In this document: in pieces, positions 1 through 50,587 of the stretch
Layout of the letters: the number at the start of each line of letters is the position of its first letter
Numbering within the stretch: position 1 is the stretch's first letter
Assembly: GCA_045594545.1 (NCBI GenBank)
Contig: JAZNYQ010000073.1
Coordinates: 1-50,587, forward strand
Source: Eubacteriales bacterium
GTDB taxonomy: Bacteria; Bacillota; Clostridia; Oscillospirales; UMGS1783
Reading direction: 5' to 3'
DNA length: 50,587 nt
Translations under genes and position numbers: made by a program
Notes under the pieces: model-generated
The model's input: only the letters and a program-made list of their open reading frames with translations
What the model was told of the DNA's origin: nothing
Databases searched by the model: none

Positions 1-37
1 ACTCCCGCAATAAGCGTATCGTGTCTTTCTCGACCAT
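1..37 (-). CDS. 5' fragment of a CDS running off the window edge (MVEKDTIRLLRE...), conserved-looking clostridial hypothetical
   Basis: ATG at 37 preceded by an AAGGAGTG SD-like sequence; open frame to the window edge. Confidence 0.55.
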   Translation of the reverse strand, partial: MVEKDTIRLLRE

Positions 38-72
38 AAACTCTCACTCCTTCTTTTGAAAGTGTGACCCGT

Positions 73-1479
73 TTATGCGCGATTATTCAACATCTCCTCG
101 ATCTTCTTGATCTTTTGTTCTAAACATTCCGCATCACGCAAATATTCATACGGATACTTCGGCGAATAGATTCGCTGCGGCGAACCGCTTCCCAAAATCT
201 TGGTCGAACTCCCCGCTCCTGCGCCAATTACCGATCCCAGATCATCCATCATGATCATATTGTATAGCGACGCCGTATCGGGTTTAGCCCAACCCGTGTT
301 CTCCAATGCCGCCACCGCGTGCTTTTGCTTGTATAAGTAGTAGGGCTCGTACCCGCACTCAATCAATCGCGCAATCGACCCGTTTACCATCTGCGACGCC
401 GCTCTCGATCGCACAATATCCGCCCCGCTATGCTTCAGATCACTCCCCTGCTTAATGCAAAGCGAATGCACGGTAATATTCTGCACCCCCAAAGCCAAAA
501 CACCCTCTAACGACCGAGAAAATCCTTCCTCTGTATCATTCGGCAACCCCGCAATCAAATCACAGTTAACGGCTCGAAAATCAAACCTCTTGGCCGCCTG
601 CATGGCCGCCTCAAATTGCTCGGTCGTGTGCCGCCGCCCAATCGAGAATAGAATCGCATCGTCTAAGGTCTGCGGATTGATGCAAATGCGATCCGCTCCA
701 CCCTCATGTACCGCCGCCAATTTCTCCTCGGTGATCACATCCGGCCGCCCAAGTTCCACCGTAAACTCCATCAGATGCTCACCAAAACAATCCCGAACCA
801 TCCAACAAAGCCCGTCCAGCTGCTCCGCCGACAAAGTTGCAGGCGTGCCTCCGCCTATGTAAACGGTCCGCACCCGCAGCCCTCGCCGCTCCACCATCTG
901 CGCAATGAGTAAAATCTCCCGCTGCAATGCCGCAAGATATGCGGGAATCAACGCCAGCATCTTCTCACCCGCCCCCGAAATAAAGGAGCAGTAGGTGCAC
1001 CGAGTCGGACAAAACGGGATGGATAGGTATAGGGAAATATCCTCAAATGCCGTCGGCACTGCTATATTATTACGTACCCGCACAACATCGGCACATAACT
1101 GCGCTTTATGCTCGGCCATTTCAAAAGTCTTGGCAAATGCCGCTACCGAAAGCCCCATCCGCCCAAACTCCCGCGCCGGTCGAATCCCCGTAAATACACC
1201 CCAGTCCGGTTTAAAGTTTGTATACTTTACGGCAACCGCAAAAAAGGAGCGCTTGACCGCATCCCGCACCGCATGATCGTCTGTACCGTCACAAGCAATA
1301 AAGGCCTCGCACTCCCCATTTTCTGCACGCAAAACCGTGCGGCAACCCCACATCGGCTGCCGCACCATCTCGCTGACCACCTCAGGAAACCCCTCATGCG
1401 TACTCTCACCGGGAAAAAACGCCGAAGCCATGCTCTGCAGGTCATACAATCTCTGATGTCCGATACATATCAGTTTCAT
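73..1479 (-). CDS. hemZ: HemZ-type radical SAM coproporphyrinogen dehydrogenase-like protein
   Basis: CxxxCxxC motif (CPTRCTYC), WGVFTGIRP, YIGGGTP, PYYLYKQK; start moved to MKLICI (1479), just after the upstream stop; typical rel-MBL-hemZ order. Confidence 0.9.
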   Translation of the reverse strand: MKLICIGHQRLYDLQSMASAFFPGESTHEGFPEVVSEMVRQPMWGCRTVLRAENGECEAFIACDGTDDHAVRDAVKRSFFAVAVKYTNFKPDWGVFTGIRPAREFGRMGLSVAAFAKTFEMAEHKAQLCADVVRVRNNIAVPTAFEDISLYLSIPFCPTRCTYCSFISGAGEKMLALIPAYLAALQREILLIAQMVERRGLRVRTVYIGGGTPATLSAEQLDGLCWMVRDCFGEHLMEFTVELGRPDVITEEKLAAVHEGGADRICINPQTLDDAILFSIGRRHTTEQFEAAMQAAKRFDFRAVNCDLIAGLPNDTEEGFSRSLEGVLALGVQNITVHSLCIKQGSDLKHSGADIVRSRAASQMVNGSIARLIECGYEPYYLYKQKHAVAALENTGWAKPDTASLYNMIMMDDLGSVIGAGAGSSTKILGSGSPQRIYSPKYPYEYLRDAECLEQKIKKIEEMLNNRA

Positions 1480-1483
1480 AATG

Positions 1484-2116
1484 TTAGAAAAACGGATTAA
1501 ATGTCTTCTCGCGTACCATGTCGGTTGCCGGCCCATGTCCCGGATATACAACCAAATGATCGGGCAACGCCTTGACAATGTCTAACGTATGCGCCATCTT
1601 CTCCGGCTGACTTTCCGGAAAATCGGTACGCCCGATCGTCCCCCGCATCAGCGTATCCCCCGTAAACACAACATCATCGCACAAAATCAGCATACTCCCG
1701 CCCGTGTGCCCCGGCACCGAACAAAAGGTAAAATGCAGACTCCCAACATCCAAAGTCTCTCCGTCAAATACCAACCGATGCGGCCGTATATAGGCTTCCC
1801 GTATCATCTGCTCCGACTTGGGCGGGAATACATAACGGGTAATACCGCCACCCTGCTCAAACAAGGAGGCATCCGCCCCGTTCATGACCACCTGCGCTCC
1901 CGTCTGTTCAGCAACCGCGCGCCCCGCAAAGGTATGATCATAATGCCCATGCGTAAAGAGGATATACTTTACATCAACACCCATCGCCTCAATCTCCGAC
2001 AGAATGCGGTCAGCGTGAAAACCGGGGTCGATCACAACACCAAACCCACTGGTTTCGTCCTTGATGATATAGCAATTGGTCTCCAACGGGCCAAGCGGCA
2101 AACAGGAAATCTTCAT
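1484..2116 (-). CDS. MBL-fold metallo-hydrolase (glyoxalase II-like)
   Basis: THGHYDH motif, PGHTGGS, FTGDTL, YPGHG. Confidence 0.92.
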   Translation of the reverse strand: MKISCLPLGPLETNCYIIKDETSGFGVVIDPGFHADRILSEIEAMGVDVKYILFTHGHYDHTFAGRAVAEQTGAQVVMNGADASLFEQGGGITRYVFPPKSEQMIREAYIRPHRLVFDGETLDVGSLHFTFCSVPGHTGGSMLILCDDVVFTGDTLMRGTIGRTDFPESQPEKMAHTLDIVKALPDHLVVYPGHGPATDMVREKTFNPFF

Positions 2117-4281
2117 TAGTTTACACCTCTGGTAATTTGAATCACACTCGGAATCTTGCGTAACCGACTGGTCACCGACTCCAAATGTCCAAGATTCTTA
2201 ATGTCAATCGTAACCGTCAGCACAACCTCATCCTCATTCATCTCCCTTGCCGAGAGCTGATGGATCATCACGTGCAAGGCCGCCAATGCCGTCGTCACAT
2301 CAGCCGCCAACCCGATACGGTTGTGCGCCAAAATGTTAAGGGTGGCCGCAAACCACTTATCCTCATAATAATCCCACGACACCCCGATCAGCCGCGCCGC
2401 ACCGTCAGCCGAACCGATCATGTTTTTCACGTTGGGGCAGTCACTCTTGTGCACCGACACCCCGTATCCACGGGTAATAAACCCAACGATCTCATCCCCC
2501 GGCAACGGATTACAGCAATGCGAAAGTTTAACAAGACAGTTATCAATGCCCTCCACGATCACGCCGCCCGACGCACGGGATACCGGCACCTTGCCGTCTA
2601 CCTTGGTGATCTCAGGCGCTGCAGGCTTACGCAAAGCACGGTATTCGTCGATCATCTTGGGCATGATCTTGGTGATCAAAAGCCCGCCGTAGCCTACCGT
2701 CGCATACAATTCTTCCTCATCCTTCATCGAGAATCGGGAACATGCCGAAGCGATTAGGGTATCATGGATCTCCCCGCTGAGCGGTATGCCGTTTTTGCGC
2801 ATCTCCCGCTCAATATCGTCCCGTCCCTTGACAATGTTCTCTTCTCTCTTCTCTCGCTTGAAGTATTGCCGAATCTTCGCACGCGCCCCATTGGTGCGTA
2901 CCATGTTCAGCCAGTCACGGGACGGCCCGCGCTGAGCCGAAGTCGTCAAAACTTCTACAACATCCCCGTTGCTGAGCGAATAGGACAACTCCACGATCTT
3001 GCCGTTGACCTTAGCCCCGATCATGCTATTACCCACTGCCGTGTGTATGTTGTAAGCAAAATCGATCGGATTCGATCCCGCCGGCAGATTGATGACATCC
3101 CCCTTGGGTGTGAATACAAATACCTGATCGGCAAACAGATTGACCTTCAGATCCCGCATGAAATCCTCATTGTCGGTGTGCTCCCCCTGCTCCTCTAAAA
3201 GCGAACGGATCCACTCCAGTTTGCTGTCGATCGAATCACTGCCGGTAATCCCGCCTTTGTATTTCCAATGCGCCGCAATACCAAACTCGGCCACCCGATG
3301 CATCTCCCATGTGCGGATCTGCACCTCAAACGATACCCCCTCACGAGAGAGAACGACCGTGTGCAAGGATTGGTACATGTTCGGCTTGGGCGTCGAAATG
3401 TAATCTTTGAACCGCCCGGGCAGCGGCGTGAACATATCGTGAATCATGCCCAAGACGTTGTAACAATCGGGCACACTGTCCACAATGACACGCACCGCAA
3501 ACAAGTCATAGATCTCATCAAAGGTATGATTCTGTGTGTACATCTTGTTATATACACTGTAGATCTGCTTGATGCGCGAATCAATGCTGAATTTGATGTT
3601 GGCTTCTCCAAACCGAGCCGACATCTTCTCTTTCACCGCCCGCAACATCTGATCGCCGTGATCGTAGATCGCGCTGATATCCCGCTCGATCTCTGCATAC
3701 CCGATCGGATCCAGATAGGATAACGAAATATCCTGCAACTCCGCTTTAATGCGGCGCATACCTAAGCGATCCGCCAACGGCGCAAAGATCTGCATCGTCT
3801 CAAAAGAGATCTCCCGTTGCTTGGCCTCCGTCTTAAAGGAGAGGGTGCGCATATTATGCAAGCGGTCGGCCAGTTTGATGAGAATGACACGAATATCCTG
3901 CACCATCGCCAATAACATCTTGCGCAAATTCTCCGCCTGCTCGTCTTCCTCGGTGTTGTAATTGATCTTGCTCAGTTTGGATAGGCCGTCCACGATCAGC
4001 AACACATCCGCCCCAAACTCCTTGCGAATGGTGGCCGGTGAAAGATCGGTATCTTCCAGCGTGTCATGCAATAACGCCGCCACTACCATATCGGTATCGC
4101 AGTCCATTCCAACCAAAATTAACGCCACCTCAACCGGATGCGAAATGTAAGGCTCACCCGATTGCCGCATCTGCTCCCCGTGCACCTCTCTGGCAATGTC
4201 ATAAGCGCGCAGGATCTTTTCCATATCCAATTGTGTCCTACGGGAGGCAATCCCGTCGATCAATTTCTTTTTGTAATCCAT
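2116..4281 (-). CDS. relA: Bifunctional (p)ppGpp synthetase/hydrolase Rel (RelA/SpoT)
   Basis: HD domain (LLHDTLED), LADRLHNMRTL, KPNMYQSLHT, EVQIRT, TGS and C-terminal ACT domains. Confidence 0.97.
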   Translation of the reverse strand: MDYKKKLIDGIASRRTQLDMEKILRAYDIAREVHGEQMRQSGEPYISHPVEVALILVGMDCDTDMVVAALLHDTLEDTDLSPATIRKEFGADVLLIVDGLSKLSKINYNTEEDEQAENLRKMLLAMVQDIRVILIKLADRLHNMRTLSFKTEAKQREISFETMQIFAPLADRLGMRRIKAELQDISLSYLDPIGYAEIERDISAIYDHGDQMLRAVKEKMSARFGEANIKFSIDSRIKQIYSVYNKMYTQNHTFDEIYDLFAVRVIVDSVPDCYNVLGMIHDMFTPLPGRFKDYISTPKPNMYQSLHTVVLSREGVSFEVQIRTWEMHRVAEFGIAAHWKYKGGITGSDSIDSKLEWIRSLLEEQGEHTDNEDFMRDLKVNLFADQVFVFTPKGDVINLPAGSNPIDFAYNIHTAVGNSMIGAKVNGKIVELSYSLSNGDVVEVLTTSAQRGPSRDWLNMVRTNGARAKIRQYFKREKREENIVKGRDDIEREMRKNGIPLSGEIHDTLIASACSRFSMKDEEELYATVGYGGLLITKIMPKMIDEYRALRKPAAPEITKVDGKVPVSRASGGVIVEGIDNCLVKLSHCCNPLPGDEIVGFITRGYGVSVHKSDCPNVKNMIGSADGAARLIGVSWDYYEDKWFAATLNILAHNRIGLAADVTTALAALHVMIHQLSAREMNEDEVVLTVTIDIKNLGHLESVTSRLRKIPSVIQITRGVN

Positions 4282-4282
4282 A

Positions 4283-6301
4283 TTATCCTTTCAGCCGCTT
4301 CCATAGCGCTGATTGCGTTAAATTTTTCTTCTCGTTGCAACAGTTGACTAAAATGCGAACCTGCCGCCCCATCGGATGCAACTCCGCCATCTTCAATTCA
4401 CTGAGCACCCCCAGCGACAGCATCAACTGCGAGTAATGAAAAGGCTTGCCGAACGCCCGCGAAATGCGCCGCGCCATTACCGACGGATAGCGGGGCGTAT
4501 CCGCATCCGCCTCCCCCATCGTTCGCAATAAATAACTGTATACGTCGATCACGTCCTTGCGGTCGGGTATCGCCGCTTCCGGCAAACGGTCAAGCTCTCC
4601 CGCCATAAACTGCTCGTATTCCCGCTCATATCCTTCCGCCAAACAGCATTGCGATACCTCGATCTTCTTGATGATCAGTTGTAACTGCTCGGAATGTTTA
4701 CTCGTATTAACGTCCAGCGCATATACAATATCCACCAGATCCCCCGCCGAGCATCGCAACTCCCGCAACGTGTGTCCAAACATCAGCCCCGTAAACCGAC
4801 GCCCGTTCTTTTCTAAGGATAAGCGCAAATGCCTCACATTCGCCAAAGGCATCAATTCTTCCAATAACACCTCTTTGGTCACGAACAACGGCTGCGGATT
4901 TTCCATACCGTACGGCTCCAGTTTTTGAAGCTGATGCGCCAGATTCATGGTGATCTGCTCCACATCCAGCACCGCCGAAACCGATAGCCCCGGCGCATAT
5001 CCCGCATCCGAACAGACCCGCTCGGCCCGATGAATCAACGCCTCTTTCAAGGCCGGTATGTTTTCTTCTTTCACCGTAAAGCCGGCCGCCAGTTCATGCC
5101 CGCCGAATTCATCCAGCAGATGAGCACTCTCCCCCATCGCCGCAAACATATTAAATCCCTTCACACTGCGGGCACTGCCCCGTCCGATTCCGTGGCTTAC
5201 CGATACGATCACACACGGTAAGGCATACCGATCCACCAACCGCGACGCCACAATACCGGCAATGCCGTTGGGCCAGTCTTCCACGCAAAGGAATAACAAC
5301 CGCTGTCCCTCTTGGTTCGGCTCCTGCTCCACCATCGTCGAGGCCGCTTCAACCGCGCCGCTCTCGATCTGTTGCCGCTCTCGGTTGAATTGCATCAACT
5401 TCTCCGCGTATTGATGTGCCTGCGCCGCTTGATCGGTGCATAACAACTCAACGGCCAACTCCGAATGATCCACCCGCCCCGCCGCATTGAGCCGAGGCGC
5501 GATCACAAAACCCGCACAGGATGCCGTAATGGCACGGTTGAAGTTGTAACTTGCACTGCGAAGCAAAATGTCAATCCCTAATCGCCGCTTGCTCTGCATC
5601 TGCCGCAGTCCCATTTTGACTAATGAACGATTCTCATCGGTCAGCGGCATGGCATCGGCCACCGTACCGATGGCCACCAGATCACAATACCGATCCAGCT
5701 CCTCAGTCGGATTGCCCCGCAGCGCCGCCAGCGCGCAAATGAGTTTGAGCGCCACACCCGCGCCCGATAAATGCGGATAGGGATAGGTCTCTCCCTCTCG
5801 TTTTGGATCAAGCACCGCATATACCTTTGGCAATACCGATTTACATTCGTGATGATCGGTCACGATCACATCCGCCGCCATATCCCCAACGCCCTCACTC
5901 AGCGCCGAGATCCCGCAGTCCACCGTAATGATCAGATCAATCCCTTTCGTGATCTCCGAAACTTCGCCGCGCCAAAAGGCGGCAATCCGATCGGTAGGGG
6001 GAATGTAGTACTGCACATCCGCACCGACCGAGCGCAGATACTGAACCGTCACCGCCGTGGCCGTAATGCCGTCGGCATCCGAATCGCCCACGATCAAGAT
6101 CTTTTCCTGTCCATCCACCGCCCGCCAGATGCGTTCTACCGCCCGCGGCATATCCCGCATCGTCATCGGGTCGTGGAAGATCACATGGGAATCCGAAAGA
6201 AAATCACGGGCATGGTCAACCGAGTCAATGCCCCGCTCGATTAAAATATCGGCTAAAATACTGTCGATGCCGCAAGCATCCGCTAACATCTGACCGTCCA
6301 T
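4283..6301 (-). CDS. recJ: ssDNA-specific exonuclease RecJ
   Basis: GDSDADG, ITVDCGI, TDHH, IGTVAD, PRLNAAGR, GSARS, FGGHELAAG, LEPYGMENPQP. Confidence 0.93.
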   Translation of the reverse strand: MDGQMLADACGIDSILADILIERGIDSVDHARDFLSDSHVIFHDPMTMRDMPRAVERIWRAVDGQEKILIVGDSDADGITATAVTVQYLRSVGADVQYYIPPTDRIAAFWRGEVSEITKGIDLIITVDCGISALSEGVGDMAADVIVTDHHECKSVLPKVYAVLDPKREGETYPYPHLSGAGVALKLICALAALRGNPTEELDRYCDLVAIGTVADAMPLTDENRSLVKMGLRQMQSKRRLGIDILLRSASYNFNRAITASCAGFVIAPRLNAAGRVDHSELAVELLCTDQAAQAHQYAEKLMQFNRERQQIESGAVEAASTMVEQEPNQEGQRLLFLCVEDWPNGIAGIVASRLVDRYALPCVIVSVSHGIGRGSARSVKGFNMFAAMGESAHLLDEFGGHELAAGFTVKEENIPALKEALIHRAERVCSDAGYAPGLSVSAVLDVEQITMNLAHQLQKLEPYGMENPQPLFVTKEVLLEELMPLANVRHLRLSLEKNGRRFTGLMFGHTLRELRCSAGDLVDIVYALDVNTSKHSEQLQLIIKKIEVSQCCLAEGYEREYEQFMAGELDRLPEAAIPDRKDVIDVYSYLLRTMGEADADTPRYPSVMARRISRAFGKPFHYSQLMLSLGVLSELKMAELHPMGRQVRILVNCCNEKKNLTQSALWKRLKG

Positions 6302-6416
6302 GATCTTCCCCCTTTCCCAAAGATATATATAATATACCCAATTATAATATTATAAAATTATATCACACATCTTTCCCTCTTTCAACACAAAAATATAAAG
6401 AAAAAGAGGCAGCCGT

Positions 6417-6680
6417 TGAGGTGCACTCCGTAAGGAAGTGCACCTCAGCTAAGTTTGCCCTTTGGGGCACGTGAAGTGATCTTCGATCGTGAAGTTGTCC
6501 TATGGACAGTGAAGTTTCGCTTACGGCGAAATGGGCAGGCTTAACTTCACATGGATATCCATCCATACTTCACTGCGAGTGAAACGAGCCACTTCACTTT
6601 TGCGTCAGCAAAAATTTCACGTAACGAGCAGGACAATTAAATATATAATTGTTTTGACAAAAGTGTCATTTTTGCGTTAC
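6417..6680. repeat. Non-coding element of GTGAAGT/ACTTCAC heptamers separated by short hairpins
   Basis: GTGAAGT at 6471, 6489, 6509; ACTTCAC at 6544, 6567, 6591 and ATTTCAC at 6614; each is followed by a small inverted repeat; 11-bp hairpin at 6417-6447. Confidence 0.85.
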
Positions 6681-6684
6681 ATAC

Positions 6685-6721
6685 AAAAACGGAGACAACT
6701 TCTTTACGAAATGTCTCCGTT
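6685..6721 (-). terminator. Intrinsic terminator of the 6726-7169 gene
   Basis: AACGGAGACA...TGTCTCCGTT stem with T-run on the minus strand. Confidence 0.7.
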
Positions 6722-6725
6722 CAGG

Positions 6726-7169
6726 CTACCCCCTATACTGTCTTTTGGTTTGCGGCATCCGATCAAGAATCATCTCTTTTACCTCTTTCTCGCACTTGTA
6801 TGCCTGTATTCGATACTTCCCGTGTGCCGTACGAACGGTGAGTATATCATCTGCGGCATACACATCGGTAATCTCCCGATACGCAACCGTAAACGCCACA
6901 CCCTTTTTCACCAATCGCCCCATCGAAACCCCTTTTATATACTGCTCATGCAATTCCACATACGATTTCTTCATGAACGTTACATCGGCAATCTGATCGA
7001 TAAGAAACAATCCCCAAACACACATCCCAACAACAGCATACTCAAACGAAACAAACAGAACGATCGCTATCTGCACAAGCCATCCCGGTATAAGAATCCA
7101 AGCCAGCGACTTGTAAATGGGGTAATCAAATTTATCCTTTGTTGAAATCAGGATTCCGTCCCTCGCCAT
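6726..7169 (-). CDS. Small membrane protein (2 predicted TM helices plus a beta-rich, PH-like soluble domain)
   Basis: Start reassigned to MARDG (7169) behind a GGAGGGG SD; two hydrophobic segments. Confidence 0.7.
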   Translation of the reverse strand: MARDGILISTKDKFDYPIYKSLAWILIPGWLVQIAIVLFVSFEYAVVGMCVWGLFLIDQIADVTFMKKSYVELHEQYIKGVSMGRLVKKGVAFTVAYREITDVYAADDILTVRTAHGKYRIQAYKCEKEVKEMILDRMPQTKRQYRG

Positions 7170-7183
7170 GGCTTCCCCTCCAA

Positions 7184-7340
7184 ATAAAAAAGTGTGCCCC
7201 AACAAAGGAGCACACCGAAAAAGCGCTTCCCTCATTGTTGTCACACAAGCTTAATTCCATTTCGGTATAAGCAAAAAGAGAAAACACTTTTTACCACAGT
7301 ATTTTCCCGAAATGGAATAAAAATATTTACTTGTGTGACA
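7184..7340 (-). ncRNA. Candidate ~155-nt structured sRNA or attenuator leader
   Basis: Starts right after a consensus sigma-A promoter; nested stems TGTCACACAAG/CTTGTGTGACA and ATTCCATTTCGG/CCGAAATGGAAT; ends in the terminator GTGTGCTCC-loop-GGGGCACAC-TTTTTT. Confidence 0.6.
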
Positions 7341-7345
7341 TGGCG

Positions 7346-7374
7346 AGTATATCACATCCTGCCCATTTTGTCAA
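7346..7374 (-). promoter_or_regulatory. sigma-A promoter driving the candidate sRNA/leader
   Basis: TTGACA-17 nt-TATACT with extended TG. Confidence 0.8.
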
Positions 7375-7423
7375 TATAACACAAAACTGCCAAGTCAACG
7401 CATGGCAGAGTTAAATTGAATAT

Positions 7424-7452
7424 TTGCTATTTTAATTCAGGTATGGTATAAT
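7424..7452 (+). promoter_or_regulatory. sigma-A promoter of the Fic gene
   Basis: TTGCTA-17 nt-TATAAT with extended TG. Confidence 0.7.
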
Positions 7453-7478
7453 AGTAATATACGAAATGAGGTGAACCT

Positions 7479-8531
7479 GTGAACGATATTTTTGAAGAGT
7501 ACCTACGCGACGAACCGCAGAAAAAGGAAAAAGGATATGCCTGGCATACCGCCATCGGTCTTCAGGCGGTCGACGGGCTGAATACCAGTGAATATTTGTT
7601 GGAAACGGCAAAAAAAAATATTGACGGAGATATTACCTTTGAACAGGCAAATCATCTGATTCACAGTTATTATAAAGAAAACATAGCACATACCGATACC
7701 GACCGAACCGAGGAAGCCGATAAGGTTTCGGTTCGCATTGCACAGTTGTTATCCGAAAAGTCTTTTGTCTTTTCCCCTGCTCAGTACATCTCCATTCATT
7801 CACAGTTGTTCAGCGGCATTTACAAACACGCCGGCAAAATCAGAGATTATAACATCACTAAAAATGAATGGGTTCTTGACGGGGACACCGTAATGTATGG
7901 GGGCGCCTTAGATCTCAAAGCCACCTTGGAGTATGATTTCTCAACTGAAAAAGCCTTTTCGTACAAAAATCTCTCGATGGATGAAATCATAAGACACTTA
8001 GCCGTATTTGTTTCTCATCTTTGGCAGATCCATATTTTTTCCGAGGGCAACACCAGAACAACCGCCGTTTTCTTTATTAAATATCTTCGCACCTTAGGCT
8101 TTGATGTTACCAATGACATTTTTGCCCAAAACGCATGGTACTTCCGCAACGCTTTGGTGCGTGCCAACTATACCAATCTAAAAAAAGGCATTCACGAAAC
8201 TACTGAGTATTTGGAACTGTTTTTGAGAAATCTCTTGCTCGGCGAAAACCACCCCCTCAAAAATCGCGATATGCACATTAGTGGTTCACTCTCCATCCCA
8301 AAGTGCCAAGACGAAATTACAAATGTCACTTTGGATGTCACTTTGGACGAAATGCAGGTTTTAACCTTACTTAGGCAAGACGGAAAACTGACTCAAAAGA
8401 AAATTGGGGAACAGATCGGCAAATCGGATAGAACCGTTAAACGAATTACCGCATCTCTCGAAGCCAAGAAATATATAGAACGAATAAACGGCAAACGTTT
8501 CGGATATTGGAAAGTAAATATTGACCGGTAG
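7479..8531 (+). CDS. Fic-domain protein with N-terminal VbhA-like region and C-terminal wHTH
   Basis: Fic motif variant HIFSEGNTRTTA; N-terminal AIGLQAVDGL; C-terminal HTH (TQKKIGEQIGKSDRTVKR); AT-richer than flanks. Confidence 0.88.
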   Translation: MNDIFEEYLRDEPQKKEKGYAWHTAIGLQAVDGLNTSEYLLETAKKNIDGDITFEQANHLIHSYYKENIAHTDTDRTEEADKVSVRIAQLLSEKSFVFSPAQYISIHSQLFSGIYKHAGKIRDYNITKNEWVLDGDTVMYGGALDLKATLEYDFSTEKAFSYKNLSMDEIIRHLAVFVSHLWQIHIFSEGNTRTTAVFFIKYLRTLGFDVTNDIFAQNAWYFRNALVRANYTNLKKGIHETTEYLELFLRNLLLGENHPLKNRDMHISGSLSIPKCQDEITNVTLDVTLDEMQVLTLLRQDGKLTQKKIGEQIGKSDRTVKRITASLEAKKYIERINGKRFGYWKVNIDR

Positions 8532-8534
8532 TGC

Positions 8535-8568
8535 AATACCCCCGCCTTAAAAAAGGCGGGGGTATTTT
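8535..8568. terminator. Bidirectional terminator between convergent genes
   Basis: AATACCCCCGCCTT/AAGGCGGGGGTATT inverted repeat. Confidence 0.85.
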
Positions 8569-8575
8569 CATGATC

Positions 8576-9742
8576 TTATATGCCTAATATTTTAAGGATA
8601 TCTAATAATTCATCCCGTGTGGTCTGCAGTTCCCATATTTTGTCGCCCGTGTCCACCAGCAGTTTGTGCTGATTGGTTATGGTAATGGTACAAGACAGTT
8701 TTGGGTTGGCGCTGATACTGCCGAGGTTACCCGCATTAACAGGACCGTGATATTCCTGCGCCGGCTGGGCGGCAATATAATCGGCAAACATAGTAATAAC
8801 CGATTTCTCGATCATCGAAGCCCGACTCATACCGAAATCAACAAACACGGCGTGCGCCTGCTTGATCTCCTGTGCGATACTCAAAGAAAATTCATCGGGG
8901 TCGGTCACCTCCACGGCGGGCTGACTCGCCCCTGCCCCGCTCGATTCCTGCGACAAATGCGCCTCGTACCCCAGCGAGAACAACCAGCTAAACAAACTAA
9001 ACACCAGCACACCGCCCACCAACAACCAAATGCGCAGATTTTGCTTCCTGTTCAGTTTCTCTTCCAGACTCTCTTTCGGCTCGTCCTCTTGGTCATCTTC
9101 AAAATTTTCCTGCAACCGCTCCAGCACACCCGCCTCTACCGATTCGGGCAACATCTCGTACATCGGCTCGGGTACGACCGCCTGTAAAGCCTCATACCTT
9201 TCCAAACAAGCCGAACAACCCTCAACGTGCACCTCAAAATCCATTCGCTCGGCGCGGGACAGTTCGTTATCCAGATAGTAAGGCATCATCTGCCGATATG
9301 TATCACAAGGATCCCCCGACGGCAGTTCGCCTATCAACGCCTCGCGGGCAGACAATAACAATTCAGCCACTTTTTCGCGCGAAATTGCCATTTTTTCGCC
9401 GATTTCCTCATAAGAAAGGTTAAAAATCTGGCGCAAAATGAGCGAAATCTGCTCATTTTCCTGCAATTTCAGCGCATTTCGATACCAATTTGGGCTCTCT
9501 TTTGGCAATTTTGCCACCAAAATACGGAAAAAAGCACGCACAACATCGGCCTCTTTCCCCACATTTCCCAGATGGAGATACCCCTCTGCAAACACATCCT
9601 GCGTACGGCGGATCGCTTCATCTGCATCCATTCCTACCTGCAAAAACACACCATAAACTGCCGACTCATAGCGGGTGATCAGATCCGCATAGGCTTTCAT
9701 GTGCCCCGCGCGGATGCGTTTTACTATATCCAGATCGGTCAA
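8576..9742 (-). CDS. ECF sigma-like domain fused to zinc anti-sigma (zf-HC2) domain, TM helix and extracytoplasmic domain
   Basis: TTG start overlapping the dusB stop with GAGAGGG SD; sigma r2-like N-terminus; r4 LSYEEIGEKMAISREKV; ZAS C...HVEGCSAC; TM WLLVGGVLVFSLFSWLF. Confidence 0.8.
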   Translation of the reverse strand: MTDLDIVKRIRAGHMKAYADLITRYESAVYGVFLQVGMDADEAIRRTQDVFAEGYLHLGNVGKEADVVRAFFRILVAKLPKESPNWYRNALKLQENEQISLILRQIFNLSYEEIGEKMAISREKVAELLLSAREALIGELPSGDPCDTYRQMMPYYLDNELSRAERMDFEVHVEGCSACLERYEALQAVVPEPMYEMLPESVEAGVLERLQENFEDDQEDEPKESLEEKLNRKQNLRIWLLVGGVLVFSLFSWLFSLGYEAHLSQESSGAGASQPAVEVTDPDEFSLSIAQEIKQAHAVFVDFGMSRASMIEKSVITMFADYIAAQPAQEYHGPVNAGNLGSISANPKLSCTITITNQHKLLVDTGDKIWELQTTRDELLDILKILGI

Positions 9743-10707
9743 AATACATCCCTCTCTTCGAATTCCTCTGTTATATACGGCTCCAGTAATTCTTCCAACT
9801 GCCGATAAGTCGTCACCCGACACACGGCATCCCGCAAGATCGCCGCATCGGAAAATCCCTTGATATACCAAGCCGAAAACTTACGGCTCTCGCACATTCC
9901 CGTGCGCTCGCCCTTATGTTCACACAACCGCTTGGCATGGAGCAGCGCCGCCGCCAGCCTGCGGTTTGCCGTAATTTCCTCGGGCGTTTCGCCCCGCGCT
10001 AAGGCTTTGAGCCGACGGAAGAGCCAAGGATCGCCCAACGTGGCCCGACCGAGCATCAGCCCCGCCGCGCCCGTATCGGCCGCCGCCACGGCACTGTCCC
10101 AATCGCGAATATCGCCGCTGATGATCACCGGCACCGACACGGCCTGTACCACCGCCTGCGCCACCGTATAGTCGGCCTTGCCGCTATACTGTTGTTTTAC
10201 CGTGCGGGGATGAACGGTCAATTCTTTAGCCCCGCTCTCCTGTAAGATCTTAGCAAATTCAGGTGCGCAAATGGACGTATGATCCCAGCCTGAACGAAAC
10301 TTCACGCTGACGGGAATCTCGGTTGCTTTCGCCACCGCCTCGCACACCCTTCCCGCCAACAGCGGATCTTTCATCAAGGCGCCGCCGTCGCCGTTGCCGA
10401 TGATCTTACCCATGGGACAGCCCATATTGATATTGATCCAATCGGGCGCATACTCGGCACAGACACGGGCGGCATAGGCCATGGTATCGGGATCGTTGCC
10501 GAAGATCTGGATATGGATCGGCCGCTCCTTTTCTGCAAATGCCATGAGCGTATGGGTTTTTTTATCTTTGTAATAGATGCCTCTGGAACTGACCATTTCG
10601 GAATAGGTCACATCCGCCCCGCAATCCCGCACGATCCGGCGGGTGGTAGCATCGGTGATTCCGGCCATGGGCGCCATATGCAGAGGCGGCAAAATAAATT
10701 TCTCCAT
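9739..10707 (-). CDS. dusB: tRNA-dihydrouridine synthase DusB
   Basis: APMAGITD, ININMGCP, PVSVKFRSGWD, HPRT, GLMLGRA. Confidence 0.95.
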   Translation of the reverse strand: MEKFILPPLHMAPMAGITDATTRRIVRDCGADVTYSEMVSSRGIYYKDKKTHTLMAFAEKERPIHIQIFGNDPDTMAYAARVCAEYAPDWININMGCPMGKIIGNGDGGALMKDPLLAGRVCEAVAKATEIPVSVKFRSGWDHTSICAPEFAKILQESGAKELTVHPRTVKQQYSGKADYTVAQAVVQAVSVPVIISGDIRDWDSAVAAADTGAAGLMLGRATLGDPWLFRRLKALARGETPEEITANRRLAAALLHAKRLCEHKGERTGMCESRKFSAWYIKGFSDAAILRDAVCRVTTYRQLEELLEPYITEEFEERDVF

Positions 10708-10767
10708 CTCATGCTCCGTTTTCTTATACTACAAGCCATTGTAGCACAAAAAACAAAAGAAAGCAAT

Positions 10768-10797
10768 AAATAAGACAGGGATAACCCTGTCTTATTT
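10768..10797 (-). terminator. Intrinsic terminator after the PIG-L gene
   Basis: AAATAAGACAGGG/CCCTGTCTTATTT inverted repeat. Confidence 0.75.
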
Positions 10798-10799
10798 GT

Positions 10800-11645
10800 T
10801 CATTCGATCCATAAGGCTTTTTTCAGTTCTTCGGTCAGCGGTGAACCGTACTCGCACAGTTCATAGCCCTCGGCGTAGCGGATCTTGCTGCCTCTCTCCT
10901 GCCCGTATCTGGCAATCAGTTCCTTACGGAAATAGGCGGCTTCCTGCGCATACTGCACGGCATAGCCTCTTGTGGCGGCCATGACTTCCTCGTCGGTCGT
11001 ATCCGCGGTGATGTCCATGCCCTTAAGCCACGCGAAACGCTCGGCGGGATCGGCGGGCACTTCCTCACCAAAGGTGTACGGAAGCCACTCATAGACCTGC
11101 GACACATTCAGATCGGCAATTTTGAGCTTGGTATCGACCTCATCGTCGATATCCAGCACAAAGTCGGCACGGAACGGGGGGTTGCTGAAATGGTCGGCAT
11201 TATACATAATCACCGGCATTTGGCGCATGGCAGGAGCATCGGGGCAGGTATGCGGCACGATCAGAACATAAGATGCGTCCTGCACCAACTGTCCGGCGGC
11301 TCTATGGTCGGTATGGTAATCGTTGGGGCGATGGGTAATGATCAGATCGGGAGCAAAAGCGCGGATATAACGGATGAGCCGATCGCGGGTCTCCAGATCC
11401 GCTGTCAGCGTACAGTCATCAATATCCCACACATCATACGTCACGCCGAGAAGCTTGGCAACCGCCGCCGATTCTTTGGCGCGGGTTGCGGTCGTTTCCT
11501 TGGGCGAGAGAATATGATGACCGCCGCAACCGTTACACATACTTAAAAACCGAACTTCATAGCCCATTTTGACATATTTATGAGCCAGACCGCCGCAACG
11601 GAACTCGTTATCGTCCTGATGGGCGCCAATCATTAAAATCTTCAT
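10800..11645 (-). CDS. PIG-L/LmbE family deacetylase
   Basis: GAHQDDNE (HxDD) and DYHTDH motifs. Confidence 0.9.
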   Translation of the reverse strand: MKILMIGAHQDDNEFRCGGLAHKYVKMGYEVRFLSMCNGCGGHHILSPKETTATRAKESAAVAKLLGVTYDVWDIDDCTLTADLETRDRLIRYIRAFAPDLIITHRPNDYHTDHRAAGQLVQDASYVLIVPHTCPDAPAMRQMPVIMYNADHFSNPPFRADFVLDIDDEVDTKLKIADLNVSQVYEWLPYTFGEEVPADPAERFAWLKGMDITADTTDEEVMAATRGYAVQYAQEAAYFRKELIARYGQERGSKIRYAEGYELCEYGSPLTEELKKALWIE

Positions 11646-11700
11646 TTTTTCACCTTTCTACAGATAAACTTGACTTTTTCGGTGTTTTATTATATAAATT

Positions 11701-11716
11701 TTTTAGTACAATTTTG
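11701..11716. promoter_or_regulatory. Putative AraC-family operator, copy 1
   Basis: TTTTAGTACAATTTTG; 15/16 match to the copy at 13566-13581. Confidence 0.55.
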
Positions 11717-11738
11717 CGAAAGCGGAAAGAGGCCGAGC

Positions 11739-12572
11739 ATGAACGATCTGTCCTTATACGAAAAGATTGCGCCGTTAGCCGGAAATTATCCGGTCAAACT
11801 GCATATACAGGATGCGCGCGAGACCATTGATGCCCACTGGCATGAATATCTGGAAATTCTCTTTTTCCGAACGGATGGCTGTACCGTATGGTGCGCCTCT
11901 CAGCGGATCACGCCTCAGCGCGGGGACTGCGTTATCGTCAACTGCAATCAGCTACATTCCATAACCCCTCACACATCGGGAGATTATTACTGCCTGATGA
12001 TCAATCCCTCTTTTTTTGCCGATGTATCGTTCAAAAATATCCTACTCCAAAATCTGATTGTGAAGGATACTCGGATACAGGATTGTTTGGATCGGATCTT
12101 TTGCGAAAAAGAGGAGATGCGGGATGGGTATGATATGGAGATCAAGAGCCTGACCTACCATCTGATTACCTACATTTTACGCCATCACAAAACCGAGCAA
12201 CTATCCGAACATGAGGCGCTGGGACGAAAACACAAGACCCACATTATCGGTGAGGTATTACAGTACATATCCCAGAATTATCACAATCCCTTATCCACGG
12301 CAGGATTGGCCGAGCAATTCCACCTGAATGAATATTACTTTTGCAATCTGTTCAAGAGCCAGACAGGACAGTCCCCCATCCACTACATCAACCGTTATCG
12401 CATTGATAAGGCGATGGTACTGCTCAAGAACTCCAGCCGTAACATTACCGAGATTGCGTCCAGCGTTGGGTTTGAAAACCCGAACTACTTTTCAAGAACC
12501 TTCCGTCAATACACGGGCACCACGCCCAGAGCCTATAAAAAGTCCGGCGACTCAGTTACACTCAGCGACTAA
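11739..12572 (+). CDS. AraC family transcriptional regulator (cupin + HTH)
   Basis: HWHEYLEI cupin; C-terminal [28 protein letters not shown]; start at MNDLS behind GAAAGAGG. Confidence 0.95.
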
Positions 12573-13490
12573 CGGACCGGCCAATTCTTTCAGATAGAAG
12601 AGTTTGCCGGGGAGGGTGGGCATATAAGTAGAGGTAATATTCATATCGGGACCGTAGTGAAGCGTAGTCAGGAAGCTCATACCCTGCCAGCCCATGCCGC
12701 GACCCAATGAACCGTCGGCACCGCCAATAATATAGTCAGCCTGCAGGAACAGACCGGGGCCCACCGTATTGGCACGGCAAGGAACCAGCGTGGTTCTGCT
12801 CTTAAAACTGGTAATGGCATTCTGCTCAATGGTGAGCGGATGCAACTGAGCGGCAATGCGGTAATTCTGCGCTTTCCATTCGGCTTCCGAAGCAAATTCG
12901 GCGGCAAAATGAGGCTCCCAGAACGCGATATGACACATTCTGCCGATCCCGAATACCAGCACGAGTTTTGCGCCTTCTGCTTTCAGTGCGGCGATCTTTT
13001 CCGGATAGGTAGGCAGGTTGTCCTTTGTTGCAAAATTTCTCTGATTGGCAGGGACAGTCAGCTCACCGAGTTTATCAAAGAAAGCCTGTTTCATGCTATA
13101 TTCAAAAGAAGCGGGATTATCGGATGAGAGGGTATTGCCCTGTGCATCCGACCACTCGTCCATATTGAAGGTATAGACATGCTTGCAATCGACCTGCCAC
13201 TGGGTCAGAAAATAGACGGCCCACTTATACATACCCATCGGACCTACGGGCAGGATCATGGCCAGTTTCCGGCCGTCATCTTTTGCTTTTTTGATCTGGA
13301 GCGCAATTTCGTGACCCATATAGGTATCAAAATCGTTGATATTTTCGCAGGCCACGGGGGTGAAATCCTTATGCCAAAATTCTTCTCTTGCGACGCCTTT
13401 TTCGCAACACTCGTCAATTTTCTTCATGTCCCAACCTGCGGGGTAGAAATTCTCAAGCAGGGAACCCTGTACGGTAGATAAAAAATCCAT
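12552..13490 (-). CDS. Divergent glucosamine-6-phosphate isomerase/deaminase (NagB-like)
   Basis: FNMDEW and [13 protein letters not shown] resemble NagB motifs; start MDFLS behind AAGGAGTG. Confidence 0.8.
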
Positions 13491-13565
13491 GATGATCACT
13501 CCTTTTCTTTTATACAAATATTATACAAAGGATCAACAAGCTAAATCTATACGATATTTAAGGAG

Positions 13566-13581
13566 TTTTAGCACAATTTTG
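13566..13581. promoter_or_regulatory. Putative AraC-family operator, copy 2
   Basis: TTTTAGCACAATTTTG upstream of the NagB-like gene, same orientation as copy 1. Confidence 0.55.
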
Positions 13582-13617
13582 AGTTAATTAAAAAGAGACG
13601 CTCGCGATATGAGCGTC

Positions 13618-13827
13618 TCATTTTCTTTTTTTACGACTCCACAGCAATCCGCCGCGCTTAGGGGGTTGGATCTTTTCTCCGATGATCCGACCTGCCTCCT
13701 TGAGCAGTTGTTCCTGGTCGATACCCTTACGGGAGGCGGAGACCCGCACAAAGACAATAGCCTGTTCGATCCATTCACTATCCTGCGGTTGTACTACGAT
13801 TACCTGCCGACTCAATCCCTTAATCAT
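13618..13827 (-). CDS. Small conserved clostridial hypothetical protein (69 aa), possibly forespore-expressed
   Basis: AAGGAG SD, downstream hairpin, upstream sigma-F/G-like promoter GAATA-15-GGTAACAATG (13859-13888). Confidence 0.7.
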   Translation of the reverse strand: MIKGLSRQVIVVQPQDSEWIEQAIVFVRVSASRKGIDQEQLLKEAGRIIGEKIQPPKRGGLLWSRKKRK

Positions 13828-13979
13828 ATTCCCTGCTCCTTTTATGTGTCTGTATGAGCATTGTTACCGCTTTTTTTGTTTTTTATTCGGTGGTTTTCTA
13901 TCTTTTGTGGTTGCATTATACGGCGTTTTGGGCTATACTATTATAATGAAGTTAAGTATAGTTTATGGAGGATCATGCC

Positions 13980-15026
13980 ATGAGAAAGGTTCTTGTGATC
14001 TTTGGCGGAGTATCGCCCGAACATGAAGTATCCCGCCGTTCTGCTGCGGCGGTTCTTGAACATATTGACCGAGAGAAAAATCAAGTGCATACGGTAGGTA
14101 TTACCAAGGATGGCCGCTGGTTATACACCACCGCATCTCCTAAAGATATTGCCGAGGGTAGTTGGGAGAATCAGCCCAACCGTCCCGCTCTTTTATCCTG
14201 CGACCGTGCTCAGCGCGGGCTGATGATTCTGGAGCAAGGCAAGACCATGCTTATCCCTCTTGATGTTGTGATGCCCATGCTGCACGGCGAGAACGGCGAA
14301 GACGGCCGTTTACAGGGCTTATTGGAGTTGGCAGACATTCCGTTTGTCGGCCCCGGTATGCGAGCCAGCGCCAACGGCATGGATAAGGCAACAACCAAGA
14401 TCGTACTGGCCAGTGCAGGAATCCGTCAGGCCGATTATCTGATCTTCCGCAACGGCACCGATATGGAGCGGATGGTGTCTCAGGTAGAGAGCAAGTTTGT
14501 ATATCCTGTATTTGTTAAGCCGTCCTCAACCGGCTCGTCTTGCGGCGTATCGAAAGCCCGCAACAAAACGGAGCTGATCACGGCCATCAATGAGGCGTTT
14601 CGTTTTGACAACAAGATTTTAGTGGAAGAATTTATCGCAGGGCGCGAGATTGAGGTTGCGGTATTCGGTGACCGTCAGGGCACTTACGCATCGGTATGCG
14701 GAGAGATTGATCCGGGTGCCGATTTCTACGATTACAACGCCAAGTACATTGATGATACCTCCACCTGCCATATTCCCGCCGATCTGCCCGAAGCGACGGC
14801 ACAGGGTATTCGCCGCACGGCCATTGAGGCCTTTGAAACCTTGGAGTGCAAGGGACAATCCCGTGTCGATTTCTTTGCCTTGGAAGACGGCAGTTTTGTA
14901 CTCAACGAGATCAACACGTTACCCGGATTTACCAGCATCAGCATGTATCCGAAGCTGATGATGTATTCACAAAATCTCACCTATGCCCAGCTGATCGAGA
15001 AGATGCTGGCGGGTGCGGAGGACTGA
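13980..15026 (+). CDS. ddl: D-alanine--D-alanine ligase
   Basis: FGGVSPEHEVS, HGENGEDG, GSSCG, FYDYNAKY, NEINTLPGFT. Confidence 0.96.
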   Translation: MRKVLVIFGGVSPEHEVSRRSAAAVLEHIDREKNQVHTVGITKDGRWLYTTASPKDIAEGSWENQPNRPALLSCDRAQRGLMILEQGKTMLIPLDVVMPMLHGENGEDGRLQGLLELADIPFVGPGMRASANGMDKATTKIVLASAGIRQADYLIFRNGTDMERMVSQVESKFVYPVFVKPSSTGSSCGVSKARNKTELITAINEAFRFDNKILVEEFIAGREIEVAVFGDRQGTYASVCGEIDPGADFYDYNAKYIDDTSTCHIPADLPEATAQGIRRTAIEAFETLECKGQSRVDFFALEDGSFVLNEINTLPGFTSISMYPKLMMYSQNLTYAQLIEKMLAGAED

Positions 15027-15027
15027 T

Positions 15028-15837
15028 ATGGAACAAAAGAAACGCCCGATCGGCGTCTTTGATTCGGGGCTGGGCGGCTTGACTTGTATGCGGGAACTGA
15101 TGCGGGTTCTGCCGCATGAGGATATCCTCTATCTGGGGGATACCGGCCGTGTCCCCTACGGCACGCGCAGTAATGATACCATTATCAAGTACACTCTACA
15201 AGACATCGCATTTTTGACAAAATTTGATGTTAAATACATTGTCATTGCCTGCGGCACCGTTTCCTCGGTGGCCTTGGATCGCATTGATAAGACCGGTCTG
15301 TGCCCAATTGTAGGCGTAGTAGACAGTGCAGTAGACGCCGCTCTTGCCGCAACCAAGGCGGGACGCATCGGTGTGCTGGGCACACCGGCGACGATTGCCA
15401 GCGGTTCCTATGTTAAGAAACTCAAGGCGAAAGCGGATGTGGACGTCGTTTCGCACGCTTGTCCGCTCTTTGTTCCCTTGGTGGAAAACGGATATACACA
15501 AAGAGACAATCCGATTTTGCGTTTAGTAGCGCAGGAATATTTGACGCCGCTTTTGGAGGCACAGGTGGACACCATTATTCTGGGTTGCACTCACTATCCC
15601 CTGCTGCGGGAGGCAATTGCCGATCTGTGTCCCGATATTACGTTGATTGACGTGGGGCAGCAGGCGGCCCTTCACGTTTCCCGTTCACTGACCGAGTCGG
15701 GGTTAGCCGCTACGCAGGGCGAGGGACAATATCGGTTTTTTGTGACCGATACGACCGAGAATTTTGCCCACTACGGTTCCCTATTCCTAAATCAGCCCAT
15801 CTGCGGGCAGGTGGAAAGGGTGGAACTGGGCGGATGA
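15028..15837 (+). CDS. murI: Glutamate racemase
   Basis: FDSGLGGLT, IACGT, LGCTHYP. Confidence 0.96.
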   Translation: MEQKKRPIGVFDSGLGGLTCMRELMRVLPHEDILYLGDTGRVPYGTRSNDTIIKYTLQDIAFLTKFDVKYIVIACGTVSSVALDRIDKTGLCPIVGVVDSAVDAALAATKAGRIGVLGTPATIASGSYVKKLKAKADVDVVSHACPLFVPLVENGYTQRDNPILRLVAQEYLTPLLEAQVDTIILGCTHYPLLREAIADLCPDITLIDVGQQAALHVSRSLTESGLAATQGEGQYRFFVTDTTENFAHYGSLFLNQPICGQVERVELGG

Positions 15838-16265
15838 ATGTATTAGTATCCATTGTCGGCACACAGAGTAACGGGCCGTCGCAGGACAGCGTAGAAATGC
15901 TGACTGAGGCGGAGATGGAACAACTGGATGAAATTACCGACATCCGTTACAAGGAGCCGGATGAGAATGGATTTGAGGAATGTCACACCCATATCCGTGT
16001 CATCGGGAATACTTGTGTTACCATTACCCGAAGCGGCCGATATGCTTCGCAACTGATTTTAGAAAAGGGACAGCGGCATCTTAACCATTACGATATGGGC
16101 TTTGGTCAGTTGGTGATGGGAGTCAGCACGTCCCGTATTGAGAACACGCTCCGTTTGGATGGTGGGGCGTTGACGGTGAATTACACACTGGAAATGAACC
16201 ATTCCCTGATCAGCAACAATCGCTTTGTGTTAAAAATTGTGGAGGTCAAACATGATAACCAATAA
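15834..16265 (+). CDS. DUF1934 family beta-barrel protein
   Basis: Size, beta-rich sequence and the conserved murI-DUF1934-argS order. Confidence 0.8.
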   Translation: MNVLVSIVGTQSNGPSQDSVEMLTEAEMEQLDEITDIRYKEPDENGFEECHTHIRVIGNTCVTITRSGRYASQLILEKGQRHLNHYDMGFGQLVMGVSTSRIENTLRLDGGALTVNYTLEMNHSLISNNRFVLKIVEVKHDNQ

Positions 16266-17946
16266 CCCGAAAAAATATATTACCGACGCCTTGCGCGAAT
16301 GTATCGTTAAGGCAACCCTCTCGGCCATGGCCGACGGGGCATTGCCGGAGTGCGATTTGCCGTCCTTTTCGATCGAGACCCCGAAAGATACCTCGCACGG
16401 GGATCTGTCGGCGAACATTGCCATGGTAGGCGCACGCAGTTTCCGTGTAGCGCCGCGTGTAGCGGCATCCGCGATTGCCCAGCGCCTTTCCTTTGACGGC
16501 ACGCCCTTTGCCCGCTGCGAAATTGCAGGACCCGGCTTTATGAATTTCTTCCTGTCGGATGAACTGACGGGGATTACGCTGGAGAGCATCCTCTCACTGG
16601 GCAAGGATTACGGCAAGACCGAGGCAGAAAACCCACAGAAGGTGATGGTAGAATTTGTTTCGGCCAACCCAACGGGGCCGATGCATATCGGTAACGCGCG
16701 CGGCGGTGTCATTGGTGACTGTTTGGCGGCTTGCCTGAGTGCCTCGGGACATGATGTGACACGTGAGTTTTATGTAAATGATGCAGGCAATCAGGTCGAA
16801 CGTTTTGCGCTGAGCATTACGGCTCGCTATCTGGAGGTTTGCGGACATGCTGATAGTCAGGTGCCGGAGGATGGGTATCATGGCGAAGACGTACTGATCC
16901 TCGCCCGTGAATTCCACAAAGAATATGGCGAAAAATATGGCGATACGGTTACCGATGAGCTGAAGAATGAACTGACCAAGTTTGGTCTGGCCCGCAATAT
17001 TGCCGCGATGCAGAAGCATTTAGGGCGGTTCGGCGTCAACTATGATGTATGGTTCTTGGAAAGCGGATTGCACGCCGGTACCGAACTTGCCGAAACAATG
17101 GATATTCTCAAATCCTCGGGCTATACCTATGAAAACGAGGGCGCGTTATGGCTTCGTACGACCGATTTCGGTTGCGAAAAGGATGATGTTCTGGTGCGTT
17201 CCAATGGCTTCTACACTTATTTTGCCGTGGATATTGCCTATCACCGCAATAAGTTTTTGGTTCGTGGATTTGACAAGGTGATCAATGTTTGGGGCGCCGA
17301 TCATCATGGGCACGTGGCTCGGCTGAAAGGTGCACTTAAGGCGCTGGGAATTGAACCGGAGCGTCTGCACGTAGTCCTGATGCAGATGGTACGCTTAATG
17401 CGTGACGGCGAACAGGTGAAAGTATCCAAGCGTTCGGGCAAGAGCATTACCTTGATCGATCTGTTGGATGAAATGCCGCTGGATTCGGCTCGGTTCTTCT
17501 TCAATCTGCGTTCGCCCGACAGTCATTTTGATGTAGATCTGGATCTGGCCATCAGCAACACTTCGCAAAATCCTGTATACTATGTGCAGTATGCGCACGC
17601 GCGTATTTGCAGTATGCTGGCCAAGATGGAGGCTGACGGTATTGATATAGATGTTACCGACGCCGATCATCATTTGCTGACCGAGCCCAGCGAGCGGCTT
17701 TTGATCGCCATGCTGGCGGAGTTCCCTGAAGTGGTCAGCAACGTAGGACTTCTGTATGACCCCTCCCTGCTCACCCGCTACAGCATTGATCTGGCAACGG
17801 CATTTCATAAGTTCTATACCGATTGCCGGTGTCATGATGCGCAGGAAGATATCCGCAAAGTGCGTATTGCTCTTTTGCTTGCCACCAAGCAAACACTGGC
17901 TAATGCCTGCGCCATGCTGGGTATTGATGCTCCCGAAAAAATGTAA
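16252..17946 (+). CDS. argS: Arginine--tRNA ligase
   Basis: EFVSANPTGPMHIGNAR, WGADHHG, YYVQYAHARI, APEKM C-terminus. Confidence 0.97.
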   Translation: MITNNPKKYITDALRECIVKATLSAMADGALPECDLPSFSIETPKDTSHGDLSANIAMVGARSFRVAPRVAASAIAQRLSFDGTPFARCEIAGPGFMNFFLSDELTGITLESILSLGKDYGKTEAENPQKVMVEFVSANPTGPMHIGNARGGVIGDCLAACLSASGHDVTREFYVNDAGNQVERFALSITARYLEVCGHADSQVPEDGYHGEDVLILAREFHKEYGEKYGDTVTDELKNELTKFGLARNIAAMQKHLGRFGVNYDVWFLESGLHAGTELAETMDILKSSGYTYENEGALWLRTTDFGCEKDDVLVRSNGFYTYFAVDIAYHRNKFLVRGFDKVINVWGADHHGHVARLKGALKALGIEPERLHVVLMQMVRLMRDGEQVKVSKRSGKSITLIDLLDEMPLDSARFFFNLRSPDSHFDVDLDLAISNTSQNPVYYVQYAHARICSMLAKMEADGIDIDVTDADHHLLTEPSERLLIAMLAEFPEVVSNVGLLYDPSLLTRYSIDLATAFHKFYTDCRCHDAQEDIRKVRIALLLATKQTLANACAMLGIDAPEKM

Positions 17947-17948
17947 AA

Positions 17949-17979
17949 GATATCCCGGCAAATTCTGCCGGGATATTTT
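17949..17979 (+). terminator. Terminator after argS
   Basis: ATATCCCGGCA/TGCCGGGATAT followed by TTT. Confidence 0.7.
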
Positions 17980-17993
17980 GCAAAGGAGATACT

Positions 17994-18836
17994 ATGAAAC
18001 GAAAACGATGGCTATGGCTTGTGGTGGCGATCGTTATCTTGTTGGCGACGGGCGGATGGATCCTTTGGGAAAATCAATCTCCTATGCTGACAAAAACAAC
18101 GGTTGTCTGTGCTGACACACCAGAAGAACTGGTTGGACTACGCATCGCCCATATTTCTGACTTTCACAATACGAAATATCCGGATGACGGGCAATCCATG
18201 ATCGAAAGCATCAAGCAAGAACAGCCTCATCTGATAGCGATTACCGGTGATCTGATCGACTCCTACGCCACGGATTGTGAAAGGTCTCTAAACTTTACAC
18301 AAAGGCTTGTTGAGATTGCACCTGTCTATTATGTAACCGGCAACCACGAGGGGCGTCTGGATGACATCTATCCCGATTTTGAGGCCAAACTCACCAAACA
18401 AGGGGTGCACGTTCTGCGGAACCGACAGGAATTGATTGAATACAACGGCTATTCCTTCCGTATCGTCGGCATCGATGATCCACGATTTGCCAGTGAGAAA
18501 TCGGCAGAAGAAGAAGCTTTACTCCTTCACTACATTTCCCAATTTGAAGTAGAAACGGCCCCCTTTACACTCATGCTTGCCCATCGTCCGGAGGGCTTTG
18601 ATGCATACTGTGACGCCAAGATAGACTTAGTATTGACCGGACACAATCACGGCGGTATCGTTCGCATTCCTTTTCTGGGCGGGCTTTATGCAGAGGGAGA
18701 ACTGTTTCCCGAACACGACAGCGGACTTTTCAATGAGGATCAAACGGTTATGTTTGTCCATCGAGGAAGCGGGAATAATTCAGTAACCTTTCGAGTCAAT
18801 AATCGTCCCGAGGTCGTTATTCTTACGTTGGCATAA
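17994..18836 (+). CDS. Membrane-anchored metallophosphoesterase (YkuE-like)
   Basis: N-terminal TM; DFH, TGD, GNHE, GHNHGG motifs. Confidence 0.9.
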   Translation: MKRKRWLWLVVAIVILLATGGWILWENQSPMLTKTTVVCADTPEELVGLRIAHISDFHNTKYPDDGQSMIESIKQEQPHLIAITGDLIDSYATDCERSLNFTQRLVEIAPVYYVTGNHEGRLDDIYPDFEAKLTKQGVHVLRNRQELIEYNGYSFRIVGIDDPRFASEKSAEEEALLLHYISQFEVETAPFTLMLAHRPEGFDAYCDAKIDLVLTGHNHGGIVRIPFLGGLYAEGELFPEHDSGLFNEDQTVMFVHRGSGNNSVTFRVNNRPEVVILTLA

Positions 18837-18837
18837 A

Positions 18838-18867
18838 AAGATCCCGATCGTTTGATCGGGATCTTAA
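18838..18867. terminator. Bidirectional terminator
   Basis: AAGATCCCGATC/GATCGGGATCTT inverted repeat between convergent genes. Confidence 0.8.
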
Positions 18868-18875
18868 TTTTTTAC

Positions 18876-19943
18876 TTACGCCTCAACAGCGACTTCGTCT
18901 TCTTCCACAACAGTAGCTTCTGCCTTGATCTTCTGTCTGGACTTAATCATATCCAGCGAAGCGGCCAGCATCAGGAACAGACCGGTAGCCGTTGCAGCCA
19001 ACTGAGTAGGAATACCCATCATAACGATGGCATTCTCAAGGAACATCATGGTAAGCATACCCATAGCGATACACAAACCGGATCCGCGTCCACCGCTCAA
19101 GGAAACACCACCGATGGCACAGGCGGCCATACAGTTAGATTCCCAACCGGTACCGGTATTCGGCTGTGCATAGTCCATACGGATGGCCAGCAACAAACCG
19201 GCGACGGCAACAATGGTACCCGATGTCAAATAGGCAAACTTCTTAATCGATTTTACATTGATACCGGACAGGGACGCTACCTCGGCGTTATCGCCGACAG
19301 CCTTGATCTTACGGCCAAACGTGGTCTTTGCCAACATGATGGAAACAACCACATACAGCAAAACAGCGATGAAGAACGGGAGGAACAATCCGCCGATTTC
19401 GGTATGACCAAACCAATACAGTTCTTTACCGAGATCCTTATAGGGGTAACCACCGCTGAGCAGGTAACGGCTGGCGCCGAAGATCTGCCCCAAGCCCATG
19501 GTAACGATGAAGGACGGCAAGCTAAGATCCAGAATGAAATAGCTCTTAACAAAACCGAGCAGGAAACCGGTCATTACACCGGCAATGACACCAACCCACC
19601 AAGGGGCACCCAGATTCTTGATCACGAAACCGAGTACCATGCATGCCATACCGGCGGTAGTACCAACCGACATATCGGCACTGTTGGTCAGAATAACCAG
19701 AGCGTTACCCAAACAACAAATTCCGATAAAAGGAACCAGATTCAGAATCGAACGGATGTTGTCCCACGAGAGGAATGCACCCATAGTGAAAGTACCGTTG
19801 GCCATAGTGGACTGAACCGTGGTAATCGCTTGAACAACTACAAGAAGGATAACCAGCGGAATCAAAGCTCCAAACTCTTCGGAAGACTTAAACCGTTTCC
19901 AAAGGGAGCCGAGAGTTGTTTTTTTCTTAATTGCACCTTGCAT
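18876..19943 (-). CDS. Sugar ABC transporter permease (RbsC-like)
   Basis: Multi-TM; FGRKIKAVGDNAEVASLSGINVK; IGGVSLSGGRG. Confidence 0.92.
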   Translation of the reverse strand: MQGAIKKKTTLGSLWKRFKSSEEFGALIPLVILLVVVQAITTVQSTMANGTFTMGAFLSWDNIRSILNLVPFIGICCLGNALVILTNSADMSVGTTAGMACMVLGFVIKNLGAPWWVGVIAGVMTGFLLGFVKSYFILDLSLPSFIVTMGLGQIFGASRYLLSGGYPYKDLGKELYWFGHTEIGGLFLPFFIAVLLYVVVSIMLAKTTFGRKIKAVGDNAEVASLSGINVKSIKKFAYLTSGTIVAVAGLLLAIRMDYAQPNTGTGWESNCMAACAIGGVSLSGGRGSGLCIAMGMLTMMFLENAIVMMGIPTQLAATATGLFLMLAASLDMIKSRQKIKAEATVVEEDEVAVEA

Positions 19944-19962
19944 TGTCTACGTCTCCTTTCCC

Positions 19963-21012
19963 TTAGATCAGGTCGATACGGGAGGCCATGTATCTTCTCT
20001 TATACACGTCAACCGTAAGAACGATCATGAGCATCGCACCAACCAGTGCCGTCTGCAAGTTCGGATCCCAACCGATAGAGGTCAGGGCGTTCTGGATCAG
20101 AGACATCAACAGGATGCCGAGGAACAAGCCTCCCATCGAACCGGTACTGCCGACAAAACCGATACCGCCGATGTAGCAAGCCGCGATCGAGCGGAAATTG
20201 GTAATACCGCTCATGGTAACGGTACGCTGACGGAAGCAGGACAGGATGGAAGCAATAAAGGAAAGCAAGGATACGAAGATCAAGCAGATCCATTTTACGC
20301 GTTTTACGTTAACGCCGGCCATGTAAGCCGAGTTGGCCGAAATACCGCTGGCCTGAATCATACGGCCATACTTGGTATAGCGCAAAATGATATGGGCAAT
20401 TATCAACATACCGACAAAGATCAGGAAGAGAATGGAGATACCCATGCCGCGGTTGGTGCCGCCGGAAAGCCATGTGAAGAAATCTCTGCCGATCTGGATC
20501 GCAGCAAAATCACCAATGTCTTCAGGAACAGGGGTGATCGGAACGCCCATACACAGATAGGTACCTAAGCCGGTACAAAGGGAAGCTGTTGCCAAAGTAG
20601 CAACCCACTTCATAACACCGACCTTGAGCATCAGGAAACCGTTGAGGTAGCCCATAGCACAAGCGAAGAAAGCGGCAACCAAAAGACCTACCCAAGACGG
20701 ATATGTATTCCAGATACACATAACACCGTAGATGATACAAGCAAAACCACCTACACCGGTGGTGGACAAGTCCATCTCACCCGACATGATGATCAACGCC
20801 TGACCAATCGACATGATGCCGACAAACGAACAGTTACGCAGAAGCATTAACAGGTTGGCACCGGTAAAAAATTTGGGATTAACCGAATAGGTAATAATCG
20901 AAATTATAAGGATAAACAGTACCGAAATGAATTCGGAAGACAAGAAGAACTTGACCAGTTTAACCTTATTACGCGCTTTGCGAAGATCTCTGGATTCCAT
21001 TGTGTTTTCCAT
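19963..21012 (-). CDS. Sugar ABC transporter permease (RbsC-like)
   Basis: Multi-TM; SGEMDLS; YGRMIQASG...AYMAGVNVK. Confidence 0.92.
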   Translation of the reverse strand: MENTMESRDLRKARNKVKLVKFFLSSEFISVLFILIISIITYSVNPKFFTGANLLMLLRNCSFVGIMSIGQALIIMSGEMDLSTTGVGGFACIIYGVMCIWNTYPSWVGLLVAAFFACAMGYLNGFLMLKVGVMKWVATLATASLCTGLGTYLCMGVPITPVPEDIGDFAAIQIGRDFFTWLSGGTNRGMGISILFLIFVGMLIIAHIILRYTKYGRMIQASGISANSAYMAGVNVKRVKWICLIFVSLLSFIASILSCFRQRTVTMSGITNFRSIAACYIGGIGFVGSTGSMGGLFLGILLMSLIQNALTSIGWDPNLQTALVGAMLMIVLTVDVYKRRYMASRIDLI

Positions 21013-21015
21013 GAT

Positions 21016-22566
21016 TTACGCCTCCTTTGCCGAATTGCCGATCTTTTTGAAGGTCTTGGTAGCCAGACGCATGATCGAGACATTGTTCGCCTCTTCCTTG
21101 CTGAGTTCACCGGCAATACGACCTTCTGCCATAACGATGAAGCGATCGCACATGTTCAACAACTCCGGCAAATCCGAAGAGATCATAACAACGGCGATGC
21201 CTTGAGCAGCAAATTCGTTGATCAACTGATAGATCTCACTCTTCGCACCAACGTCGATACCCTTGGTAGGCTCGTCAAGAACCAGCACCTTAGGTTCCGC
21301 ATTCAGCGAACGGGCAATAACCACCTTCTGCTGGTTACCACCGGAGAGCGTATCCACCAAAACACCCATCTTAGGAGCCTTAACTCGCAGAGTTTCGAAG
21401 TAATACTTCATGCGCTTTGCCTCTGCCTTCTCCGAAACAAAGGGGCCTTTGCAGATGGCATCAAAATTCGTGATGGAAATATTCTTCATGATATTCCAAG
21501 AGAAGATCAAACCGTATTTCTTTCTATCCTCGGTAACCAGAGCCATACCTTTTTTCATGGCGTCGGTAGGTCCTTTGATCTTGACTTCTTTGCCGTTAAG
21601 GAATATCTTACCGGATTTCAGTTTATTTACACCGTAGATGGAAGTTAAAGTTTCCGAACGGCCTGCACCGACAAGTCCCGCAAAACCGAGAACCTCACCG
21701 GCATGAACCGTAAAGCTGACATCTTCAACCAAATTGCGATCGGCAATATAGGGATGATCCACGGTGATATTTTCAACACGCAGAACCTCTTCCCCAATCT
21801 CAACATTACGGGGCGGATACATGTTCGTGACCTCACGGCCGATCATGGCGGCAATGATCTGATCACGATCGTAATCCTTCTTTTCAAACTCGCCGACACG
21901 CTTACCGTCACGCAGAACGGCAACACGGTCGGTCAGTTCCATGATCTCGTCCATCTTATGGGTAACAAAGATGATGGCGGTTCCGTTATCGCGCAGGCGT
22001 CTGACCACGCGGAACAGGTTTTCAACGTCGCGGTTAGACAGCGAAGTCGTCGGCTCGTCAAGGATCAAGATCTTCGGATGCGAAGACAAAGCCTTAGCAA
22101 TCATCAGCATCTGCTGCTGACCGATACTCATCTTTCTGGTATCCATATCGATATCGATATCCAGCTGAAGATCGTCGATCAATTCCTGAGCGGCTCTACG
22201 CAATTTACTCTGATTGACCCATATCGTCTTTTTACCCAGTGTCAAGTCGCCCATGTAGATATTTTCGGCAACGCTTTCAAATTTGAAAACCGAAACCTCC
22301 TGCGCAACGAAACCGATACCCAGCTTAACGGCATCAATCGGGCTCGCAGGTCGGACAACCTCACCGTCAATCTTAATTTCTCCCTGATAGGAGCCGGCCG
22401 GATAGATGCCGTTGATGATCTTGAGCAGTGTCGATTTACCGGCACCGTTCTCACCGATCAAGCCAAGGATCTCACCGGGTTTTACATTAAGATTAACATT
22501 GTCATTAGCCACAACACCGGGGAAAACTTTCGTAATGTTGTTGACCTCGAGTACGTACTCTCCCAT
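21016..22566 (-). CDS. Sugar ABC transporter ATP-binding protein (RbsA/XylG-like, tandem NBD)
   Basis: GENGAGKST, LDEPT twice, LSGGNQQKV. Confidence 0.96.
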   Translation of the reverse strand: MGEYVLEVNNITKVFPGVVANDNVNLNVKPGEILGLIGENGAGKSTLLKIINGIYPAGSYQGEIKIDGEVVRPASPIDAVKLGIGFVAQEVSVFKFESVAENIYMGDLTLGKKTIWVNQSKLRRAAQELIDDLQLDIDIDMDTRKMSIGQQQMLMIAKALSSHPKILILDEPTTSLSNRDVENLFRVVRRLRDNGTAIIFVTHKMDEIMELTDRVAVLRDGKRVGEFEKKDYDRDQIIAAMIGREVTNMYPPRNVEIGEEVLRVENITVDHPYIADRNLVEDVSFTVHAGEVLGFAGLVGAGRSETLTSIYGVNKLKSGKIFLNGKEVKIKGPTDAMKKGMALVTEDRKKYGLIFSWNIMKNISITNFDAICKGPFVSEKAEAKRMKYYFETLRVKAPKMGVLVDTLSGGNQQKVVIARSLNAEPKVLVLDEPTKGIDVGAKSEIYQLINEFAAQGIAVVMISSDLPELLNMCDRFIVMAEGRIAGELSKEEANNVSIMRLATKTFKKIGNSAKEA

Positions 22567-22741
22567 AATGTAAAATCACTTCCTTCTTAAAGTGTATATG
22601 ATTCAAAACAATAGCAGCCCCTTTTCAAAAAGCACAAGAGAACAGAAAAAAGGCGAAATCCGTCAACCTTTTCTCTATCCACTTCTCTTTCTGATCCATG
22701 GCCGTCATAAAAGGGCGCACTGCCACCATTTCTTCCCTATA

Positions 22742-22770
22742 ATTATAAACTGAAAACCCATCATTGTCAA
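22742..22770 (-). promoter_or_regulatory. sigma-A promoter of the ABC operon, giving a ~170-nt leader
   Basis: TTGACA-17 nt-TATAAT. Confidence 0.8.
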
Positions 22771-22994
22771 CCGATAGAATTCTTTTTGTGAGAATTGCAC
22801 AAATGCCATTTGGAATTCATCGACAGAAATTTTCAAATTTTGCTATCTATAAAAATTAGTTACAAAATTGTGACAATTTTACTGGTTTGACAGGGTTTTA
22901 CACAGGCAAAATGTAACACTTTGTACATAAAATGGCATGTTTTGACTAAAATGATTACCATTTCATGAATGAAGAGTCATCCGTAAATTTGCAC

Positions 22995-23024
22995 AAAAAA
23001 ACAGCCGAGGAAACCTCGGCTGTT
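22995..23024 (-). terminator. Terminator after gdhA
   Basis: ACAGCCGAGG/CCTCGGCTGT with T-run on the minus strand. Confidence 0.85.
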
Positions 23025-23032
23025 CATTTTTC

Positions 23033-24388
23033 TTAATAAGCAACGCCTTGAGCGAGCATAGCTTCGGCAACTTTCACAAAACCGGCAATATTGGCACCGG
23101 CAACCAGGTCGCCTTCCATGCCGTATTTCTTAGCGGCATCATAGGAAGCCTTGTAAATGCTGCTCATGATCTGATGCAGTTTGGCATCGACTTCTTCGGT
23201 AGTCCAACTGTAGCGCATCGAGTTCTGGGACATTTCCAGACCGGAAACAGCAACACCGCCGGCGTTAACCGCCTTAGAAGGAGCCACAACGACACCGTTC
23301 TGCTTCAGATAGGCAATCGCCTCATTGGTGGTGGGCATGTTGGAAACTTCTACATAATATTTCACGCCGTTAGCAACGATCTTCTCCGCCTCAGCCATGC
23401 CAACTTCGTTCTGAGTAGCGCAAGGCATGATAACATCCGCCTTCACGCCCCAAGGTTTCTGACCGGCATAGAAAGGCACGCCGAATTTATCCGCATAATC
23501 CTGAACCTTGTCACGGCAGGATGCACGCATTTCCAGCATGAAGTTGATCTTCTCTTCCGTATTGATACCGTCTTCATCATAGACATAACCATCAGGGCCG
23601 GAGATGGTGACAACCTTGCCGCCCAGCTCGGTCAACTTCTTAACGGTACCCCAAGCCACGTTACCGAAACCGGAAACAGCAAAGGTCTTACCCTTGATCT
23701 CTTCACCAAAAGACTTGAGCATCTCAACCGTATAGTAAACAGCACCGAAACCGGTAGCTTCGGGGCGGATCAGCGAACCGCCAAAGGACAATCCCTTACC
23801 GGTCAACACGCCCTCAAAAGCATTCTGCAGACGCTTATACTGACCAAACAGATAGCCAACCTCACGAGCGCCTACGCCGATGTCGCCGGCAGGCACGTCG
23901 GTGTTGGGGCCGATATGCTTATGCAACTCGGTCATAAAGCTCTGGCAGAAACGCATGACTTCTGCATCCGATTTGCCCTTCGGATCAAAGTCGGAACCAC
24001 CCTTGGCACCACCCATAGGGAGAGTGGTGAGGGAGGTCTTGAAGGTCTGCTCAAAGCCGAGGAATTTCATAATAGAGAGGTTAACCGAAGGATGGAAGCG
24101 CAAACCGCCCTTGTAAGGACCGATGGCCGAGTTAAACTGCACACGGTAGCCTCTGTTGACCTGCACATTGCCGTTATCATCCATCCACGAAACACGGAAG
24201 GTAATGATGCGCTCAGGCTCCACCATACGCTCAACGATGCCGGCCTTCACGATGTCGGGGCGCTGCTCAATGACAGGCTCCAGAGATTCCAACACTTCCT
24301 TAACGGTCTGGTGGAATTCAGGCTGATCGGGGTCACGCTTGACCACATTTTCGTATACCTGCTTCAGGTATTCGGTTTTAAAAGACAT
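23033..24388 (-). CDS. gdhA: NADP-specific glutamate dehydrogenase
   Basis: GPYKGGLRFHPSV, GGAKGGSDFDP, DVPAGDIGVG, RPEATG, GFGNV; start MSFKTEY behind GAGGTG. Confidence 0.97.
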   Translation of the reverse strand: MSFKTEYLKQVYENVVKRDPDQPEFHQTVKEVLESLEPVIEQRPDIVKAGIVERMVEPERIITFRVSWMDDNGNVQVNRGYRVQFNSAIGPYKGGLRFHPSVNLSIMKFLGFEQTFKTSLTTLPMGGAKGGSDFDPKGKSDAEVMRFCQSFMTELHKHIGPNTDVPAGDIGVGAREVGYLFGQYKRLQNAFEGVLTGKGLSFGGSLIRPEATGFGAVYYTVEMLKSFGEEIKGKTFAVSGFGNVAWGTVKKLTELGGKVVTISGPDGYVYDEDGINTEEKINFMLEMRASCRDKVQDYADKFGVPFYAGQKPWGVKADVIMPCATQNEVGMAEAEKIVANGVKYYVEVSNMPTTNEAIAYLKQNGVVVAPSKAVNAGGVAVSGLEMSQNSMRYSWTTEEVDAKLHQIMSSIYKASYDAAKKYGMEGDLVAGANIAGFVKVAEAMLAQGVAY

Positions 24389-24512
24389 TTTCATACACCT
24401 CGCAAAAAAATATGCTACCATTATACAAGCATCGCCAAGGAATTACAATACTTTTTTGATGAATTTTTCAAAAAAATCCATTATTTTAATCCTATGCGCA
24501 TCCACAACAAAA

Positions 24513-24542
24513 AAGAAGCAGAGAATCACTCTCTGCTTCTTC
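24513..24542 (-). terminator. Terminator after obgE
   Basis: AAGAAGCAGAGA/TCTCTGCTTCTT inverted repeat. Confidence 0.8.
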
Positions 24543-25820
<1,278 letters not shown>

Positions 25821-25837
25821 TCATTTCGAGATAGAAA

Positions 25838-25868
25838 AAATCTCAAAGGCGGATGCCTTTGAGATTTT
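25838..25868 (-). terminator. Terminator after rpmA
   Basis: AAAATCTCAAAGGC/GCCTTTGAGATTTT inverted repeat. Confidence 0.8.
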
Positions 25869-25915
25869 AAGTGCTTATCAGGCTCCGATGCACTGCGGCA
25901 TGGAAACCGGCAGAC

Positions 25916-26197
25916 TTACGCCTGCTCGTAAACGCTGACTCTCTTGCGGTCCTTGCCGACGCGCTCGTATCTTACGACACCGTCTTTCAGGGCGAACAGG
26001 GAGTCATTCGATCCTCTGCCGACATTGATGCCGGGATGGATCTTCGTGCCGCGCTGGGTGAAAAGGATATTGCCGGCCAACACGAACTGACCGTCGGCAC
26101 GCTTGGCGCCGAGACGTTTGCTTTCGCTGTCACGTCCGTTCTTGGTCGAGCCCATTCCCTTTTTATGAGCAAAATACTGTAAACCAAGTCTAAGCAT
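25916..26197 (-). CDS. rpmA: 50S ribosomal protein L27 with Prp-cleaved N-terminal extension
   Basis: MLRLGLQYF|[15 protein letters not shown]. Confidence 0.98.
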
Positions 26198-26199
26198 TG

Positions 26200-26511
26200 T
26201 TACACCTCCGTATACTCGATGTTAATACATGTAGGATGCTGTGCCTGTACCATTTTCAGATAATCCCGAAAACCGCACAACAATTTGTGTGCCATCTCCC
26301 ACTGTCCCGTCGCACGAAAGGAAACTTTCTTCCCCACTGCGATCTCCGGGGCCGTTCCGAAATACTCCTCGGCCAGATGCATCGTCAGATCACAAGCGGC
26401 CGAAACCGCCGCACAGACGACATCCTCCCCCTCGGTAGCATATCCGGCATGACCGGACAATGTCATGGCTTTGAATCTTCCGTTTTCTGTTTCAAAACGG
26501 CATGTGATCAT
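26200..26511 (-). CDS. prp: Ribosomal-processing cysteine protease Prp
   Basis: SGHAGY...DVVCAAVS; lies between rplU and rpmA. Confidence 0.93.
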
Positions 26512-26516
26512 AGGAC

Positions 26517-26828
26517 TTAAGCGTTGATAGCGCCGATCTCAACCTTGGTATAAGGCTGACGGTGGCCGGTCTTACGTCTGTAGTTCTTTTTAGCCTTAAA
26601 CTTGAAGATATAGATCTTGGCGTTCTTGCCGTTCTTCACGACCTTAGCATCAACAGTAGCACCCTTCACATAAGGAGTACCGGCAGTGATGCCCTTCTCC
26701 TTGCCGATGGCCAGAACCTTATCAAAGGTAACGGCATCGCCTTCAGCAGCGTCCAGCTTCTCTACGAAGATAACGTCGCCTTCCTGTACTTTGTACTGTT
26801 TTCCGCCCGTTTCAATAACTGCGTACAT
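26517..26828 (-). CDS. rplU: 50S ribosomal protein L21
   Basis: [14 protein letters not shown]...GHRQPYTKV. Confidence 0.98.
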
Positions 26829-26839
26829 TCCAAAGCACC

Positions 26840-26906
26840 TCTCTTTCATATCAGACTCGCTATGGTGGGCGGCTTGCGCACTTTCATACCCACACACATG
26901 CGGCAC
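26840..26906 (-). promoter_or_regulatory. L21 leader-like cis-regulatory RNA
   Basis: 5' UTR with GCCGCA...CCGCCC...GCGAGTCT elements resembling the Firmicute L21 leader; promoter TTGACG-17-TATAAT at 26912-26940. Confidence 0.6.
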
Positions 26907-26977
26907 TATGCATTATAACACAAAGTCCCGTGCTCGTCAACAACTTTTTGAGCACGGGACTTAAATTTTTTCAGAAA

Positions 26978-27388
26978 TTAACCAAGATAGTTCTTAAGAC
27001 CGGCCGAAGCGTTGGCCGCATCACCGGTAACGGTAACGGTAACATTGACATTATAAATGTCGCTGAGCTTCTTGACTTTACCCAGGAAAGCCTCAACCGC
27101 ATCCAGATCGGGGGCGCAGATCTTGGTAATCGAATCGATGAAGATCTCGGTAATATCGTGATTACCGGCCATCAAACCGGCTACGAAACCGTAAAACGCA
27201 TCAAAATCGGAAATTTCATAATCCTCAATATTTACTAAACGGGCGCGGGAATTGATGGTAAACATCAATGTTTTGCCCTTTTCAATGTAAACAACGTTGC
27301 CGTGATCGGCGGCGACAGCCTGATTGCAGAGATCGGCCAATGCCTTGGTCTTGCCGGTGCCCTTGAGTCCCATAATTGCTTTGATCAT
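26978..27388 (-). CDS. Small conserved clostridial P-loop protein
   Basis: Walker-A-like GLKGTGKT, IFIDS; start MIKAI behind AAGGAGG. Confidence 0.8.
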   Translation of the reverse strand: MIKAIMGLKGTGKTKALADLCNQAVAADHGNVVYIEKGKTLMFTINSRARLVNIEDYEISDFDAFYGFVAGLMAGNHDITEIFIDSITKICAPDLDAVEAFLGKVKKLSDIYNVNVTVTVTGDAANASAGLKNYLG

Positions 27389-27519
27389 ATGTGTTAGCCT
27401 CCTTAGAATATGTATCCGTTCACAGACGGACCATTGGTTACTTATATTATACAGGAAAATCTTGAACAATTCAATAGGGTAAAACAAAAAAGTCGGCAGA
27501 TTTTCTGCCGACTTTTCTC

Positions 27520-28800
27520 TTAGTTCTTGGGTTTACCCAAAAGTTCAAACATATTGCTCTTATACGCCTCAACACCGGGCTGATCAAAGGGATTGACATC
27601 CAGCATATAACCGCCGATGGCGCAACCCACCTCAAAGAAGGTGAACAGTTCGCCCAGCGTATGCTCACTGCGATCGGGAATGTTGATCAGCAGGTTAGGC
27701 ACACCGCCGTCGATATGCGCCTTGATCACGCCCTCATAGGCTTTGCTGTTGATGTATTGCAGGCTCTTACCCTCCAGATAGGCCAGACCGTCAGCCGGAT
27801 CGCCGGCGCACAGTTCCAGATCCTTTTCGGGAGTATCGATCCACATGACCGTTTCAAAATTATTGCGGGTACCCTCTTGCAGATACTGCCCCATCGAGTG
27901 CAGGTCCTGCGTATAGGTCAGCGCCACAGGGAAAATGCCCTTACCCTCTTTGCCGTGGCTCTCGCCGTACAACTGTTGCCACCACAGGGACATGGTAAAC
28001 AGTTCGGGCTCATAGCCGGTCAGCACCTCAACCGTCAGATTCTTCTCGGTGTACAGTGCATGACGGCAGGCGGCATACTGTGCCGCTTCATTGTTGGCCA
28101 GGTCGGTAGACAGATAGCGAGCCATGGCATCCTTAGCGCCCTGCAACAAGGCATCAATATCCCCGCCGGCAACAGCAATGGGAAGCAGGCCCACGGCGGT
28201 CAGCACCGAGTACCGGCCGCCGATATCATCGGGCACCACAAAAGCCTCATAGCCCTCTTTTTCAGCCAGAGGACGCAGTGCACCGCGACGGGCATCGGTC
28301 GTAACGAAAATACGCTTGGCGGCATCGGCACCGTACTTGCGCTCAAGCAACGCACGGAACATACGGAAAGCAATGGCGGGCTCAGTCGTCGTACCCGACT
28401 TGGAAACCACATTCACGCAAATACTCTTATCCTCACACAACGCCAGCAAACGGCCCAGCGCATCGGGGCTGATATTATTACCGGCAAAATAGATCTTCGG
28501 CGCATCGGTTTCCTCATGAAAAGGACCGTTCAGAAAATCAATGGCACATTTAGCCCCCATAAAGGAGCCGCCGATACCGATGACCACGAAAACATCGGCC
28601 ATCTCGCGAATACGGGCAGCGGCCGCCTTGATCTTTGCGGTATCAATGCCGTTACCGGGCTGTGTCCATCCCAGAAAGTCATTACCGGCACCGCTGCGAT
28701 CCCGCACCTTCACTACCGATTCCTCGATCTTGGCCGCATAGGCAGACATGGGATCCTGACTTAAAAACATCTTGGTATACTTGGATTCAAATCCGATCAT
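27520..28800 (-). CDS. pgi: Glucose-6-phosphate isomerase
   Basis: GIGGS, SKSGTTTEP, GGRYS, DLHSMGQ, NPFDQPGVEAYK; promoter TTGACA-17-TACAAT upstream. Confidence 0.97.
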   Translation of the reverse strand: MIGFESKYTKMFLSQDPMSAYAAKIEESVVKVRDRSGAGNDFLGWTQPGNGIDTAKIKAAAARIREMADVFVVIGIGGSFMGAKCAIDFLNGPFHEETDAPKIYFAGNNISPDALGRLLALCEDKSICVNVVSKSGTTTEPAIAFRMFRALLERKYGADAAKRIFVTTDARRGALRPLAEKEGYEAFVVPDDIGGRYSVLTAVGLLPIAVAGGDIDALLQGAKDAMARYLSTDLANNEAAQYAACRHALYTEKNLTVEVLTGYEPELFTMSLWWQQLYGESHGKEGKGIFPVALTYTQDLHSMGQYLQEGTRNNFETVMWIDTPEKDLELCAGDPADGLAYLEGKSLQYINSKAYEGVIKAHIDGGVPNLLINIPDRSEHTLGELFTFFEVGCAIGGYMLDVNPFDQPGVEAYKSNMFELLGKPKN

Positions 28801-28942
28801 TCCAAATTCCTCCGTTAATAAAAAATGCTATTGTTATTGTACTCCTCGACCCGCTCGCTGTCAATGCTTGATTTGACATATTCCATGGATATTTGTTGCC
28901 GCAAAAAAACACTCTCCGACACAAAATCGGAGAGTGTTATTC

Positions 28943-30613
28943 TTATCGGAGGTATTTCATCGGATCAACATATACGCCGTCAATACAAAGGGTCATATGA
29001 CAATGGTTACCCGTCGAGTTACCCGTAGAGCCGACACCGGCGATCCGCTGTCCCTGATACACGGTTTGTCCCACCGACACATTCACGCCGTTGCAATGCG
29101 AATAGCGAGAAACGATGCCGTTACCGTGATCGATCTCCACATTATAGCCGTGACCGCCGCCCGACCATCCGGCCACCGTAACCACGCCGGCATCGATCGC
29201 CAGAATGGAAGTGTTGTAATTGGCCGCAATATCCACGCCCTCATGGTAGTGATCCCCTCGCCATGCCCCAAACGGGCTGGTAATGACATAGTTACCGGCA
29301 ATCGGCCAGATAAAGGTGCCCGCCGAAGAAATCGGCTTTGTACCGAGCAATTCATACTGGGTAACAGGCGTGCTCTTGACCGTCTGATTGATAATGTTTC
29401 GGCTGACCTCCACACCGTCCACCACCACGATCTGCGCCGTATACTGGGTAATACCGACACGGCCGGCCGACAGGATCTGCTTGGATCCTGCCCACATGGA
29501 AGATGTGGTAGACACCTGCACATCAAAGGGCACTTCTTCTTCGTAGGTGACCGTCTTGGATACCTGAACCGAAACGATCGGATCACCGCCGCCTACCGTG
29601 ATCACCGTACCGACCGGCGCCTCGGCCAGATTGATGCCGGGGTTGAGCAAATACAGCGTTCTCTCACCCAGACCGAAATGCGCACAGATCTTCTCTACCG
29701 TATCCCCTGCCGCTATGGCATATTCATGGGTGGTATCGCCGCACAGGAGTTTGGCACGAAGATCGGCAATGGTCATCTCAAACTGATCGGCATACATATC
29801 CTGAATGACCTGCACGTCATTCATGAACACTACCGTTTCGCCTGCTGCCCCTGTCTGATAGGGCAGCTTGATGGCATCAAGCATTTCATAAATGGCATTC
29901 TCATTGGTATAGGTACCGATGAGCGCACCGTCAACAAACACGCCATAGGTTTTTCCTGCCGCATTTTCACAGATGGCCGCTATATTTTCTTCCAACTGTT
30001 CCCCCGATACCAATTTAGCACGAGAAACCAGACTCACCGCATAGACAGGTGTTTGCTCCATACGGAAGGCCTCGCCCAACCGCTGAGAATACCGTTCCTC
30101 CACCGCCAGACGCGCCGCATCAAAAGAAGCCGCATCGGTAACATATCCCACCACTTCGCCATCCAATCGAACTTCCAGCCCGACCGAATAGGCACTCATG
30201 ATGATCATGCCACCCAACACCAGCAAGACACTCAAAGGCATGAGCAAAAATCGGGAAAACGAGGCAAAACCACGGAAGAATCCAACAATACCGTATCCGA
30301 TACTGTGTCCCGCACGCCGAATAAAGCCTTCGGGATCGTCGATCATTTCTCTGCGCATGAATCGCAGGGACTCTTTAATTTTTACGGATGCTTGACGCAG
30401 GCTGTCTTTGAGCATAACACGCAACGGACTTTGTGCCTTAGCCGGAGAAAAAACAATCTCCCCCGTTTTGTCATCCACTTTGGTCTGTTGCTGTGCCGAC
30501 ACCGCCGGCGTAACTGCCAAAAAATCAGCCGTCTTACTCACCCGTCGGCGGGAGCGGGATTGCGCCACCTGCCTGCGGCCGACATAGCCGTTTCTGTTTT
30601 TGGATCTGGGCAT
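28943..30613 (-). CDS. Membrane-anchored LysM/G5/M23 peptidoglycan endopeptidase
   Basis: TM, LysM (YAIAAGDTVEKI), G5, M23 motifs HEGVDI, YSHC, STGNHCH. Confidence 0.92.
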   Translation of the reverse strand: MPRSKNRNGYVGRRQVAQSRSRRRVSKTADFLAVTPAVSAQQQTKVDDKTGEIVFSPAKAQSPLRVMLKDSLRQASVKIKESLRFMRREMIDDPEGFIRRAGHSIGYGIVGFFRGFASFSRFLLMPLSVLLVLGGMIIMSAYSVGLEVRLDGEVVGYVTDAASFDAARLAVEERYSQRLGEAFRMEQTPVYAVSLVSRAKLVSGEQLEENIAAICENAAGKTYGVFVDGALIGTYTNENAIYEMLDAIKLPYQTGAAGETVVFMNDVQVIQDMYADQFEMTIADLRAKLLCGDTTHEYAIAAGDTVEKICAHFGLGERTLYLLNPGINLAEAPVGTVITVGGGDPIVSVQVSKTVTYEEEVPFDVQVSTTSSMWAGSKQILSAGRVGITQYTAQIVVVDGVEVSRNIINQTVKSTPVTQYELLGTKPISSAGTFIWPIAGNYVITSPFGAWRGDHYHEGVDIAANYNTSILAIDAGVVTVAGWSGGGHGYNVEIDHGNGIVSRYSHCNGVNVSVGQTVYQGQRIAGVGSTGNSTGNHCHMTLCIDGVYVDPMKYLR

Positions 30614-30642
30614 ATTAACTCCTTTATCGTAAAAAAAGAAAA

Positions 30643-30669
30643 GTTACAAATCGGTTACAAACAATTACA
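30643..30669 (-). promoter_or_regulatory. WalR/OmpR-type direct-repeat box upstream of the M23 gene
   Basis: TGTAAT-N4-TGTAAC-N5-TGTAAC on the minus strand. Confidence 0.65.
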
Positions 30670-30768
30670 TTTTAATATAAGATTGCGCCAATTGCAAGAG
30701 TTTTATTCAAATTTTCAGTATTTTACCAAAAAAGAAAGGACTTTCCGTTGCCGGAAAGCCCTGAAAAA

Positions 30769-31404
30769 TCAGAAGGAAACCTTCAAATAATTGATTTTGA
30801 TGCCCATGTCGCTCCAACGCTGTTCGTACTCGGTAACAATATTTTCGGGGCGGTTTTCGGCGGTGAGGTCACGGCTGATATCCAGAATCGTACCGCCTAC
30901 CTGCTCCACACTCTCCAAGCCAAACTCAAAAAATCCGACATTATCGGTCTTCATCTCCAGCACAGCATCGGGCTTCAATAAATACTTATAGATGTTCAAA
31001 AAGGCAGGGCCGTCCAGCCGACGAGCCGCATGGCGGGCCTTGGGCCACGGATCGGAGAAGTTCAGATAGATGCCGCTGGCGCAATTTTCGGCAAATACCT
31101 CACTCATTTTTGCGGCATCCACCGACATAAACCGGATGTTGTTCAGTACATATTCCTGCGCCTTTTCCATCGCCAGCACCAGCACATCGGGCACACGCTC
31201 TACGCCCACAAACAAACGGTCGGGATGCCGCTTGGCCTGTTCACACAAAAAACGTCCCTTGCCGCAACCGACTTCCAGATACAGCGGCGCTTCTCGGTCA
31301 AAGATATCCTTCGCGCACAGCCCGCTTTTCTCGCCGATCTCAAACAGATACTCCCCCGCCTTTTCCATCCGAGGGATCAGGTTTTTCTTTTTTCTCATTC
31401 GCAT
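30769..31404 (-). CDS. trmB: tRNA (guanine-N7)-methyltransferase
   Basis: LEVGCGKG, NFSDPWPKARH, KTDN, TEYE. Confidence 0.96.
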   Translation of the reverse strand: MRMRKKKNLIPRMEKAGEYLFEIGEKSGLCAKDIFDREAPLYLEVGCGKGRFLCEQAKRHPDRLFVGVERVPDVLVLAMEKAQEYVLNNIRFMSVDAAKMSEVFAENCASGIYLNFSDPWPKARHAARRLDGPAFLNIYKYLLKPDAVLEMKTDNVGFFEFGLESVEQVGGTILDISRDLTAENRPENIVTEYEQRWSDMGIKINYLKVSF

Positions 31405-31434
31405 AAGTAAATGCCTCCCGAAATGTCTGCTCCT

Positions 31435-31463
31435 ATTATAGCCGCATTTCGGGAGGTTGTCAA
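31435..31463 (-). promoter_or_regulatory. sigma-A promoter of trmB
   Basis: TTGACA-17 nt-TATAAT. Confidence 0.8.
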
Positions 31464-31464
31464 A

Positions 31465-32793
31465 TCAAACCGTCAGTGTTCCGTCATCCGTTTCAATGAG
31501 AATTTGGATCATTTCCTCAATGCCCGTCTTAGCATTGACATAGACCAGCACGTGCTTACCCTCTGCCGTTTCGGTCACAAACTCATGACAAAGCACCTCG
31601 TTCTTGCCGTCGGTCGGGATAATGGCCACATTACGGCTGATGATATGCAGATTGGCATTGACCTTTTCCTGCGCCTGCTCGGCACTAAGCACCACGCCCG
31701 TATCCCGATCGGTGCGGTGCGCCATCAGATACCCGTACGCCTCATATCCGCAAATATCCCCTGTTTCCAAACAAACCGACACCTTGATCAGATCGGGATA
31801 CACCGTCACGCCATCTTGTGAATAGGCGAAATTCATGGTGATCTCGCCGTCTTTCTTCATATAATAACTCTGGCGCATACCGGTAATGCCCATTTTCGCA
31901 AAGAATTCCTGTGCTTTGTTCATGGCATCGCCAACGCTCAGCCCCGTTGTCACCCGCTCACGGCTATCAGTCATTTCCATTAAATAGCCGCCCTGTTTGG
32001 TAACACTGGCCGTTCTGGTTTCCACTTCAAAGGTCCACGCCCGAATCTTACCGTCGATCTCCCCAATGCGGTTGATCTTCTCCATCGGCACACTCAGCCA
32101 TTGTGACAGGCGCGCCTTGGCCTCATCCTCGGTAATCTCGGCCGCTCCCGCCAACAATACCGGCTCCATCTTTTCAATATGATCGGAGAACGGCCCGTCA
32201 TAGATGAGTTCGGGATACTCGCTCACCTGCTCCCGCACGCTGGCCCATTCACTCCCCGCCAGATCGGCATCCACACCATCCAAAGATACCATATTCTTAA
32301 AGGAAATTTCCCCGTTATCCACCGCCGCGCGCAGGCTTCCGACATAATTAGCCAACTGCGCCGCCGCAAAGGCAAGCGAGCGCATATTCTCCGCCTCATT
32401 CTCAGCCGCCGCCTCCCCTTTCATGACTCGGGAAGACACATAATAGGCATAATCACCCGCTTTGGACAAAAATTCCGACACCTCATACAGCCCCTCTTCA
32501 TGCTCGGGCATGCCCTCCAGTGCCGCCTTGGCCTCACCCGTCTCTCGCCAGATCTGATTGGCCATACGCACGATCTGGTAATCACTGCCGGCATACTGTC
32601 CCTTTTCAAAAGCCGTTTCTATATTATACAGATGCTCGGACAGATCGGCAAAGTTGCGGGCATATTCGTTTTGTTCACTGATCTTATATTGCCCCGCCTG
32701 TTGCGTCTTGTAAATGCTGTAACCGCCGAGCGCCACAACCGCCGCCGCCAAAAAGGATACGATACGTACAAAAGTTCTTTTCTTTATTATCAT
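31465..32793 (-). CDS. ypeB: Germination protein YpeB
   Basis: N-terminal TM, YPELIYDGPFSDHI, YPDLIKVSV, PepSY-like C-terminus; upstream sigma-F/G-like promoter GTATA...GGAAATACTG (32816-32844). Confidence 0.9.
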   Translation of the reverse strand: MIIKKRTFVRIVSFLAAAVVALGGYSIYKTQQAGQYKISEQNEYARNFADLSEHLYNIETAFEKGQYAGSDYQIVRMANQIWRETGEAKAALEGMPEHEEGLYEVSEFLSKAGDYAYYVSSRVMKGEAAAENEAENMRSLAFAAAQLANYVGSLRAAVDNGEISFKNMVSLDGVDADLAGSEWASVREQVSEYPELIYDGPFSDHIEKMEPVLLAGAAEITEDEAKARLSQWLSVPMEKINRIGEIDGKIRAWTFEVETRTASVTKQGGYLMEMTDSRERVTTGLSVGDAMNKAQEFFAKMGITGMRQSYYMKKDGEITMNFAYSQDGVTVYPDLIKVSVCLETGDICGYEAYGYLMAHRTDRDTGVVLSAEQAQEKVNANLHIISRNVAIIPTDGKNEVLCHEFVTETAEGKHVLVYVNAKTGIEEMIQILIETDDGTLTV

Positions 32794-32872
32794 GGAAAAC
32801 ACCATCCTTCTCCAGCAGTATTTCCCATTTTTATACTTTTATACAAAAAAGGCCGCGTTTGCGGCCTTTTGT

Positions 32873-33877
32873 TCAACGAAGAAATCCCACTTTCCGATAC
32901 ACCTTGTTGAGGGTACGATAGGCCGCTTTCGCCGCCCGCTCGGCACCGATCTGGAAGATGTGATCCAAATAGTCTTTATCTTTGAGTATTTCATGATATC
33001 GTTCGCGAATGGGACGTAGCTCCTCAATAACCGCCTCAGCCACCGCCACCTTAAAGTCGCCGTAGCCCTTACCCTCAAACTCGGCGGTAATGGCATCGAG
33101 CGATTGACCGGTCACTGCACTGTAAATAGTCATCAGATTATTGATGCCATCCTTGCCCTCGGCATAGCAGACCCGTGCATCCGAATCGGTCACGGCACGC
33201 TTAAATTTGCGCATAATATCATCGGGCGTATCCAGTACGGCCACGTACCCGTTGGCATTGGAGTCGCTCTTGCTCATCTTCTTGGTCGGCTCCTGCAAAC
33301 TCATGATGCGAGCCCCCACCTTGGCTATGTACGGATCGGGCACCTTGAACACCGGATTTTCCTGCCCGTATACGCCATTAAAACGCTGAGCAATGTCACG
33401 GGCCAACTCCAGATGCTGCTTCTGATCCTCACCCACCGGCACCAGATCGGTCTGATACAATAAAATATCAGCCGCCATCAGTACGGGATAGGTAAATAAC
33501 CCGGCATTGATGTTGTCGGCATAACGGGTGCTCTTGTCCTTAAATTGAGTCATGCGCGACAGTTCTCCAAACATGGTGTAGCAGTTGAGCACCCACGCCA
33601 GTTCCGCGTGCGCCGAAACCTGACTTTGCAAAAACAGAACGTTCTTTTCCGGATCCAACCCGCAAGCCAATAACAACGCCATCGTTTCCTTGCAACGGGC
33701 GCGAAGTTTTGCCGGCTCCTGCCGTACCGTAATGGCGTGCAAATCGACAACCGAATAATAGCAGTTGTAGTCGTCAGCCAATTTGCTCCAGTTCTTTACC
33801 GCCCCCAGATAGTTGCCCAGCGTGATCAAGCCGCTGGGCTGAATGCCCGAAAATATGATCTTCTTGTTCTCGTCCAT
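32873..33877 (-). CDS. trpS: Tryptophan--tRNA ligase
   Basis: SGIQPSG..TLGNY, YPVLMAADIL, VPVGEDQKQH, KMSKS. Confidence 0.97.
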   Translation of the reverse strand: MDENKKIIFSGIQPSGLITLGNYLGAVKNWSKLADDYNCYYSVVDLHAITVRQEPAKLRARCKETMALLLACGLDPEKNVLFLQSQVSAHAELAWVLNCYTMFGELSRMTQFKDKSTRYADNINAGLFTYPVLMAADILLYQTDLVPVGEDQKQHLELARDIAQRFNGVYGQENPVFKVPDPYIAKVGARIMSLQEPTKKMSKSDSNANGYVAVLDTPDDIMRKFKRAVTDSDARVCYAEGKDGINNLMTIYSAVTGQSLDAITAEFEGKGYGDFKVAVAEAVIEELRPIRERYHEILKDKDYLDHIFQIGAERAAKAAYRTLNKVYRKVGFLR

Positions 33878-33885
33878 GGTCTAAT

Positions 33886-36330
33886 TTACCCTTCTTCGCT
33901 CTCATTTCTCATTTGCCGTTCCTGCCATTGTTGCATGGTGATCAACACCTTGCGAGGCTTACTGCCCTCGTACGGACCGACAATATTCATACTCTCCATC
34001 TCATCCACAATGCGTGCCGCACGGGAATATCCGAGCTTCAACCTGCGCTGCAACAACGACACCGAAGCCAAACCCGCTTCGATCACGACCTCAACCGCCG
34101 CCGGCAACATATCGTCATACCCATCGCCATCCACATCGGTCTTACTGCCGCCTTCACTCGCCGCCTGCGTCTCGGCCGCATTCTTTTCAATCTGATCAAT
34201 CACGTCCTGATCATAATTGCTTGCATATTTACCCTTAACAAAATCAGTGACCGCCTTGATCTCACCATCGCTGACAAAGCATCCCTGCAAACGCAAGGCC
34301 TTACTCCGCCCGATCGGTTGGTAAAGCATATCACCTTTACCCAATAATTTCTCAGCGCCGGGGGCATCCAGAATAATACGGGAATCGACTTGGCTACCCA
34401 CTGCAAAAGCAATACGGGACGGGATATTCGCCTTAATCGTACCGGTGATAACGTCCACCGAAGGCCGCTGTGTCGCTACGATCAGGTGCATACCGGCCGC
34501 ACGCGCCATCTGCGCTAAACGGCAGATCGCTTCTTCTACCTCATGGGGCGCGCACATCATGACGTCAGCCAACTCATCGATTACGATCAAGATATTCGAC
34601 ATCGGCTTCTCGCCTTTGGCCACCGCCTGCTCGTTATAGGAATGTATATTCCGAGAACCGGTCTCCGAGAACAACTTGTAACGGTTGAGCATCTCGCCCA
34701 CCGCCCACTTAAGAGCTCCTGCCGCCTTTTTCGGATCGCTGACCACAGGGCTGATCAGGTGCGGAATGCCGTTGTATACATCCAATTCGACCTGTTTGGG
34801 GTCGATCATGATCATCTTCACTTCATCGGGACGGGCTTTGTACAAAATACTGGTCAGCATTGTGTTGATGCAAACCGATTTACCCGAACCGGTCGTACCC
34901 GCAATCAGCAGGTGCGGCATGGCCGCCAGATCGCAGGTAATGGTATTGCCCGCAATATCCATACCCAGCGCTGTTGTCAACTTGCTCTTGGAATTGCGAA
35001 AATCGGCGGTGGAGAGCATACGACGGATACTGATGGGAGAAGTCTCCTTATTGGCCACCTCAACACCAATGGTTCCCTTACCGGGGATGGGCGCCTCAAT
35101 GCGCACGTTGGCCGCCTTAAGCGCCAGCGCCAGATCATCCGACAAGGTATTGAACTTACTGATACGCACACCCTTACCCGGCGTCAGTTCATAACGGGTC
35201 ACCGACGGACCGCGGCTGATGTTGACCACCTTGGCTTCCACATTAAAGTTTCCTAACGTTTCCACCAGCAACCGCGCCGTTGCCCGCAGTTCGCTCTCAT
35301 TGACCCGATTGCTGTCGGGCGAATCCGCCTTGAGCAGATTCAGATCCGGCAACACGTAATTGGCATACAGGTCTTCCTTCTTTTCCTGTTGCGCCATCTC
35401 TTCCGATAACTGTTGCTCCATCTGCAGCATCTGCTTCTCGGTCATCTTCTTATCGGCCTCGATGCGCTCCTCGGTCGTTTCATGCACCGTCACCGTTTCT
35501 ATGGACAGATCATCCTTATCCAATGCCTTTAGCACCTGTTCGGTGTCCACCTTAGGCTTGTCCTCGCGTACCGTAACGGGGATATCCAGTTCTTTGCCCC
35601 GCCGCTTCTTGCCGGTATCCTGAATCTCTGCCACATCGGCAAAGGCATCTTCAGCCGCTTCTTTACGCGCCTGCTTCTTGTCATGCACTTCAGCTTTACG
35701 GGCGGCCCGTTCTTCGGCCGACGGCATTTGCGGCAACGCCTCTTTTACCGTATCGGCAATCTCCTCTGCCGTATAGGGGAATAATTTATCTTTAAGCCAT
35801 ACAAAAGCAAAACCTACCGAGCCGCACAGAGCCAACACCAAGGCAAAACCCAGCACCAATGCCGCTCCGATCACCGACAGGTAGCGATAGGGCAAAAAGG
35901 CGAGCAAGCCGCCAAGCACGCCGCCCGATGCCGCAGACTGCGCACCGGTGAACAACCGCTCCACAAACAGGAAGAAATCGGCGCCTTCGTAGACCGCCGC
36001 CTGTTTGGTGAAAATATGTATAAACGCCGAAAACAGAATCAACGCCACCGCAAACAACCAGATGCGCACGCCTGTCTTTTTGTCGTTGCCTTGCACCAGT
36101 TTGCAAATGGCCGACACCAACAGATAAACAGGCAGAATATAGGCACCCACACCCAATAAACCACGCATCAGCATGGTGAGCAGGTTGCCGAAATCACCAA
36201 CCGCACCGAACAACGCCAGCAACATCAGAACCGCAAGCAGGATCAGACTCCAAAGCCCGATCAACCGCCCGCTACCGGAAGATTGTCTGCGCCGTTTTCT
36301 TGTTTGTGTTGTCTTCTTTCTTGCCGCCAT
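33886..36330 (-). CDS. ftsK: DNA translocase FtsK/SpoIIIE
   Basis: N-terminal TMs, HLLIAGTTGSGKS, IDELAD, ATQRPS, gamma domain SLLQRRLKLGYSRAAR. Confidence 0.96.
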   Translation of the reverse strand: MAARKKTTQTRKRRRQSSGSGRLIGLWSLILLAVLMLLALFGAVGDFGNLLTMLMRGLLGVGAYILPVYLLVSAICKLVQGNDKKTGVRIWLFAVALILFSAFIHIFTKQAAVYEGADFFLFVERLFTGAQSAASGGVLGGLLAFLPYRYLSVIGAALVLGFALVLALCGSVGFAFVWLKDKLFPYTAEEIADTVKEALPQMPSAEERAARKAEVHDKKQARKEAAEDAFADVAEIQDTGKKRRGKELDIPVTVREDKPKVDTEQVLKALDKDDLSIETVTVHETTEERIEADKKMTEKQMLQMEQQLSEEMAQQEKKEDLYANYVLPDLNLLKADSPDSNRVNESELRATARLLVETLGNFNVEAKVVNISRGPSVTRYELTPGKGVRISKFNTLSDDLALALKAANVRIEAPIPGKGTIGVEVANKETSPISIRRMLSTADFRNSKSKLTTALGMDIAGNTITCDLAAMPHLLIAGTTGSGKSVCINTMLTSILYKARPDEVKMIMIDPKQVELDVYNGIPHLISPVVSDPKKAAGALKWAVGEMLNRYKLFSETGSRNIHSYNEQAVAKGEKPMSNILIVIDELADVMMCAPHEVEEAICRLAQMARAAGMHLIVATQRPSVDVITGTIKANIPSRIAFAVGSQVDSRIILDAPGAEKLLGKGDMLYQPIGRSKALRLQGCFVSDGEIKAVTDFVKGKYASNYDQDVIDQIEKNAAETQAASEGGSKTDVDGDGYDDMLPAAVEVVIEAGLASVSLLQRRLKLGYSRAARIVDEMESMNIVGPYEGSKPRKVLITMQQWQERQMRNESEEG

Positions 36331-36342
36331 ACGATCCATCCT

Positions 36343-37200
36343 TTATTTTGTTACGATCGCGTATACGATCGCCAGAATGCCTGCCGACGCACAGTAGTAG
36401 GCAAAGGCACCGAATTTATCCTTTTTCACAACCAGTTCTACCAGTTTGATCGCCAGATATCCCGACACGGCCGCCACCAGCATACCGACCAAATAGGGAC
36501 CGATCTCCACCGTAGGGAGCAGTTCAATGGCATCGCCCACCTTCAAAACCGCACTGCCGACAATGGCCGGTAACGACAGAATAAAGGAATATTCCACCGC
36601 CTGCTTGCGGTCAAACCCGCGTAACAGCCCCGCCGTAATGGTCGAACCCGAACGGGAAATACCGGGCACCAGCGCCAGACATTGGAACAGGCCCACAACG
36701 ATCGAATCCTTAACCGTCAGTTTCTCGCCCGTCTTACCTACCCGACCGCTCTTGGCATATTTGCGGGTGATGTAGTCGGCCAAGGTCAGCAAAAATGCCG
36801 TAACCAAAAGCGCCACACCCACCAACAACAACGAGGAGAACAATGCTTCGATCTGATCGGATATGAGCACAAAAGGAATCAGCAGACAGGTAGAAAGGAT
36901 CATCAGAATCAACAACTTCTCATCCGCCTGTATGGTCTTCCATGAAAATTTACCCGTAAAGATGTTGCGGATAATACGGCCTGCCGCACAGATCAACCGC
37001 CAGATCAAGCCATGGAAAGCCACTACAACGGCAATCAGGGTTGCCACGTGAAGCAATACAACGATCAACTGGTTTTCCGATGCGTTTTCCGAAAGCCCAA
37101 ATAAATTCTGAAAAATCACCAAGTGCCCCGAACTGGATACCGGTAAAAACTCACACAATCCCTGCACCAATCCCAGCACGATCGCTTCTATGTAACTCAT
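36343..37200 (-). CDS. uppP: Undecaprenyl-diphosphate phosphatase
   Basis: QGLCEFLPVSSSGHL, PGISRSGST. Confidence 0.95.
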   Translation of the reverse strand: MSYIEAIVLGLVQGLCEFLPVSSSGHLVIFQNLFGLSENASENQLIVVLLHVATLIAVVVAFHGLIWRLICAAGRIIRNIFTGKFSWKTIQADEKLLILMILSTCLLIPFVLISDQIEALFSSLLLVGVALLVTAFLLTLADYITRKYAKSGRVGKTGEKLTVKDSIVVGLFQCLALVPGISRSGSTITAGLLRGFDRKQAVEYSFILSLPAIVGSAVLKVGDAIELLPTVEIGPYLVGMLVAAVSGYLAIKLVELVVKKDKFGAFAYYCASAGILAIVYAIVTK

Positions 37201-37265
37201 GCCACGCCTCCTCAAAAATGCTTAACTTATATTATAGCATATCTTTTACAAAAATGCCACAGAAA

Positions 37266-37658
37266 TTAAACATTATTTTTTTTACGATTGGCACGTTCCA
37301 TAAAACGGTCCGCATCAATAATAAAGCGCTTATGCTCGCCCCGTCCAATGATGCCCGCCTGATCCCGACACTCTACGGCAAAGGTCAGTTCCCTCCCGTT
37401 GATGCCCGTCAGTTCGCAGGTGCATACCACCTGCCCATCCAATGGCGTGGCGCTCTCATGGCTGATGTTCACCATCGTGCCCACCGTAGACTGCCCATGC
37501 TCCAACGAATCCTGCACGCATAGATAGCAGGTCTTTTCCATCAATAACAGCATAGCGGGAGTCGCAAAAACATCCAATCCCCCGCTGCCCAGCATACGGG
37601 CGGTATTGTGCTCGGTCACCGTTTCTTTTTGCAGTGCTTTCATTCCTACTGTCAGCAT
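37266..37658 (-). CDS. Hot-dog fold thioesterase (fluoroacetyl-CoA thioesterase-like)
   Basis: GSGGLDVFATPAMLLLME, TVGT...H..ATP. Confidence 0.88.
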   Translation of the reverse strand: MLTVGMKALQKETVTEHNTARMLGSGGLDVFATPAMLLLMEKTCYLCVQDSLEHGQSTVGTMVNISHESATPLDGQVVCTCELTGINGRELTFAVECRDQAGIIGRGEHKRFIIDADRFMERANRKKNNV

Positions 37659-37711
37659 ATCATTTCTCCTGAGTTTTTTATTAGTATATCACGAACGAAA
37701 GCAATCTTCAA

Positions 37712-38065
37712 TCACTTTCCCGAACTTTTGAAGATCAAAGCAAATAAATAACCAAACACGATGACCGTAGTAATGCCGGCGGCCGCCGCCGTCAGCCCGC
37801 CCGTGATCACACCCATGATTCCGTGGGCATCCACCGCTTCTTTAACCCCGTTGGCCAGCACATATCCAAATCCCGTCAGCGGCACCGTCGCCCCCGCTCC
37901 GCCGAAAGCAACTACCTTATCATATATGCCGACGGCCGTTAATCCAACCCCCGCCACAACATAAGAAACTAAGATTCGAGCGGGAGTCAGTTTGGTAAAA
38001 TCAATCAATAATTGGGCAATCACACACAAAACGCCGCCCGTCAAAAAAGCACGTAAAAACTCCAT
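37712..38065 (-). CDS. spoVAE: Stage V sporulation protein AE (SpoVAEb)
   Basis: AFLTGGVLCVIAQ, TPARILV, GAGATVPLTGFG. Confidence 0.95.
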   Translation of the reverse strand: MEFLRAFLTGGVLCVIAQLLIDFTKLTPARILVSYVVAGVGLTAVGIYDKVVAFGGAGATVPLTGFGYVLANGVKEAVDAHGIMGVITGGLTAAAAGITTVIVFGYLFALIFKSSGK

Positions 38066-38066
38066 T

Positions 38067-39083
38067 TTATTCTCCCCTCACCATTTCCAGCAGATGACAG
38101 ATCCCGGGAATACTCTCCCCCTGTTGCGAACTGGTCGTGCTCATCAGCGCACCTGTAGCACAAAACAACATGCGCTTGTAAATCCCTTTCTGCATCTGAG
38201 GCAGAAGATGCCCGCATAATACCGAAGCACTGCACCCGCACCCCGATCCGCCGGCATGCACATCCTGCCGCTCCCGATCGTAAATCAGCAATCCGCAATC
38301 GGTATAATGATCCCCCATATTATAGCCGTTACGCCCCATCAGATCCACCAGAATATCATAGCCGACCTTACCCAAGTCACCCGTCACGATCAAATCATAA
38401 TCCTGCGGTGTTGTCTTGGTATCCTCAAAAAAATGCTGCAAAGTATCAGCTGCCGCAGGGGCCATGGCGGCACCCATATTGTTAGCATCCTTGATCCCTA
38501 AATCAACAATGCGCCCCGCCGTCAGTTTGGTGATCTGCGCCGCCCCGATTTTAGGCTCAGTCCCTAAAATAGCACAGCCCGCCGCCGTAGCCGTCCATTG
38601 CGCCGACGGCGTGCGCTGACCGCCGTACTCCAACGGGTTGCGAAATTGGCGCTCGGCCGTCGCAAAATGAGACGAGGTGACCGCCGCCACATGCGAGGCA
38701 AAACCGCCCGACACCAGAAAAGAACCCAGCATCAAGGACTCCGCCATGGTCGAGCAAGCCCCGTATAAACCAAAGAAGGCGCGCCCGCTCTCCCGCAAGC
38801 CGAAACTGCTGCTGATGCATTGATTGAGCAGATCGCCCGCCAAAATATAGTCGATATCATTGGCCGCCAGATTGGCCTTGTTGAGGGCGCACAGATACAC
38901 CTCTCTTTGCATCTTGCTTTCGGCCTTTTCCCAGCTTTCCTCGCCGAATCGGTCGTCTTCCAATACTATATCAAACCAGCCGCCCAGCGGCCCGTCTTCC
39001 TCCTTTACCCCGCCGATGGCGGCCGAGGTTTCTACGGTCACCGGATTAGAAAGAGTAACCGTCCAACCGTTGCGTTTTGGCAT
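38067..39083 (-). CDS. spoVAD: Stage V sporulation protein AD
   Basis: GDLLNQC, GACST, ERQFRNPLEYGGQR, GGSGCGCSA. Confidence 0.97.
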   Translation of the reverse strand: MPKRNGWTVTLSNPVTVETSAAIGGVKEEDGPLGGWFDIVLEDDRFGEESWEKAESKMQREVYLCALNKANLAANDIDYILAGDLLNQCISSSFGLRESGRAFFGLYGACSTMAESLMLGSFLVSGGFASHVAAVTSSHFATAERQFRNPLEYGGQRTPSAQWTATAAGCAILGTEPKIGAAQITKLTAGRIVDLGIKDANNMGAAMAPAAADTLQHFFEDTKTTPQDYDLIVTGDLGKVGYDILVDLMGRNGYNMGDHYTDCGLLIYDRERQDVHAGGSGCGCSASVLCGHLLPQMQKGIYKRMLFCATGALMSTTSSQQGESIPGICHLLEMVRGE

Positions 39084-39117
39084 AATTCTCCGTCCTTTTT
39101 TCAAAATTTTCTGCATT

Positions 39118-39146
39118 TATTATGTGTTTTTTGCTTCAAATTATGC
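39118..39146 (-). promoter_or_regulatory. sigma-G-type promoter of spoVAD
   Basis: GCATA-17 nt-CATAATA. Confidence 0.75.
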
Positions 39147-39167
39147 CGTTTTTGCCTCAAAAACAGC

Positions 39168-39196
39168 GAAAAACCCGCCGAAAACCGACGGGTTTT
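39168..39196 (-). terminator. Terminator after the displaced spoVAC 3' end
   Basis: CCCGTCG-GTTTT-CGGCGGG-TTTTT on the minus strand. Confidence 0.7.
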
Positions 39197-39199
39197 GCC

Positions 39200-39319
39200 C
39201 TAAAAAACCTGAAAAAGAAAATAAATCAGTCCATAAATGACGCTTGCGACTATGCCGTAGACGATGACCGGACCGGCGATGACAAACATCTTGGCCGCCA
39301 CGCCAAGAACCAGCCCTTC
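39200..39319 (-). pseudogene. spoVAC: Duplicated 3' end of spoVAC (EGLVLG...YGLIYFLFQVF*)
   Basis: 39220-39319 is 96/100 identical to 40088-40187; in frame to a TAG at 39200. Confidence 0.9.
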
Positions 39320-39345
39320 TGCTGCTGTCAACATAGGACACAGTA

Positions 39346-39374
39346 TTTACATTCGATCTTTCATGTTGTATAAT
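39346..39374 (+). promoter_or_regulatory. sigma-A promoter of the inserted hydrolase gene
   Basis: TTTACA-17 nt-TATAAT. Confidence 0.7.
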
Positions 39375-39405
39375 TAATGTAAATCTAATTGCGGAGGCTA
39401 ATGCT

Positions 39406-40035
39406 ATGAAAGTAATAAATCATTCCGATCCGGATGCCGGTTTTCCCTATATCGCCTATATGCCCGAGAACATAAGCGAACATCCTGCGTTAATCGTTCA
39501 ACTGCACGGCGCCGGTGAACGTGGAAGTGGTAATGCTGATTTGGACAAGGTTTTAATACACGGCTTTTCACATATTGTAAACGATGACAATCTTAAAGAC
39601 TGCATCCTCATAATGCCACAATGTCCGCAAGATTCTTTTTGGGTAGCAAAGATAGAACGCCTAAAATCCTTTGTTGAGAATATTGTAAATATCTATTCTG
39701 TCAATATAGATAGAATTTATCTTTGCGGTTTAAGTATGGGTGGTTTTGGAACTTGGTATACTGCGATGGCGTATCCCGAATTATTCGCAGCGATTGCACC
39801 TTGTTGCGGCGGCGGAATGGCATGGAACGCAGGTGTACTAAAAATGCCGATCTGGACTTTTCACGGAAAAGAGGATACAGTAGTATCCCCTAACCAGACA
39901 CTCGAAATGATTGAGAAATTGAAAGACATTAATCCAAATTTCAAATACACATTATATGATGGTGTAGGACACGATTCTTGGACAAAAGCATTTTCCGAAG
40001 AATTACTCGAGTGGCTTTTAGTCCAACATAAATAA
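39406..40035 (+). CDS. Alpha/beta-hydrolase (predicted peptidase/esterase/phospholipase)
   Basis: LHGAGERG, GLSMGG nucleophile elbow, FHGKED, GVGHDSW; AT-rich relative to flanks. Confidence 0.9.
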   Translation: MKVINHSDPDAGFPYIAYMPENISEHPALIVQLHGAGERGSGNADLDKVLIHGFSHIVNDDNLKDCILIMPQCPQDSFWVAKIERLKSFVENIVNIYSVNIDRIYLCGLSMGGFGTWYTAMAYPELFAAIAPCCGGGMAWNAGVLKMPIWTFHGKEDTVVSPNQTLEMIEKLKDINPNFKYTLYDGVGHDSWTKAFSEELLEWLLVQHK

Positions 40036-40037
40036 CG

Positions 40038-40067
40038 GAAAAGGCTTGCAAAATGCAAGCCTTTTTG
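40038..40067. terminator. Bidirectional terminator between the hydrolase and spoVAC
   Basis: AAAAGGCTTGCA/TGCAAGCCTTTT inverted repeat. Confidence 0.85.
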
Positions 40068-40505
40068 TCATAACATTTGCATTATCCAATAAATCAGGCC
40101 ATAAATGACGCTTGCGACTATGCCGTAGACGATGACCGGACCGGCGATCACGAACATCTTGGCCGCCACACCAAGAACCAGCCCTTCCGTCTTAAACTCC
40201 ATGGCCGGCGAGACCACCGAGTTGGCAAAGCCGCTGATGGGCACCACACTGCCGGCACCCGCGTATTTGGCCAACTTGTCATACAACCCCAAGCCGGTAA
40301 ACAAAGCACCTAAAAAGACAATGGTGCAGGATGCGATAGTGTAGCCCATTTTCTGTTCAAAGCCTTGCGCGATAATGAAGTTGGTAATCAACTGCCCGAT
40401 CACGCAAATGCCGCCGCCCACCAGAAAGGCCAGGATGCAATTTTTCCAGGTCGGCGAGGACGGTGTTTTGCTTTTTGCCAGTTTATCGTAACTTTTTCGA
40501 TCCAT
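40068..40505 (-). CDS. spoVAC: Stage V sporulation protein AC
   Basis: AFLVGGGICVIGQ, GAGSVVPISGFANS, KMFVIAGPVIVYG. Confidence 0.97.
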   Translation of the reverse strand: MDRKSYDKLAKSKTPSSPTWKNCILAFLVGGGICVIGQLITNFIIAQGFEQKMGYTIASCTIVFLGALFTGLGLYDKLAKYAGAGSVVPISGFANSVVSPAMEFKTEGLVLGVAAKMFVIAGPVIVYGIVASVIYGLIYWIMQML

Positions 40506-40528
40506 AAAAAAATCCTCTCCTCTACCGT

Positions 40529-40557
40529 TAGTATGAGAGGAAAGGATAAAAATATAC
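40529..40557 (-). promoter_or_regulatory. sigma-G-type promoter of spoVAC
   Basis: GTATA-17 nt-CATACTA. Confidence 0.8.
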
Positions 40558-40559
40558 TT

Positions 40560-41285
40560 TTAATCAAAAGCAAATCCAAAATAGGCAGGCTTAGGCATCT
40601 CCTCAAAAAAGAGCCCCATGGCAAACGGAATATTTCCGTTTGGTATGCGAAATTCACCGGTTTTACAACCCAGCGCCCCGACAATGCCCGATGCCGTTTC
40701 GGGATTGCCCAACAGTTCCAGCCCGATCAAGACTTCTCCCTCTTTGCGGGCAGCTAACACAAAGTCGCTACCACGGTAGAACTGCGCCTGCCGTTCCAGA
40801 AAATCAAGGTTCTCTCCCTCTTGGATGACGCCGCCTTGCGGCAAGAATTGCCGACGAAGTACGGCATATTCGTTCTTATCGATCGGCATACATTCGATAT
40901 ATCCCGCTACCGTGACCGACAGTTGCCCGATTTGAGTACAGGGTTCATACCCCATACCGGCATACAGGTTCACAAGCCCTTTATTCCCCGGCACCAGCAT
41001 CGCCCCTGCATATCCTTGCTCACGAAGCAGACGGTGGGTATCCTCCATCAAACGATGGCACAACCCTTGCCCCCGATGGGCTTTTGCCGTGGCCACGGCG
41101 TAGATATAGGCGATCTTCTTTTCCCTATATTGGCAATCCAACCAATAGAGGGCGGCGACCGTTTTGCCGTCGATCTCTATGCTGTTGGAACGCTCGTGCG
41201 CATAGGCGGTAGCCGAGAAAATGTCCAGAAACTCGTCAGTATCCCCAAAAGCCTCTTTCCACAAGTGGCGCCGATCAATATTCAT
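40560..41285 (-). CDS. GNAT family N-acetyltransferase (Eis-like N-terminus)
   Basis: LWKEAFGD, YIYAVAT..AHRGQG, LYAGMGY. Confidence 0.9.
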   Translation of the reverse strand: MNIDRRHLWKEAFGDTDEFLDIFSATAYAHERSNSIEIDGKTVAALYWLDCQYREKKIAYIYAVATAKAHRGQGLCHRLMEDTHRLLREQGYAGAMLVPGNKGLVNLYAGMGYEPCTQIGQLSVTVAGYIECMPIDKNEYAVLRRQFLPQGGVIQEGENLDFLERQAQFYRGSDFVLAARKEGEVLIGLELLGNPETASGIVGALGCKTGEFRIPNGNIPFAMGLFFEEMPKPAYFGFAFD

Positions 41286-42186
41286 AGCAATCCTCCAACA
41301 GGCAAGCCCATTGCTTTTCGACCATATGATGAGGGTTGTAACTGAGTTTGGCCTTGCGCAATCCCTCGATTCCTAAGTCTTCCTCTCGATTCAGGAAGCG
41401 GATATGCGGTAGCGTTTCCCGAATATGACGGGCAAAATAGCAGTTGATGGCGGCGTAAGCGCCGTCGACATCCCATCTCGCCTTTTCAAACTGAACATCA
41501 ACCGTATCGTCTGACAGTTTACTGCCCATGGTAATCGCCAACACCCGATCCCCGTCCCGCAGTAAGAGCCCTAACATATCCAATTCCCGAAAATGGCGCA
41601 TGGTCTTGGCGATGGCCGCCTTTTCCATATGAAAGTCACTCTGGGGATTTTCAGCCGTGCGGTCGGCATACCATTGTTCGATCATATTCTCCACCAAGGG
41701 CATGTTTTCCTCGTTGATCGGCTCGATCACACAATCGGGATGCGCCGCCTCAAATCGATGCAGATGGTTACGTTTCTGATGGTATTTTCTCCCCTTAAGG
41801 TCAGCCAGATCATCAATGGCATAGACATAATCATGGGAATCCCGATCGTGGTGAAAACGAAATCGCTGAGGGTACAAGTCTTCCAATTCCTGCCGATCCT
41901 GCTCGCAAAGCCCAACCAAGCGGCAAGCAATACCTCGCTCCTTGGCGTCGGCAATGATGGCATCCAACACCGCCTTTTTATCGCCCTGTCCCGCAGGAAA
42001 GGCATAGACACTGCGACGGTTGAACTGTGAAAAGATGGCTAAGTGATCGTCCACGATAGCGGCGTTTTGCCGCCCCCACGCATACAGGTTGGCAAACGAG
42101 TAGCCGCATCCCCGTTCCCGCCCGTCCTGCAGATAGGATTCGTATAATTTCTTTTTTTCTATGGTTATGAGGGTATAATTAATCAT
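41275..42186 (-). CDS. DUF2156 / aminoacyl-phosphatidylglycerol synthase C-terminal-like domain protein
   Basis: DYVY...DLKGRKYHQKRNH, FEKA, NREEDLGIEGLRKAKLSY; start MINY behind AGGAG; perfect TTGACA-17-TATAAT upstream. Confidence 0.88.
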   Translation of the reverse strand: MINYTLITIEKKKLYESYLQDGRERGCGYSFANLYAWGRQNAAIVDDHLAIFSQFNRRSVYAFPAGQGDKKAVLDAIIADAKERGIACRLVGLCEQDRQELEDLYPQRFRFHHDRDSHDYVYAIDDLADLKGRKYHQKRNHLHRFEAAHPDCVIEPINEENMPLVENMIEQWYADRTAENPQSDFHMEKAAIAKTMRHFRELDMLGLLLRDGDRVLAITMGSKLSDDTVDVQFEKARWDVDGAYAAINCYFARHIRETLPHIRFLNREEDLGIEGLRKAKLSYNPHHMVEKQWACLLEDCYEY

Positions 42187-42246
42187 TTTTCCAACTCCTG
42201 CCTTTTTGTCTGTATCCATTATAAAAAAATTGTCTGTTTTTGTCAA

Positions 42247-43995
42247 TCAGATCCGCGTGTCCCACAGCCCGCAAAAGCTGTCGATCGGGTCCTTTCCCTT
42301 AAAGGCAGACGGGCCTGCTAACAGGCAATCGACCAAGGCATCCAGCGTATCGGGTTTGGAATCGTAGGCATTGATATAGGTTCGTAATTGCGGGACATCA
42401 GCCAGCATGGTAGGCGCATTGACACTAATACCGACAACCGGCAATTCAAACACATACCAGGGAATCTCACCACCGCCCTTGGACATACCGAAACTGGGGC
42501 GGCCGTTGGCCACATCGAACAGCGTAATGACCAGATCCTGCTCACTCTTAAATTCCGCAATGGCATTCTTGCCCGCAAAGTACAAATTCAAGGTAGGCTT
42601 TTCGCCGTTGGCTGCCATCTGTTTCATTTTATCCATGGGGCTGACGTAGATAAAGGCGTCAAAGCCTTTTTCCACCAGTCGGTCCCGCAATTCTTCGGCG
42701 GGTGTTTTTTTCTTCTGTCCTTCTCCCGACAACATCCCGATCAGCAGATCCATGGCTCCGGCGGCACCTTTAATAGGCACGATCATAATGCGCCGATATT
42801 TCTGCGGTGTCAACGGTAAAACCGCCTCATCCTTATATTTGACCAGCGTAATGCAGTCTTTGCTGATTTGCGTTGCCACCTCATGGATCGGTTTTACGTC
42901 GACAGGCACCGACATCGGCAATCCCTTATGAAGTCCCATATGCGCTTTCAAGCCGAGGATGCGCATAAGCGCTTCGTTCATACGGTCTTGGCTGATTATG
43001 CCGGTTTGATACGCCTCCAGCATGGTGGCAAAATCCTCTTGCGGGTCGTTAAAAAAGAGGAACATATCGCATCCGGCATTGATACTGGCGGGTAACATTT
43101 CCTTTCGAGGCATACGGTTGGTCATGGCTACCATGTGGCTGGCATCGGTAACCACCATGCCATTAAATCCCAGTTTTTCCCGCAGCAGTCCCGTCATGAT
43201 CTCAGGGCAAAGGGTAGCCGGTAACATCTCATCGTCCCGGATATGGGGATTTACTTGTCGCATATAAGCCGGCATCATGATATGCCCGCCCATAAAGGCT
43301 TCGACGTCGGCTTCGATCAACGTTTTATACACCTTGCCGAAAGTATCCATCCACTCCTGCTCGTTTAATGGGTTGATATTGTTAGATAAATGGGCATCCC
43401 GAAAGTCGATGCCGTTACCGGGAAAATGCTTGGCAGCACAGGCATAGCCCTCAACTTGGTGAGCACCCTCCACATAGGCCCGACTCATGGACGCCACCCG
43501 TTCGGGATCGTTGCCGAAAGCACGGGTGACCACCTCGGTGTTTTCCCAGTTATAATGAATATCACATACGGGAGAAAACGCCATATTGCAACCGAGTGCC
43601 GCCGCCTCCCGATTGGACAGTTCGCCCAAGGCTTTGGCATACTCGACCTTACCCGTGGCGCCGATCTTAATCCCCGAACCGATATAGGTGCCGTCCTGTG
43701 CCGCACCGTTACCGCCCATCTCGGTATTGCAGGCAATCAATAACGGGATCTTTGCATATTTTTGCAGGATCTCGTTTTGTTTTTTGACTGCCTCCCCTTT
43801 CATGGGGTTATACCGACAGCCGCCCAGATGGTATTTCTCCATCAATTCCTTCAAATATTCCTCACTCGTATCGGCCGTCAGTTGGAAAAACAACTGCCCG
43901 ACCTTTTCCTCGTCGCTCATGGCGGCCATGGTCCGTTCGACCCATGCCACATCTTCATCCGTTAAATAATACGGTCTGCTCTTGAGATCTACCAT
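42247..43995 (-). CDS. GH3 glycoside hydrolase (NagZ-like His acid/base subfamily)
   Basis: KHFPGNGIDFRDAH, LLREKLGFNGMVVTDASHM; no signal peptide. Confidence 0.9.
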   Translation of the reverse strand: MVDLKSRPYYLTDEDVAWVERTMAAMSDEEKVGQLFFQLTADTSEEYLKELMEKYHLGGCRYNPMKGEAVKKQNEILQKYAKIPLLIACNTEMGGNGAAQDGTYIGSGIKIGATGKVEYAKALGELSNREAAALGCNMAFSPVCDIHYNWENTEVVTRAFGNDPERVASMSRAYVEGAHQVEGYACAAKHFPGNGIDFRDAHLSNNINPLNEQEWMDTFGKVYKTLIEADVEAFMGGHIMMPAYMRQVNPHIRDDEMLPATLCPEIMTGLLREKLGFNGMVVTDASHMVAMTNRMPRKEMLPASINAGCDMFLFFNDPQEDFATMLEAYQTGIISQDRMNEALMRILGLKAHMGLHKGLPMSVPVDVKPIHEVATQISKDCITLVKYKDEAVLPLTPQKYRRIMIVPIKGAAGAMDLLIGMLSGEGQKKKTPAEELRDRLVEKGFDAFIYVSPMDKMKQMAANGEKPTLNLYFAGKNAIAEFKSEQDLVITLFDVANGRPSFGMSKGGGEIPWYVFELPVVGISVNAPTMLADVPQLRTYINAYDSKPDTLDALVDCLLAGPSAFKGKDPIDSFCGLWDTRI

Positions 43996-43996
43996 G

Positions 43997-44815
43997 CTAT
44001 TCTCCTCGTATTCCTAAATTCTCATGAAAGGCTTTTATTTGTTGTGCCTCGTATTCCGTGTATCGCCCCGAAACCAACCGTCCCAAGGCATGATTAACAA
44101 ACTCTGCCCAACTTTCCGACTCCTTCCCTGCCACAATCGGGAAGAACCACACTCCGTTTTCCTTGGCCGCCCGTTCATCACCCAAGGCATCGCCGCACAT
44201 TAAGGTGCGATGGACGGCATACCCTCTGTCAAGCAGAGAAGCTATACACTCCGTCTTTTTGCCCGAATCCTGCGTCATGGTATATTTGACATAGGGCATT
44301 AGTCCGAAACGGGTCCATTCTTCGGTAATCGCCGCCCGATTGGCGCTGGACACGATGGCGATATCGGCTACCTGTGCCGCTTCCCGCAAGGCATCCTTTA
44401 CTCCGTCAAAGGCTCGGATGGGCAATTCCTGAATCTCACGGTTTACCTGCTGACTCCACGCCAGCGCTTTTTGCAAACAGGGACCGTTTTGCTTCTCGAT
44501 CTCGGTCATCAACGCCCGCTCGGATAGTTCCTTGCTGTGCTCCACCCAGGCTTCCAATGCCTCGATGCCGTCAATAGGCACATACGTTTGATGAATTTGC
44601 CGCAGAGCGATCGCCAGCCCCTGAAACCGATTGATGCCGCGGGTCGCCGTATACAGATTGGTTTGATTCCATGCCTGCAAGATCGGTTGTTCGTACTGCT
44701 GCAAGTTCCACTGCTTTACAAGGCAAGGGCCAAAGGCTTGGGTGTGTTTGACCGTCATCGAGTCGATGGCGCATCCATCACTGTCGATACCGATCAAAAA
44801 CGGCTTATTGTCCAT
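43997..44815 (-). CDS. HAD-superfamily hydrolase
   Basis: DSDGC (DxD), VSSA, GKK, GDALGD motifs. Confidence 0.9.
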   Translation of the reverse strand: MDNKPFLIGIDSDGCAIDSMTVKHTQAFGPCLVKQWNLQQYEQPILQAWNQTNLYTATRGINRFQGLAIALRQIHQTYVPIDGIEALEAWVEHSKELSERALMTEIEKQNGPCLQKALAWSQQVNREIQELPIRAFDGVKDALREAAQVADIAIVSSANRAAITEEWTRFGLMPYVKYTMTQDSGKKTECIASLLDRGYAVHRTLMCGDALGDERAAKENGVWFFPIVAGKESESWAEFVNHALGRLVSGRYTEYEAQQIKAFHENLGIRGE

Positions 44816-46196
44816 GCTCGTCCAGCTCCCGATTCATGTGGGCCAATGTCTTTTTATCCAAATTATAAATAAAGGCCATACCAATCAGCATCAACACCGC
44901 ACCGAACAGATACAAAGACGGCACCAGATAGCGGATATTGCGTGCCACCTCGGGCAACTGGTTGCCTTCATTGGCTCCGACATAACCCAGTGCGACCATA
45001 ACCAGCAACACCAAGGACGGACCGAAGCCCTGCGCCAGTTTACGGAAAAAGGAGTGGAGCGAATAGACCGTCCCCTCTTCATGCGCGCCTGTTTTCCAAC
45101 GGTTATAGTCGATCGCATCTCCCATGAGCGACCAACTGACGGTGGAGAAGATGCCGATCCCTAAACTGTTGATTAGCTGGCAGATGACATAGATGATCAC
45201 ACCGTTCCCGTCGGGAGTGATGGGCAAAAGCAACATAGCCACCGATGCCGCAATACTGATCAGCGCACCGACGACACTCAGTTCCTTTTTACCGAATCGG
45301 GTAACCATTTTACGGGCAAAAGGGGTAAAAACAAAGACGGGCAGTAAAGAAAACACCTGAACGATACCCGAAATACCGACATTGCGGAAATAAGACTGGA
45401 ACAACACCGTCACAGCCGCTACGCTGGCCTGCACGCCGATGATCATACCCATGGCCGCCACGGTAGCGCCGACAGCGGGACGGTTCTTAATGAAATTACC
45501 AAAGGCCTTGAAAATGCTGAATTTTTCCTGACGGTTGCTTGCCCGCTGATCGGTTACGCGCACAACGGTAGTGCGGATCATGAATAAAAAGGCAAAAAAA
45601 CCGATCACACCCATGATAAGCGCAGCGATAAAGGCATTTTTACCGATCAAGTTCTCATTGCTGTCGTAAATCAAAAACGGCAGGATGGCAACGGGCACCA
45701 TATTACCGATCATCGACCCGACCGAACGCCACGCCGACAGGGATGCCCGATCGGCGGGATCTTTGGAGATGACCGACAACAGAGAGCCATAAGGTACGTT
45801 GGCCATGGTATAGAAAATATCCCAGACGACATACCCCACCACAAAAATTATGATCTTGATAGGCAACGAGGCTTCCCGCAAAGGCAAAAAGCATAGCGCG
45901 CCTGCCACGATCAAACCCATGGCGCCGTACAACATATAAGTCAAAAACTTATTGCGTTTGCGCACTCGACGGTCGGAGTCGACCAAGGCACCGATGATGG
46001 GGTCGGTAATCGCCGCCCACACCTGCACGATCACCAATAATAACGCATATAACTGGGAAGACATTCCCATAAACTGTGTCCAGAAGATTATTAATGTAGG
46101 GCGCAACGCAAAACTCATATTGCTTCCGATATCGCCGGCGGCATAAGAAATGCTGTCAAGTATGCCGAATTTGCGATGCCCGTCATTCTTTTTCAT
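44805..46196 (-). CDS. GPH-family MFS glycoside:cation symporter
   Basis: YAAGDIG, DPIIGALVD, YTMANVPYGSL, EGTVYSLHSFFRKLAQG. Confidence 0.92.
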   Translation of the reverse strand: MKKNDGHRKFGILDSISYAAGDIGSNMSFALRPTLIIFWTQFMGMSSQLYALLLVIVQVWAAITDPIIGALVDSDRRVRKRNKFLTYMLYGAMGLIVAGALCFLPLREASLPIKIIIFVVGYVVWDIFYTMANVPYGSLLSVISKDPADRASLSAWRSVGSMIGNMVPVAILPFLIYDSNENLIGKNAFIAALIMGVIGFFAFLFMIRTTVVRVTDQRASNRQEKFSIFKAFGNFIKNRPAVGATVAAMGMIIGVQASVAAVTVLFQSYFRNVGISGIVQVFSLLPVFVFTPFARKMVTRFGKKELSVVGALISIAASVAMLLLPITPDGNGVIIYVICQLINSLGIGIFSTVSWSLMGDAIDYNRWKTGAHEEGTVYSLHSFFRKLAQGFGPSLVLLVMVALGYVGANEGNQLPEVARNIRYLVPSLYLFGAVLMLIGMAFIYNLDKKTLAHMNRELDEHGQ

Positions 46197-46315
46197 ACAA
46201 TCACCCTTTCTTGTTTGACGTTATTTTGGATTGTTTTTCTGTATTTATGAAAAGATACTTGAAATTTTGCCCATAATACAATAAAATACAAATACAAACA
46301 CTAAGGAGGAAATGT

Positions 46316-47365
46316 ATGAAAAGTTCATTCCGCTGGTACGGCGACAGCGATCCCGTCACCCTTGCCTATATCCGTCAGATTCCCGGTATGCGCTCCATCG
46401 TATCGGCCGTATACGATGTGAAGCCCGGTGAAGTGTGGCCGGAAGAAAGCATCAAGCACATTGCCGATGAATGCAAAAAAAATGGGCTGGTCTTCGATGT
46501 GGTCGAATCCATACCCGTTACCGAGGAGATCAAACTCGGCAAACCCGAGCGAGACCGTCATATCGAAAATTACTGCGAAAACATTCGCCGTTGCGCCAAG
46601 TATGGCGTCAAGTGTGTAACCTATAATTTCATGCCTGTATTTGACTGGACCCGCACCCAGCTCGACAAAGCGGGGGCCGACGGCTCAACCAGTCTGGTCA
46701 TGTACTGGGATCAGATGAAAGGCTTAGATCCTCTCAAGGACGACATTCATCTCCCCGGCTGGGATGCCAGTTACACCCAAGACGAGGTGCGCGAACTGAT
46801 CACCGCCTACGGTGAATTAGGCGAAGAGGGGCTTTGGGCCAACATCGAATACTTCCTCAAGAAGGTTATTCCGGTAGCGGAGGCCTGCGATGTGGTAATG
46901 GCCATTCATCCCGACGATCCCCCCTACCCCATCTTCGGTTTGCCTCGCATCATCACCTGCGAAGAGAATCTTGACCGTTTCTTGAAACTGGTCGACAGCC
47001 CCGCCAACTCGCTGTGCCTGTGCACCGGCTCGCTGGGTTGCTCACCGAAGAACGACATTCCCGCCATGGTTGCCAAATACGCCAAGATGAACCGCATCGG
47101 ATTTATGCATTTGCGCAACGTTAAGATTCTGGAAGATACCAGTTTCGAGGAAACGGGACATCTGACCCAGAAAGGCAGTCTGGACATGAACGCCATCGTT
47201 AAGGCTCTGGTAGAGGCCAACTTTACCGGTTATTTCCGTCCCGATCACGGTCGCATGATCTGGGGCGAAACCGGCAAACCCGGCTACGGTCTGTACGACC
47301 GAGCACTGGGCAGCGCCTACCTCAACGGCTTGATCGAAGCCAACGGCGGCACAATCGAAGACTAA
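46316..47365 (+). CDS. uxuA: Mannonate dehydratase
   Basis: FRWYG, YNFMPVFDWTRT, HPDDPP, RPDHGR, GYGLYDRALG. Confidence 0.96.
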   Translation: MKSSFRWYGDSDPVTLAYIRQIPGMRSIVSAVYDVKPGEVWPEESIKHIADECKKNGLVFDVVESIPVTEEIKLGKPERDRHIENYCENIRRCAKYGVKCVTYNFMPVFDWTRTQLDKAGADGSTSLVMYWDQMKGLDPLKDDIHLPGWDASYTQDEVRELITAYGELGEEGLWANIEYFLKKVIPVAEACDVVMAIHPDDPPYPIFGLPRIITCEENLDRFLKLVDSPANSLCLCTGSLGCSPKNDIPAMVAKYAKMNRIGFMHLRNVKILEDTSFEETGHLTQKGSLDMNAIVKALVEANFTGYFRPDHGRMIWGETGKPGYGLYDRALGSAYLNGLIEANGGTIED

Positions 47366-47369
47366 ATTC

Positions 47370-47400
47370 AAAAAAACAGGAGGCAACTGCCTCCTGTTTT
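47370..47400. terminator. Bidirectional terminator
   Basis: AAAACAGGAGGCA/TGCCTCCTGTTTT inverted repeat. Confidence 0.85.
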
Positions 47401-48737
47401 TATTTGATCTTATTTACAATAGCACTTGCTACCTGCATGGCCACGCCTTGACCGGCGCCGGCGTGTTCGGCCAATACAAAAAAGGCGATCGGCAGATCTT
47501 CATCGGCCACAAATCCGGTAAACACCGAATGGGGTGACTTCCCGTCCTGCTGCGCCGTGCCCGATTTGGCGCCCACCGCCAGACCGCCGAACCGCCATGC
47601 CCCATACTGCACATCCACGTTATTTTGCATATATTCCGAAAGCATCTGCGCCGTCTGCAAACTCATGATCTCTTGCGGTTGCCCGGCCTTTTCTGTTTTC
47701 ACAGCGCCGTTGCCCAGCACCGAACTGCCGCACAAACGCATCGGCATCGCAACACCGTCATTGGCTATAGCACCCACATACCGCAGAAACGCCGCGGGAT
47801 TTACCGTATCCAGATGCTGACCGATACCCGACCAGGCCAGTTGCGCATCCGCTCCATCGTCCACCGCGATCGCACCCACCGCCGTTTCCTGCCAATCGAC
47901 GGTAGCCGCCGTTGTCAGCCCGACCCGTTCGGCCGTTGCGATCAGTTTTTCTTTGCCGATCGCCACCGCCAGTTCCCCAAAGGCACAGTTGCAGGAATTG
48001 GCAAAGGCCTGCTTGACATTTTGCTTGCCGTGTACGCCCGAACAGGTGATCACTTCCCCACCGATCTCGCATTGACCTGTGCAGGTAAAGGTCATTTTCT
48101 GCCAGTCGGACAGGTTTTCAATCGCCGCCTGCAGGGTTACGATCTTATAAACCGAACCGGGGGTATACACGGCCGATAAAAATCGGTTCAGATACATACC
48201 CTCACCCGAATGATCGGGTACCGCTGTCGGGTCAAAATTCGAAGCACTGACCATGGCGTAGATCTCACCCGTTCGGTAATTGATCACGCCCACTGCGCCG
48301 TCATAGTTACCAAGCGCCTTGGCCGCCACGGCACACAATTGTGCATCCAGATTCAATAACAGGGTTCGCCCGCCGTTGACATAGCGGTATACCCCGCCGA
48401 AATATCCGAAATCGATCCATTTTTCTCGATATTGGTGAATAACACCGCTGCCGATATTGCCCTGCAAATCCCCAATGGCATGCACCACCGCGCGGCGCAC
48501 CGTAGCATCCTCATGCCATGTCACCGGATCGCCCTGCGACGAAAAGAGAAGCACGCCATTGCGATCGGTAATACACAGATCATCCAAAACTCCGTTGGTA
48601 TACAGGTGCGGATTACGGGTCTGCGTGGCCCATGTCCGCCCCTGCGTTGCATATTCAAAGAGGAAAAAGCCCACGCCGCCAAGCAACAGCGCCGCCAGCA
48701 CCAAAGCCACGACACTGCGACGGAATAACTTGTTCAT
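47400..48737 (-). CDS. Class B penicillin-binding transpeptidase (PbpA-like)
   Basis: N-terminal TM; SxxK (PGSVYK), SCN, KSGT. Confidence 0.92.
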   Translation of the reverse strand: MNKLFRRSVVALVLAALLLGGVGFFLFEYATQGRTWATQTRNPHLYTNGVLDDLCITDRNGVLLFSSQGDPVTWHEDATVRRAVVHAIGDLQGNIGSGVIHQYREKWIDFGYFGGVYRYVNGGRTLLLNLDAQLCAVAAKALGNYDGAVGVINYRTGEIYAMVSASNFDPTAVPDHSGEGMYLNRFLSAVYTPGSVYKIVTLQAAIENLSDWQKMTFTCTGQCEIGGEVITCSGVHGKQNVKQAFANSCNCAFGELAVAIGKEKLIATAERVGLTTAATVDWQETAVGAIAVDDGADAQLAWSGIGQHLDTVNPAAFLRYVGAIANDGVAMPMRLCGSSVLGNGAVKTEKAGQPQEIMSLQTAQMLSEYMQNNVDVQYGAWRFGGLAVGAKSGTAQQDGKSPHSVFTGFVADEDLPIAFFVLAEHAGAGQGVAMQVASAIVNKIK

Positions 48738-50491
48738 TGACGCACCCCCCGTCGCTTCTGCGATACCTGCTTGATAGCAAAGCTGGCCCCCGGCCGCACA
48801 TCGGCCGCCTTAATAAAGGCTAATAGCCCCCACGCACATAGCATGCTCGATCCGCCGTTGGATACAAAGGGGAAGGTCACGCCCGTCAGAGGCAGAATAT
48901 CCACACTGCCGCCAACGTTGAGCAGCGTCTGTACCAACATCATGCAAACCGCCGAGCAGGAAGCGATGGTGTAAAAGGTCGACCGCCCGCACGCCGCCTG
49001 CTTGAAGGTAAATACCGCCATGAGCACGATCACCGATACGGTACATGCCGCCACCAAAATACCCCACTCTTCACATAGCATTCCGAACACCAGATCGGTA
49101 TCGGCCGCCGCCACGTACCGTAGCCAGCCCCGTCCGATCCCCAGTCCCAGCACACCGCCCGATGCGGCACAGGCCAACACCCGCGTCTGCTGATACCCTA
49201 ATGAGTCGGCATACGCCCACACGTTGCGCCACGCCTTGAACCGATTGAGTACGTATGGCCGGAATTTCAGCACCATCAAGGCGCCCAGCCCCGCCGACGC
49301 CGTACCCAGCACCACGGCCGATAACTGCCCCGACCGCAAAAAGGCCACCGCCAAAAAGGTGACGAAAAAGATCAAAGCCGTACCAAAATCATTCATTAAA
49401 GCCAATAATCCTACACACGCGCCACTAAACAGAATATAGAGGAAAAGATTACGCTTGGTCAACAACCGATCCAAAGTCGCCGCTCCCGCGTAGACAAAAC
49501 AGATCTTGCTCAGTTCCGACGGCTGAATCGACATCCCCCCGACAAACAGCCAGTTGCGCGCCCCGTTAATGGTCTCGGCAAACAGGAAGGTGAGCAATAA
49601 CAACCCGATCCCTACCGCCGACATCACCCAGCGCATCACCTGCGAGCGTTTCAGATCCCGCAAACACCAACCGACAAACAGGAATAACAATACCCCCATC
49701 ACAAACGCCGCAAACTGCTTGAGTAGGCTGTAAGGCGCCGCGCTGGCCGCCGTACAGAATCCCAGATTGACCAGCAGAAACGCCAAGCTCTCGATCTCAA
49801 ACCCACTCCGATGGATCATGCGCATCAGCCCGTAATAGCCCCACATCACCGCAAGAACCCCGCCGAACATCGTCAGCAACAAATACGGATTGATGCGAGC
49901 ATTCACCAATAACGCCAACAGGCATAATAAAGAAAACAAACTCAAAAATATCTGCGTGATCAAGGGGGCTACGACCACCGAAGCCCCTTGCGGTGCCTGA
50001 CAGTCATCCATCACCTCGGTTGCCGTCGGCGCCACCAACGTCAATTCCACTCCGCCCACCGTGATCCGATCTCCGAACTTGATCTGCTTTTGTTTGTCGA
50101 TCAACTTCCCGTTGACCAATACGCCGCCCTTGGACTCGGTATCATAAATGTACCATATCCCCTTTTGCCGACGGGTCAAAACCGCGTGCTGACGGGACAC
50201 CTGCGGCATATTTATACGCACGTCAGCACTCCGCGACCGCCCCAGCAAGTTCTCCCAATGCCGAAGCGGCACATAGGTATCGTTGGGGAATTTCAGATAG
50301 CCCCACAACTCCTGATCCCGCCCCCGAAGCAAGGAGTAGGCACATCGCCCCACAATAAAAATCAGCACAGCCGGCATCACCCAGCGCAATACCCCATTAA
50401 CGGTATCAGCAAACGCTGGGTTAACCGAAAGATAGGCTTCCTCCGATGAGAAGGCCGCCATGATCCAATTGTATATGTCCCGTATATTCAT
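48734..50491 (-). CDS. FHA domain fused to SEDS (RodA/FtsW/SpoVE) peptidoglycan polymerase
   Basis: FHA: LGRSRSADV...VSRQHA...SKGGVLVNG; SEDS: IQPSELSK, DFGTALI, ADTDLVF, PLTGVTFPFVSNGGSS. Confidence 0.92.
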   Translation of the reverse strand: MNIRDIYNWIMAAFSSEEAYLSVNPAFADTVNGVLRWVMPAVLIFIVGRCAYSLLRGRDQELWGYLKFPNDTYVPLRHWENLLGRSRSADVRINMPQVSRQHAVLTRRQKGIWYIYDTESKGGVLVNGKLIDKQKQIKFGDRITVGGVELTLVAPTATEVMDDCQAPQGASVVVAPLITQIFLSLFSLLCLLALLVNARINPYLLLTMFGGVLAVMWGYYGLMRMIHRSGFEIESLAFLLVNLGFCTAASAAPYSLLKQFAAFVMGVLLFLFVGWCLRDLKRSQVMRWVMSAVGIGLLLLTFLFAETINGARNWLFVGGMSIQPSELSKICFVYAGAATLDRLLTKRNLFLYILFSGACVGLLALMNDFGTALIFFVTFLAVAFLRSGQLSAVVLGTASAGLGALMVLKFRPYVLNRFKAWRNVWAYADSLGYQQTRVLACAASGGVLGLGIGRGWLRYVAAADTDLVFGMLCEEWGILVAACTVSVIVLMAVFTFKQAACGRSTFYTIASCSAVCMMLVQTLLNVGGSVDILPLTGVTFPFVSNGGSSMLCAWGLLAFIKAADVRPGASFAIKQVSQKRRGVRQ

Positions 50492-50497
50492 ATCTTC

Positions 50498-50526
50498 ATT
50501 ATACCATCTTTTTCTCCATCGTGCAA
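50498..50526 (-). promoter_or_regulatory. sigma-A promoter placing the TSS at the ATG (leaderless)
   Basis: TTGCAC-17 nt-TATAAT (extended TG), 6 nt from the ATG at 50491, no SD. Confidence 0.65.
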
Positions 50527-50587
50527 TCCCATCTGTTTTTTGAACGATTTGCTAATTTTTTGAACGAACCGATATTGCGATCCGCGT

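Follow-up and report, generated by a model that had tools for sequence, protein, structure and literature searches.

A stretch of 50,587 nucleotides from an uncultured gut Clostridium, hereafter the window, carries upstream of recJ a ladder in which short hairpins alternate with a constant heptamer, read as GTGAAGT on one side of a short centre and as ACTTCAC on the other. The ladder was originally predicted from the letters of the window, and it raises the question of what kind of unit it is: a structured RNA, an array of protein-binding sites, or a piece of mobile DNA and, if mobile, how it moves.

The ladder is a precise insertion in the loop of a terminator hairpin

We compared the locus with same-genus genomes and with the contigs of two runs, X1 (an RNA library; 0.07 of words) and X2 (0.31 of words). 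Both flanks of the ladder aligned in three same-genus genomes (G003, G005, and G007), in which about 300 bp between the flanks were missing. The real unit is window 6418-6721 (304 bp, with no strand assigned), which holds no ORF of the gene family described below and is absent from G005:C62, G007:C32, G003:C121, and one run X2 contig. The latter joins position 6412 to position 6717, skipping 304 bases with 5 letters shared, and in run X1 the similarity of other copies ends at 6418 and 6721. The comparison of filled and empty loci upstream of recJ that accompanied the original prediction as a check yielded precise empty sites in three genomes. The predicted end of the element at 6680 proved too short, since the unit reaches 6721 and takes in a second end hairpin (6689-6720).

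Where the element is absent, its site forms the loop at the tip of the hairpin that terminates the upstream gene. In G005, G007, and G003 the stop codon of ORF 6726-7244 is directly followed by an unbroken hairpin, behind which a T-run stands on the - strand. Alignment to the empty sites places the two halves of this split host terminator stem, both on the - strand, at 6406-6414 (GAGGCAGCC, the left half in + strand view) and 6724-6732 (GGCTACCCC, the right half), which pair with each other. The element occupies exactly the apical loop of this terminator, which separates an unnamed 172-aa ORF from recJ. At its borders the letters CCGTT (6413-6417) are repeated at 6717-6721, on no particular strand, and these 5 letters fit either side of the joint. 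The flanking repeat is ambiguous, with 5 letters at the window copy versus 2-3 bp with a mismatch at the sister copies C37 and C100; comparison with these two copies suggests that the true target duplication is 2-3 bp.

Sister copies behaved in the same way. C37 was missing from four of the five congeners searched and C100 from two of the five, and both empty sites are unbroken terminator hairpins, while C79 is flanked by 9-bp complementary halves (GCGGTCTGC and GCAGACCGC). Judging from these flanks, all four copies that end in the hairpin termed H7 (the window copy, C37, C100, and C79) lie inside a hairpin. A gene-carrying cassette of 546 bp (C10:25824-26369) was absent from G003, G005, and G007. 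Together, these comparisons show precise filled/empty polymorphism for the window copy, two sister gene-less copies, and one gene-carrying copy. Moreover, full-length copies that are 73-90% identical were found in other species of the genus, at unrelated loci. At G003:C213 a tRNA, an array, the gene, and a nitroreductase follow one another, whereas the same site in the genome from which the window derives (hereafter its own genome) holds half an array only; on alignment, this difference is apparently gene loss at one site.

Two inverted arms surround a complementary centre

All hairpins and heptamers listed in the original prediction were found in the sequence. Counting both strands, the 50,587-base window has 8 copies of GTGAAGT, compared with 4.27 expected from shuffles, and six of these eight (GTGAAGT or ACTTCAC) fall within 127 bases (6471-6597). 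The element opens with end hairpin H7 (6417-6447, + strand; a stem of 13 pairs that has a single bulged A and is capped by a GTAA loop), which also ends sister copies C79, C100, and C37. It is followed on the + strand by arm A (6446-6520), in which a degenerate linker, CTAAGT (6449-6454), and three GTGAAGT linkers (6471, 6489, and 6509) have mini-hairpins between them with the palindromes TGCCC/GGGCA, GATC/GATC, TGTCC/GGACA, and TTCGC/GCGAA. Arm B (6539-6622, - strand) is an inverted, diverged copy of arm A. Its linkers are ACTTCAC at 6544, 6567, and 6591 and ATTTCAC at 6614, and its spacers are ATGGAT/ATCCAT, GCGAG-TGAAA-CGAGC, which pairs via tandem G-A only, and TTTTGC/GCAAAA. The odd CTCG...CTCG spacer with tandem G-A was seen again in C79, C10, and several further loci.

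The centre segment GGGCAGGCTTA (6533-6543, + strand) is complementary to 6450-6460, that is, to the tail of linker 1 and the 5' half of the first hairpin; by eye, 11 pairs form, two of which are G-T on the + strand. In 22 elements, this type of long-range inverted repeat at the centre showed a median of 11 perfect pairs and comprised at least seven different sequences; swapping centres between elements lowered the median to 6. In this count L123 and L199 were mis-windowed and score 6, although by eye they have about 12 and about 9 paired bases, respectively.

Beyond arm B, a branched GTAACG...CGTTAC stem (6621-6684, stem 6621-6680; predicted fold, no strand assigned) holds the place where full-length relatives have a promoter and a gene for a four-helix-bundle protein. 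Within this stem, the - strand reads like a promoter at 6669->6640 (ATGACA-18-TATATT, 10/12). The element closes with end hairpin H1 (6689-6720, - strand), and H1 and H7 (6417-6447) are imperfect inverted copies of each other and so form terminal inverted repeats. Since H1 is followed by TTTTTG on the - strand and looks terminator-like by eye, it could replace the terminator that the element split; a terminator scan of 6200-6850 called none, and the H1 stem has a bulge.

The element folds far better than its shuffles (z = -8.2 for RNA of the + strand, -7.2 for RNA of the - strand, and -10.4 for DNA of the + strand), and 0 of 100 shuffles folded as well in each of the three cases. In the minimum-energy folds GTGAAGT is paired with ACTTCAC and the hairpins stand out as side branches, reproducing, as a prediction, the ladder of paired heptamers with hairpin branches that had been proposed. 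The outermost rung, CTAAGT against ATTTCAC, is not complementary (window L1 and R4 agree at 4/7), and an informal comparison of the window and L101 revealed no convincing compensating linker variants between the arms, L101 being mixed and not compensated rung by rung. Pairing of the arms is therefore predicted by folding energy and not by covariation.

The arms match the Rfam motif Gut-1

We found that arm A matches Rfam Gut-1 (RF01706) over the full model (1-77) at 50.0 bits (E = 1.8e-8; + strand, 6446-6520), which equals the gathering cut-off of 50 bits, and that the - strand of arm B gives 28.1 bits. A default gathering scan of the whole window listed no family. Because arm A stands at exactly 50.0 bits and was unlisted in that scan, we consider it a borderline member of RF01706. 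The own genome has 45 RF01706 matches, eight of them at or over the cut-off, with seven other copies scoring 52.9-61.3 bits, and matches were found in 29 of 61 genomes of the order. Several families coexist in the own genome and differ in their heptamer, with ATGATAT, GTGATAT, ATGATG, GCGAAAT, and TGAAT in addition to GTGAAGT. The ladder had been put forward as a candidate new family, with a match to a described Rfam family named as the finding that would speak against this; the arms match Gut-1 at its cut-off, and the claim of novelty was given up. In contrast, the proposal of a multi-copy, non-autonomous, MITE-like element was upheld by the 45 array matches together with the filled and empty sites at several loci.

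To our knowledge, Gut-1 has no known function, and it has stood in Rfam since 2010 without organism, context, or function. In its description by Weinberg et al. (2010, PMC2864571), Gut-1 resembles the window element in having at least three small hairpins, free in sequence, with a constant heptamer as the linker between them. That heptamer is GUGAAAU-like there and GTGAAGT here. The same source gives the motif only from gut-derived uncultured bacteria, lists it as a non-coding RNA, and rates it 'Y', certainly RNA (Table 1). The Rfam model covers one arm of about 77 nt, whereas the window unit has 304 bp, two inverted arms, and a centre complementary to the arm start. Further features beyond the model are the two end hairpins, the insertion polymorphism, and the protein gene linked in fuller copies.

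Arrays travel with a four-helix-bundle gene

Full-length relatives of the element carry one gene, which encodes a four-helix-bundle protein of the PF05635/TIGR02436 family. We know of no activity for this family, which occurs in ORF-bearing 23S rRNA intervening sequences (IVSs) and is a distant relative of the DGR protein Avd. The own genome has eight PF05635 matches, and an array directly abuts the gene at C10, C78, C85, and C6. Gut-1 and PF05635 occurred together in 27 of the 61 genomes, Gut-1 only in 2, PF05635 only in 6, and neither in 26. By an exact-hexamer criterion (a hexamer at least twice per strand and at least five times in total), which was chosen after the results of other detectors had been seen, arrays flanked 26 of 30 PF05635 loci and 7 of 55 control windows. 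A strict array detector found arrays at 12 of the 30 loci and Rfam at E <= 0.01 at 10; counting heptamers with one mismatch was dropped as too noisy against the controls. Looking for four-helix-bundle genes near other copies, a check suggested at the outset, thus gave the key result, that PF05635 adjoins the arrays. Literature searches for a paper linking Gut-1 or hairpin arrays to this gene found none, and the main text of two heptamer-repeat papers (PMC4679880 and PMC4692102) gave no mention of the gene family in a term search.

The best Gut-1 match lies upstream of the gene and on its strand in L088, L097, L099, L101, L102, and L107. In L088, L099, L100, and L101 the final linker of the proximal arm either overlaps the -35 region of the promoter of the gene or lies immediately next to it. 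Such a position would suit a protein that binds the heptamers on double-stranded DNA and represses its own promoter, with gene-less copies as inert relics or titrating decoys spread by recombination and not by active transposition, and omega of pSM19035 is a precedent for a small repressor that reads heptad arrays. However, we regard this operator or decoy reading as quite improbable. It leaves unexplained the perfect, ever-changing palindromes between the heptamers, the precise insertion at the hairpin apex at 4/4 sites, and the 73-90% identity of full-length copies found in other species of the genus, at unrelated loci.

The element is very likely a gene-less mobile member of the Gut-1/PF05635 cassette family. 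With less assurance we favour the wider explanation developed below, which starts from window 6418-6721 as a gene-less, non-autonomous copy in a family of small insertable cassettes found in uncultured gut Clostridia. In a list of 34 proteins with their heptamers, compared by eye and not on a tree, related proteins tended to go with related heptamers, but the match between heptamer and protein clade was not clean, as GTGAAGT occurred with two clades (C10 and L088), and this counts against the explanation below. The closest solved relative of the protein is 2RLD (E = 2.4e-24), an entry with five chains, and a Xanthomonas homologue is cited as a homopentameric toroid in PMC4990558.

Hairpin design favours a role as DNA

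Across elements, 103 of 111 spacers were distinct, and 86 of the 111 contained a perfect hairpin of at least 4 pairs, compared with 166 of 2,220 shuffled spacers. These numbers bear out the original view that structure and not sequence is conserved. The hairpin fills the entire spacer, and its loop-closing pair is 5'C...G3' in 75 of the 86. When strands were read as A(C/T)TTCA(C/T), loops of one arm were G...A in 36 of 54 hairpins and those of the other arm showed the mirror pattern, T...C, in 35 of 47, so that the loop polarity noted in the window holds over 23 elements. The stems of 101 hairpins (529 positions) comprised 522 Watson-Crick pairs versus 5 G-T and 2 A-C, with no strand bias. Because the hairpins are almost purely Watson-Crick and both strands are alike, a DNA-level role is favoured, and the two-strand role first proposed is a better fit than a one-strand RNA. 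We therefore lean towards arrays that act as folded or two-strand DNA and not as RNA.

The alternative is a structured non-coding RNA, in which arrays would be transcribed. The resulting RNA would act as a sponge or scaffold for protein, or would be processed by RNase III and so shield the host transcript, in the manner of rRNA IVSs, and mobility of the DNA would be secondary. This reading can draw on the RF01706 match at the cut-off, the strong RNA folds of both strands, the two G-U pairs in the window's centre pairing on the + strand, and the promoter-like site within the element, which reads through the arms. Related copies are also present in contigs of the metatranscriptome run X1; strand, ends, and level are not visible in these contigs, and DNA carry-over is possible. 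Natural RNA helices with such sequence turnover usually have many more G-U pairs than the 5 G-T and 2 A-C among 529 stem positions seen here. Moreover, the same design recurs on both strands, with no single sense strand standing out, and we know of no special RNA stability of the UUC and UGC triloops found on the Rfam strand. In gene-carrying copies the array sits between a terminator upstream and the gene's promoter downstream, which also argues against a transcribed array. Even with the discoverers' rating as certainly RNA (PMC2864571, Table 1) and the cutting of IVS stems by RNase III (PMC4990558) in its favour, we consider the RNA reading unlikely.

Candidate mobilising enzymes and known systems

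The DNA-type hairpin signature would also suit an element akin to REPs and REPINs that travels as single-stranded DNA with the help of a transposase, either a RAYT or an IS200-type Y1 (HUH) enzyme, the kind first proposed for the ladder. Like such elements, the window family has multiple intergenic copies rich in hairpins, and each hairpin adjoins a short constant word, the heptamer, which formally resembles the conserved tetranucleotide beside REP hairpins. However, the own genome, which is 98% complete, gave 0 matches to Y1_Tnp (PF01797), a search whose control was positive in 6 of 14 reference genomes, and the HUH/Y1 proposal was not supported. In addition, PF05635 is the only gene that travels with the arrays, and imperfect terminal inverted hairpins with a short flanking duplication, as found here, are not the IS200/REP pattern. 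We thus judge mobilisation of this kind to be very improbable. RVT_1 also had 0 matches in the own genome, and a DGR-like reverse-transcriptase route was set aside.

No mobilising enzyme was identified in these searches of the own genome, which covered Y1_Tnp and RVT_1. An autonomous partner with a transposase and the same ends was not found either, fuller copies carrying PF05635 only, and we know of no transposase with ends matching those of the window family.

MITEs and BOX-type modular repeats, such as pneumococcal BOX, are small, gene-less, multi-copy, intergenic, and modular. Their ends are inverted, they are predicted to fold strongly, and a short duplication flanks them. The window element is like a MITE in its small size (304 bp), its lack of a transposase gene, its multiple copies, its filled and empty sites, its terminal inverted repeats, and its flanking duplication. 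Its family differs from MITEs and BOX in that the only linked gene encodes a four-helix-bundle protein, the hairpins are kept as structure, and the target is a hairpin apex. IS1397 and ISKpn1 are IS3-family elements with their own DDE transposase that insert into the loops of REP palindromes; the window element likewise inserts in the loop of an extragenic palindrome, but lacks a DDE transposase.

A further parallel in target and gene content is offered by the IVSs of 23S rRNA. The helix-45 IVS of Coxiella burnetii, as presented in PMC4990558, measures a few hundred bases, has inverted repeats at its ends, and stands in place of the small loop that capped an existing stem-loop, with tandem heptamer repeats just upstream of an ORF of the S23p/PF05635 four-helix-bundle family. 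That source treats the IVS as a selfish element of unclear origin, with past transposition as one hypothesis. The window element shares two of these features, its location in place of a stem-loop's apical loop and the inverted repeats that close it. In contrast to ORF-bearing IVSs, the window copy lacks an S23p/PF05635 ORF, although its sister copies C10, C78, and C85 have one, and its heptamers are spaced by mini-hairpins. Furthermore, IVSs lie in helix 9, 25, or 45 of 23S rRNA, whereas the stem-loop that hosts the window element belongs to an mRNA terminator, with a protein ORF on one side and recJ on the other, and a scan of the window for rRNA gave no match.

A cassette model and its implications

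A full-length cassette runs from an end hairpin or terminator through an arm, the centre, and a second, inverted arm to a sigma-70-type promoter and the PF05635/TIGR02436 gene. In the first arm, which is the Gut-1 motif, one heptamer occurs 4-5 times, with a perfect mini-palindrome after every copy, and the centre is an inverted copy of this arm's first 11 bases. On this reading the window copy has lost the gene and retains both arms and two inverted end hairpins. The constant heptamers may act as a docking track for a ring-forming four-helix-bundle protein supplied by a master copy, for which G000:C10:25870-26154 is the candidate gene in the GTGAAGT family, and cutting and joining would fall to an enzyme not encoded in the cassette.

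That the four-helix-bundle protein docks on the heptamers is a reasonable possibility, to which we give somewhat less than even weight. The combined reading is more tentative still: Gut-1 would be not an RNA gene but a hairpin-spaced heptamer track, and ring pentamers would dock on the 4-5 heptamers per arm of the folded DNA and carry the cassette, and in trans also its gene-less derivatives, into the apical loops of stem-loops, terminators here and rRNA helices in classical IVSs. If true, it would provide one mechanism, and a testable function, for Gut-1, rRNA IVSs, and a very large uncharacterised protein family.

Gut-1 can now be assigned hosts (uncultured gut Clostridia), a precise anatomy, a demonstrated coming and going in genomes, a defined insertion target at the tip of terminator hairpins, and a single companion gene. 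The companion gene family sits in 23S rRNA IVSs, and the clean filled and empty sites in close relatives make the origin of IVSs testable. These elements are also relevant to annotation, since short-read assemblies break at them and they are liable to be mistaken for sRNA genes. In the window, the insert brings a terminator-like hairpin and a promoter-like site to a position directly upstream of recJ, and could change how this DNA-repair gene is expressed. As a separate observation unrelated to the element, window 7180-7320 showed very high depth in run X2, yet is single-copy in the own genome.

A delimited hairpin array inserted in a terminator upstream of recJ

The hairpin array has two neighbors: recJ (4283-6301, - strand), which encodes DHH, DHHA1, and RecJ_OB domains, and a 172-aa ORF without a name (6726-7244, - strand). 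Every hairpin and heptamer listed in the original prediction was found in the sequence. GTGAAGT occurs eight times on the two strands of the 50,587-base window (4.27 expected), and six of these copies, three per strand, lie within 6471-6597. Folding of a 309-base unit gave z = -8.2 and -7.2 for the two strands as RNA and z = -10.4 as DNA, and none of 100 shuffles matched the element in any of the three tests. In the minimum-energy folds, GTGAAGT pairs with ACTTCAC and the small hairpins remain as branches; this is the proposed ladder of stacked junctions, as predicted from energy only.

Three same-genus genomes (G003, G005, and G007) align to both flanks of the array and lack about 300 bp. Their aligned empty site is an unbroken hairpin followed by a T-run on the - strand, immediately beyond the stop of the 172-aa ORF. 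This hairpin is the intrinsic terminator of that ORF, and the element sits in its loop in the window. A contig from X2, a public run of unknown kind, joins 6412 to 6717, skipping 304 bases with five letters (CCGTT) that fit either side; outside the gap it follows the window closely, with 4 differences over 711 bases in one flank and 19 over 432 in the second. In contigs from X1, a public RNA library, the similarity of other copies ends at exactly 6418 and 6721. Together, the X2 joint and the X1 similarity ends set the unit at 6418-6721, about 40 bases longer than the 6417-6680 first proposed, and the suggested comparison of filled and empty recJ-upstream loci has defined both the ends and the target hairpin.

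Both ends are imperfect inverted copies of one hairpin (6417-6447 and 6689-6720). The second is followed by a T-run on the - strand, so that the upstream ORF still meets a terminator-like hairpin; a terminator scan made no call at 6689-6720. Two further elements of the same genome with these end hairpins, C37:4722-5075 and C100:2864-3228, are absent from four and two, respectively, of the five congeners searched. Their empty sites are perfect terminator hairpins, with the element between the two stem halves and imperfect flanking repeats of 2-3 bases, and complementary 9-mers border the copy on contig C79. Each of the four copies that carry this end hairpin (window, C37, C100, and C79) is thus located within a hairpin.

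The recJ strand has a strong promoter-like site (6357-6385, - strand; TTGAAA-17-TATAAT with TG, 11/12) immediately downstream of the element, and the genomes with an empty site conserve it. The insertion left this likely recJ promoter intact. Just upstream of the locus are genes for two fusion proteins, one joining a Fic/DOC protein with a winged-helix domain (7479-8531, + strand) and one combining a sigma-70 region-4 protein with a zf-HC2 anti-sigma finger (8576-9871, - strand). The segment 7186-7307, single-copy in its own genome, had a very high summed depth (235-573) and many loose ends in X2; other organisms in the sample probably carry it as a short conserved or repeated stretch.

The array belongs to a multi-copy family partly catalogued as Gut-1

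An Rfam E-value scan matched the element to Gut-1 (RF01706) at 6446-6520 (+) with 50.0 bits, exactly the family cut-off, and again at 6539-6622 (-) with 28.1 bits. The default gathering scan of the window with Rfam listed nothing, so membership is borderline; even so, this match to a described family overturns the idea of a new one. Gut-1 has, to our knowledge, no known function. Its source is Weinberg et al. 2010 (PMC2864571), where a table classes it as certainly RNA, not cis-regulatory and "human gut only" and a further statement names it among motifs known solely from environmental sequence.

The own genome (1.73 Mb in 128 contigs, 98% complete) contains 45 Gut-1 matches at E <= 10, eight of which score at or above the cut-off; opposite-strand pairs are frequent, as are positions close to the end of a small contig. 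At other loci, four congeners also have full-length elements with 73-90% identity to that of C37. The element is multi-copy, as had been anticipated. Compared side by side, the copies share a common design built on different heptamer families (GTGAAGT, ATGATAT, GTGATAT/GTTATAT, ATGATG, GCGAAAT, and TGAAT). They occur either as a sense arm (the one scoring as Gut-1 on the + strand), a 35-base center and an inverted, antisense arm (window, C79, and C10:26193), or as an antisense arm joined directly to a sense arm (C10:21077, C55:222, and C85:10103). Flanking genes are ordinary housekeeping genes. Gut-1 matches occur in 29 of 61 genomes from this order, in a patchy distribution and with at most 37 per genome. 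Tandem runs of ~230-bp units at C10:21000-21620 and C4:5860-6420 have one common frame (TTTTTATATAAGG, small hairpin, antisense arm, sense arm, GAAACC..GGTTTC hairpin); adjacent units carry different heptamers, and short tandem runs of GGTAAGA-like heptamers precede them.

The center of the window element (6533-6543) is complementary to 6450-6460, which spans the tail of the first linker (the constant heptamer between mini-hairpins) and the 5' half of the first hairpin. In 22 elements compared, the long-range inverted repeat extends over 11 perfect pairs in the median and takes at least seven sequence forms; swapping centers between elements drops the median to 6. The Rfam Gut-1 model is without this pairing. 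C79, C10, and several loci of other species have, at the matching position, the spacer whose pairing depends solely on tandem G-A.

A four-helix-bundle gene accompanies the arrays

Between the arms of the antisense-sense copy on C85 lies a 116-aa ORF that matches PF05635, "23S rRNA intervening sequence protein" (E = 2.9e-21), and TIGR02436, "four helix bundle protein"; its likeness to DGR Avd falls below the threshold. Eight PF05635 matches were found in the own genome. An array stands directly upstream of the gene in C10 (GTGAAGT family), C78 (ATGATG), and C6 (TGAAT; gene 5'-truncated), arms lie on both sides of it in C85 (ATGATAT), and in C15 it lies between runs of tandem heptamers. Visual inspection gives a gene-linked copy for four of the six heptamer families of this genome. 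The proposed survey of genes flanking or inside other copies, four-helix-bundle genes included, thus led to PF05635. Among the 61 genomes, which are kin and not independent, 27 have both Gut-1 and PF05635, 2 Gut-1 only, 6 PF05635 only, and 26 neither. In the published literature, we found Gut-1 solely as a catalogue entry and no paper tying it or hairpin arrays to a four-helix-bundle gene.

We examined 30 PF05635 loci from 28 genomes. A strict detector found hairpin arrays at 12, and Rfam placed Gut-1 at E <= 0.01 at 10. An exact-hexamer criterion chosen after seeing the data (at least two on each strand, at least five in all) held at 26 of the 30 loci vs 7 of 55 control windows, and by eye the other four loci have arrays too. 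At several loci (including L083, L084, L086, L092, L098, L108, L109, and L111) the array consists of inverted tandem heptamers alone, with no hairpins. Typically the order is tRNA, terminator, sense arm, center, antisense arm, sigma-70-type promoter, ribosome-binding site, and gene, with the start codon of the next gene immediately after the PF05635 stop. A tRNA gene lies within 1.5 kb of the PF05635 gene in 16 of 30 loci, mostly upstream and in the same orientation; L085 and L096 have it downstream. In L098 (G002:C27), the heptamer arms downstream of the gene are TAACTGA-type repeats. The same word is abundant as intergenic repeats in marine Beggiatoaceae (PMC4679880), in a paper whose main text makes no mention of the PF05635 family.

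In the window, a 64-base branched stem (6621-6684) stands where promoter and gene would be, and gene-less antisense-sense copies elsewhere retain sequences that flank the ORF in C85. The window element is a real, well-delimited, gene-less member of a cassette family resembling the intervening sequences (IVSs) of 23S rRNA, partly catalogued as Gut-1 and not a new kind. With its exact ends and empty alleles, it is a clean and informative case. In the IVS account of PMC4990558, an extended stem-loop closed by inverted repeats replaces a small tetraloop of an rRNA helix, Coxiella IVSs carry tandem heptamer repeats in variable number just upstream of the ORF, and a past transposition event is one hypothesis of origin.

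Hairpin features favor a role at the DNA level

Although 103 of 111 spacers are distinct, 86 form a perfect hairpin of 4 or more pairs (166 of 2,220 when shuffled) and 61 one of 5 or more pairs (27 of 2,220). The hairpin occupies the entire spacer, and its loop-closing pair is 5'C...G3' in 75 of 86 cases. With 23 elements brought into one orientation, a count over 101 hairpins gave 522 Watson-Crick, 5 G-T, and 2 A-C pairs, under a scoring that penalized non-Watson-Crick pairs and hence under-counted weak wobble pairs at stem ends. GCGAAGC-type mini-hairpins recur among elements; C-GNA-G hairpins are unusually stable in DNA. Loops of the G...A type follow the strand with the ACTTCAC-like linker (36 of 54 in one arm; mirror pattern in 35 of 47 in the other), so that each strand has one "good" arm, as the original prediction had it.

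Action as RNA would agree with the good folding of both strands, with a promoter-like site (6669->6640, 10/12) that reads through the arms towards recJ, and with related copies in RNA-library contigs, in which strand is not visible and DNA origin is possible. Against this, the hairpin and loop features favor a DNA-level, two-strand role, as does the fact that the arrays lie outside the transcript of the companion gene.

Cassette movement, gain and loss

The element itself encodes no enzyme, and searches of the own genome for two families gave 0 Y1_Tnp and 0 RVT_1 matches; with the genome 98% complete, the former speaks against the HUH/Y1 enzyme originally suggested. The closest solved relative of the companion protein is 2RLD (E = 2.4e-24; five chains in the entry), and a homopentameric toroid is cited for a Xanthomonas homolog in PMC4990558. 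On our best reading, the arrays would be the cis-site of the cassette, the four to five heptamers per arm would form a docking track for a ring protein supplied in trans, and the complex would enter DNA stem-loops at their apex by means of an enzyme that is either unlinked or the host's own. The heptamer does not follow the protein clade cleanly.

The gene-carrying cassette is also an indel, and its genes get lost. C10:25824-26369 (546 bp, array and gene) is absent from G003, G005, and G007, where the empty site is a stop/start overlap of two genes. About 800 bp from this site, G005 has an inverted GTGAAGT array without a gene (G005:C27:2171-2345), and that array precedes a four-helix-bundle gene in the own genome. 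At a tRNA-nitroreductase site, G003 has array and gene and the own genome half an array only.

At G000:C78:637-1791 in the own genome, an ATGATG cassette (terminator, array, and four-helix-bundle gene) lies between 20-bp direct repeats that match the 3' end of the adjacent tRNA gene, an arrangement that looks like integration at the tRNA 3' end. A GH2 beta-galactosidase gene at G000:C10:17882-21620 has hairpin arrays on both flanks; this block of ~3.8 kb is missing from G003 and G007, which have 136 and 77 bases instead. The arrays may be a means by which cargo genes are gained or lost.

Follow-up and report, generated by a model that had tools for sequence, protein, structure and literature searches.

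Integron cassettes are served in trans by the integron integrase, which acts on their attC sites, and these cassettes are promoterless and read from a common promoter. To our knowledge, integrons are seldom found in Firmicutes, and single-gene trade among uncultured gut Clostridia is poorly understood; the literature searched held nothing relevant on integron-like cassettes in Firmicutes. Several other systems, as described in the available parts of the papers cited here, bear on the locus presented below. The e14 element and phage 21 are found at the 3′ end of the icd gene of Escherichia coli, where a replacement end is supplied and the old end persists as the C-terminal pseudogene icdC (PMC13626634). 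Differences between icd and icdC are largely synonymous, and excision recombines the gene and the orphan into a chimeric allele (PMC13626634). A cis-mobilizable element, or CIME, retains attL and attR but lacks genes for integration and transfer (PMC6323972). Tycheposon islands of Prochlorococcus result from repeated integration at one site, whereby older elements are pushed inward, partial target copies remain and the cargo is niche-adaptive (10.1101/2020.12.28.424599). Minimal mobile elements of Neisseria are variable genes at one site that rely on homologous recombination in conserved flanks and have no mobility gene (PMC3787668). As an insertion target, the spoVAC gene was not found described in the literature searched (supplements apart), and the available part of PMC6907783 mentions spoVAC as cargo only.

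The window, that is, the whole stretch of DNA analysed, is an entire contig of 50.6 kb and belongs to a 1.73-Mb genome in 128 contigs that is rated 98% complete. It contains spoVAC, an indispensable sporulation gene that encodes the spore dipicolinate-channel protein. The intact gene (40068–40505, minus strand) specifies 145 amino acids, matches PF03862 (E 6e-41) and scores 181.2 bits against the curated cut-off of 164 in the TIGR02838 (spore_V_AC) equivalog test for SpoVAC. It consists of the gene body, the upstream copy of a 100-nt repeat (40088–40187, minus strand) that forms the last transmembrane stretch of SpoVAC, and a cassette-borne replacement tail with stop codon, WIMQML-stop (40068–40087, minus strand), which is missing from relatives with an empty site. 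The downstream or orphan copy of the repeat (39220–39319, minus strand) continues into the native tail FLFQVF-stop (39200–39219, minus strand), and the whole orphan spans 39200–39319.

A search of 5.5 kb detected these two copies as the single 100-nt direct-repeat family, with 96% identity and a spacing of 868 nt. The runners-up in the same 5.5 kb are merely 21–25 nt long at 71–77% identity, and the 100-nt repeat is therefore far beyond chance. Both copies encode the identical 33 residues EGLVLGVAAKMFVIAGPVIVYGIVASVIYGLIY, so that the four mismatches between them (GGT/GGC, TTC/TTT, GTG/GTC and GGC/GGA) are all synonymous. Homology of the two copies begins exactly at the GAA GGG codons. The original prediction for this DNA, of 100-bp direct repeats 868 apart with four synonymous mismatches and a sharp start of homology at GAA GGG, is in agreement with the repeat search, the translations and the alignment of the copies. 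A diversity-generating retroelement was considered and rejected: on the plus strand the mismatches are T/G, G/C, A/G and G/A rather than adenine-specific, all of them are synonymous, and there is no reverse transcriptase in the seven surrounding genes.

The sequence between the copies begins, next to the replacement tail, with a hairpin of 12-bp stem (40039–40065) that was found by hairpin scan and DNA fold (−13.3 kcal/mol, z −5.6). It lies between the convergent spoVAC and cargo genes and marks the left end of the cassette-specific DNA. The cargo (39406–40035, plus strand) is antisense to spoVAC and encodes a 209-amino-acid putative protein with Pfam matches to Abhydrolase_2 (38.6 bits, cut-off 23), DLH (31.9 bits, cut-off 21) and Peptidase_S9; the nucleophile elbow G-x-S-x-G is read by eye as GLSMG in the translation. 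By family and elbow, it is a predicted alpha/beta-hydrolase of the esterase/dienelactone hydrolase type. Its relatives number 3498, and some are named dienelactone hydrolase family protein. The GC content of the cargo is 0.34–0.46 versus 0.53–0.63 in the flanking genes. Facing the cargo is a promoter match, TTTACA-17-TATAAT (39346–39374, plus strand), that agrees with the consensus at 11 of 12 positions. A single AT-rich hydrolase gene with its own promoter had been proposed from the sequence, and Pfam, the GC values and the promoter match all bear this out. Between the promoter and the orphan is a conserved motif (39320–39344, minus strand) that reads ACTGTGTCCTATGTTGACAGCAGCA on the sense strand, is followed by GAAGGG and abuts the orphan; it is seen across genomes and has a single occurrence in its own genome. 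Beyond the orphan are the terminator-like hairpin of native spoVAC (39170–39196, minus strand), common to empty-site relatives, then the native downstream neighbour spoVAD (38067–39083, minus strand; PF07451, E 4e-143) and spoVAE(b) (37712–38065, minus strand; PF03862, E 3e-34). A search of the locus for known RNAs in Rfam gave sub-threshold matches only, all on terminator-like stretches.

Eight genomes of the genus were compared at the spoVAC–spoVAD interval; G001 and G004, with contig ends or a different arrangement, were left out of the empty-site verdict. An empty site, with spoVAC directly followed by spoVAD, is present in four members (G005, G003, G002 and G006). The G005 gene, at 94% DNA identity, ends in FLFQVF-stop and shares with the orphan the terminator and intergenic DNA that follow. 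That of G003 ends in WFFQVF-stop, and the DNA downstream is again the same as the orphan's. The tail and terminator of the orphan are thus those of the empty-site relatives, which makes the orphan the original end of spoVAC. The new tail, hairpin, esterase gene and promoter arrived together as an insert. Another member of the genus, G007, has a different cargo at the same place and in the same orientation, a 245-amino-acid SASA-family carbohydrate esterase; its intact gene ends in another new tail, WLLQIL-stop, and its orphan is of the native type. In G036, which is from another family, the spoVAC end is present three or more times with other cargos in between, beside a gene for a retron-type reverse transcriptase. 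Empty sites, different cargo at the same junction and a match of one tail to the closest relatives had been named in the original prediction as things to look for, and each was found. The one-off duplication that it gave as the contrary outcome is not borne out, other genomes having insertions at this junction.

The same ∼25 nt precede the orphan in all three genomes (window, G007 and G036), ACTGTGTCCTATRTTGACAGCAGCA, then GARGG. With up to two mismatches allowed, the motif is found in 18 of 401 genomes of the order, representing nine families and 12 of 177 genera, and the reversed control gave 0; in other genomes of the class there were 0 matches in 400 at one mismatch or fewer. At least 137 stretches with the motif were detected in species-representative genomes and 29 in metagenome contigs. 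The species-representative matches listed are all metagenome-assembled Clostridia, many from the gut of goats, sheep, cattle, buffalo and deer, and the names of the relatives include Acutalibacteraceae, Oscillospiraceae, Faecousia, Avispirillum and Ruminococcus. The motif sits exactly at the junction, always abutting GARGG, and is near-invariant in its letters in 93 of 124 orphans, in loci that were themselves fetched by the motif; a second motif type occupies the same position in other orphans. The motif region folds no better than shuffled sequences on either strand (z 0.52 and 0.74). That the motif is a copy of some other genomic site, e.g., a dimer-resolution site, was rejected, as its own genome has no second site at three or fewer mismatches. 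The motif lies ∼45–70 nt upstream of the cargo start and might alternatively serve as a site for a regulator.

The loci fetched were reduced to 68 non-redundant ones, in which the gene body, the C-terminal piece (core) and the motif were mapped; they were fetched with the first motif type, whose share is therefore inflated. The order is always body–core–(motif–core)n in the 68 loci. Of the copies, 45 belong to an intact gene; the orphans comprise 95 with the motif and 35 with other sequence, mostly the second motif type. Insertions recur at one codon of spoVAC and stack there. Counting the window, 45 loci include the gene body; one cassette is present in 21 of them, two in 14, three in six, four in three and six in one, and the arrays are uniformly oriented. 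The 106 segments between copies range from 337 to 6231 bp (median ∼1.0 kb) and contain one antisense open reading frame in 69 cases, one sense frame in six, several antisense frames in 10 and mixed content in 21. Just past the motif, a promoter match that faces the cargo is found in 83 of 124 orphans versus two of 124 after shuffling, and 138 of 170 copies have a stem of 8 bp or more behind the stop codon, 75 of them with identical stem letters. Read along spoVAC, a cassette thus has the last ∼33 codons of the gene, its own short tail and stop codon, a hairpin terminator, the cargo (usually antisense to spoVAC), a sigma-A-type promoter and the 25–28-nt motif. A few segments of 3–6 kb carry several genes, and one contains a TnpV gene.

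The insert is a predicted non-autonomous gene cassette, and its family appears, in the samples searched, to be limited to one order of Clostridia. Apparently this is a large and previously undescribed cassette family of uncultured gut Clostridia. The proposal of a foreign unit without recombinase that brings a replacement 3′ end to spoVAC gains support from the empty-site relatives and from this family, and spoVAC as an att hotspot is consistent with arrays of 1–6 cassettes in the 45 body-holding loci.

Recombinase genes were looked for in several ways. Pfam detected no tyrosine or serine recombinase family among 94 cargo representatives and no recombinase among 16 proteins that flank two arrays. 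A tblastn search of the 68 loci ±7 kb used 57 open reading frames, each 180 amino acids or longer, from loci with recombinase genes in five genomes of the genus; it gave one weak match alone, at the place of an HTH_3 cargo. The genome of the window has four tyrosine-recombinase matches, on contigs C48, C93, C78 and C30 and none on the window's contig. These are an XerD equivalog beside spoIIM, an adjacent Xer-like gene, an integrase beside tRNA-Ser and a fragment; XerD and its Xer-like neighbour are also present in the empty-site relatives. This genome has no detected serine recombinase. No integrase, phage or conjugation gene is kept in the 106 segments. The larger element suggested as a possible find at this site, one encoding a serine or tyrosine recombinase, was thus not found in cargo, flanks or the 68 loci. 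The loci are metagenome-assembled genomes, which are prone to miss mobile DNA, and an unlinked recombinase could escape notice in them.

The spoVAC cassettes share features with each of the described systems. As with e14 in icd, they carry a replacement end and leave an orphan native end; however, the 15-kb prophage e14 brings a site-specific recombination system of its own, whereas the spoVAC units are ∼1 kb, carry no recombinase, stand up to six deep and have a common promoter–motif block. Like integron arrays, they are tandem, same-oriented, mostly single-gene and diverse cassettes, often of no known function, with a repeated element between them and no internal recombinase. They differ in that no integrase is found by the spoVAC array, in the window contig, in the 68 loci ±7 kb by tblastn or in the 94 and 16 proteins by Pfam. 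A single-strand fold of the attC type is also not seen, since the motif region gives the z values above and the sole strong hairpin is terminator-like. In contrast to integron cassettes, spoVAC cassettes have their own promoter and terminator, their repeated element is ∼250–350 bp and includes a piece of the host gene, and insertion is inside a coding gene. With CIMEs they share flanking attL/attR-like direct repeats, the lack of integration and transfer genes and a tandem arrangement at a gene 3′ end, but the spoVAC units are far smaller and of uniform build, and no cognate ICE or integrase was found in the loci, viral contigs, plasmids or phages, an absence that is weak evidence where metagenome-assembled genomes are concerned. 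Stacking at one site with partial target copies left behind is shared with tycheposons. Those, however, insert at tRNA genes and encode tyrosine recombinases, whereas the spoVAC cassettes occupy a gene for a sporulation protein and show no recombinase. The minimal mobile elements of Neisseria resemble the spoVAC cassettes in that genes vary at one site and are exchanged with no mobility gene present, but they have no duplicated target, promoter–motif module or arrays. Judged by sequence features, the spoVAC cassettes belong to none of these systems; the defining integrase, attC fold and parent element were sought and not found.

The positions of past crossovers can be read in part from the copies. 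In G007 the first ∼45 nt of the intact copy match G003 and the remainder differs, and the orphan displays the reverse, as read by eye from the alignment. This is the pattern that one reciprocal crossover near nt 43–47, between the host gene and a circle with a related core, would leave. The differences in the window, at nt 18, 36, 39 and 90, would allow a crossover anywhere from nt 39 to 90 and do not fix its position. One reverse transcriptase cassette is found in two hosts, fused to the gene body in L094 and second in the array in L145, and near-identity of the two starts at ∼nt 75 of the upstream core. In L125 all copies are near-identical for ∼90 nt and then have different tails. As the breakpoints of G007, L094/L145 and L125 differ, the crossover position varies. 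In two locus pairs (L117/L093 and L139/L135) the cargo is 99% identical and the host cores are just 72–80% alike; in both, the identical stretch extends from the hairpin across the cargo, promoter and motif and ends 2–7 nt after GAGGG. Other cassette pairs break inside the tail, hairpin or promoter. With 99% identical cargo in diverged hosts, cargo therefore moves with the conserved blocks while cores stay host-like. Between different families, core identity has a median of ∼69%.

An open frame of normal length is found in 117 of 125 orphans. Comparison of the intact copy with an orphan of the same locus, over 82 pairs, gives a synonymous divergence of 0.59, a non-synonymous divergence of 0.07 and hence a pN/pS of 0.12, a rough count with synonymous sites near saturation; by this measure the orphans resemble coding sequence under selection. 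Nucleotide identity of 104 adjacent copy pairs is 0.95 or more in 10, 0.90–0.95 in 14, 0.80–0.90 in 23, 0.70–0.80 in 30 and below 0.70 in 27. Target-site duplication, with both cores copied from the host, was rejected as a general rule: adjacent copies are from <60% to 100% identical, at the synonymous divergence given above. From the pN/pS and the spread of identities, neither plain target duplication, which would give identical copies, nor dead fragments, which would accumulate replacements, fits the divergence of the copies. The copies fit ends that would each be functional in some host, and the idea that both ends in the window came from functional alleles is in keeping with this pN/pS; they also fit upkeep by repeated recombination with the live gene.

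The reading put forward here, to which a probability of about 0.5 is given, is a Campbell-type insertion by way of spoVAC homology, with the crossover made by homologous recombination of the host. The cassette would enter as a circle or as a fragment that spans the join point, and a single crossover would take place within the ∼100 nt of spoVAC homology. The gene would stay whole with the cassette's distal end, and the previous end would be pushed downstream as a motif-fused orphan. Repeated rounds of insertion would build arrays, and recombination between copies would delete, shuffle or homogenize cassettes and change the SpoVAC tail; between the window repeats it would release a circle and swap the tail. 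The shared spoVAC piece, the motif–promoter block and the tail–hairpin block would be the handles for recombination, and the process may be active at present. A broader proposal, tentative and somewhat short of an even chance, is an integron-like gene-capture platform without integrase, in which host recombination alone would insert, stack, swap and delete cassettes, each event rewriting the C-terminus of SpoVAC.

Homologous recombination assigns the motif no obvious role, and a motif placed exactly at the junction is what a recombinase site would look like. An unlinked dedicated recombinase, encoded on the chromosome, a plasmid or a phage, might thus perform the crossover at the motif plus GARGG, with the same cassettes and Campbell topology and with the mosaic cores due to later gene conversion; this is possible rather than probable. 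Conservation of the motif over nine families, always abutting GARGG and with a second variant in the same position, is as expected for such a site, as are the uniform orientation of arrays and the end of host-to-host identity 2–7 nt past GAGGG in the two 99% pairs, a sharp end that a fixed crossover and subsequent gene conversion could also produce. Cores of ∼69% identity are, moreover, a poor substrate for homologous recombination, which leaves the seeding of a new lineage unexplained by it, and spread across families occurs despite this low identity. Yet the cargo and the 68 loci ±7 kb have no recombinase, and the 98%-complete genome of the window has just the Xer-type genes that it shares with empty-site relatives and the tRNA-Ser-linked integrase. 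Nor does the motif have a match in 2.9 million viral contigs, or a 206-nt module a match in plasmid and phage collections. The motif region has no stable fold (z 0.5–0.7), the body side of the junction matches the motif at only ∼5 of 18 bases by hand count, and crossover positions differ between events.

Two further explanations fare less well than host homologous recombination between spoVAC ends. It is unlikely that the arrays are now-inert remnants of larger integrase-bearing elements, prophage- or ICE-like and of the CIME type, that were serially integrated. Some last copies are indeed truncated or disrupted, the few multi-gene segments of 3–6 kb, one with TnpV, could be such remains, and e14 in icd is an earlier case of a replacement 3′ end brought by a prophage (PMC13626634). 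But 0 of 106 segments keep an integrase, phage or conjugation gene, and both ends of the small cassettes are exact and uniform, with the promoter in 83 of 124 and the hairpin in 138 of 170, which is not expected of random decay. Near-identical cassettes also occur in hosts whose spoVAC differs by 20–28%, and in four metagenomes loose contig ends display the same core joined to other tails, the common hairpin and the second motif type. An assembly artefact, by which the spoVAC ends of two strains were joined in a metagenome contig, or a one-off local duplication, is highly improbable. The genome is a 128-contig assembly, and public contigs break inside the repeat, no record spanning one whole repeat copy. 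However, the unique junctions of the window cassette (cargo–terminator–new tail–core, motif–promoter–cargo start and spoVAD–native tail–core) are all crossed by contigs with at least 90% likeness from four public runs of four studies; one of the runs is possibly the source sample. The same architecture is found in 45 independent loci with the gene body, and strain mixing cannot create a motif, promoter and cargo. Summed depth in the four runs is 41–249 over the motif versus ∼2–12 beside it, which reflects many cassettes in those gut samples. The 868-nt-skipping joint of an excised allele was not seen in the four runs, whose contigs all break in the repeat, and none of 28 loci from the 29 motif-bearing metagenome stretches has the overlapping ends of a free circle.

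In the loci sampled, this one site holds more than 100 different cargo families, each with a ready-made promoter, and since the site can be found by one short motif it offers a handle for mining accessory genes from metagenomes. The spoVAC end offers genetic tools for gut anaerobes that form spores an insertion site that is already tolerated in nature, where SpoVAC routinely has its last helix and tail replaced. Whether a dedicated recombinase is needed to run a cassette system can also be tested at this locus.

The cargo open reading frames number 164 and fall into 102 clusters; 38 of 94 representatives have no Pfam family at E ≤ 1e-5. Those with a family include the regulators MerR, AraC and HTH_3, the enzymes GH43, SGNH and HAD hydrolases and polysaccharide deacetylase, and a pyruvate-formate-lyase-like enzyme with its activase, as well as a retron-type reverse transcriptase, Fic, peptidases and YitT membrane proteins. 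That the esterase family of the window is typically cassette-borne was rejected: 0 of 17 homologues with 51–73% identity in other genomes of the order are beside the motif or core within 1.5 kb on each side. The esterase homologues sit in ordinary places, and cassettes therefore recruit ordinary genes. One cargo displays a weak match to IS200-like Y1.

The conserved 25-nt motif that abuts the orphan copies of the spoVAC 3′ end is abundant in four sets of gut sequence data. In public sequencing runs X1, X2, X3 and X5, the summed depth of contigs over the motif is 41–249, as against about 2–12 at its flanks (window 39288–39348), which indicates that the motif is common to many sequences of these four gut metagenomes. 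In one genome, G004, the spoVAC region is either arranged differently or holds a larger insertion. Its spoVAC and spoVAD genes are on separate contigs (loci L288 and L289), spoVAC is followed at its 3′ side by other genes over at least 3.4 kb, and neither an orphan copy nor the motif is found in that stretch.

The cargo of the spoVAC arrays is varied. Retron-type reverse transcriptases (RVT_1) are either carried by cassettes or adjoin an array (locus L016, 525–1436; locus L145, 5793–6812), and the cargo of another locus, L115, is a Fic/HTH pair; some cassette cargo may have a role in anti-phage defence. A protein of 410–416 amino acids, with a MerR-type HTH at the N-terminus and predicted membrane segments, is found in five arrays (L163, 1622–2872; also L138, L096, L091 and L118). 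Contrary to most cargo, its gene has the same sense as spoVAC, and it has a promoter-like sequence of its own. The largest "cassette", of about 6 kb (L147, L120), is a metabolic island encoding a pyruvate-formate-lyase-like glycyl radical enzyme with its activase, as well as an Fe-alcohol dehydrogenase and an AraC regulator, and is bounded by a spoVAC end on one side and a motif-bearing orphan on the other.

Upstream of spoVAD, a by-eye reading finds GCATA-17 nt-CATAATA (window 39118–39146, minus strand), a candidate promoter that, by its consensus, looks to be of the forespore (sigma-G/F) type. With such a promoter, spoVAD would be independent of read-through from spoVAC, and cassette insertion therefore need not be polar.

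Tyrosine recombinases are also present in the genome of the window. An XerD equivalog adjoins spoIIM (contigs C48 and C93; L225, 466–3085, in genome G002) and is followed, in convergent orientation, by a second Xer-like tyrosine recombinase that scores below the XerC cut-off. Both genes are conserved together in the four genomes of the genus for which this neighbourhood is assembled, whether within a single contig or at contig ends. A 395-amino-acid tyrosine integrase immediately adjoins tRNA-Ser(CGA) (contig C78; L234, 1322–2640); the locus is the end of an ordinary tRNA-linked island or prophage, with no relation to the spoVAC site.

In three genomes (G165, G101 and G261), an orphan core is itself split by a GC-rich insert of ∼115 nt, at the same codon, after AAKMF (L077, about 12620–12745; also L082 and L084). 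The adjoining cargo in L077 gives a weak match to an IS200-like Y1 transposase and contains repeated GC-rich palindromes. Insert and cargo together resemble a small element of the REP or MITE type, accompanied by a RAYT-like gene.
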